64,000 bases of DNA, from positions 3,520,001 through 3,584,000 of the forward strand of contig CAVYRF010000002.1 of assembly GCA_963770895.1 (NCBI GenBank), written 5' to 3'. The notes below the pieces were generated by a model that worked only from the letters and a program-made list of their open reading frames with translations, did no database searches and was not told where the DNA came from. This document shows, in pieces, positions 1 to 64,000 of this stretch (within the stretch, counting starts at the first letter, position 1; the number at the start of each line of letters is the position of its first letter). The stretch is from an uncultured Acidobacteriota bacterium. Its GTDB lineage: Bacteria > Acidobacteriota > Thermoanaerobaculia > Multivoradales > UBA5704. Made by a program: the position numbers and the translations under genes.

Positions 1-1957
1 GCGCCCGCTCGACGATCTGGATGAAGGCGTCTTCGAGCGACAGGCGCCCCTGGCGCGCGGCGAGGACGCGGATGCCCGCCGCGTTGAGCTTGGCGGTCAG
101 GTCGCGCAGGGCCTGGTCGGGTTGCTCGTCGGTGAAGACGTGCAGGCGATCGCCGAAGACCGACACCCGCCAGGGCTCGATCTCGGTGCGCAGCAGGTCG
201 GCGGCGCGCTGCGCCGGGTCGGCCACCAACTCCAGGAGGTGGCCGGGCTGCTGGCTCTTGATCCCGGTCGGGGTCCCTTCGGCGACCAGCTCGCCGGCGA
301 CCATCAGGCCGAGCCGGTTGCACTGCTCGGCTTCCTCCAGGTAGTGGGTGGTGACCAGGATGGCGGTGCCGGTGTCGGCCAGCCGGTTGATCAGCGTCCA
401 GAAGGAGCGGCGGGCCAGCGGATCGACTCCCGAGGTGGGCTCGTCCAGGAACAGCACGCGCGGCTCGTGCATGATGGCGGCGCCGAAGGCGACGCGCTGC
501 TTCCAGCCGGTGGGGAGGCTGCCGACCAGCTGGTTTTCCTTGCCGGTGAGGCCGGCGAAGGCGACCACCCAGCGGATCTTTTCGGCGCGCTCGGCGGGCG
601 GCACGCCGTAGACGCCGGCGAAGAACTCCAGGTTGCTGGCCAGCGGCAGGTCGTCGTACAGCGAGAACTTCTGCGACATGTAGCCCACCCGCTGGCGCAC
701 CTCGCGCGAGCGCACGTCGCCGCTTTCGCTCGCCAGCTGCACCTTGCCGCTGGTCGGATCGAGCAGGCCGCACAGCATGCGGATCATCGTCGTCTTGCCG
801 GCGCCGTTGGCGCCGAGCAGGCCGTAGACCTCGCCGTAGCTCACCTGCAGGCTCACCTGGTCGACCGCGGTGAAGGCGCCGAACTGCTTGGTCAGGCGGT
901 CGCCGCCGATCGCCACCTGCCCCTTGCCGGCGGCGTGATCGTGGCGGCCGGGGAAGGGCACCCGCGGCACCTCGTAGCCCAGGCTGCGCAGTCGCGCCAC
1001 CAGGACGTTTTCGAGCATCGGCTGGTCGCGTTGCAGCTCGATGCCGTCACCCAACGCCTGGCGGACGGCGTGCTCCGCCTGGTCCGGCTGGTGGACCAGC
1101 AGGTCCAGGCGGTCGCCGAAGCGCTGGATGTCATCGATCGGCTGGTCGGGGCCGCAGATGGGGGCCAGGGCGCGCTCGGCGGCGCCGAGGTCGGCGGCGC
1201 GCAGCTCCAGGCGGGTGGCGCCCAGGCTGGCGCGCAGCTGGGCGGGGGTGCCGACCTGCTGGATGACGCCCTGGTGCAGGAACGCCACCCGATGGCAGCG
1301 CTCGGCTTCGTCCAGGTAGGGCGTGGCGACCAGGATGGTCAGGCCGTCGGCGGCCAGGTGCACGAGCGCGTCCCACAGCTCGCGGCGCGACACCGGGTCG
1401 ACGCCGGTCGTGGGCTCGTCGAGCAGCAGCACGCGCGGTTGCGGCACCAGCGCCGCGACCAGGGCCAGCTTCTGCTTCATGCCGCCGCTCAGCTTGCCGG
1501 CCAGGCGGTCGGTGAAGCGGTCCATGTCGAACATGCGCAGGTAGCGCAGGCTGCGCTCGGCGATCTGGTGCGGCGGGATGAGGCGCAGATCGCCGATGTA
1601 GCGGATGTTTTCGGCGACGCTCAGGTCGAGGTAGAGGCTGAAGCTCTGCGTCAGGTAGCCGGTCTGCGCCCGCATCTCGCGCGCCGGGCGGCCGAACACG
1701 CGGGCGCTGCCCGCGGTCGCTTCCATGACGCCGGCGAGGACCTGAAAGGTGCTGGTCTTGCCGGCGCCGTCGGCGCCGATGAGGCCGAAGATTTCGCCCT
1801 CTTCGACGGTGAAATCGATGCCGCGCACGGCCTTGACCGCGCCGTACTCCTTGCTGAGCGACTGGACCTGAATGGCGCCGCGCGGCTGGCGGGCCGGCGC
1901 TGCCGGCGGCTCCGCCACCGTCGCGGCCGTCGCCGTGGGGGCGGCGGCAGGGCTCAC
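1..1957 (-). CDS. ABC transporter ATP-binding protein with two ATPase domains (YbhF-like); runs off the left edge
   Basis: Not in the ORF track (no stop in window). Read on the minus strand: GTG at 1957 overlapping the HlyD TGA (GTGA), Walker A GLIGADGAGKT with LSGGMKQKL and LLLDEPT, second Walker A GLLGANGAGKT with LPTGWKQRV and LFLDEPTSG. Confidence 0.9.
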   Translation of the reverse strand, partial: MSPAAAPTATAATVAEPPAAPARQPRGAIQVQSLSKEYGAVKAVRGIDFTVEEGEIFGLIGADGAGKTSTFQVLAGVMEATAGSARVFGRPAREMRAQTGYLTQSFSLYLDLSVAENIRYIGDLRLIPPHQIAERSLRYLRMFDMDRFTDRLAGKLSGGMKQKLALVAALVPQPRVLLLDEPTTGVDPVSRRELWDALVHLAADGLTILVATPYLDEAERCHRVAFLHQGVIQQVGTPAQLRASLGATRLELRAADLGAAERALAPICGPDQPIDDIQRFGDRLDLLVHQPDQAEHAVRQALGDGIELQRDQPMLENVLVARLRSLGYEVPRVPFPGRHDHAAGKGQVAIGGDRLTKQFGAFTAVDQVSLQVSYGEVYGLLGANGAGKTTMIRMLCGLLDPTSGKVQLASESGDVRSREVRQRVGYMSQKFSLYDDLPLASNLEFFAGVYGVPPAERAEKIRWVVAFAGLTGKENQLVGSLPTGWKQRVAFGAAIMHEPRVLFLDEPTSGVDPLARRSFWTLINRLADTGTAILVTTHYLEEAEQCNRLGLMVAGELVAEGTPTGIKSQQPGHLLELVADPAQRAADLLRTEIEPWRVSVFGDRLHVFTDEQPDQALRDLTAKLNAAGIRVLAARQGRLSLEDAFIQIVERA

Positions 1958-3333
1958 GGCGCGACCCGCTTGGACGGCCAGGCGTCGCGGGTCAGGATCT
2001 CGCCGTCGGCCGGCATGCCCGGCTTGGCGTAGCCGGCAGCCGCCTGCGGCCCGAGCTGCAGCTTGACGCCGACCACCTGCTTGACGCGGTCTTCGCGGAA
2101 GTAGGTGTTTTCGGGGGTGAACGACGCCGCGGGGTCGATGCGCGACACGAAGGCGTCGACCGGCTGCCGGGGATTGGAGTCCAGGTAGAGCCGCGCCGCC
2201 TGGCCCACCCGCACGGCGCCGATCTGGCCTTCGGGGACGAAGCCGCGCAGATAGACCTTGTGGAGGTCGAGCAGGGTGACCACCGGCGTCCCGGCGGTGA
2301 TCACTTCGCCGGGTTCGACGGTGCGGGTGCTGATGGTGCCGGCAAACGGCGCCGTCACCACCAGGTCGCGGCGGTTGGCCTGCGCTTCGGCGAGCTGCGC
2401 CTGGGCCTGGCCGATCTGCGCCGCGGCGCTGGCCGCCTGCGCCTGCTGCTGCACGATCTGGGCGCGCACGGCGTCGACGCGGGCGACGTGGATGTCGGGA
2501 TTGTCCAGGTTGGCCTGGGCGGTGGCCAGGGCGCCGCGCGCCGCTTCGGCGCGCCGCTTGGCGGCGGCGGTCGCCGCCGCCTGCTGGCCGGCGGTGGCCA
2601 CGGCCTGCTTGCCCTGGCGCTCGGACACGGCGCCGGTCGCGGCCAGCTTGGTATAGGCGTCCTGGTCGAACAGGGCCAGCTGCAGCGCCGCCTCCTGCTG
2701 CGCCGTATCGGCTTCGGCGGCGGCCAGGTCGGCGGTCGCCTGGCGCACGCGTCCGGCGGCGTCTGTGGTGGCCTGCCGGGTCTGGATCTGCTCCTGGCGC
2801 AGCTGGTCCTGCAGGATGGTGATCTGCTCGAGCGCCGCGCGGCTCTGCGCCTGGGCCTGGGCCAGCGCGGCGCGGGCCTGGTCTTCGCGCGCCCGCACCT
2901 GGTCGTCGGCGAGCACCGCCAGCACGGCGCCGGCCGCCACCACGTCGCCCTCGCGCACCCGCACCTGCAGCACGCGGCCGCCGGTGTTGGGCGCCACCGC
3001 CGAGTCGTCGCCCTCGATGCGGCCGCTGACCGTGACGATGTTGTCCGGTACGTGCGGTCCGGCAAAGAACACGCGCCACGCCACGATGCCGGCCAGAACG
3101 ACCGCCGCCGCCAGCAGGATCCACTTGATCCGCGAGCCGGCCGCCGGCCTGGCCGGCGGCGCGGCGGGTTCGCCGGGGGGTGCGGCGGGATCTGCCGGCG
3201 GTGCGGCGGCGGGCCTGCCCGGCGCGGCCGTCTGCGCCGGCGGCGCGGCTGCCGCGCCGTCCTCTGGCGAAGCGGATTGCGGGTCCCGACGTTCCGTCTG
3301 GACGCGGGCGTCGGCGGCTGGCGATTGCGTCAT
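1954..3333 (-). CDS. HlyD-family efflux periplasmic adaptor (YbhG-like)
   Basis: ATG at 3333 (MTQSPAAD) overlaps the TetR stop; N-terminal TM (KWILLAAAVVLAGIVAW), VSGRIEG..V.VREGD.V..G lipoyl motif, coiled coil, ASFTPEN...R, KPGMPADG. Confidence 0.9.
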   Translation of the reverse strand: MTQSPAADARVQTERRDPQSASPEDGAAAAPPAQTAAPGRPAAAPPADPAAPPGEPAAPPARPAAGSRIKWILLAAAVVLAGIVAWRVFFAGPHVPDNIVTVSGRIEGDDSAVAPNTGGRVLQVRVREGDVVAAGAVLAVLADDQVRAREDQARAALAQAQAQSRAALEQITILQDQLRQEQIQTRQATTDAAGRVRQATADLAAAEADTAQQEAALQLALFDQDAYTKLAATGAVSERQGKQAVATAGQQAAATAAAKRRAEAARGALATAQANLDNPDIHVARVDAVRAQIVQQQAQAASAAAQIGQAQAQLAEAQANRRDLVVTAPFAGTISTRTVEPGEVITAGTPVVTLLDLHKVYLRGFVPEGQIGAVRVGQAARLYLDSNPRQPVDAFVSRIDPAASFTPENTYFREDRVKQVVGVKLQLGPQAAAGYAKPGMPADGEILTRDAWPSKRVAP

Positions 3334-4067
3334 GGTCGGGTCCTCGGTGCGCGGGTGGCGGCGTCGTGCCGCTGCCGGGCGGCGGCGTCGCGGCGGTGTC
3401 CGGCGCCGGCCTCCCGCAGGTAGGCGAGCGAAAAGTCGGCGATGTGGTCGGCGATCGGTCCCACCCTGGCGGGCGTCAACTGGTCCTGCGGCCACAGCTG
3501 CGCCAGCAGCGGCGAGCCCAGCACGTAGAACAGGATCTGCCCCACGATGCTGTAGGCGCACAGGTGCGTCTGGGGATCGTCGGCAGGCAGGTCCAGGATC
3601 TTGCCGATCAGCTCCAGCATGCGCGCGAACAGCGGCCGGCTCACGGTTTCGGTGATGTGCGCCAGCGCCGGCGTGGGGTGGGCGAACTCATGCGCCATGA
3701 TGCCCAGCTGCCAGTCCGCCAGGCCGCGCCGCGCCGCGCCTTCGAGCCGGGCGCGGATCACGGCGCGCAGCATCTCTTCGGGCGGCGCGTCGCTGTCGAA
3801 AGCGTCGCGCATCGCGTCGATGCGGGACGCCTTGACCGATTCCTGCAGCACCGCCGTGTACAGGCCCAACTTGTCGCCGAAGTGATAGTTGATCGCCGCC
3901 ACGTTGGCGCCCGCCCGCCGGCAGATCTCCCGCACCGTCGCCGCCTGGAAGCCGCGCTCCGCGAACACCCGGCCCGCCGCCTCGATCAGCTTGTCGCGCG
4001 TCGCGTCGCTCCCCGCCGTCCCCCTGGCCGAGTCCGTGCCCGCCCTGCTGGATGCCGCGCGCGCCAT
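3330..4067 (-). CDS. TetR-family regulator with DUF1956/CecR(YbiH)-like C-terminus
   Basis: TRDKLIEAAGRVFAERGFQAATVREICRRAGANVAAINYHFGDK HTH; C-terminal SIVGQILFY...HIADFSL; heads the TetR-HlyD-ABC operon. Confidence 0.88.
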   Translation of the reverse strand: MARAASSRAGTDSARGTAGSDATRDKLIEAAGRVFAERGFQAATVREICRRAGANVAAINYHFGDKLGLYTAVLQESVKASRIDAMRDAFDSDAPPEEMLRAVIRARLEGAARRGLADWQLGIMAHEFAHPTPALAHITETVSRPLFARMLELIGKILDLPADDPQTHLCAYSIVGQILFYVLGSPLLAQLWPQDQLTPARVGPIADHIADFSLAYLREAGAGHRRDAAARQRHDAATRAPRTRP

Positions 4068-4077
4068 GGCAAACAGA

Positions 4078-4107
4078 AGTTTAAAGCGCGTGTTTGACTT
4101 GCGTCAA
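4078..4107 (-). promoter_or_regulatory. Putative sigma70 promoter of the tetR operon with an overlapping inverted repeat (candidate operator)
   Basis: Minus strand TTGACG (4107-4102), 18 nt, TAAACT (4083-4078), 10 nt before the tetR ATG; perfect inverted repeat TTGAC-N4-GTCAA at 4094-4107 covers the -35. Confidence 0.5.
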
Positions 4108-4790
4108 GAGACGGCGTCGGCGGCCGCCATGAACTGAAAGATGAATTCGAACAGCTCCAGATGGTTCTGGGCGGCCTGGGCGTCGTCGCCCCACACGGTC
4201 AGGCCGTGGTCGCGGATCAGGAATCCGGGCAGGCGCGGCGGCGCGGCGCGGAAGCTCTCTTCCATCTGGGCCGCGATGTCCGGCACGTGGGTATGGTTGG
4301 GGAAGTGCGCGACCGCCACGGCCGGGCGCTCTTCCCAGACGCCCAGACCCTTGAGCATCTCGATTGGCGGCAGGCGGACGTGCGCCGCGGAGCCGGCCCG
4401 GTACGACACCACGTTGGCGGCGACGGTGTGCACGTGATAGCAGGCGGCAGCCTGGGGGAAGAGGCGATAGACGACCTGGTGCAGCGCCGCCTCCGCCGAC
4501 GGCCGGTCCTGGTCGCGGCCGCGCTCCAGCAGGTCGCCGTCCGGCCCCATGCGCACGAAGTCGCGCCGGCCCAGGGCGCCCTTGCCCTTGCCGCTGGCGG
4601 TGATCCAGAAGGAGCGGTCGGGCAGCCGGAGTGACAGGTTGCCGGCGGTACCCATCATCCAGCCGCGGCCGTACAGGCGGCGCGCCGTGGCCGCCAGCGC
4701 GCGGCGCGGGTCTTGCTGCCGCGGCGCGGCGCCGGGCGCGTCCTGCCGGGTTGGGGAGTGCGGTGCGGCGTCCTCGGGCGGCGAGCTCAA
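4104..4790 (-). CDS. mtnB: Methylthioribulose-1-phosphate dehydratase (class II aldolase fold)
   Basis: GWMMGTAGNLS, ITASG..KG, PSAEA.LH, YHVHT, EMLKGL, GFLIRDHGLTVWG motifs; likely TTG start at 4790 with AGGAG upstream. Confidence 0.88.
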   Translation of the reverse strand: MSSPPEDAAPHSPTRQDAPGAAPRQQDPRRALAATARRLYGRGWMMGTAGNLSLRLPDRSFWITASGKGKGALGRRDFVRMGPDGDLLERGRDQDRPSAEAALHQVVYRLFPQAAACYHVHTVAANVVSYRAGSAAHVRLPPIEMLKGLGVWEERPAVAVAHFPNHTHVPDIAAQMEESFRAAPPRLPGFLIRDHGLTVWGDDAQAAQNHLELFEFIFQFMAAADAVS

Positions 4791-4945
4791 GCGGGCTCCT
4801 TGGGGAGGCGGGTGGAAGGTGGCGGGCGCGGGGACAAGGGCGCGGCCGTCACAGTAACAGTGGCGGAGTGCTGTCCACAAGTGATCAAATCGGTACACAA
4901 GAGGAGTGAGGCGGGACAGCTGCGCCTCAATAAGGAGACCATGCC

Positions 4946-5515
4946 ATGGCCATCGTGACCTACCGCGAATCGGGGCGGGTGCTCGAAGATGCAGCGGCGA
5001 TCGGCGACGCCCTGGCGCCGTTGGGGATCTGGTATCGCCGCTTCGAGGGCTCGGATCAGCTTGCCGACGACGCCACCGATCAGCAGATCCTGGACGCGTA
5101 TCGCGAACCGATCGAACAGCTCATGGCCGAAGGCGGCTACGTCACCGCCGACGTGATCAATATCAAGCCCGAGGTGCCCGGCCTGGAAGGCATGCTCAAC
5201 CGCTTCAACAAAGAGCACTACCACGACGAAGACGAAGTGCGTTTCATCGTCCACGGCCGCGGCCTGTTTCACATCCACCCGCAGAGCGAGCCGCGCGAGG
5301 TGTTCAGCATCGAAGTGCTCAAGGGCGACATGATCCGCGTGCCGCGCGGCACCCATCATTGGTTCGACCTGTGCGCCGATCGCACCATCCGCGCCATCCG
5401 CCTGTTTCAGGACCAGTCGGGCTGGACGCCGCACTACACCCAAAGCGGCACCGACGCGCGCCACCAGCCGCTCTGCTTCGGGCCGCGCTACCTGCCGCAC
5501 GCTCCGGCGCTCTAG
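4946..5515 (+). CDS. mtnD: Acireductone dioxygenase (ARD, cupin)
   Basis: GYVTADVI, F.KEHYHDEDEVRF, GDMIRVP.GTHHWF, AIRLFQD..GW; AAGGAG RBS upstream. Confidence 0.93.
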   Translation: MAIVTYRESGRVLEDAAAIGDALAPLGIWYRRFEGSDQLADDATDQQILDAYREPIEQLMAEGGYVTADVINIKPEVPGLEGMLNRFNKEHYHDEDEVRFIVHGRGLFHIHPQSEPREVFSIEVLKGDMIRVPRGTHHWFDLCADRTIRAIRLFQDQSGWTPHYTQSGTDARHQPLCFGPRYLPHAPAL

Positions 5516-5528
5516 GAAAGCCTTGCCG

Positions 5529-6329
5529 ATGGCTCTACCGGTTGGATTGCGCGGCGTGCTGACCGATATCGAAGGCACGACGACGGCGATCTCGTTCGTC
5601 TACCAGACGCTCTTTCCGTACGCGGCGGCGCGGCTGGATGCCGTGTGCGCGCGGGCCGCGGCGGCGAGCGGCGCCGGCGGCGACAGCGCCGGCGACGTCG
5701 CACAGGTTGCCGCCGCGGTGGACCTGCTGCGCGGCGAATACGCCGCCGAGGCGGCTGCTGCCGCCGCGCCGCTGCCCGACTTTGGCGACGGTGCGCCCTA
5801 CGCCCACTACCTGATGGCTCAGGACCGCAAATCGACCGGCCTCAAGGCGCTCCAGGGCTTGATCTGGAAGCACGGCTACGACAGCGGCCGGCTGGTCAGC
5901 CAGGTCTTTGACGACGTGCCGCCGGCGCTCGCCGCCTGGCGGGCGGCGGGGCTGCGCCTGCGGGTGTTCTCTTCGGGCAGCCGGCAGGCGCAGCAGCAGC
6001 TGTTTGCGCGCACCGAGCACGGCGACCTGACGGCGCTCTTCGACGGCTTCCACGACACCACGACCGGGCCGAAGCGCGAGGTGGATGCCTACCGCAAGAT
6101 CGCGGCGGCCTTCGCGCTGCCGCCGGCGACGCTGCTGTTTCTGTCCGACGTGGCCGCGGAGCTGGACGCGGCGGCGGCGGCCGGGTACGCCACCGCGCTG
6201 GTGGTGCGGCCCGGCAACCCCGCGCAACCCGCGGGGCCTCACCCCGTGGTGCGCAGCTTTGACCAGCTGCTGCCGGATGCGGCGCCGGCCGCGGCGGCGG
6301 CGCTTGCTGGAAGGGATGGTGCGACATGA
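5529..6329 (+). CDS. mtnC: Enolase-phosphatase E1 / acireductone synthase (HAD)
   Basis: LTDIEGTTTAISFV..TLFPYA, DRKSTGLKALQGLIW..GY, FSSGS..AQ, GPKRE, LFLSD...ELDAA..AG. Confidence 0.93.
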   Translation: MALPVGLRGVLTDIEGTTTAISFVYQTLFPYAAARLDAVCARAAAASGAGGDSAGDVAQVAAAVDLLRGEYAAEAAAAAAPLPDFGDGAPYAHYLMAQDRKSTGLKALQGLIWKHGYDSGRLVSQVFDDVPPALAAWRAAGLRLRVFSSGSRQAQQQLFARTEHGDLTALFDGFHDTTTGPKREVDAYRKIAAAFALPPATLLFLSDVAAELDAAAAAGYATALVVRPGNPAQPAGPHPVVRSFDQLLPDAAPAAAAALAGRDGAT

Positions 6330-7408
6330 AAACGATCAAGGTGCTGGTGTGGGATCTGGATCACACGCTGTGGGACGGCGTGCTGCTGGAAGGCGACGCG
6401 GTGCGCCTGCGTCCCGCCGTCGAAGACCTGCTGCGCGAGCTGGACGCGCGCGGCATCCTGCTGTCGATCGCCAGCAAGAACGATCACGATGCGGCGATGG
6501 CCCGCCTGCGCGAGCTGGGCGTCGCCGATTATTTCATCTATCCGCAGATCAGCTGGAACGCCAAGTCGCAGGCGATCGCGAACATCGCCACCTCGATCAA
6601 CGTCGGCCGCGACGCCATCGCCTTTGTCGACGACGACCCGTTCGAACGTGACGAGGTGCGCCATGCGCATCCCGAGGTGACGGTGCTCGATGCGCAGGAG
6701 GTCGCCGAGCTTGCCGGGCGCCCTGAATTCATGCCGCGCTTCATCACCGACGAATCGGCGCTGCGGCGCCGCATGTATCAGGCCGATATCGAGCGCAACC
6801 GCGCCGAAGCGGATTTTCAAGGGCCGCAGGAAGAGTTCCTTGCCGGCCTGGGGATGAAGTTCACGATCCATCCGGCGCAGGAATCGGACCTGCGGCGTGC
6901 CGAAGAGCTGACGGTGCGCACCAACCAGCTGAACAGCTCGGGGCAGACCTATTCGTACGAGGAGCTGGACGCGTTCCGCCGCTCGCCGCACCACCTGCTG
7001 CTGGTGGCCGGGCTGACCGACCTGTACGGCACCTATGGCAAGATCGGCCTGGCGCTGATCGAAACGCAGCCGGACGTGTGGACGCTCAAGCTGCTCCTGA
7101 TGTCGTGCCGCGTCATCTCGCGCGGCGTCGGCAGCATCCTGGTCAGCCACATCCTGCAGCTTGCGAAGGCGGCCGGAGCGCGGTTTCAGGCGGAATTCAA
7201 ATCGACGTCGCGCAACCGGATGATGCTTGTGACCTACAAGTTTTCCGGTTTCCGCGAGGTGGCCAAAAACGGCGAGCTGCTGGTGTTCGAGCACCCCCTG
7301 ACCGGCGTGCAGCCGTTCCCCGCCTATGTCGATGTGGATCTTTCGGCGGGCGGCGAGGACGCGGCGCCCGCACCGGCAGATCAGCCGGCGATTCTGGCAT
7401 CACGATGA
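6326..7408 (+). CDS. fkbH: FkbH-like HAD-IIIC glyceryl transferase/phosphatase
   Basis: KVLVWDLDHTLWDG, SIASKN, FVDDDPFERDEV, RTNQLN, LLMSCRV (conserved Cys); ATG overlaps the mtnC stop (ATGA). Confidence 0.92.
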   Translation: MKTIKVLVWDLDHTLWDGVLLEGDAVRLRPAVEDLLRELDARGILLSIASKNDHDAAMARLRELGVADYFIYPQISWNAKSQAIANIATSINVGRDAIAFVDDDPFERDEVRHAHPEVTVLDAQEVAELAGRPEFMPRFITDESALRRRMYQADIERNRAEADFQGPQEEFLAGLGMKFTIHPAQESDLRRAEELTVRTNQLNSSGQTYSYEELDAFRRSPHHLLLVAGLTDLYGTYGKIGLALIETQPDVWTLKLLLMSCRVISRGVGSILVSHILQLAKAAGARFQAEFKSTSRNRMMLVTYKFSGFREVAKNGELLVFEHPLTGVQPFPAYVDVDLSAGGEDAAPAPADQPAILASR

Positions 7409-7421
7409 GGGAGGAGACACA

Positions 7422-8360
7422 TTGCAGACGATAGGGGTCATCGGCGCCGGGGTCATGGGAACCGGCGTCGCACAGGACGTTGCACAACACGGACGACAGG
7501 TGATCCTGATCGACCTGGACGACGCCCGGCTCGAACGGGCAAAACGCGAGATCCGCGCCAACCTGCGCATGCAGGGCTTCTTCCGCCCGCCGGCCGCGGC
7601 CGCGGCTGCGACCGCGGCGACCATGGCGGCGGGGGCAGCCGCGGCACCGGCGGCGGCCAAGCCGGCCGCGGGTCCGCTCGGCGGCGGCAGCCCCGCGGTC
7701 CTGGCGCGCATCCAGTTCACCACCGACTATGCTCAATTGGCGGCGGCCGACTTCGTGGTCGAGAACGTCGTCGAAAAGTGGCCGGTCAAACAGGGCGTCT
7801 ACAAGCTCCTGGACGCGCACTGCCCGCCCGAATGTGTGTTTGCCGCCAACACCTCGGCGATCTCGATCACCAAGATCGGCGGCGCCACCGGCCGCCCCGA
7901 CCGCGTGCTCGGCATGCATTTCATGAACCCGGTGCCGCTCAAGCCGATGGTCGAGGTGATCCGCGGCTTTCATACCTCCGAAGCGACGCTGGCGCGGGCG
8001 CACCAATTCCTGGCGCTGCTCGGCAAGGAGGGCATCGTGGTCAACGACATGCCCGGCTTTGTCACCAACCGCGTGCTGATGCTCACCATCAACGAAGCGA
8101 TCTTCCTGGTGCAGGACCAGGTGGCGGCGCACGACGACGTCGATCGCATTTTCAAGGGCTGCTTCGGCCATAAGATGGGGCCGCTCGAAACCGGCGACCT
8201 GATCGGCCTGGACACCATCCTGTTTTCGCTGGAAGTGCTGTACGAAAGCTACAACGACGACAAATACCGGCCCTGCCCGCTGTTGCGCAAGATGGTCGAC
8301 GCCGGTCTGCACGGCCGCAAGAGCGGTCGCGGCTTCTACACCTACGATACGGCGGACTAG
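7422..8360 (+). CDS. 3-hydroxyacyl-CoA/ACP dehydrogenase (FkbK/ZmaG-like)
   Basis: GVIGAGVMGTGVA Rossmann motif, NTSAISIT, GMHFMNP, PGFVTNRVL, FGHKMGPLETGDLIGLDT; TTG start after GGAGGAG. Confidence 0.9.
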   Translation: MQTIGVIGAGVMGTGVAQDVAQHGRQVILIDLDDARLERAKREIRANLRMQGFFRPPAAAAAATAATMAAGAAAAPAAAKPAAGPLGGGSPAVLARIQFTTDYAQLAAADFVVENVVEKWPVKQGVYKLLDAHCPPECVFAANTSAISITKIGGATGRPDRVLGMHFMNPVPLKPMVEVIRGFHTSEATLARAHQFLALLGKEGIVVNDMPGFVTNRVLMLTINEAIFLVQDQVAAHDDVDRIFKGCFGHKMGPLETGDLIGLDTILFSLEVLYESYNDDKYRPCPLLRKMVDAGLHGRKSGRGFYTYDTAD

Positions 8361-8366
8361 AGAGCC

Positions 8367-8636
8367 ATGAACGACGTTCAAACCCACATCAAGACCTTTC
8401 TGTCGCGCTTTTTCCGCAATCACGACCTGCAGCCCGACGAAGACATCTTCGCCCTGGGCTTCGTCAACTCGCTGCTCGCCATGCAGCTGGTCAACTTCGT
8501 CGAAAAGGAGTTCGGCGTCACCATCGAAGACGAAGACCTCGACCTGGACAACTTCCGCACCCTGCACGCCATCGACGCCCTGGTCGAGCGCAAGCGCGCC
8601 GGCGGCGCCCCCGCCCCGGCCCCGGCCGCGGGTTAG
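8367..8636 (+). CDS. Acyl carrier protein (FkbJ/ZmaD-like)
   Basis: DIFALGFVNSLLAMQLV.FVEKEF carrier motif (Ser in GFVNSL), DLDLDNFRT. Confidence 0.9.
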   Translation: MNDVQTHIKTFLSRFFRNHDLQPDEDIFALGFVNSLLAMQLVNFVEKEFGVTIEDEDLDLDNFRTLHAIDALVERKRAGGAPAPAPAAG

Positions 8637-8653
8637 CAGGGACGGCGCCGCCG

Positions 8654-9829
8654 ATGAGCAGCGAAGCGCCCAGGGACGGGGACGGCGATCCCGGCATGCG
8701 CCTGGAACTGTCGGCGGCGCAGCGCGATGCGCGCGAGCGCTGCCGCCAGTTTGTCGCCGAATGGGTGGCGCCGCACGCGGGCGAATGGGACCGGGCGGGC
8801 CGCATGCCGCCGCAGGTGATCGACCAGGTGCGGCAGCGCGGCTACCTGGGCTCCCACCTGGCGCCGCAGCTGGGCGGCGGCGGCCTCGACCCCATCGCCT
8901 ACGGCCTGATCACCGAACAGATCGGGCGCGGCTGCTCGTCGCTGCGCTCGCTGCTCACCGTGCACGACATGGTGAGCGAAGCGATCCGCCGGTGGGGGAG
9001 CCCGTACCTCAAGCGCGAGGTGGTGCCGCGCCTGGCGCGCGCTGAGCTGCTGGCAGCGCTGGCGCTGTCGGAACCCGACGTCGGCAGCGACGCCGCCTCC
9101 GTCCAGACCGTCGCAGAGCGCGATGGCGACGCCTACGTGCTGCACGGGCGCAAGCGGTGGATCACCTTCGGCATGGTCGCCGACCTGTTTCTGGTCTTCG
9201 CCCGCTGCGGCGGTCAGGTCGCCGCCTTCGCCGTGCCGGCCGACGCCGCGGGTCTGACCCGCCAGCCGATCACGACCGTCGTCGGCACCCGCGCCTCCCA
9301 CCTGGCCGAGCTCACCTTCGACGGTTGCCGGGTGGCGCCCGAGCACCTGGTCGGGCGCGTCGGCTTCGGCTTTACCCACGTCGCCCTGACCGCCCTCGAC
9401 CACGGCCGCTACAGCGTCGCCTGGGGCGCCGTGGGCATCGCCCAGGCCTGCCTGGACGCCTGCCTGGCCTACACCGCGGAGCGCCAGCAGTTCGGCAAAC
9501 CGATCGCCGGCCACCAGCTGGTGCAGCAGAAGCTCACCCGCATGATCGTCGACGTCCGCGCCGCCCGCCTGCTCTGCTGCCGCGCCGGCTACCAGCGCTC
9601 GATCGGCGCCCCCGACGCCGCGGGCGAAACCCTGATCGCCAAGTACCACGCCTCGCGCGCCGCCACCAGCGCCGCCAACGATGCGGTGCAGCTGCACGGC
9701 GCCAACGGCCTTTCCCAGGACTACCCGGTCGAGCGCTACCTGCGCGACGCCAAGGTCACCGAGATCATCGAAGGCAGCACCCAGATCCAGGAGGTCGCCA
9801 TCGCCGCCTATCCGCCGGGCGACCTGTGA
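8654..9829 (+). CDS. Acyl-CoA/ACP dehydrogenase (FkbI/ZmaE-like)
   Basis: GCSSLRSLLTVHDMV, ALSEPDVGSDA, RQQFGKPI, QLHGANG, RDAKVTEIIEGSTQIQ; alternative start at 8696. Confidence 0.9.
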   Translation: MSSEAPRDGDGDPGMRLELSAAQRDARERCRQFVAEWVAPHAGEWDRAGRMPPQVIDQVRQRGYLGSHLAPQLGGGGLDPIAYGLITEQIGRGCSSLRSLLTVHDMVSEAIRRWGSPYLKREVVPRLARAELLAALALSEPDVGSDAASVQTVAERDGDAYVLHGRKRWITFGMVADLFLVFARCGGQVAAFAVPADAAGLTRQPITTVVGTRASHLAELTFDGCRVAPEHLVGRVGFGFTHVALTALDHGRYSVAWGAVGIAQACLDACLAYTAERQQFGKPIAGHQLVQQKLTRMIVDVRAARLLCCRAGYQRSIGAPDAAGETLIAKYHASRAATSAANDAVQLHGANGLSQDYPVERYLRDAKVTEIIEGSTQIQEVAIAAYPPGDL

Positions 9830-9924
9830 CCGTCCGCGGCCCCGTGGCGCAGATGATGCACCCAACGCAGCCATGCCGCCCAACCGTGCGGCGCGCTGCA
9901 AATTCTTGCCTTGGGAGAGCGTGC

Positions 9925-11064
9925 ATGCCAGCCAGAGAGCCCGTCGAACGCCACAATCCCCCGTCCGCCGGCCGGCCCGCGCCGCGGTCCATCCCGGCTG
10001 CCGCCGCCTGGCGCCGCTGCGCCCGGCTGACCCTGGGCGCCGTCGTCCTGCTGGGCGCCGCGGCGACCGTCCCGGCGGCGCGAGCCGCCGGCGCCGCCGC
10101 GGCACCGCCGGCGGACCTGGCCGCCGATCTGACCGCCATGGAAGATGCCGACCGCGCCTTTGCGCGCCTGTCGCGCCAGCAGGGGTTGAAGGCGGCCTTC
10201 CTGGCCTACATGGCCGACGATGCCGTGCTCTTCCGCCCCGGCCCGGTGCCAGGTCCCGCCTACGTCGGCGCCCGGCCCTCGCCCGCCATCGATCTCGTCT
10301 GGGCGCCGGTGCACGCCGTCGTCGCCAAGAGCGGCGACCTGGGCTACACCACCGGCCCCTACCAGGTGCGTGACCTCGACGCCGCCCACGCCGTCGAAGA
10401 CCAGGGCTGGTACGTCACCATCTGGCGCAAGCAGCCCGACGGCAGCTGGAAACTCATCGTCGACCAGGGCGTCTCCACCCCGCCGCCCACCGGCATCGCC
10501 GCCACGCTGATCGCCGCCGCCGCCGCCGGCACCGCCGGGACCGCCAGCGGCGCGGCCGCGGCAGCCCCGCCAGCCGCCGGCAGCACTGCCACTCCGCCGG
10601 CCGCCGGCACCGCCGGCGCCGCCGGGATGGCAGCCGGCTCGGCCCCGCAGGACGCCGCGCAAGGCCTGGTGATGCGGGCGGACCGCGACTTTGCCGGCGA
10701 CGCCAACGTCCACGGCCCGCGCGCCGCCTACATGACCAGCCTGGCGCCCGGCGCCCGCCTCTACCGCCAGGACGCCGCCCCCGTCGAAGGCCGCGACGCG
10801 ATCGGCAAAGCCCTTTCCGGCGGCCACCAGCCCAACCCCGGCGGCCAGGCCACCGCCGCCGGCGTTTCCGCCGCCGGCGACCTGGGCTACACCTACGGCT
10901 CAACCGCCGTCACCGGCCCCGCCGCCCTCTCCAAGAGCGCCACCGCCGCCGCCACCACCAGCATGTACCTGCGCCTCTGGCAGCGCCAGGGCAGCGGCAC
11001 CTACACCATCATCTTGGACCTGATGAAGCCCCTGCCGCCACCGGCGCCGGAGGTTCACCACTAG
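9925..11064 (+). CDS. Secreted protein with two NTF2/SnoaL-like (DUF4440-type) domains
   Basis: Signal-like hydrophobic stretch; two copies of ADR.FA...AF/AY...SGDLGYT.G...Y..IW.KQ.DGSWK separated by an Ala/Pro/Gly linker; start uncertain. Confidence 0.7.
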   Translation: MPAREPVERHNPPSAGRPAPRSIPAAAAWRRCARLTLGAVVLLGAAATVPAARAAGAAAAPPADLAADLTAMEDADRAFARLSRQQGLKAAFLAYMADDAVLFRPGPVPGPAYVGARPSPAIDLVWAPVHAVVAKSGDLGYTTGPYQVRDLDAAHAVEDQGWYVTIWRKQPDGSWKLIVDQGVSTPPPTGIAATLIAAAAAGTAGTASGAAAAAPPAAGSTATPPAAGTAGAAGMAAGSAPQDAAQGLVMRADRDFAGDANVHGPRAAYMTSLAPGARLYRQDAAPVEGRDAIGKALSGGHQPNPGGQATAAGVSAAGDLGYTYGSTAVTGPAALSKSATAAATTSMYLRLWQRQGSGTYTIILDLMKPLPPPAPEVHH

Positions 11065-11077
11065 GCCCAGGGGGGGG

Positions 11078-12961
11078 CTAGTTGGTGGTGAGGGGCAGGG
11101 GGAGGTCGGCGGTGGAGGAGAGGTTGAGCTGGCCGCGGCCTTCGGCTTTGGAGCGGTAGAGGGCTCGGTCGGCGGCGCGGAGGAGCTCTCCCTGGTTGTC
11201 GCCGCTTTCGGGATAGAAGCTGATGCCCAGGGAGGCGGTGACTTTGAGGGTGTCGCCCTCGTGGTCGACCGGCTGGGCGATGAGGCGCAGCATGGATTCG
11301 CCGATCTGGATGGCTTCGGTGACTTCGAGGTCGAAGAGCAGCAGGGCGAATTCGTCGCCGCCCAGGCGGGCGAGGGTGTCTTCCTGGCGGAAGCTCTTGG
11401 CCAGGCGGGAGGCGATGTCGCGCAGCAGGTGGTCGCCGGCGTCGTGGCCGAAGGTGTCGTTGATCGGTTTGAAGCCGTCCAGGTCGAGGTAGAAGATGGC
11501 CAGGCGGCGGTCGTGGCGCTTGGCCTGGGCGAGGGCGAGCGACAGCCGGTCGTCGAACTGGGCGCGGTTGCCGATGCCGGTCAGGCGGTCCTGGAAGGCC
11601 TGGCGGGCCAGCTCTTCGCGCGCCTGGCGGCGGGCGGTGACGTCGAGGGCGTGGCCGAGAGCGTAGGGGGGCGCGGCCGGATCCTCGACCATCTGCTCGA
11701 TATAGAGCCAGGTGCGCTGCTCGCCGTCGCGGCGGATCACATCGATGGTGATCTCCTGACGCTTGCGAGCGCGCAGGGCGGCCAGGTGGTCGCCGAAGCG
11801 GGCGGCGCTTTCGGCGGTCATATAGTCGGTGAAGCGCCGGCCGCACATCTGCTGCCCTGCGTAGCCGAGCTCCTGGGCGGCGGCGGGGTTGACCGCGACC
11901 AGCACGCCGTGGGTGTCGTGGGCGCAGATATAGGACGGGCTGGCTTCGAACAGCTCGCGATAGCGCCGTTCGCTGCCGGCCAGGGCGTCGACGGCGCGCT
12001 GGCGGCCGGCGTTGGCGCGGGCGAGCGACGAGGTTGCCGCCCACACCACGAAGCCGAGCAGCAGGATGGTGCCGACCGCCATGAGGGCGATGCCCAGCTC
12101 GATGCGGAACCAACCCTGGCGCTGCCCCAGGTAACGCAGCCAACCCAGGAGCAGCGGGATGGCGGTGGTGGAGGCGATCAGCCGCCGGGCCAGGCGGCCG
12201 GCTTCGTCGTCGCTGCACAGCAGGGCGACCAGGCCGCGGTCGGGGCGCGCCATCAGCGCGCCCGCGGCGAGCATCGCCAGGCAGAAGGCGGTGTTCACCG
12301 CCATGCCGTTGTCGGCGTGCGGGACGAGCGTCGTGCCCAGGTAGGCGTAGGCCACCAGGACGGCAAAGCTGAACGCCGCGGTCAGGGACAGGGCGGCGGC
12401 GGACAGGGTGGTGCCCGCCGCGGGCCGCGCCGGGCGGCCGATCCTGGCCGGCGGGTCGAGCCATATCAGGCCAAGACCCAGCAGCAGCAGGCAGGTCGCG
12501 GTGCTGGCCATCATCCGGCTGTTGCCTGCGTTGATCTTCTGCGGGAAAAGCCACAGGTCGACGCCGCCGACGCCGGTCGCCGCGTGCAGCAGGCGCAGGG
12601 CGCCGATGGCCGCCGTGCCCGCGGCGGCGACGATCCCGGCCCGCCGCCGCGCCGCGCTGGCATCGACCGGATGGAGCGCCAGGAGCGCCAGCGCCGCGCA
12701 GACGATGGCGATCGCCGTCGCCGGGTTCATCGCCACCAGGTTGGGGTTGACGCGATACAGCCAGGGAATCGCGGTCACCCATCCCACCAGCGCCAGCGTC
12801 GCCACCGCCAGCGCGCAGGCGCTCGCAATGGCCGGAAAGGCGGTGGCAGACCGCCCGGTCGTGGTCTTTGCGGTGGGCATCGTATCGTTTAACGTTTCCA
12901 CCAAAGCGGCCTGGAGCCAATCAGCGGCGCGCCCGATTCTCTGTAGGAATCCGTCTGACAC
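11078..12961 (-). CDS. Membrane-bound PAS-GGDEF diguanylate cyclase
   Basis: Multiple TM segments, PAS (FEASPSYICAHD...VNPAA), DRLTGIGNR, DLDGFKPINDTFGHDAGD, RQED I-site, LARLGGDEF; true start may be 12880. Confidence 0.9.
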   Translation of the reverse strand: MSDGFLQRIGRAADWLQAALVETLNDTMPTAKTTTGRSATAFPAIASACALAVATLALVGWVTAIPWLYRVNPNLVAMNPATAIAIVCAALALLALHPVDASAARRRAGIVAAAGTAAIGALRLLHAATGVGGVDLWLFPQKINAGNSRMMASTATCLLLLGLGLIWLDPPARIGRPARPAAGTTLSAAALSLTAAFSFAVLVAYAYLGTTLVPHADNGMAVNTAFCLAMLAAGALMARPDRGLVALLCSDDEAGRLARRLIASTTAIPLLLGWLRYLGQRQGWFRIELGIALMAVGTILLLGFVVWAATSSLARANAGRQRAVDALAGSERRYRELFEASPSYICAHDTHGVLVAVNPAAAQELGYAGQQMCGRRFTDYMTAESAARFGDHLAALRARKRQEITIDVIRRDGEQRTWLYIEQMVEDPAAPPYALGHALDVTARRQAREELARQAFQDRLTGIGNRAQFDDRLSLALAQAKRHDRRLAIFYLDLDGFKPINDTFGHDAGDHLLRDIASRLAKSFRQEDTLARLGGDEFALLLFDLEVTEAIQIGESMLRLIAQPVDHEGDTLKVTASLGISFYPESGDNQGELLRAADRALYRSKAEGRGQLNLSSTADLPLPLTTN

Positions 12962-13154
12962 GCGGAGTCAGACCGCCGCCGGCCCTGCCGACGCCTCCGC
13001 CGTGAGGCGCCGCCCGTCCTGATACTCGTGTATGTACTTTACCTTAACACATCGTTGCGCGCGCTGATGGCCCGCGGCGCGCCCAGCGCGGGCCGCCGGG
13101 AGCACCAGCCGCTGTTCGGCAAGCGCCAGGGACACAGGTGCTGAGCGACCGGCG

Positions 13155-15141
13155 CTAACCGCCTCCCAGGATTCGTCCCAGCATGTCGAGCAGGTTACCC
13201 GCCAGCCGCCCCATCGCTGGGAACTGGCTTGCTGCCAGGCCGAGCAGCGGCACCAGGCCATAGATGAGGATCTTCGACCAGAAGGACCAGTTGAAAGTAA
13301 TAGCATCGGCGGTGGTCCTGCCGATGGTGCTCAGCGCCGGGTCGTGCTCCATCTGTACGAAGACCACGATCACCGTGGCGCACATCGCCATCAATAGGAG
13401 GCAGAGCACCAGCAGCGTCGGGCTCTTCGGCTCGAAGTGGCCACATCCCATAGTTGCCGCTCGCTGCAATCCATACGCTGGGCGCCGGTGTCGGCCTCCC
13501 CATCAGCTCGCCGGCGGCAAGGTACACCCCTTCCTGCAACTCGCTGGCGAACTGCCGCCGGACGGTGGGATCGGGCGTCGCCGGCGACGGTATGCCGCCA
13601 CCGCCCTCGGTCACCATGGGAAAGCTGGAGATGGCCAGCGTGCCGAACATGGCCTGGTTGTATTGCGGATGGACGTAGAGCAGGTCGGCTTCGAACACGA
13701 ACAGGCTGGCGCCGGGAATCCAGCGGCGCACCTGTTCGGCCAGGAACAGCTCGTCCTTGACGTCGGTCGCCACGATCCCGACGTACGAGAACCTCTCGCG
13801 GGACAGCTGGCGTCCGACATTGGCGATCGTCACGTCGTAGATGCGCGTGGCGAGCGGGCTCTGCTCGGCAATCACGTCCACCGGCGGCTGGCGGTCGGCA
13901 AGGCTCACGTCCAGCGCGGTCTTGGGTGCGCTCACCGCCCTTGCCGAGGTCCCTTCGCCGGCGGCCGCAGGCTGGCCGGCGGCGGTGGTCGCAGCCCAAG
14001 CGTTGCGCAGCCCATACAGCTCGGTCGGGAACCTCACCTTGGTGAGGCGGCGCAGGAGAGGAGCCGCCTGCGTCGAGCTCCACAGCGAATTGCCGTAGGT
14101 TGTGTCGTTTTCGACCAACAGCACCGCGCGGTCCAGGTTCCAGCCCATCTTGTCCTGGAGGAAGCGGAGGGCGGTTTCGATGAGCGTTTCTTCGTCCACG
14201 ATCGTGCGGCTGAAAAGCACCCGTGACGGGCCGGTGATGTCAGCGAGGGCCTGTTCAACTCTCGGCGCCGCAGCCGATCCCGACACCAGGCGGAAGCAGA
14301 CGTCGGGTGGCGCGTTGTCGATCGCCAGGCGCAGCGAATCCGCCGCGCCTGAGTAGGTCGGCCCCAGAACCGGCAGCTCCACGCGGTCGGTGCAGGCGGA
14401 TGCCGCTGCGGTGGTCGGATGGCCCAGGTCGAGGTCGGCACGGCAGGCGGCGGCGTGAAGGCCGGCGATGAAGGAGACGGCGCTGTGGAAAGCCCTCTTG
14501 TGGATACCCTGTTTCGGCGTCTCGCCGACCAGGAAGACCGCCAGCAGCGATCCCCTGCGGTCGTTTCCGGTGCGCCGGAAAAGCAGCATGCCCGCTGCAT
14601 CCTGGTACGCCTTTTCGTCCAGTGCTTTGGACTGAGTCCAGGGGAGCCAGTTGCGGTCGAGCTGGTAGCTGGCATCGGCAAGAGCGCTCTGCACCGCTCG
14701 CAGCTCCAGGTCGAAGTCCGCTGCCAGGCCGGATTCCACCGGATCGGCCACCAGGACCATCATGTATTCGAGGCGCAGTCGATGATCGCGAGCAGCCAGT
14801 GCAATGCTCTCCCAGGCTCCGCCAGGAGGTTCGCTGGGCTCTGGCGAGAGGTCCAGGCGGACCGGTTCGCCGCCAACGCTGCCATGCAGCTCGAGGACAT
14901 CGTGTGGCCGCGCCTTGGGCGGCGCAATTTCCAGCTGTTCGCGGTAGAGACGCGCGTAGTCGCGGTATGCGGATCCAGTCGTGCCGTCGTCCGCCGGCGC
15001 CGGCTCGGCGCTTGCGGCGCCCGCGTCAGGGGCCGCCGGATGAGGCGGCACCTGAACCACCGGCGCCGGGGCCAAGCCGCGGGCGAGGAGCAGCGCCACC
15101 GAGGCCGCGCCGATGAGAAAAGGCGTCTGCTTGAGGTCCAT
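13155..15141 (-). pseudogene. Large hypothetical membrane-protein gene, apparently frameshifted with an internal deletion near 13437
   Basis: The 15141 frame reads as a globular protein up to ...SGNYGMWPL and then becomes nonsense-like; a second frame (13155-13440) carries TM-rich FEPK...VQMEHDPALS...FNWSFW...YGLVPLLGLAASQFP that looks like a genuine C-terminus. Confidence 0.55.
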
Positions 15142-15427
15142 ACGGCTGGTGCCCCCCCTTTTCCGCTGCGCCGCTCACCGATCTGCCCTGGTTACCTGAG
15201 ACGGACAGCGCACCGCTTTTTTGCTGATCCCTTGAGACACGGCGGAGATACCCGTCGGGGGAGCCGCGCCGCGAGTGAACGAGCCCTGGGCTCCCAAGAG
15301 GCCGGCCGAGGCAGCTATCCTTCGACCCTGCGCCACCCCGGTACGCTGGTCAGGGCAGGGCGAATTTGTTAGAACTCGCGGCGCGCGGCAACGTCCTGTG
15401 GCCAGGCCGCCTGGAGGGAGATCCGAC

Positions 15428-16399
15428 ATGAAGGCGGCAATCGTGGTGGAGGCTGGGAGGACGCCGGTGTACGGCGAGTTTCCTGAACCGCAGGCAGGTC
15501 CGGGGGAGGAGCTGATCCAGGTCGCGGCGGCGGCGTTGACGCCGCTCACCAAGGGCCGCGCGTCGGGCTCGCACTACAGCTCGGCGGGGCAGTTTCCGGC
15601 GGTCGTCGGGGTGGATGGCGTGGGGCGCACGGCGGCGGGGCAGCGGGTCTATTTCGTGCTGCCGAAGCCGCCGCAGGGGGCCATGGCGGAGCGGGTTGCG
15701 ATCGGCAGGGAGCGGTGCGTGGTGCTGCCCGACGACGTGGATGACGTGACCGCGGCGGCGATCGCAAATCCCGGCATGTCGTCCTGGGCGGCGCTGACCG
15801 AGCGGGCGCACCTCAAGGCCGGCGAGACGGTGCTGGTCAACGGCGCGACCGGGACGTCAGGGCGCCTGGCGGTGCAGATCGCCAGGCACCTGGGCGCTGC
15901 CCGGGTGATCGCGACCGGCCGCGACGCGGCCACCCTGGAGGAGCTGCGGGGGCTGGGCGCCGACGTGACGATCTCGCTGGCGCTGGCGCCGGGCGACCTG
16001 GAGGCCGCCCTGTCCGCCCAATTCGCGGCGGGCGTCGACGTGGTGCTGGACTATCTTTGGGGCGTCAGCGCCCAGACCGCGATCGTCGCCGCGGCCAGGG
16101 CGGGCAAGGACGGCGTGCCCGTCCGTTTTGTGCAGATCGGCAGCTCGAGCGGCGCCGATGTGGTCCTGCCCGGCGCCGCCCTGCGCTCGTCGGCGCTGGT
16201 GCTGATGGGCAGCGGCATCGGCAGCGTCCCGCTTGCCGGCCTGGTGAACGCGATCCGCGGCGTCATGCAGGCCGCCGGCCCCGCCCGCCTGTCGGTCAAG
16301 ACCGAAACCGTGCCCCTGGCGCAGGTCGAGCAGGCCTGGCAGCGGGACAGCGGCAGGAACCGCATCGTGTTCGTGATCGATGCGCCCGCCAGGAGTTAG
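15428..16399 (+). CDS. MDR-superfamily (quinone-oxidoreductase-like) NAD(P)-dependent oxidoreductase
   Basis: MKAAIV, P.VVGVDGVG, AAAIANPGMSSW, VLVNGATGTSG, DVVLDYLWG; GGAG RBS. Confidence 0.88.
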   Translation: MKAAIVVEAGRTPVYGEFPEPQAGPGEELIQVAAAALTPLTKGRASGSHYSSAGQFPAVVGVDGVGRTAAGQRVYFVLPKPPQGAMAERVAIGRERCVVLPDDVDDVTAAAIANPGMSSWAALTERAHLKAGETVLVNGATGTSGRLAVQIARHLGAARVIATGRDAATLEELRGLGADVTISLALAPGDLEAALSAQFAAGVDVVLDYLWGVSAQTAIVAAARAGKDGVPVRFVQIGSSSGADVVLPGAALRSSALVLMGSGIGSVPLAGLVNAIRGVMQAAGPARLSVKTETVPLAQVEQAWQRDSGRNRIVFVIDAPARS

Positions 16400-16409
16400 A
16401 CTGCTTGCC

Positions 16410-17918
16410 ATGTCACCTCTCACTCGTCGTGAGCTGATTGCTGCCACGGCTGCGTCTGCGGCCTCCCTCGCCCTGCCGCGCATGTTGCGGGCGGACGACG
16501 GTCTGGCGTCGATCCAGGCCGAGATCGTGAAGCGCCATGCGGAGGGCGTGGCGCGCCTGCAGGAGTGGGTGCGGCAGCCCTCGATCGCGGCCGAAAACCG
16601 CGGCATGAACGAGGGCTGCGACCTGATGATGCGGCTGGCCCGCGAGGCCGGGTTCCAGCAGGTGCAGAAGGTGCCGACCGACGGGCAGCCGGGTGTCTTC
16701 GCGACCCTGGACGCCGGTGCGGCGCGCACCGTCGGCCTGTATTTCATGTACGACGTCAAGCAGGTCGATCCTGCGGAATGGTCGTCGCCGCCGTGGGCGG
16801 CGGCGCTGGTCGACAAGCCCGAGTTCGGCAAGGTGCTGATCGGCCGCGGTGCGGTCAATCAAAAGGGGCCGCAGGCGGCCTTCCTTGCCGCGCTGCACGC
16901 CATTCACGGCGCCGGCCGCAAGCTGCCGGTCAACCTGGTCCTGGTCGCGGAAGGCGAAGAGGAGATCGGCTCGCCGCATTTCCGCCAGGTGGTGTGGCGG
17001 CCGGAGGTAAAGGCAGCGCTGGCCCGCTGCACCGGGGTGTTCATGCCGGCGTCGTCGCAGGACCCGGACGGCACGGTGACGGTGACGTTGGGCGCCAAGG
17101 GCGTCGTCGAGCTGGAGCTGGTGGCGAGCGGCGAGAAGTGGGGCCGCGGCCCCAAAAAAGACGTCCATTCGGCCAACCGGGCGCGGCTGGACAGCCCGGC
17201 GTTCCACCTGGTGCAGGCGCTGGCGACGCTGGTGACCGCCGACGGCGACCCGGCCATCGACGGCTTTGCCGACGCCGTGCGGCCGCCCTCGGCGGCGCAG
17301 CGCCAGATGGTGGACGTGGCGGCGGCGCGCATGCAGGAGGCGACCGCCAAGCGCATGACGTCGGCGGTGCGCTGGGCGCACGACGCGGGGTGGCACGATG
17401 CGCTGACCCGCTTCGCCTTCAATCCGACGGTGAACATCGAAGGGCTGGTGGCCGGCTACACGGGCCCGGGCGGCAAGACGGTGCTGCCGCACCGCGCCGT
17501 CGCCAAGCTGGACCTGCGCCTGGTGCCCGACATGACGTTCGACGGGTCGGTTGCGGCGCTGCGGGCGCACCTGGCCAAGCGCGGCTTTGGCGACGTCGAG
17601 GTGAACCCGAGCGGCGGCTACGACCCGACCTCGACCGATCCCGGCGCGGCGGTGATCCGCGCCGCGGTTTCCGTCTACCGGCGGGCGCACATCGATCCGA
17701 TCCTGTGGCCGCGCAACGCGGGCTCGTACCCCGGCTACGTGTTCACCGGACCGACCCTGAACCTGGGGGCGGGGCATTTCGGGCTCGGCCACGGCAGCGG
17801 CGCCCACGCTCCCGACGAATACCTGGTGATCGAGTCGTCCAATCCCCAGGTGGCGGGTTGGGACGGCGCGGTGCGCTCGTTTGTCGACTACCTGTACGAG
17901 CTTGCCACCATCGCCTGA
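16410..17918 (+). CDS. Tat-exported M20/M25/M40-family metallohydrolase
   Basis: Twin-arginine signal (LTRRELI), GRGAVNQKG, EGEEEIGS, GYTGPGGKTVLP, GAHAPDEY. Confidence 0.85.
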   Translation: MSPLTRRELIAATAASAASLALPRMLRADDGLASIQAEIVKRHAEGVARLQEWVRQPSIAAENRGMNEGCDLMMRLAREAGFQQVQKVPTDGQPGVFATLDAGAARTVGLYFMYDVKQVDPAEWSSPPWAAALVDKPEFGKVLIGRGAVNQKGPQAAFLAALHAIHGAGRKLPVNLVLVAEGEEEIGSPHFRQVVWRPEVKAALARCTGVFMPASSQDPDGTVTVTLGAKGVVELELVASGEKWGRGPKKDVHSANRARLDSPAFHLVQALATLVTADGDPAIDGFADAVRPPSAAQRQMVDVAAARMQEATAKRMTSAVRWAHDAGWHDALTRFAFNPTVNIEGLVAGYTGPGGKTVLPHRAVAKLDLRLVPDMTFDGSVAALRAHLAKRGFGDVEVNPSGGYDPTSTDPGAAVIRAAVSVYRRAHIDPILWPRNAGSYPGYVFTGPTLNLGAGHFGLGHGSGAHAPDEYLVIESSNPQVAGWDGAVRSFVDYLYELATIA

Positions 17919-17928
17919 AGCCGGAACG

Positions 17929-17971
17929 GCCTGCCGTCGAGCACGCAGGTTGCGCGGGCTCGCCGGCAGGC
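17929..17971. terminator. Imperfect GC-rich hairpin between convergent genes
   Basis: gcctgccg..cgagc / gctcg..cggcaggc arms; no clear U-tract. Confidence 0.35.
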
Positions 17972-17990
17972 GGATGGCCGCTACCGCGGG

Positions 17991-20771
17991 CTAGCCGCAG
18001 GGCAGCGCGCTGGTGTCCTGCACCGGCGGCGCCGCCGTCTGGTCGTCGTTGTGGTAGCTCACCGACTTGCCGGTCGTGGTGTCGGTGACGGTCACGGTGA
18101 ACGCGACGTTGGTGCCCGCGGCGTAGAAGACCCAATATTTGTTGTCGACCGCGCAGCCGTCGAGCACCTTGATCAGCATCTCGGGATTGTCCTGGGCAAA
18201 GAACCAGAACAGGCCGCCTTGGTCGACGCCCAGGGTTTGCAGCGCGATCGCCTGGCCGTCGCCCGAGCTGCCGCCGCCCTGCGCGGTGTGGTAGTGCACG
18301 CCGATCTGGAAGCGGTCGTCGATGCAGAGCGAGGTGGCGGTCGTCGTGCAGCCGGAGCCAGCCGCCACCCCCCCGGCGGGCGCAGGCGCGGGCATGGCGG
18401 CGGGCGCGGCGTCGCTGCCGGTGGTGCAGGCGAAGGCGGCGGTGTCCTGGATCGGGATGGCCGCGGTGCCGTCCTTGTTGGAGTAGACCTTGCTGCGGCC
18501 GAGCTTGGTGTCGGTAACCGTCACCTGGAAGCCGACGTTGGTGGCGGCGGAATCGAAGACCCAGAAATGCTGGTCGACGGCGCAGCCGTTGAGCACCTTG
18601 ATCAGCATCTCGGGGTTGAAGCTGTCGAAAAACCAGAACAGGCCGCCGTGGGAGACCCCGGCGGTGGCAAGCGAGATCGCCTGGCCTTTGCCGGAGCTGC
18701 CGCCGCCCTCGGTGGTGCTGTAGCTGGAGGTGATCTGCCACCGCCGGTCGCCCGGCTGGTCGTCCAGGCAGAGGGTCGTCGCCCCCGAGATGCAGCCGCT
18801 GCCGCTGAACACGTAGGCCGCCCCCTCCATGGGCTGCGCCGCGACGGTGGCGAACTCCGCGGTCACCGCCACCGTGGCGCCGTCGGCGCTCACCGCGACG
18901 GTACCGAAGAGGTCCTTGGCGACGCCGTCCGCGGCGGTCATCTTGGCCGCCTCGGTGGTGTCGGACCAGCCGGCGGCGGGCCTGACGAAGACGTACGCCG
19001 CTCCCTGTTGGGCGTGTCCGGCCACGGTGGCGTTGCCGGCTCCGCCCAGCACGGTCGTGCCGTCGCCGTCGATCGCCACCGAGTAGCCGAATTCGTCGTG
19101 CGCGGCGCCGTCGGATTCGGTCAGCTCGGCGGTCTGGGTCGCGTCGGTCCAACCGCTGGCGGGCTTGACGAAGACGTACGCCGCACCCTGCAGGGTGTGG
19201 CCCAGGATCGTGGTGCCGTTGGCGCCCGCCACGACGGTCGAGCCGTCGCCGCTGAGCGCCGTCATGTCCCCGAGCCCGTAGTCCACTTCGCCGTCGGTCG
19301 CGGTGAGCTTGGCCACCTGGGCGCCGCTGCCGCTGGCCCAGCCGCCGGCCGGCATCGCGAACACGTACACCGCCCCCTGCGCGCGCCGCCCGCCGATCGT
19401 CGCCCCCGAAGCGCCCACGGCGAGGGTGGCGCCGTCGGCGCTCACCGCGACGTTGCCGCCAAATCCGTTGTCCTTGGCGCCGTCCGCCGCGGTGAGCTTG
19501 GCCTTTTGCACCCCGGTCATCCACCCGGTGGGGGAGCGCTGGAACAGGTATGCGGCTCCCTGGAAGCTGTTGGCGCCCACGGTCGCGTCGAAGGCGCCGC
19601 CGACGATGGTCGAGCCGTCGCCGCTCACCGTGACGCAGCCGAGGTTGTCGCCTGCCAGGCCGTCGGAGGCGGTCAGCTTGGCAGTCTCATGGATGCTGGC
19701 CCAGATCGCGCCTGGCCTCAGGAAGACATAGGCGGCACCCTGGCCTTCCTGGGTCCCGATCGTGGCATAGGGGGCGGCCGCGACGACCGTCGAGCCGTCG
19801 GCGCTGACCGCTACGCCGCCCGCGTCGGTACCCAGGTAGTCGCCCGCCTGACCGTCCGATGCGGTCAGCTCCGCCGCCTGGGTGCCGTTGGCCCAACCGC
19901 CGGCCGGCCGCACGAATACGTAGACGATCCCCTGCGCATCGCGGCCGGCGACGGAAGCGCCCGGAGCCGCCACCGCGATGGTCGAGCCGTCGCTGCTGAT
20001 CGCCACGCTGCTGCCCAGGTAGAACTTGGCGCCGCCGTCCGAGGCCACCAGCTTTGCCGATTGCACGAAGGGGTCCACGGTCAGCGGATAGGTTGCGCCC
20101 GCGTCGCCGACCCGCACCACCAGGTCGCCGTGGTCGAGCGCGAAGCGAGCGGGCAGGTCGCGGCCGCGCGCGTCGTAGGCCGCCAGGCCGCCGTAGCGCA
20201 GCACCGCTTCGCCGGACGCCGCCAGCGCCACGCTGCGGCCGTCGGCCGCGATCGTGGGCCGCAGGTCGCCGCCGAGCCGCATGGCGATGCGCAGGTCGCC
20301 GCGCCCCGATGGCCGCCGGCGCACCGTCCAGCCCTGCTCGAGGCCCGCCGGGCCGTTGACGTACCATGCGGTGGCCCTGTCGTCGCCGAATTCGACCCGA
20401 TTGGCCCGGACGGTGGGCGCCGGCCGCGCCGCGAGCGGCAGCAGGCTGCCGTCGCGCCCGATCGACGCCGGCGCCAGCGCCCAGCTGCGGCCGCCCGCCG
20501 CCACGGCCAGGCCGCCGTCGCGGATGGTCGCCGTCGCCCCGCCGCGCATGGTCACGGCATAGCCGCTGCCGCCCGCGGCGGCGAACGCAAAGGCCGCATC
20601 CGACCGTCCCATGCTGGCCGAGATGAGCGACTCCAGCGCCGGCGACTGGGCGACCGGGGTCACGGCGGGTGCCGCGGCGGCGGCGGCCGCCATCACCGCA
20701 TGGAGGAGAAACAAGCTGCCGAACACGAAGACGGGCCAATCGCAAGAACGCGCTGCATTCCGTGGCGACAT
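17991..20771 (-). CDS. Secreted FG-GAP-repeat (beta-propeller) protein with two tandem Cys-bounded C-terminal domains
   Basis: Signal peptide; N-terminal AWYVNGPAGLEQGW...YPLTVDP domain; about 7 repeats of KLTASDG...G.SVA.S.DGST...GA...QGAAYVF; two copies of LC...GLFWFF...NPEMLIKVL(N/D)GC...TNV.F.VTVTDT; ATG 20771 after GGAGG. Confidence 0.8.
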   Translation of the reverse strand: MSPRNAARSCDWPVFVFGSLFLLHAVMAAAAAAAPAVTPVAQSPALESLISASMGRSDAAFAFAAAGGSGYAVTMRGGATATIRDGGLAVAAGGRSWALAPASIGRDGSLLPLAARPAPTVRANRVEFGDDRATAWYVNGPAGLEQGWTVRRRPSGRGDLRIAMRLGGDLRPTIAADGRSVALAASGEAVLRYGGLAAYDARGRDLPARFALDHGDLVVRVGDAGATYPLTVDPFVQSAKLVASDGGAKFYLGSSVAISSDGSTIAVAAPGASVAGRDAQGIVYVFVRPAGGWANGTQAAELTASDGQAGDYLGTDAGGVAVSADGSTVVAAAPYATIGTQEGQGAAYVFLRPGAIWASIHETAKLTASDGLAGDNLGCVTVSGDGSTIVGGAFDATVGANSFQGAAYLFQRSPTGWMTGVQKAKLTAADGAKDNGFGGNVAVSADGATLAVGASGATIGGRRAQGAVYVFAMPAGGWASGSGAQVAKLTATDGEVDYGLGDMTALSGDGSTVVAGANGTTILGHTLQGAAYVFVKPASGWTDATQTAELTESDGAAHDEFGYSVAIDGDGTTVLGGAGNATVAGHAQQGAAYVFVRPAAGWSDTTEAAKMTAADGVAKDLFGTVAVSADGATVAVTAEFATVAAQPMEGAAYVFSGSGCISGATTLCLDDQPGDRRWQITSSYSTTEGGGSSGKGQAISLATAGVSHGGLFWFFDSFNPEMLIKVLNGCAVDQHFWVFDSAATNVGFQVTVTDTKLGRSKVYSNKDGTAAIPIQDTAAFACTTGSDAAPAAMPAPAPAGGVAAGSGCTTTATSLCIDDRFQIGVHYHTAQGGGSSGDGQAIALQTLGVDQGGLFWFFAQDNPEMLIKVLDGCAVDNKYWVFYAAGTNVAFTVTVTDTTTGKSVSYHNDDQTAAPPVQDTSALPCG

Positions 20772-20880
20772 CCTGCCTCCAGTCCGGATAGCGGGTTCCT
20801 CCGGCGGACCCGACATAGCCTAATCTTATCAGTGAAGAACCACCGGCAATCCTGCTGACATTGCACGAAAGGTGATGGTA

Positions 20881-21456
20881 ATGAAAGCATTTACAAGTTG
20901 CGCCGTGGCCATGGTCGTAGTCGCCTTCCGCCTGGCCGCCCAGCCTGCTCCGGCCGCGCCGGTGGCTCCGATGGCTCCGCTGGCTCCGCTGGCTCCGATC
21001 ACCGCTGCCGATCCGTTCCACGCTCTAGCCTTTCTGGAAGGAACCTGGGAAGCCAGGGCCCAGGGCGACCAGGGGGTGGCCGCCAGCGGCACCTACACGT
21101 TCGCGCGTGAGCTGGGGGGGCACGTGCTGGCGCGTCACAGCACCAGCGACGCGGGATGCAAGGGCCCGGCAAGCTTCGACTGCGAGCACCGCGACCTGCT
21201 GCTGGTGTACCAGGATGCGGCTGGGCAGCCGCTCAAGGCGATCTTTTTTGACAACGAGGGACACGTCATCCATTACGACGTGGCGGCGCCGGACGCGTCG
21301 ACCGCGGAGCTCCTTTCCGACCCGGCGCAGCCCGGCCCGCGGTTTCGCCTTGTCTATCAGCTGCAAGGTGGCGTGATGTCCGGCAAGTTCCAAATGCGCC
21401 TGCCGGGTCAGGCCGATTGGAAGTCCTACCTGGAGTGGAGCGGCAAGCGCAAGTAG
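20881..21456 (+). CDS. Hypothetical exported protein (lipocalin-like beta-barrel suspected)
   Basis: Signal-like N-terminus, AP(V/M/L/I) repeats, LAFLEGTW, AIFFDNEGHVIHY, YLEWSG. Confidence 0.7.
   Translation: MKAFTSCAVAMVVVAFRLAAQPAPAAPVAPMAPLAPLAPITAADPFHALAFLEGTWEARAQGDQGVAASGTYTFARELGGHVLARHSTSDAGCKGPASFDCEHRDLLLVYQDAAGQPLKAIFFDNEGHVIHYDVAAPDASTAELLSDPAQPGPRFRLVYQLQGGVMSGKFQMRLPGQADWKSYLEWSGKRK
20956..21000 (+). repeat. Imperfect 9-bp tandem repeat encoding APV-APM-APL-APL-API
   Basis: gcgccggtg gctccgatg gctccgctg gctccgctg gctccgatc read directly. Confidence 0.7.
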
Positions 21457-21487
21457 CGATCGCAGGACGATGCCCGCGGGCGCCGGG

Positions 21488-22477
21488 TCAGGAACGGCCG
21501 AAGCGCGAGCCGGCGGCGCGCCCCGCCGCCGCGGCGGCGGCGGAGCCGGGTGGTGCCGGCGCCGGATCCGGGGCGGGCGCCGCGTCCCCATTTGCGGCCG
21601 GCGCCGCGGACGGCGGCGCGGATGGCGGCGGCGCCGCCGGTTGCACCGGTTTGGCATTGGGCAGGGGCATGCCTTCACGGTCGAAGGCGATCTTGAGGCG
21701 CTCGATCGCCGCGCCGCGCGCGGCCTGGTAATCGGCAAGAGTGGTGGTTTTGATCCAAAAGCCGACGACGAGATCGATCGCGCTGTCGCCCGGCTCCTGG
21801 TAGAACACGTCGATGTCGCCGTCGCGGAAGGGAGCGTTGGACAGGGCCACTGACGCCACCTGTCTTGCCTTGGCCAGGTCGACTTCGTAGGCGACCTTCA
21901 GCTTGAGATCGACGCGCCGCTTGCCGCTGGTTGTAAAGTTAGTGATCACGTCCTCGAACACTTTCTTATTGGGCAGCAGCACCACCTGCCCCTGCGGCGA
22001 GCGGATCTCGGTCCACAGCAGGCTGACGTGTTCGACGGTGCCCAGGATGCCGTTGGTTTCGATCAGGTTGCCGGTCTGAAACGGCCGCTGGACGGAAAGG
22101 TAGATGCCGGCGATGAAGTTGGATGCGATGCCCTGAAACGCAAGGCTGAGGGCCAGTCCGACGATGCCGGCGCCGGCCAGCAGCGACGTCACCGCGCGGT
22201 CGAGACCGATGATTCCCAAGCTGCAGAACAGGCCGGCGGTGATCAGCACCACGTAGAACGTCTGCGCCAGCAGCTCGTTGACTTGCGGGTTTTGAGAGAT
22301 TCGCCGCAGCAGACGCAACACCACGTCGCGCGTGCCGCGGGCGACGAACCAGAACAGCACCATCACCACCAGTGCCAGCAACAGGTTTGGCATCACCAGG
22401 ATGGTGTCGCGCAGCCAGGTTGCGATCTTGCTTACAAGCAGGTCCCAGGTCTGATCCAGATGAATGAGCATAGCCAT
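21488..22477 (-). CDS. Small-conductance mechanosensitive channel (MscS family)
   Basis: TSLLAGAGIVGLALSLAFQGIASNFIAG, RPFQTG..I, GTVE, V.LPN..V....ITNFT; ATG 22477 with GAGGAG; Pro/Ala-rich tail. Confidence 0.9.
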   Translation of the reverse strand: MAMLIHLDQTWDLLVSKIATWLRDTILVMPNLLLALVVMVLFWFVARGTRDVVLRLLRRISQNPQVNELLAQTFYVVLITAGLFCSLGIIGLDRAVTSLLAGAGIVGLALSLAFQGIASNFIAGIYLSVQRPFQTGNLIETNGILGTVEHVSLLWTEIRSPQGQVVLLPNKKVFEDVITNFTTSGKRRVDLKLKVAYEVDLAKARQVASVALSNAPFRDGDIDVFYQEPGDSAIDLVVGFWIKTTTLADYQAARGAAIERLKIAFDREGMPLPNAKPVQPAAPPPSAPPSAAPAANGDAAPAPDPAPAPPGSAAAAAAGRAAGSRFGRS

Positions 22478-22617
22478 GGCACTCCTCGCGGAGCGCAACT
22501 GCAAAAGCCGGGCCGGCAGCCGTTGCGCGGTTCGTGCCGGGAACGCCGCGCGTTGCCGCGGCGAGCGCGGAGAGACGACGAGCGCGCACCTATATTCAGG
22601 CGGCCAGGAGAGCTCGA

Positions 22618-48096
<25,479 letters not shown>

Positions 48097-48120
48097 GCGG
48101 CGGCGCGTTTCCTGGCTCGA

Positions 48121-48151
48121 CCCGCGGGGGGCGGGAGCGCCCCCCGGCGGG
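48121..48151. terminator. GC-rich hairpin between the NRPS and the convergent gene
   Basis: cccgc-ggggggcg-ggag-cgcccccc-g-gcggg stem-loop; no U-tract. Confidence 0.5.
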
Positions 48152-48169
48152 GTGAGGGTCCAGCCGCCG

Positions 48170-48910
48170 CTATTGATTGGCGAACTGGAACTGCACGTAG
48201 TCCACCGTCGTGGCGCCGCTGCCGCTGCCGTTGGCGTCGTAGACCGCCACGATCCACTGGCCCGGGGCGGCGCCCGGCACCGGCACGACGACGTTGCCGC
48301 CCGGCGAGATCGTGTAGGTCGCGGGGCCTGGCAGGGGCTGCAGCGCGTCGATCAGCTTGGCGTTGGAACGGTTCAGCTGATCGAGGGGAAAGGGCGAGCC
48401 GACCAGCGCATAGCGGACGTTGCTGACGACGAGCGCGTTGGTGCCGATGGCGAAGTCGTTGGCAAACTCCAGGCCGAGACCGTTGGGTTCGGTTCCCGTT
48501 TCCTGGATGATGCTGCCGGGGAGCTGGTTGCCGGCGGCGTCCGTCCAATAGAGGTTGACGATGCCGGTGGGGTTTGCCGTGCACCAGCCGACGTGAACCA
48601 GCACGCCGGGGTTGATCGGCGAGTTGGCCTGGTTGAGGTTCTGCCAGTGCAGCAGGGTGTTGGCGCCTTGGAAGACGGCGCTGAAGTCGCTGAAGATGCC
48701 GGCCGAAGTGGCGGTGCCGATCGGGCCGGGAGCGAAACCGTTGAACAGGTGGGTGAGAAACTGGTTGCCGGTGATCACGAAGGCGATGTCGAAGGCGGGA
48801 ACCGTTCCCACGTTGGTGAAATCCTTGTTGATGCAGTAATCGGCGAAGGCGGCGGTGGATCCGGTGGTGAGGCAGAGCAGGGTGAGCGCGACCACGATGC
48901 TGCGTTTCAT
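48170..48910 (-). CDS. Hypothetical secreted beta-rich protein
   Basis: Sec signal MKRSIVVALTLLCLTTGSTAAFA; Asn/Gly/Thr/aromatic-rich mature region; GGGGGA RBS-like sequence. Confidence 0.8.
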   Translation of the reverse strand: MKRSIVVALTLLCLTTGSTAAFADYCINKDFTNVGTVPAFDIAFVITGNQFLTHLFNGFAPGPIGTATSAGIFSDFSAVFQGANTLLHWQNLNQANSPINPGVLVHVGWCTANPTGIVNLYWTDAAGNQLPGSIIQETGTEPNGLGLEFANDFAIGTNALVVSNVRYALVGSPFPLDQLNRSNAKLIDALQPLPGPATYTISPGGNVVVPVPGAAPGQWIVAVYDANGSGSGATTVDYVQFQFANQ

Positions 48911-49002
48911 GACATGTCCCCCATTGTGAGATACGACCGTTGCGTCATCGACCGGCCGCGGGTGGAAGCCGCCCGGTCCAGATCTACGGTTCAGCACAAT
49001 CG

Positions 49003-49031
49003 AGAATAGTAGTGACTTAGAGACATGTCAA
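49003..49031 (-). promoter_or_regulatory. Near-consensus sigma70 promoter for the 48170-48910 gene
   Basis: Minus strand TTGACA, 17 nt (tgtctctaagtcactac), TATTCT in an AT-rich patch. Confidence 0.7.
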
Positions 49032-49212
49032 TAGCGTAAACACTCCTATTCCGTATGCGGACAGGTGACGGCGGCGTGGCAGTCCTACGAAGGGCTTGTT
49101 TGCAGCGGAAAGCGGCGGCCCTGCCCGAAGTGGGGGCGGCCGCCGCGGCCGGCGATCTCGACGAACGTCGTGATGCGGCCGCGGCGGGTCAGGTCGGTGC
49201 GGCGCGCGCGGC

Positions 49213-50568
49213 TCAGGGCGCCGGCTGTTTGGCGGTGCTGGCGGTCGGCGCCGGCGCCGGCTTGGGGCGGTTGCGGTAGCGGTCGTACAGCTCCCGCTGG
49301 CGCTCGTGGGCCAGGTCGATTTCCTGGCCGGCGATCCAGACGCGTTCGATGTGGGTGACGATCTCCAGCGGATCGCCGTCGGTGAGCAGGATGCTGGCTT
49401 CCTTGCCGGGTTCGAGCGAGCCGATGCGGTCGGCGACCCCCAGGATTTCTGCGGCGGTGAGCGTCACGGCGCGCAGGGCCGTCTCCTTGGGCAGGCCGTA
49501 GGCCGCCGCCATGGCGGCGTGGAACGGCAGGTTGCGGGCCTGCGAGGCGTCGGCGCCGGCGCCGATCGCCACCTTGACGCCCGCCTTGTGCAGGATGCCG
49601 GCCGCGGCGTAGGCGGCGTCGTAGGGCTCCCAGCGCCGCGACGGCAGCTCCAGCACGCCGGTCACGACGACCGGGATCTTGTCCTTGGCCAGCCGGTCGG
49701 CCAGGTACTGCGCGTCGGGGCCGGCCACCAGCACCAGGTTGGTCAGCTTTTCGCGCTTCGCCCAGTCGAGGGCGCTTTCGATCTGCGGCTTCTCGTCGGC
49801 GTGGATGTAGAGCGGCAGCTTGCCGTCGAGCACCGGACGCAGCGCTTCGTAGCGCGGATCGACGTCCAGCGCCGGCGCCTTGCCGGCATCGGCGGCGGTG
49901 CGCGCGGTGCGGTAGGAGCGGGCGGCGTCGAAGATGTCCTGCAGGGCCTTGAGCGCCTTTTCGCGCTGCTTTTGGAACTCTTCGTCCGAGACGTGCGAAA
50001 AGAAGGCGCGCAGCGACTGGGTCTGCCTGGGATAGGTGAGGTGCATGCCGACCGGCGCGCGCAGCGTCATGTCTTCCAGGTTCCAGCCGTGGAGGCGCAT
50101 CACCGCCGAGGTGCCGTTGAGGACGCCGCCGCCGGGCTCGATCTCGGCGTACAGCACGCCGCCGGCAACGGCCGGGCCGATGAGGATCGAGTCGGCGTTG
50201 AACGCCACCTGGGCGCGGATGTTGGCGTTGTCGTCGCCGGTTTCGACCAGGTCGGTCGAACCGTTGACGCTTTCGATGCCGCGCAGGCCCAGGCGCGACG
50301 TCGGGTCGACGAAGCCGGGGTAGAGGTGCTTGCCGTTGCACTGGATCTGGCGCGCCGCCGCCGGCACCGCCACTTCGCCGGCGCGGCCGACGGCGACGAT
50401 GCGGCCGCCGTCGGCGACGACGACGCCGTTGTCGATGGCGGGTCCGCTCACCGGATGGACGGTGGCGCCGACCCAGGCGACCACCTGGGCGCGCGCCGCG
50501 GCGGCCGGCGCGGCCAGCAGCAGGGCGGTCAGGGCAAAACGGTGGACGGCGCGGTTCCCGGCTCTCAT
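49213..50568 (-). CDS. Secreted amidohydrolase-family protein lacking the N-terminal HxH
   Basis: GKHLYPGFVDPTSRLG, RNLPFHAAMAAAYGL, IGSLEPGKEA..LLTDGDPL; ATG overlaps the upstream stop. Confidence 0.85.
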   Translation of the reverse strand: MRAGNRAVHRFALTALLLAAPAAAARAQVVAWVGATVHPVSGPAIDNGVVVADGGRIVAVGRAGEVAVPAAARQIQCNGKHLYPGFVDPTSRLGLRGIESVNGSTDLVETGDDNANIRAQVAFNADSILIGPAVAGGVLYAEIEPGGGVLNGTSAVMRLHGWNLEDMTLRAPVGMHLTYPRQTQSLRAFFSHVSDEEFQKQREKALKALQDIFDAARSYRTARTAADAGKAPALDVDPRYEALRPVLDGKLPLYIHADEKPQIESALDWAKREKLTNLVLVAGPDAQYLADRLAKDKIPVVVTGVLELPSRRWEPYDAAYAAAGILHKAGVKVAIGAGADASQARNLPFHAAMAAAYGLPKETALRAVTLTAAEILGVADRIGSLEPGKEASILLTDGDPLEIVTHIERVWIAGQEIDLAHERQRELYDRYRNRPKPAPAPTASTAKQPAP

Positions 50569-52115
50569 CACGGCTTCTCCCCCGCGCCTGCCAAGAGGGC
50601 GCTGTCGTCGGCGTACGGATACTCTTCGGAATCCTCGTTGGAGTCCCACAGGATGTAGCTCGGCGGCTTGTCCGGGGCGTCCTTGTCGTCGCTGGCTTCG
50701 GCCTTGTCCTTGTCCTTGCTCTTGTCCTTACCCTTGCTCTTGCCGTCGCCGTCGCGCTTGCCGTCGGCCTTCACCTTGGCGACCAGCGCGGCGCGCTCGC
50801 GTGCCAGCTCGTCGCGATGCTTGAGGTCGTCGGCGCGGTCGAAGTACTTGCGGCCGTCGATCCAGGTCTGCTCGGCCAGCGAGTAGGTCGACAGCGGGCT
50901 GCCCGACCAGATGACAAAGTCGGCGTCCTTGCCCGGTTCGAGCGAGCCGATGCGGTTGTCGACGTGGAACTGCTTGGCGGAGTTGATGGTGACGAACTTG
51001 AGCGCTTCGGTTTCGGGGACGTTGCCGTAGCGCACCGCCTTGGCCGCCTCCAGGTTGAGCCGGCGCGCCAGCTCGTTGGAGTCGGAGTTGAACGTGGTGA
51101 CGACGCCGCGCTGCCACATGACGGCGCCGTTGTAGGGGATGGCGTCCAGCGCCTCGTCCTTGTAGGCCCACCAGTCGCTGAAGGTGCTGCCGCCGGCGCC
51201 GTGCGCCGCGATCTCGTCGGCGACCTTGTAGCCTTCGAGGACGTGTTGCAGCGTCGCGATGCGGAAGCCGAACTGTTCGGCCAGCCGCAGCAGCATGATG
51301 ATCTCGTCGGCGCGGTAGCAGTGGGAGTGCACCAGGCGCGTGCCGTTGAGGATCTCCACCACCGCTTCCAGCTGCAGGTCGCGGCGCGGCGGCACCTTGT
51401 CGGCGCGCGGGTCCTTGCGGTATTCGGCCCAGCGCCGCTCGTAGTCGCGCGCCGCCAGGAACGTCTCGCGGATGACCTGCTCGACGCCCTGGCGCGTCTG
51501 GGGATAGCGCCGGTGCGCGTCGTCGGCCAGCTCCCAGTTGCTCTGCTTGGGGTTCTCGCCCAGCGCGAACTTGATGCCCTGCGGCGCGCCGAAGAACAGG
51601 TCTTCCGGCGGCGCCCCCCAGCGCAGCTTGACCACCGCGTTCTGGCCGCCGATGGCGTTGGCCGAACCGTGCAGCAGGTTGACCGTGGTGACGCCGCCCG
51701 CCAGCTCGCGGTAGATGGCGATCGATTCGGCGTTGACCACGTCTTCGATGCGCACTTCGGCGGTGACGATGTCAGTGCCTTCGTTGACGTTGCCGACGAT
51801 GTCCGAGTGCGAATGCGGATCGAAGATGCCGGGGCTGACGTGCTTGCCGGTGGCGTCGATCTCGACGGCGCCCGCGGGCACCGCCAGGTGGGCGCCGACG
51901 GCGGCGATCTTGCCCTTTTTGATCAGCAGGTCGGCGTCTTCGAGCTTGCCCTGCGGACCGCTGGTCCAGATCGTCGCGTGCCGCACCACCAGCACGTCGG
52001 GTTGCGCCGGTTGGGCGTTCTTCCAGCCGTCGAAGTCGCTGCCGGCGGCGAGCGGCGCCGCGGCGCAGCACAGCAGCGACGCGGCCAGCAAAAGGCGGGT
52101 GCAGAGCGATCTCAT
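50568..52115 (-). CDS. Secreted metal-dependent amidohydrolase (imidazolonepropionase-like superfamily)
   Basis: Signal peptide; PGIFDPHSH, GGVTTVNLLHGSANAIGG, KFALGENPK, HSHCYRADE, QHVLEGY, NSD, GSLEPGKDADFV; ATG 52115 overlaps the upstream stop. Confidence 0.9.
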   Translation of the reverse strand: MRSLCTRLLLAASLLCCAAAPLAAGSDFDGWKNAQPAQPDVLVVRHATIWTSGPQGKLEDADLLIKKGKIAAVGAHLAVPAGAVEIDATGKHVSPGIFDPHSHSDIVGNVNEGTDIVTAEVRIEDVVNAESIAIYRELAGGVTTVNLLHGSANAIGGQNAVVKLRWGAPPEDLFFGAPQGIKFALGENPKQSNWELADDAHRRYPQTRQGVEQVIRETFLAARDYERRWAEYRKDPRADKVPPRRDLQLEAVVEILNGTRLVHSHCYRADEIIMLLRLAEQFGFRIATLQHVLEGYKVADEIAAHGAGGSTFSDWWAYKDEALDAIPYNGAVMWQRGVVTTFNSDSNELARRLNLEAAKAVRYGNVPETEALKFVTINSAKQFHVDNRIGSLEPGKDADFVIWSGSPLSTYSLAEQTWIDGRKYFDRADDLKHRDELARERAALVAKVKADGKRDGDGKSKGKDKSKDKDKAEASDDKDAPDKPPSYILWDSNEDSEEYPYADDSALLAGAGEKP

Positions 52116-53776
52116 GGCGTCACCTCCAGCGCCGTGGCGCCGCTTTTTGAGGGGGGAGCCGCGGCGGCGGGTTTGGCGCTGCGCGTCGCCTCGATGGTGA
52201 AGCTGCCGCGCGGCCCGGAGCCGCTGCCGGTGGCATGGTCGCCCTCGATGTCGATCGACAGCGAAAAGGTGCCGGCGATGCCGAAGCCGCCGCCGTCGAA
52301 ATCCGCGTTCAGCGTGCTGCCCGAGATCTCCACCGACTGCAGCGTCGCCTTCTTGCCCATCAGTTCGATGTTGCCGGTGAGCTTGCCGGCCTTGCCGGCG
52401 ATTTCCATCGTCACCGTTTCCTCCATGCCCTCGGCGGCCTTGACCGTCATCTCCCAGGTGCCCGCCGGTTCCACCTCGACGGCGCCCGGCTTCGCCTCGT
52501 GGGTTTCGACCTTGTAGCGGTTGCCGTCCACCCAGACCTCGCGCAGCTTCGGCTTGGCGACGAACAGGTCGCCTTCGACGACGACCAGGTTGGCGATCTT
52601 GCCGGTTTCGATCGTGCCGAGCCGCCCGGACAGCCCGAGCAGCTGGGCCGGCGTGGTGGTCAGCGCCGCCAGCGCCTGCTCGGGGCGCAGGCCGCGCCGG
52701 ATCGCCAGCGCCAGGTTTTCGTACAGCTTCCTGGGGTCGTCCAGGCGATAGGTGGTGAAGGCCACCGGCAGCCCGGTGCCGAGCAGCAGCCGCGGGTTGT
52801 CGGGCGCCGCGTCCCAATGGCGCAGCGCTTCGAGGTCGGTCGTGGCATCGCCGTCGCCTTCGACCTTGGGCGCCTTGGGGAACGCCAGCGGCAGGATGTG
52901 GGTGAGACCGGTCCGCCGTACCGAGTCGAGGCGCTTGTACTCTTCGCCGTTGCCGACCACCATGGCGCGCAGCTTGAGCTCCCGCACCACCTTGGCGACG
53001 CGCAGGGTGTCCAGCACGTCTTCGGTTTCGAACACGATCAGGTCGCCGCCGCTGGCGACCCGCGCCAGCGTCGCCAGGGCGGGTTCCGCCGCCGGCCGCT
53101 CCTGCGCCGGGTTGCTGGCGTAGGCCGCCTGCGCCCTGCCGTACCAGGCGGCGTCGAGCATCGTCTGGCGGAAGAGCGCGATGGCGCCCATCGTCGACAC
53201 CGGGTAGGCGCCGCCGCCCGCTTCGCGCCGGCCGGCCGCCTTGAGCTGCGCGTGCTGGGCCACTCCCTGCCGCAGCAGGCTCTGCGCTTCGGCCCCGTCG
53301 CCCAGTTCCACCACGACGCTCGCGCCGCGCAGGATGCCGTCCTTGGGCGCCACCAGCGCCGCGCCGAAGCCGGCGTCGCGCAGCCGCTTGGCCGCCGCGT
53401 CGTCCACCGCCCAGGCGGTCATGTCGCGCTCGGGGTGGAGCTGGCCGTTGGGGAGGACGCCTTCGGGCTTTTTGTCGTCCTTCGCCTGCGGCCAGGCGCG
53501 GACGCTGTACGCCTCCACCAGGCCGGGGTAGATCGTCTTGCCCTTGACGTCCCAGACGTGCGCATCGGCCGGCACGTCGACCTTGGCGCCGACCGCCGCG
53601 ATCACGCCGTCGCGCACCACCACCGTGCCGGATTCGATCACCTTGCCGGGAGCCACCACGATCCGCCCGCCGACCAGGGCGTGTACGCGGGGCGGCTTGG
53701 CCCCATGCGCGCCGGCGGCGACCAGGAACCCGGCGCAGGCGGCCCCGACGACCCACACTTGCCACAGTTTTCGCAT
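52112..53776 (-). CDS. Secreted amidohydrolase-family protein lacking HxH, with a C-terminal beta domain
   Basis: GKTIYPGLVEAYS, YPVSTMGAIALFRQ, LAALTTTPAQLLG, GTIETGKIANLVV; C-terminal PAGTW...FTIEATR. Confidence 0.85.
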   Translation of the reverse strand: MRKLWQVWVVGAACAGFLVAAGAHGAKPPRVHALVGGRIVVAPGKVIESGTVVVRDGVIAAVGAKVDVPADAHVWDVKGKTIYPGLVEAYSVRAWPQAKDDKKPEGVLPNGQLHPERDMTAWAVDDAAAKRLRDAGFGAALVAPKDGILRGASVVVELGDGAEAQSLLRQGVAQHAQLKAAGRREAGGGAYPVSTMGAIALFRQTMLDAAWYGRAQAAYASNPAQERPAAEPALATLARVASGGDLIVFETEDVLDTLRVAKVVRELKLRAMVVGNGEEYKRLDSVRRTGLTHILPLAFPKAPKVEGDGDATTDLEALRHWDAAPDNPRLLLGTGLPVAFTTYRLDDPRKLYENLALAIRRGLRPEQALAALTTTPAQLLGLSGRLGTIETGKIANLVVVEGDLFVAKPKLREVWVDGNRYKVETHEAKPGAVEVEPAGTWEMTVKAAEGMEETVTMEIAGKAGKLTGNIELMGKKATLQSVEISGSTLNADFDGGGFGIAGTFSLSIDIEGDHATGSGSGPRGSFTIEATRSAKPAAAAPPSKSGATALEVTP

Positions 53777-53905
53777 GACACCTTCCCTTGGGAATGGAAC
53801 GCTTTGCAGCCCAATACGCTACGCCGGGCCAGAAGTTCCCGGCCGGGGGCCGTCGCCCCGGCGCAGAGCGGCAACCCCCCGAGGGGGCCAGCCGCGCGGC
53901 GCCCC

Positions 53906-54280
53906 TCAGGCGCCCGGCAGCCTGCGGCTGGCCGGGCGGAGCGCCCACGACCCGACCACGATCGCGACCAGGATCAGCGGCACCACGATATGGCGCACGT
54001 CGTCGCCTGACGCGATGTGCGATGCCGAGGCGCCGGTCAGATCGAAGACGATCCCCGCGTAAGCCCACTCCTTGAGCAGGGCGAAGCCCGGAGCCAGGAT
54101 CGCCAGAGCGCCCAGCAGCTTCCAGGCCCCCAGGATGACTCCGAAATACACCGGATATCCCAGGTGCGTCATACCCTCGACCGCCCCCGGCATGCGCATC
54201 ACGTCGACGATGCCGCCCGAAAGGCACGCCAGCGCGATCAGGATGGTACAGATCCAGTAGCCCACGGTTCTTCCGTTCAT
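53906..54280 (-). CDS. DoxX-like membrane protein
   Basis: YWICT, HLGYP.YF..ILG.WKLLG, LKEWAYAG..FDLTGA..SH; ATG 54280 after AGGGAG. Confidence 0.85.
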   Translation of the reverse strand: MNGRTVGYWICTILIALACLSGGIVDVMRMPGAVEGMTHLGYPVYFGVILGAWKLLGALAILAPGFALLKEWAYAGIVFDLTGASASHIASGDDVRHIVVPLILVAIVVGSWALRPASRRLPGA

Positions 54281-54296
54281 CTCCCTTGCCTTTCGC

Positions 54297-55058
54297 TCAA
54301 TCGGCCCCCTCGCGGCTGCCGGCGCCGCAGCGCTGGCGCAGCCAGTCAGAAACCTTGGAAAGCGGCGCCGGCGGCCCGCCGCCGATGCGGTACGCCACCT
54401 GGGCGCGCACGTTGTCGGTGCGCAGACCGACCGGTCCGTCAAAGCCCTGGATCGTCGCCGGCACCTGGCCTTCCCAGGCGATCGCGCCGTCGGCCCACAC
54501 CCGCAGCTCCCGGCCGACCAGCTCGGCGCGCAGGTCGTGGCTGGAACCGGCAGCGACCGGTGGCGGCGACGCCGCAGCGGCACCCCCAGGGCGGCGGCGC
54601 TGGGACTCCGGCTTGAGGTTGGTATAGCCGTGCGTGCCGCACTCGGCGTGCGTGCGCTGGCCGGGATTGCTCTTGACCGACACCACGATCTGGTCGCGCG
54701 GCTCGATCCGCCACATCACGTACAGCAGGTTGCAGCTGTCCTGCGCCCGCAGCTTGAGCCCGATCTGCCGCCGGATCTCGCCCGACCCCAGCGCCTTGGT
54801 CTGGACCGACGGTCCCAGATACGTGAACCGCATCTGCGCCGCCTGCGTCGAGTCGGCAAGGACCACCGCGCGGACCTCGGGCTCGTCGATGCCCAGCCGG
54901 TGATCCGCCAGCTGCGTCACCTCGCCCGTCGTCACGCACAGATCCTTGCGCTCGATCGTGCGCACCGCGCCGGACGCCGTTTCGGCGAGCCCCGTGGCCG
55001 CCAGCAACCAAGCCGCAATCAGCGCTGGTCTGCGATGTCTATGAGGTGCCTTTTTCAA
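54297..55058 (-). CDS. Hypothetical exported protein, possibly a lectin-like beta-sandwich
   Basis: Globular region from ERKDLCVTTG to DGPVGLRTDN preceded by a basic then hydrophobic signal-like segment; probable TTG start at 55058. Confidence 0.65.
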   Translation of the reverse strand: MKKAPHRHRRPALIAAWLLAATGLAETASGAVRTIERKDLCVTTGEVTQLADHRLGIDEPEVRAVVLADSTQAAQMRFTYLGPSVQTKALGSGEIRRQIGLKLRAQDSCNLLYVMWRIEPRDQIVVSVKSNPGQRTHAECGTHGYTNLKPESQRRRPGGAAAASPPPVAAGSSHDLRAELVGRELRVWADGAIAWEGQVPATIQGFDGPVGLRTDNVRAQVAYRIGGGPPAPLSKVSDWLRQRCGAGSREGAD

Positions 55059-55230
55059 GGGTCCTCGACCTCCCTGGAGTGGCCAGATGCCTTTGTCGAA
55101 GTTCTCTTTGGCAGATCCGACGGCTGCCTCATCCTCGCACGAGTTGTTGGCCCGCGCTTTGCTGTGTTTGGACATATTGGTCTGATGGAGCGTACATACT
55201 GGCAGACAAACGATGTGAAGGGAGGCTGAC

Positions 55231-57231
55231 ATGGGATTCAAGGTGCGGCGACTGCGTGCGATGGGGAAGCGGGGAGGGAGCACTTCGGTGGCGGGGCGGG
55301 GCCTGGCGGTGGTGGGACTGGTGATCGTGTTGGGGGTGCTGGCGGTGGGGCGGCCGGCGGCGGCGGGGGCCAGCTGGCAGGCGATAGGACCGAGCGGTGG
55401 GAGCGCTGCGTTGACGATCGATCCGTCGACGCCGGCGACCTTGTATGCGTCGACCGACACGCGTCTTTTCAAGACGGTGGACGGCGGGCAGACGTGGTTC
55501 CCCAGCGACGCCGGGATCGCCCCTTCGTCGTTTGTCGGCACGGTGACGGTCGATCCGGCGGCGACATCGACGATCTATGTCGTCACCGGCTCCGGGGTAT
55601 GGCGGAGCGCCGACGGCGGCGCTGATTGGAAGCGCTTGCGCGGCGCTCCCGCGAACGTGTCGTCGTTCGGCTTGATCGTCGACCCGGCGGCGCATCTGAC
55701 GCTGTATGTCGGCGCCGCCAACCAGGTGTGGAAGAGCGTCGACGGGGGGGTGACCTGGGCTCCGGCCGGCGCCGCGCTGCCGGCCAGCGCCAGCATCGAT
55801 ATCCTGGCGATCGATCCGCTGCGGCCGGCACTGCTGTATGCCGGCACCGACGTGGGGCTGTTCCGCAGCACCAACGGCGGCGCCACCTGGGTGGCCGCGC
55901 GCTCCGGCATCAGCTCGTCGCAGGCTGTGCTGTTTCTGACCGTCGACCCCTACGCGGAGGGTTTGCTGTGGACAGGCGTCCAGTCGGCCAACCCCGCCCT
56001 GGGCGGCATCTACGTGAGTCACAACAGCGGCGCCACCTGGCAGCGCGTGGCAGGGCTGAGCGACGACGCCTCTTGCCTCACGGTCTCGCCCGCCAAGGGG
56101 CATCCGCTGTATGCGTGCGACGACGGCGGCGTGGTGAAGTCGACCAACAGCGGCACCACCTGGCAGGCCATCAGCACGGGGCTCACCGCCGGTGACTTCG
56201 AGTCCGTCGTGGTGAACCCCGCCTCACCCAGCGTGCTTTACGCCGGCGCGGCCTCGACCGGCAGCCCCGCGGTGTTCAAGAGCGCAAACGGCGGCGCCTT
56301 GTGGCAGAGCTCCGGAGTGGGGATCTACGCCCAGACCATCACCGCCCTGGCCGCGGATCCGGCCGCCGCCGGAACGGTCTATGCCGGGACCCCTGGGTCG
56401 TCGGTGTTCAAAACGACGGACGACGGCGCCACCTGGAACAACGCCAATCCGGGCCTCAACGGCATCTCCATCCTGGCGCTGCTGGTCGACCCGGTGACCT
56501 CCACGACGGTCTACGCCGTCACCAACCGTGCCTTCTTCGCCTCCACCGACAGCGGTGCCAGCTGGGTGCGGCCCGGCGCGCGATTTGCGGCTGGCCGGCT
56601 GCTGGTTGCCGACCCTCAGGCCTCCGGAGTGCTCTATGCCACCAACGGCGCCCTGAGCCGTACGACGGACGGTGGCGCCGTGTGGACGCCGCTTGCCGCC
56701 GCGCCTTCCTTTGCCTCCCAGCTGGCGGTCGCCCCCTCGGACCCGGCTACCCTCTATGTCACCACGCTGGTGACCGTTGGCGAGTTCCCGATGTCGGCCC
56801 TGTACGTCAGCCATGACGGCGGAGCGACCTTTCTGCAGCTGCCCACCGTGTTCATCTTCGCGGTTGCCGTCACGGTCGATCCCGTCGATCCTTCCACTGT
56901 CTACGTCAGCACCGGAGCCACGCCCATCAGTGGCAGCGGCGCGGTCTATAAAAGCGTCGACGGCGGACAGACCTTCAGCGAGCTGACCGGCATCCCGCAG
57001 CTGGCGCAGCTGCTGATCGATCCCGCCAACCCCTCGGTGCTCTATGGCGCCACCGCCACCCTGCCCTCGGACGTGCTGGTCAGCCGCGACGCCGGCGCCA
57101 CCTGGGGCGAGCTGGCGCCCGGCCTCTCAGGCGCCCCCGTCGGACAGCTGGCCTTCGGCCCGCCGGGCACGCTGTACGCCGGGACCCAGGGCGCCAGCGT
57201 CTACCAGCTGGCGCTCGACCCGGCCCCGTAG
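55231..57231 (+). CDS. Secreted BNR/Asp-box repeat (VPS10/YCF48-like) beta-propeller protein
   Basis: Many DP..P..LYA.....(K/R)S.DGG.TW repeats; GGAGG RBS; hydrophobic signal. Confidence 0.88.
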   Translation: MGFKVRRLRAMGKRGGSTSVAGRGLAVVGLVIVLGVLAVGRPAAAGASWQAIGPSGGSAALTIDPSTPATLYASTDTRLFKTVDGGQTWFPSDAGIAPSSFVGTVTVDPAATSTIYVVTGSGVWRSADGGADWKRLRGAPANVSSFGLIVDPAAHLTLYVGAANQVWKSVDGGVTWAPAGAALPASASIDILAIDPLRPALLYAGTDVGLFRSTNGGATWVAARSGISSSQAVLFLTVDPYAEGLLWTGVQSANPALGGIYVSHNSGATWQRVAGLSDDASCLTVSPAKGHPLYACDDGGVVKSTNSGTTWQAISTGLTAGDFESVVVNPASPSVLYAGAASTGSPAVFKSANGGALWQSSGVGIYAQTITALAADPAAAGTVYAGTPGSSVFKTTDDGATWNNANPGLNGISILALLVDPVTSTTVYAVTNRAFFASTDSGASWVRPGARFAAGRLLVADPQASGVLYATNGALSRTTDGGAVWTPLAAAPSFASQLAVAPSDPATLYVTTLVTVGEFPMSALYVSHDGGATFLQLPTVFIFAVAVTVDPVDPSTVYVSTGATPISGSGAVYKSVDGGQTFSELTGIPQLAQLLIDPANPSVLYGATATLPSDVLVSRDAGATWGELAPGLSGAPVGQLAFGPPGTLYAGTQGASVYQLALDPAP

Positions 57232-57295
57232 GGGCACAAATGCGGGACGCGGACCTGCCGGGGCCGGGTCGGAACACGTCGGCACAGCCGCTTCG

Positions 57296-57685
57296 CTAGT
57301 TGACCAAGGCGAAGCGGCCGGGGCCGGTCAGCAGGAGGAGCAGGCACATGACGAGCAGCATCAGCTCGTAGTGCCAGCCGTCGGTGCCTTGCTTGCCCCA
57401 GAAGCCGGTCTTCCACACCATCGCCTTCTTCTGGATGGCGCCGAGCATGATGAGGATGAGGCCGCCGGCGGCGAGCTGGGTCAGCACCCCAAAGGCCAGA
57501 CCCAGCGCGCCCGCCAGCTCCGCGGCGCCCAGGAAGAGCGTGAAGCCCTTGCTCATGCCGATGCTCTGCGCCCGGCCCGCGGGGTCCTTCACGTGCTTCC
57601 AGCCGCTGGCGCCAAAGATCACTGCCGCCAGCAGCCGCATCGCCAACAGTCCAAAATCCGTGTACGCTGCCAATTGCGGAAACAT
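57296..57685 (-). CDS. DoxX-family membrane protein
   Basis: LLAMRLL..VIF.ASGW.H, AELAGALGL.FG.LTQLAA, GWHYELM, GPGRFAL; ATG 57685 after GGAGG. Confidence 0.85.
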   Translation of the reverse strand: MFPQLAAYTDFGLLAMRLLAAVIFGASGWKHVKDPAGRAQSIGMSKGFTLFLGAAELAGALGLAFGVLTQLAAGGLILIMLGAIQKKAMVWKTGFWGKQGTDGWHYELMLLVMCLLLLLTGPGRFALVN

Positions 57686-57866
57686 GATGCCTCCCTCCCT
57701 TGCGGCCGGGCGGCAGGCGCCGCCCCTCCACGGCCCGCGGGCTCCGGGACCAGTCCCGCCGCGCGGCGGCTGGATCATGACGCAATGATGGTGCCGATTC
57801 CCTGTTTTCGCGAGCAGCCGTCAACGGCTGCGACGTGGGCTGCGCGCCGGCGCGGCCGGAGGCACG

Positions 57867-60320
57867 ATGGACCGATGGATGCTCGATCTGCGATGGGCTT
57901 TGCGCACGCTGCGCCGCAACCCCGCCCCCAGCGCGGTGGTGGTGCTGTCGCTGGCGCTGGCGATCGGCGGCGTCACGGCGGTGTTCAGCTTCGTCAACGG
58001 CGTCCTGCTGCGGCCGCTGGCCGGCCGCGGCATCGATCGGGTGGTGCGGGTGCGGGAAGATTGGGCGGCGCCGGGCCAGGACCCGGTGCTGCGCGGCGTC
58101 GACGTCACGACGTTTGAGCGCTGGCGGCAGGACAACCGGGTGTTCACGGGCCTGGCGGCGGGTCACTACCTGCGGCAGAGCCTGACCGGCGACGGCGAGG
58201 CGCTGGCGCTGGCCGGCGCGGAAACCAGCGCCAACTTCTTCCAGGTATTGGGCGTGCGGCCGCTTCTGGGGCGCGGCTTCGTGCCCGAAGAGGAGCGGCC
58301 CGGCCACAATCCGACGGCGATCCTGGGCGAAGACCTGTGGCGCCGGCGCTTCGGCGCCGACCCGCGGATCCTGGGCCGCACGCTACGGCTCAATGGCGTC
58401 CAGCGACAGGTCGTGGGGGTGATGCCGCATGGGTTCCGGCATCCCTACATGGCGCAGGTCTGGGTGCCGCTGGTCCTGGACGAGCCGGCGCGCCAGCGCA
58501 TCGGCAACACCCTGTACGTGCCGGCCCGCCTGGCGCCCGGCGTCGGCCTGGCGCGCGCCGAACGCGAGATGGCGGATCTGACTTCCCGCTTGCAGCAACA
58601 GGGTCAGCTGCCGCCGGGGCCGCGCGGCGCGCGGCTGGTCGGCCTGCGCCAGGAGCTGCTGCGCAACCTGGATTCGCTGCTGCTGTCGCTGCTGGCGGGG
58701 GCGCTGTTCGTGCTGCTGATCGCCTGCGCCAACGTCGCCAACCTGCTGCTGGCGCAGAGCCAGCGGCTGGCCGCCGAGATGGCGGTGCGGGTCGCCCTGG
58801 GCGCCGGCGGCCGCGGCCTCATCGGTCCGTTCGTGGCGCAGAGCGTGCTGCTGGCGCTGCTCGGCGGCGGGCTGGGCGTCGTGCTGGCGACCGCGAGCAT
58901 GGCGCCGATCCTTGCCCTGAGCCCGATCTCGGCGGTGTCCATTTCCGAGCTGGGCACCGAGGTGCGGCTGGATCTGCCCACGCTCGGCTTCACCGTCGCG
59001 ATCACCCTGGCGGTGGGCCTGGCGCTCGGCCTGGTGCCGGCGTTGCGGGCATGGCGCGTGGCGCCGCACGACGCCCTGCGCGGCGGCGGCCGCGTGGCGG
59101 GGCTGGGCCGCTCCGGCCGCCTCTTCACCAGCGGGCTGGTGGTGGCCGAAGTGGCGATCGCTGCGGTGCTGCTGGCCGGCGGCGACCTGGTGGCGCGCAG
59201 CTTCGTGCGGCTGGCCGGCACGCCCTGGGGCCTGCGGCCGCAGGGGCTGCTGACGCTCGACATCAACCTGCAGGCGGCGCGCTACGCCGACCAGGCGGCG
59301 CGGGCGCGCTTTGTCGAGGCGGCGGTGGCGCGGGTGCGGGCGCTGCCCGGCGTGGTGGACGCCGGCGCCACCTCGGTGCAGCCGTTCGACGACTCGGTGG
59401 ACACCTTCAACTTCAACGTGCCCGGCCAGCCGGCGCCCGATCCGCCGGGCGCCTACAGCACCTTCCATCGCGTCATCACCCCCGGCTACCTGCAGACCAT
59501 GGGGATTCGCCTCCTCGCCGGGCGCGCCTTCACCGCGCACGACGACCCGCGGCTGGGCGGCGGCCGCGTCGTCATCATCAGCCGCTCCTTTGCCGAGCGC
59601 TTCTGGCCGGGGCGCAGCCCGCTCGGCATGCGCCTGCGCGCCGACCATCTGGCGCCGGGTTCGCCGTGGCTGACGGTGGTGGGCGTGGCGGCGGACCTGC
59701 CGGTTGAAACCAGCGATCCCTATCTCAACCTCAACGGCGTCAAGACCACCTGGTACGTGCCCGCCGCCCTGGCCGACTTCGATTCGTTCACGCTGGTCGT
59801 GCGCACCCTGCCACGGCCGCAAAGCCTGGCCTCGGCGGTGCGCGGCGCGCTGCGCGAGCTGGATCGCGACCAGCCGGTGACGCGGATCGCCACCATGGAC
59901 CAACGCATCGACGCCTACCTGAGCCGCCAACGCTTCAGTGCCCTGCTGTACGGTGCGTTCGGCCTGCTGGGCCTGCTGCTGGCCTTCGCCGGCATCTACG
60001 GCGTGATGTCGTTCCTGGTCGGCCAGCGGCGGCGCGAGATCGGCGTCCGCATGGCGCTGGGCGCGCGGCCCACCGAGATCCGCAACATGGTGCTGCGCCA
60101 GGCCGCATCGGTGGCGCTGGCCGGCCTGCTGGTGGGGCTTGGCGCGGCGCTGGCGTTGCAGCGCGTGCTGGCGGCCCTGCTGCCGGACGTCGGCACCCTG
60201 GACGCCGCGGTGCTGGGTTTTGTCACCCTGGTGGTGGCCACCGCGGCCCTTGCCGCCGCCTACCTTCCGGCCATCCGCGCCGCGGAGCTCGACCCGATGC
60301 GGGTGCTGCGGCAAGGCTGA
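57867..60320 (+). CDS. ADOP-family (duplicated MacB-like) ABC permease, with no ATPase gene alongside
   Basis: DLRWALRTLRRNP, LALAIG..TAVFS.VNGVLLRPL, LLIACANVANLLL, GIYGVMSF.V.QRRREIG.RMALGA, PA.RAA.LDPM..LR. Confidence 0.92.
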   Translation: MDRWMLDLRWALRTLRRNPAPSAVVVLSLALAIGGVTAVFSFVNGVLLRPLAGRGIDRVVRVREDWAAPGQDPVLRGVDVTTFERWRQDNRVFTGLAAGHYLRQSLTGDGEALALAGAETSANFFQVLGVRPLLGRGFVPEEERPGHNPTAILGEDLWRRRFGADPRILGRTLRLNGVQRQVVGVMPHGFRHPYMAQVWVPLVLDEPARQRIGNTLYVPARLAPGVGLARAEREMADLTSRLQQQGQLPPGPRGARLVGLRQELLRNLDSLLLSLLAGALFVLLIACANVANLLLAQSQRLAAEMAVRVALGAGGRGLIGPFVAQSVLLALLGGGLGVVLATASMAPILALSPISAVSISELGTEVRLDLPTLGFTVAITLAVGLALGLVPALRAWRVAPHDALRGGGRVAGLGRSGRLFTSGLVVAEVAIAAVLLAGGDLVARSFVRLAGTPWGLRPQGLLTLDINLQAARYADQAARARFVEAAVARVRALPGVVDAGATSVQPFDDSVDTFNFNVPGQPAPDPPGAYSTFHRVITPGYLQTMGIRLLAGRAFTAHDDPRLGGGRVVIISRSFAERFWPGRSPLGMRLRADHLAPGSPWLTVVGVAADLPVETSDPYLNLNGVKTTWYVPAALADFDSFTLVVRTLPRPQSLASAVRGALRELDRDQPVTRIATMDQRIDAYLSRQRFSALLYGAFGLLGLLLAFAGIYGVMSFLVGQRRREIGVRMALGARPTEIRNMVLRQAASVALAGLLVGLGAALALQRVLAALLPDVGTLDAAVLGFVTLVVATAALAAAYLPAIRAAELDPMRVLRQG

Positions 60321-60343
60321 GCCCTCGCCGCGGGCGCGGGCGG

Positions 60344-60784
60344 CTACGGCCGCGGCGCCGGCTGGGCGCCCGCCGCCGCGGCCGGCGCGTCGGGCGCCAT
60401 CGCCTGCGGGTGCGGACGGGCGGTTGGCGCGCGGGACGGCAGGTCGCAGGTTTGCGTGGGCAGCGCGCCGATCTGTTGCATGTGCCGGGTGCCCCAGTCG
60501 CACAGGGGCTTGAGGCTGACGGCGAGCGAGCGGCCGAAGTCGCTCAGGCTGTATTCGACGCGCGGCGGCACTTGGTGGAAGTCGTGCCGCACGACGATGC
60601 GGTCCAGCTCCATGCCACGCAGCGTCTGGGCCAGCATCTTCTCGCTGATGCCGGCGACCCGCCGGCGCAGCTCGCCGAAGCGCGCCGCCTCCTGGGCAAG
60701 GGTCCAGAGGATCATCGACTTCCACTTGCCGCCGATGACGGCCAGCGAAGCTTCCAGTCCGCAGCTGTAGGTTTTTTCGGCCAT
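60344..60784 (-). CDS. HxlR-family winged-helix transcriptional regulator
   Basis: CGLEASLAVIGGKWK, RFGELRR...GISEKML, PPRVEYSL. Confidence 0.92.
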   Translation of the reverse strand: MAEKTYSCGLEASLAVIGGKWKSMILWTLAQEAARFGELRRRVAGISEKMLAQTLRGMELDRIVVRHDFHQVPPRVEYSLSDFGRSLAVSLKPLCDWGTRHMQQIGALPTQTCDLPSRAPTARPHPQAMAPDAPAAAAGAQPAPRP

Positions 60785-60816
60785 CGCGATCTCCGTTGCC
60801 CGCTGGCGACGATCAA

Positions 60817-60866
60817 TACTTACAAAAAGGTGGGTACTTGTCAATTGGGAAGTGTGCGCCTAGCGT
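60817..60866. promoter_or_regulatory. Divergent promoter/operator region of the HxlR/SDR pair
   Basis: Plus strand TTGTCA (60838), 17 nt, TAGCGT (60861); TTGACA on the minus strand (60844-60839); imperfect palindrome TACTTAC-N6-GTGGGTA (60817-60836). Confidence 0.5.
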
Positions 60867-60964
60867 GGAAGTTGCCGGCGATTGGCGCCGGCCATGGGGC
60901 GCCCGGAACGACCACGACACGCTACCTGCCGGGCCCCTGCATCGACGCCGTGGAAAAGGGAATC

Positions 60965-61696
60965 ATGGGCAAGTTGGATGGGAAGATCGCAGTCATCACC
61001 GGCGGCAGCTCCGGTATCGGCCTGGCCGCCGCCAAGCGCTTTGTCGCCGAAGGCGCTTACGTCTTCATCACCGGCCGTCGCCGCGCCGAGCTGGACGCCG
61101 CGGTGCGCGACATCGGCAGCAACGTCACCGCCGTCCAGGGCGACGTCGCCAACCTGGCCGACCTGGATCGTCTATTCGCAACCGTCAAGACCGACAAGGG
61201 GCGCATCGACGTCCTGTTTGCCAACGCTGGCGGCGGCGAATGGATGCCTTTTGAAAGCATCACCGAGGAGTACTTCGGCAAGATTTTTGACAACAACCTC
61301 AAGGGCACGGTCTTCGCCGTGCAGAAGGCCCTGCCGCTGCTCGGCCCCGGCTCCTCGGTCATCATGACCGGCTCGATCGCCGGCGTGAAAGCCGTGCCGA
61401 GCGCTTCGGTGTACAGCGCCACGAAGGCCGCCCTGCGCTCCTTCGCCCGCAGCTGGACCCTGGAGCTGAAAGGCAGGGGCATCCGCTTCAACGTGCTCAG
61501 CCCCGGCCCGGTCAACACCCCGGCCCTGGCCCCCCTCCCCGCCGAGGTGATCGCGCAGCTGGTCGCCACCGTCCCCATGGGCCGCATCGGCGAAGTCGAC
61601 GAGATCGCCAAGGCCGCCGTCTTCCTGGCCTCCGACGATTCCAGCTTCGTCAGCGGCGCCGAGCTCTACGCCGACGGCGGCACCGCCCAGGTGTGA
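60965..61696 (+). CDS. Short-chain dehydrogenase/reductase
   Basis: TGGSSGIG, DVLFANAG, YSATKAA (YxxxK), SPGP, SSFVSGAEL.ADGG. Confidence 0.93.
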   Translation: MGKLDGKIAVITGGSSGIGLAAAKRFVAEGAYVFITGRRRAELDAAVRDIGSNVTAVQGDVANLADLDRLFATVKTDKGRIDVLFANAGGGEWMPFESITEEYFGKIFDNNLKGTVFAVQKALPLLGPGSSVIMTGSIAGVKAVPSASVYSATKAALRSFARSWTLELKGRGIRFNVLSPGPVNTPALAPLPAEVIAQLVATVPMGRIGEVDEIAKAAVFLASDDSSFVSGAELYADGGTAQV

Positions 61697-61777
61697 CCCG
61701 CGGCTCCTGCGCGCCGGTCCGCCGGCCAGGGGCTCTGGCCGGCGGCGCCGGCGGGGCGGACCGGCACCCAAAACGAC

Positions 61778-61815
61778 CCGGCCCGCGCCCTCCCTTTGGA
61801 GAGGGCGCGGGCCGG
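61778..61815. terminator. Perfect 15-bp stem-loop between convergent genes (probable bidirectional terminator)
   Basis: ccggcccgcgccctc-cctttgga-gagggcgcgggccgg. Confidence 0.7.
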
Positions 61816-61859
61816 CGTTGGTTGTAAGGCTGGTTGCTGAGTGCGGCGGGCTGATGGGG

Positions 61860-63437
61860 CTAGTTGGTGACCACGCCGGTGTTGGGATTGAGCAGGACCG
61901 GGGCGGCGTGGAGGTGGTGGAAGTCGAACATGTTCTGGACGGAGCCCGCGATGTCGTCGAAGGAGCCGCCGCCGATGCGGCCCAGGCTCCAGTTGTCTTC
62001 GATGAAGCGGATGGCGGAGCTCTGGTCGGTCGTGGTGTGGTCGACGAAGTTCTGCTTGGCGTAGGGCGAGATCACCAGCAGCGGGAGCCGCGGACCGTAG
62101 CCGCAGCGGCCCTGGATGCCGCCCAGGGGCGTGCCGGAACCGCAGACGCCGTTGCCGCTGAGGGCGTCGGCGGTGGTGGAGGAGGGGTTCACGATCGGCG
62201 ACATGGCGTGGTCGTACCAGCCGTCCGAGTCGTCGTACATGATGAAGACGGCGGTGGAGCGCCATGCCGGGCTCTGCTGCAGGGCGTTGAGCACGGTGAC
62301 CAGGAAGATCTGCTCGTCGAGCGGCGAGGAGTAGCCGGCGTGGCCGTCCTGGGCCTTGATCGCCTTGAGGAAGGAGACCGCCGGCAGGTTTCCGGCACGC
62401 AGGGCTTCGTAGAAGTTCGTCAGGTCGTACTGGTGGTTGGCCTGATCGGTGCGGCCGATCGCCGCGGTCGAGGTCGGCGGCAGGTGGTGCGGGTTGGCGC
62501 TCTGCGGGAAATATTCGAACGGCTCGTGATGGGCGCTGTAGTTGGTCTGCATCACGCCGCCGACGTTGGGGGTCTGCGAGGCGCAGACGGCGCCGCCGGC
62601 CGAGGTGCGCGAGCTGGGGGCGAAGCCGCCCTGGAACCAGCCCCAGGTGAGGCCCGCGGTGTTGAGCAGATCGCCGATGTTGGTGCCCGTCACGCCCAGC
62701 TGGCCCGGGGAGCCGCAATCGTCGTAGTAGGGATCGGGGTCGCCGATGACGGTCGAGCCGATGATGGCGCTGCTGTTGTCGCCGATGGTGTGATTGCTGT
62801 CGACGTAGCCGGTCTGGCCGGCGACCAGGTTGAGCGCGCCGACGGTCGAGGGACCGAAGGTGGTGCCGTAGGAGTTGTCGTTCAGCGCGAAGTGCTGCGC
62901 GTAATTCCACATCGCCGTCACGGTGCTGCCGTCGTAGTAACCCATGGTGAGGGCGGCGCCGTAGCCGTAATCGCAGCCGCTGCCGCCGACGCCGACCTGT
63001 TCGGGGAACTGGTCGAGCAGACCGCCGTTGGCGGCCTTCTGCTCGGGCGTGTAGTCGTGGTCCTGGTCGCAGGTGTAGTTCTGCACCCGGCTCAGGCGGA
63101 AGGGCGCCGCCGAGTTGGGGTTGCGGTCGGCCAGGGGGCCGGTCAGACCGTTCACCGAGGGCGTTCCGGCCGCCGGACGGAAGGTCGACTCACCCTTCAG
63201 ATTGGCGGCGATCGGATACGACCCAAAATAGTGATCGAACGAGATGTTCTCCTGAAAGATCACCACCACATGCTCGATCGGCGTGGTGGTGCCGTGGCCG
63301 CTGGTCGGAGTGGCAGCCGGCTGCGCCGCGGCGGCGGGCTGGTCCGCGCCGTGCGCGGCAGGGGACAGAACGACGAGGGTGCCGGTCAGCAGCAGCGCCG
63401 CCAGGGCGCCGCGGACCAGGCGTTGGGTTGTCAACAT
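61860..63437 (-). CDS. Secreted phosphoesterase (phospholipase C / AcpA acid phosphatase family)
   Basis: TPIEHVVVIFQENISFDHYFG, CDQDHDY, FGPSTVG, DGHAGYS, YDDSDGWYDH, GYGPRLPLLVISPYAK; ATG 63437 after GAGGAGG. Confidence 0.9.
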   Translation of the reverse strand: MLTTQRLVRGALAALLLTGTLVVLSPAAHGADQPAAAAQPAATPTSGHGTTTPIEHVVVIFQENISFDHYFGSYPIAANLKGESTFRPAAGTPSVNGLTGPLADRNPNSAAPFRLSRVQNYTCDQDHDYTPEQKAANGGLLDQFPEQVGVGGSGCDYGYGAALTMGYYDGSTVTAMWNYAQHFALNDNSYGTTFGPSTVGALNLVAGQTGYVDSNHTIGDNSSAIIGSTVIGDPDPYYDDCGSPGQLGVTGTNIGDLLNTAGLTWGWFQGGFAPSSRTSAGGAVCASQTPNVGGVMQTNYSAHHEPFEYFPQSANPHHLPPTSTAAIGRTDQANHQYDLTNFYEALRAGNLPAVSFLKAIKAQDGHAGYSSPLDEQIFLVTVLNALQQSPAWRSTAVFIMYDDSDGWYDHAMSPIVNPSSTTADALSGNGVCGSGTPLGGIQGRCGYGPRLPLLVISPYAKQNFVDHTTTDQSSAIRFIEDNWSLGRIGGGSFDDIAGSVQNMFDFHHLHAAPVLLNPNTGVVTN

Positions 63438-63732
63438 GCACTTCCTCCTCTTGGGATGACGTTGGGACAGCCGCAAGCGTGAACGGAATGCCGGCAGGCG
63501 GCAGGCCGCGCGAGCGGACCAAGCCTGAGACACTGTCGCCAGCCTAGAGCTCGCGTGGGTCGCGCTCGCAACGCCGTGGTGAGCATCGCGCGCCGCGCCG
63601 GTGTCGGCGACGTGGCGGCAGTCGTCGCCGATCCGTCACGCCCGCGCCATCCGTGGCGGCTACAGTGCCGACCGCGGCGCTGGCAGCCGGCCTGCCCGCG
63701 GCAGCCGTGCCCGCGCGCCGAGGAGGAAACCC

Positions 63733-64000
63733 ATGTCATCTTCGTGTAGATCGCTCGCAACGATCAGCGCGCCCGGCTCGCCCGACGCGCGTGGATCGCA
63801 ACGCAGGGAAGGCGCGCGGCTTGCCCTGCTGCTCTTCGCAGCGCTCGCCGGCGGCGGCCTGGCGCGGGCGGGCTTTGCGATCAGCGCGCCACCTGCCACC
63901 ACGCCGATCCAGCACATCGTGGTGATCTTCGAGGAAGACGTGTCGTTCGATCACTACTTTGCCACCTATCCGCACGCCGCCAATCCGCCGGGCGAGCCGC
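63733..64000 (+). CDS. Second phosphoesterase (PLC/AcpA family) paralogue, 5' part only
   Basis: Not in the ORF track. ATG 63733 after AGGAGG reads MSSSCRSL...ALLLFAALAGG...PATTPIQHIVVIFEEDVSFDHYFATYPHAANPPGEP and runs off the edge. Confidence 0.85.
   Translation, partial: MSSSCRSLATISAPGSPDARGSQRREGARLALLLFAALAGGGLARAGFAISAPPATTPIQHIVVIFEEDVSFDHYFATYPHAANPPGEP

Follow-up and report, generated by a model that had tools for sequence, protein, structure and literature searches.

The stretch of DNA analysed here, 64,000 nucleotides from an uncultured Acidobacteriota bacterium and hereafter the window, raises the question of why genes of methionine salvage run without a break into a cassette for hydroxymalonyl-ACP. 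The initial annotation described a tight, co-oriented operon with mtnB divergent and an ATGA at 6326-6329, a layout that is confirmed by Pfam and NCBIfam models and by the sequence (gaps of at most 17 nt), and it offered as one answer an undescribed route from salvage intermediates to an ACP-bound unit. We consider it probable that the arrangement is a lineage-specific operon fusion, in which the two halves are co-transcribed and translationally coupled while each does its usual job. The linkage between the mtn genes and the cassette is best read as gene order passed down by descent rather than as a shared pathway, and co-expression may add some benefit.

Gene identities were assigned with Pfam and NCBIfam models using curated cut-offs (Table 1). 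Six genes, mtnD, mtnC, fkbH, the 3-hydroxyacyl-CoA-dehydrogenase type (fkbK), the ACP gene, and the acyl-CoA-dehydrogenase type (fkbI), are co-oriented on the forward strand (4946-9829), with mtnB divergent on the reverse strand. The intergenic gaps are 7-13 nt (mtnD-mtnC), -4 nt (mtnC-fkbH), 13 nt (fkbH-fkbK), 6 nt (fkbK-ACP), and 17 nt (ACP-fkbI). The start of mtnB is uncertain, the alignment of its relatives beginning at about residue 60, and the ATG of mtnD is preceded by AAGGAG 9 nt upstream. For mtnC, ATG 5529 is the likely start, with TTG 5523 also permitted by the open frame. The likely start of fkbK is TTG 7422, which follows GGGAGGAG and lies immediately 5' of the Rossmann glycine motif; ATG 7326 was rejected in favor of this TTG, located 13 nt past the fkbH stop. 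The open frame at 3180-4097 on the forward strand is probably no real gene; besides it, 27 real window ORFs were scanned.

Table 1. Features of the locus, with positions in the window
Feature	Position	Strand	Basis
mtnB, methylthioribulose-1-phosphate dehydratase	4104-4898	-	TIGR03328, 187 bits (cut-off 137); Aldolase_II
mtnD, acireductone dioxygenase (ARD)	4946-5515	+	PF03079, 100 bits (cut-off 27)
mtnC, enolase-phosphatase (acireductone synthase)	5529-6329	+	TIGR01691, 209.5 bits (cut-off 128)
Low-complexity C-terminal extension of MtnC, reaching the fkbH start	6288-6326	+	Alignments of MtnC and of junctions
fkbH, glyceryl-ACP synthase/phosphatase, HAD-IIIC type	6326-7408	+	TIGR01686, 275 bits (cut-off 147)
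fkbK-type 3-hydroxyacyl-CoA-dehydrogenase homologue	7422-8360	+	3HCDH_N and 3HCDH
Discrete acyl carrier protein, FkbJ type	8367-8636	+	PP-binding, 38 bits
fkbI-type acyl-CoA-dehydrogenase homologue	8654-9829	+	Acyl-CoA_dh_N, Acyl-CoA_dh_M, and Acyl-CoA_dh_1 domains
Giant NRPS open frame, 8540 codons (context only)	22474-48096	+	Domain search

The two halves meet in the ATGA, whose TGA ends the mtnC frame and whose ATG starts the frame in which the HAD motif region of FkbH comes first. At 8-10 nt 5' of this ATG, inside the mtnC tail, is a purine-rich stretch that resembles a Shine-Dalgarno sequence. The initial annotation had counted uniqueness to this genome (G000) against its reading, but the adjacency extends further: the same ATGA and an MtnC tail extension occur in all six linked loci, namely the window, G005 (a genome of the same genus), and four contigs from metagenomes, and CATGA is invariant in all eight aligned junctions (six linked, two scar). 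The tail around the ATGA has diverged in sequence and length among linked loci while the overlap is unchanged; the extension is missing from the unlinked genomes G008, G009, G015, and G016. An assembly artefact is excluded by five other assemblies that carry the same junction. Logan contigs of four DNA runs over 4000-10000 yielded pieces of 150-730 nt, and none among those listed spans 6326.

The initial annotation had named a second, housekeeping mtnBCD set as something to look for, with its absence counting against its reading. The search found none: mtnB and mtnC are single copies in the genome, and mtnD is the sole match above the cut-off genome-wide. As had been noted, neither mtnA nor mtnP is in the window; both were located elsewhere on contig C2, mtnA at 1624864 (TIGR00512, 428 bits) and mtnP at 280338 (TIGR01694, 304 bits). 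In the alignment, MtnC retains its HAD motifs; the window protein also carries 11 inserted residues and sits on the longest branch of the MtnC tree. The mtnB/mtnD-mtnC unit is found without FkbH in all four unlinked family genomes read (G008, G009, G016, and G015), with mtnB divergent except in G015, where it lies on the same strand as mtnD-mtnC. To judge from these comparisons of sequence, the window mtn genes are orthologues of the genus-wide housekeeping set and not a diverged paralogue.

The FkbH orthologue, a single-copy gene in this genome, is common in the family (77 of 92 genomes, vs. 15 of 388 class-sample genomes outside it), and its linkage to mtn genes is rare. MtnC was detected in 59 family genomes and both proteins in 51; the two are adjacent only in G000 and G005, and the remaining 49 genomes hold them on separate contigs or at least 20 kb apart. 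Among 55 FkbH loci from other taxa in the genome collection, 34 have all four cassette genes together and none has mtn genes within 10 kb of fkbH. The metagenomes contributed 75 FkbH loci, 13 of them of the FkbH-first type (four mtn-linked, five unlinked, including two with a scar, and four at a contig edge); among the other 62, mtnD-mtnC lies nearby in L159 alone, in divergent orientation and with a TonB_C gene between. The overlap and the seven-gene block are kept in at least four species-level lineages, among which MtnC identity to the window copy falls to 62-64%, and RpoB identity is ~77% between G000 and G005 (pairwise values for six same-genus genomes, G003 left out; the RpoB tree of the genus lacks resolution). 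The flanks of the block vary, with TetR/HlyD in the window, an NRPS in G005, and a penicillin amidase in L136. Retention across diverged lineages with differing flanks is a hint that selection, and not inertia alone, has preserved the linkage.

Phylogenetic analysis places the FkbH-first cassettes, including all six linked loci, in one clade (support 99/98), within which linked, scar, and unlinked members are mixed. Similarly, MtnC of the genus forms one group (85/98) with linked and free copies interspersed. Either half can go missing: four genomes of the genus (G001, G003, G004, and G007) retain mtnA and the cassette and have no mtnB or mtnC, and G008 keeps mtnB, mtnD, and mtnC with no FkbH found in a genome that is 85% complete. 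In the metagenome contig L139, only the mtnC tail and the ATGA are left, as a scar, and a tblastn search 5' of fkbH in G001, G003, G004, and G007 (E up to 1) gave no convincing mtn remnants. We infer an ancestral fusion followed by loss mainly from the L139 scar, because the backbones of the FkbH and MtnC trees lack resolution. The arrangement in G008 had suggested a simple insertion of the cassette between mtnC and an FG-GAP gene; this was rejected, since FG-GAP genes also adjoin fkbH in L135 and L143 and are too common to serve as an anchor.

The history that we favor would begin in an ancestor within this Acidobacteriota genus, where an FkbH-first cassette would have landed directly behind an mtnC belonging to the cell's only mtnB/mtnD-mtnC salvage unit. 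The mtnC frame would have lost its former end, reading instead through a short low-complexity tail to the TGA that overlaps the fkbH ATG. The cassette would then be transcribed along with mtnD-mtnC, and FkbH translation is predicted to be coupled to MtnC termination. In the products, MtnB, MtnC, and MtnD would take methylthioribulose-1-phosphate to the keto-acid precursor of methionine, as FkbH would transfer a glyceryl unit from 1,3-bisphosphoglycerate to the ACP and the two dehydrogenases would oxidize glyceryl-ACP to hydroxymalonyl-ACP for an assembly line. Points that sit uneasily with a plain fusion are the looser co-location at L159, which involves an unrelated cassette type, and the neighboring NRPS without a KS domain.

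The role of such cassettes in making hydroxymalonyl-ACP, and their canonical order (K-ACP-I-H-OMT), are described in PMC3679948. No O-methyltransferase of the FkbG type was detected among the window ORFs scanned with Pfam, and the hydroxymalonyl rather than the methoxy form is expected because no O-methyltransferase gene follows the cassette. Cassettes in the genus often have NRPS genes as neighbors, with no KS detected in them; the FkbH-first cassette lies beside an NRPS in G001, G003, and G007, and homologues of the N-terminus of the window NRPS flank the cassette in same-genus genomes. The domain order of that protein is approximately T-C-A-T-C-T-C-T-C-A-T-C-A-T-C-A-T-C-A-T-C-?-T-TE. The 64-kb window, NRPS included, contains no KS domain, no KS and AT module adjoins the cassette, and the nearest of 33 genomic KS matches are 100-110 kb away; in Gemmatimonadota relatives, a KS-AT-KR-T module adjoins the cassette.

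The conserved junction also invites explanations in which the linkage matters more, or less, than a fusion of two ordinary halves. If it mattered for regulation, the building-block cassette and methionine salvage would be beneficially expressed together, possibly because a SAM-consuming product pathway releases methylthioadenosine or because both answer a shared nutrient signal. The ATGA that persists in six of six linked loci despite a diverged MtnC tail, the cohesion of the seven-gene block while its flanks change, and the position of the mtn block between assembly-line genes and the cassette in L136 and G005 all speak for selection of this kind. Nevertheless, the scan of the 27 real window ORFs showed no methylthioadenosine-releasing enzyme, an Rfam search of 3000-12000 (E up to 1) matched neither a SAM riboswitch nor any other RNA, related lineages lost the mtn block yet retain the cassette, and 49 of the 51 family genomes with both gene sets hold them apart; we regard selected co-regulation as unlikely. 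The opposite extreme, in which the genes are chance neighbors with no co-transcription, the overlap is inconsequential, and the cassette has a promoter of its own within the mtnC tail, draws on a tail that is unconstrained and could house a promoter, and on unlinked relatives that express the cassette from different upstream DNA. A sigma-70-type scan, weak evidence in this phylum, detected no promoter-like site before fkbH in 5515-6326, and no convincing terminator-like site was detected there either. Across 3900-11200, the scans returned two promoter-like sites (4631-4658 on the forward strand, inside mtnB, and 4107-4078 on the reverse strand) and four weak terminator-like sites, about the number expected from shuffles. 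Together with the zero spacer, the Shine-Dalgarno-like stretch within the mtnC tail, and the invariance of the overlap in all six loci, this makes mere adjacency quite improbable.

A biochemical link would have MtnC or MtnD act on an ACP-bound intermediate, or FkbH load a salvage-derived sugar phosphate, and besides the conserved tight linkage it can appeal to an analogy: the enol of 2-hydroxy-3-oxopropionyl-ACP, the expected FkbK product, would be an aci-reductone analogue of the MtnD substrate. By that analogy, MtnD might cleave the enol to oxalyl-ACP and formate, or MtnC or FkbH might divert a salvage intermediate onto the ACP, schemes that we hold to be a very long shot. An MtnD shunt would make fkbI redundant, yet each of the five linked loci long enough to include fkbI retains it (the window, G005, L136, and, in part, L137 and L141). 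The mtn genes, which have no second copies, retain their motifs and fall with the other MtnC of the genus; in all other contexts examined, the cassette does without mtn genes; and each half has been lost where the other stayed. The route from salvage to an ACP-bound unit proposed at the outset finds no support in these observations, and we judge a biochemical link highly improbable. In the literature library searched, no paper joins FkbH with methionine salvage, acireductone, or Acidobacteria, and none joins hydroxymalonyl-ACP, FkbH, and a condensation domain; a link of this kind is there neither described nor refuted.

Under the ordinary reading, the locus would be a clear natural case in which housekeeping genes have been drawn into an operon of secondary metabolism and translationally coupled to it. 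It would also caution that close packing of genes in an operon is not in itself proof of a shared pathway. If the fusion reflected chemistry instead, it would define a new ACP-bound unit, for example for the neighboring KS-less NRPS. As for the FkbH cassette itself, it comes close to being a hallmark of this family of uncultured Acidobacteriota.

Cassettes of this kind are known as FkbGHIJK in FK520 and ZmaN/D/G/E in zwittermicin. Like these and the bafilomycin cassette, the window combines FkbH, a 3-hydroxyacyl-CoA-dehydrogenase type, a discrete ACP, and an acyl-CoA-dehydrogenase type in one operon; unlike them, it has fkbH first instead of last, is fused to mtnD-mtnC, and lacks both an O-methyltransferase gene and a KS/AT module in 64 kb. 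For bafilomycin, the BafAI-AV gene table and the hydroxymalonyl-/methoxymalonyl-ACP pathway are given in PMC3679948. The salinosporamide chloroethylmalonyl-CoA route resembles the window in that both put SAM-related sugar chemistry beside extender-unit genes. The enzymes of that route, which leads to a CoA ester, are a SAM-dependent chlorinase, a nucleoside phosphorylase, sugar dehydrogenases, and a crotonyl-CoA carboxylase/reductase. In the Pfam scan of window ORFs, neither these families nor any other SAM-cleaving enzyme turned up; the protein at 15275-16399 was assigned to ADH_zinc_N. In contrast to the salinosporamide route, the window mtn genes are a housekeeping set. Universal methionine salvage uses mtnB, mtnC, and mtnD, as in Klebsiella and Bacillus. 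The window genes match this set in scoring above the model cut-offs, in having mtnA and mtnP elsewhere, and in the intact HAD motifs of MtnC, whereas the linked MtnC proteins depart from it by a low-complexity tail of 13-22 residues, apparently created by the fusion.

Searches against Pfam and NCBIfam confirmed every gene identity named in the initial annotation of the window, whose G+C content is ~70%. The methionine-salvage genes mtnB, mtnD, and mtnC are followed by a four-gene cassette consisting of fkbH, a 3-hydroxyacyl-CoA-dehydrogenase-type gene (fkbK), an ACP gene, and an acyl-CoA-dehydrogenase-type gene (fkbI). In this seven-gene block, the intergenic gaps from mtnD to fkbI are each 17 nt or shorter, and the sequence reads ATGA at positions 6326–6329; therefore, the mtnC stop codon overlies the fkbH start, immediately 5′ of which lies a Shine–Dalgarno-like stretch.

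Coordinates of the seven-gene block and of the NRPS region in the window
Feature	Position	Strand	Detail
mtnB	4104–4898	-	TIGR03328, 187 bits
mtnD	4946–5515	+	ARD, 100 bits
mtnC	5523/5529–6329	+	TIGR01691, 209.5 bits
fkbH	6326–7408	+	TIGR01686, 275 bits
3-hydroxyacyl-CoA-dehydrogenase homologue	7422–8360		best start TTG
ACP	8367–8636
Acyl-CoA-dehydrogenase homologue	8654–9829
ORF near NRPS	13195–15141	-	648 codons; no Pfam or NCBIfam match
Giant NRPS	22474–48096	+	8540-codon open frame
ORF near NRPS	48170–49027	-	285 codons; no Pfam match

The direct attachment of mtnC to fkbH is rare, even among relatives that carry both genes. Counting FkbH orthologues at 57% identity or more, we found MtnC in 59, FkbH in 77, and both in 51 of the 92 family genomes, with the two adjacent in only two of these 51, the source genome and a genome of the same genus (G005); the next-nearest pair, in G042, is 20 kb apart. 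In a class sample of 401 genomes, FkbH occurred in 12/13 other family members versus 15/388 non-family genomes, and MtnC, searched in 14 of those 15, was found in none. Likewise, no mtn gene lay within flanks of up to 10 kb in 55 FkbH loci from many phyla in the genome collection. The cassette type of the genus, headed by fkbH, was recovered in 13 of 75 metagenome loci: four have mtnC directly upstream (L136, L137, L141, L144), another five lack it there (L134, L135, L139, L140, L157), and four start at a contig edge. Among the other 62, only L159 (1–6100) has mtnD-mtnC nearby, divergent from fkbK at a distance of ~1.2 kb with a TonB_C-domain gene between them; its more distant cassette has the usual K-ACP-I-H order, with fkbH behind the other three genes, and an FkbH 60% identical. 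By a rough estimate, one such case in ~120 loci is near chance expectation, and L159 may be a second independent co-location or a coincidence.

The overlap between the fkbH ATG and the TGA ending the mtnC frame recurs in each of the six linked loci. CATGA is invariant across eight aligned junctions, while the tail around it varies in sequence and length; a protein alignment that included the window and G005 as linked loci shows MtnC extended by 13–22 low-complexity residues in both, an extension absent from unlinked MtnC. The linked lineages are far apart, with MtnC 62–64% identical to the window copy and RpoB ~77% identical between the source genome and G005. The cassettes headed by fkbH form one clade (support 99/98) with an unresolved backbone. 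Flanks of the block vary by lineage: TetR and HlyD-type genes in the window, an unknown ORF and a C-A-T NRPS gene in G005, and, in L136, a penicillin-amidase gene ending 11 nt from the mtnB stop. From these data, we infer that the mtnC–fkbH junction is a single old event. The interpretation in the initial annotation is supported in part: the operon fusion holds and recurs across a small clade, but the suggested new metabolic route found no support.

The window mtn genes are the housekeeping copies. In the source genome, mtnB and mtnC have one match each, both in the window, and mtnD has one match above the cut-off at the same place; mtnA (C2:1624864) and MTA phosphorylase (C2:280338) lie elsewhere on the same contig. 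The HAD-fold motifs of the window MtnC are intact, and the protein has the longest branch of the MtnC tree and an 11-residue insertion. In that tree, linked and free copies from the genus intermingle within a single group (support 85/98), so the mtn genes at the fusion seem to have been inherited vertically. The divergent mtnB/mtnD-mtnC unit stands without an FkbH gene in G008, G009, and G016, and the unit of G015, whose mtnB shares the strand of mtnD-mtnC, likewise has none.

Comparison of relatives shows that either half of the fusion can be lost while the other stays. Four genomes (G001, G003, G004, G007) keep mtnA and the cassette, which diverges from an NRPS gene 40–55% identical to the window NRPS at the N-terminus; neither mtnB nor mtnC was found in them at 85–91% completeness. 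The fkbH of G003 (L047 10153–11167) was recovered as two overlapping tblastn pieces, indicating a frameshift in the assembly. L139, which sits within the clade of unlinked cassettes, begins (1–790) with a chimeric frame in which a penicillin-amidase-like fragment is in frame with the last 20-odd mtnC codons, and this remnant overlaps the fkbH start by ATGA, which reads as a clear deletion scar. A possible scar is seen in L134, where an intact penicillin amidase is followed by ~50 nt containing a short stretch common to L139 and then by ATGA-fkbH. Conversely, G008 keeps mtnBDC, its MtnC grouping with linked copies, and no FkbH was found at 85% completeness; G009 has mtnBDC and a cassette of the usual order at separate places.

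Taken together, we consider it probable that the cassette was captured behind mtnC, where it would be transcribed from the mtnD promoter and coupled in translation to mtnC, the salvage and cassette halves retaining separate functions. Selected co-regulation of the cassette with methionine salvage would account for the strong conservation of the ATGA overlap; however, we found neither a methylthioadenosine-releasing enzyme among the window ORFs scanned nor a riboswitch at 3000–12000, and regard this explanation as unlikely. Slightly less likely still, the two gene sets could be neighbours without co-transcription. A biochemical link between the salvage enzymes and the cassette would fit the linkage of the gene sets, and by our own chemical reasoning, the enol of the FkbK product would be an aci-reductone, like the MtnD substrate; we judge such a link very improbable.

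Downstream of the cassette in the window lie a ~1.2-kb gap, a GGDEF gene, an ORF with no family match, ADH_zinc_N, an M20 peptidase, FG-GAP, and the NRPS. None of the frames in the gap (9830–11077) shows the usual G+C pattern by codon position, and a 339-codon minus-strand ORF within it has no Pfam or NCBIfam match. The NRPS has a T domain at its N-terminus, a TE, and, in total, ~8 C, 5 A, and 10 T domains; three of its modules consist of C-T only, lacking an A domain, and no KS is present. Present in 77 of the 92 family genomes but in just 15 of the 388 non-family genomes of the class sample, the cassette has varied surroundings. Across the family, its neighbours include NRPS, penicillin amidase, P450, PALP, and glycosidase-like genes, with no KS in their scanned parts, and vary by genus (PALP-P450-GH1-like-GH43 in three g5 genomes; NRPS/penicillin amidase/MFS/P450 in G015). 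The source genome has 33 KS matches, ~25 of them in open frames of 1300–10800 codons, and is therefore very rich in assembly-line genes; the nearest lie 100–110 kb from the window. The unit could therefore be used in trans by a PKS far away just as well as by the adjacent NRPS.

No paper in the library searched gives a description of an mtn–fkbH arrangement. The canonical cassette converts 1,3-bisphosphoglycerate to glyceryl-ACP and then hydroxymalonyl-ACP, from which an O-methyltransferase makes methoxymalonyl-ACP, and the genes of the bafilomycin cluster run dehydrogenase-ACP-dehydrogenase-FkbH-methyltransferase (PMC3679948). In comparison, the order in the window is permuted and no O-methyltransferase gene follows; the cassette is therefore expected to make hydroxymalonyl-ACP. 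Its counterpart in Gemmatimonadota loci adjoins a KS-AT-KR-T module of NRPS-PKS hybrids, its ordinary use. Taken alone, each half of the fusion is an ordinary representative of a known type.
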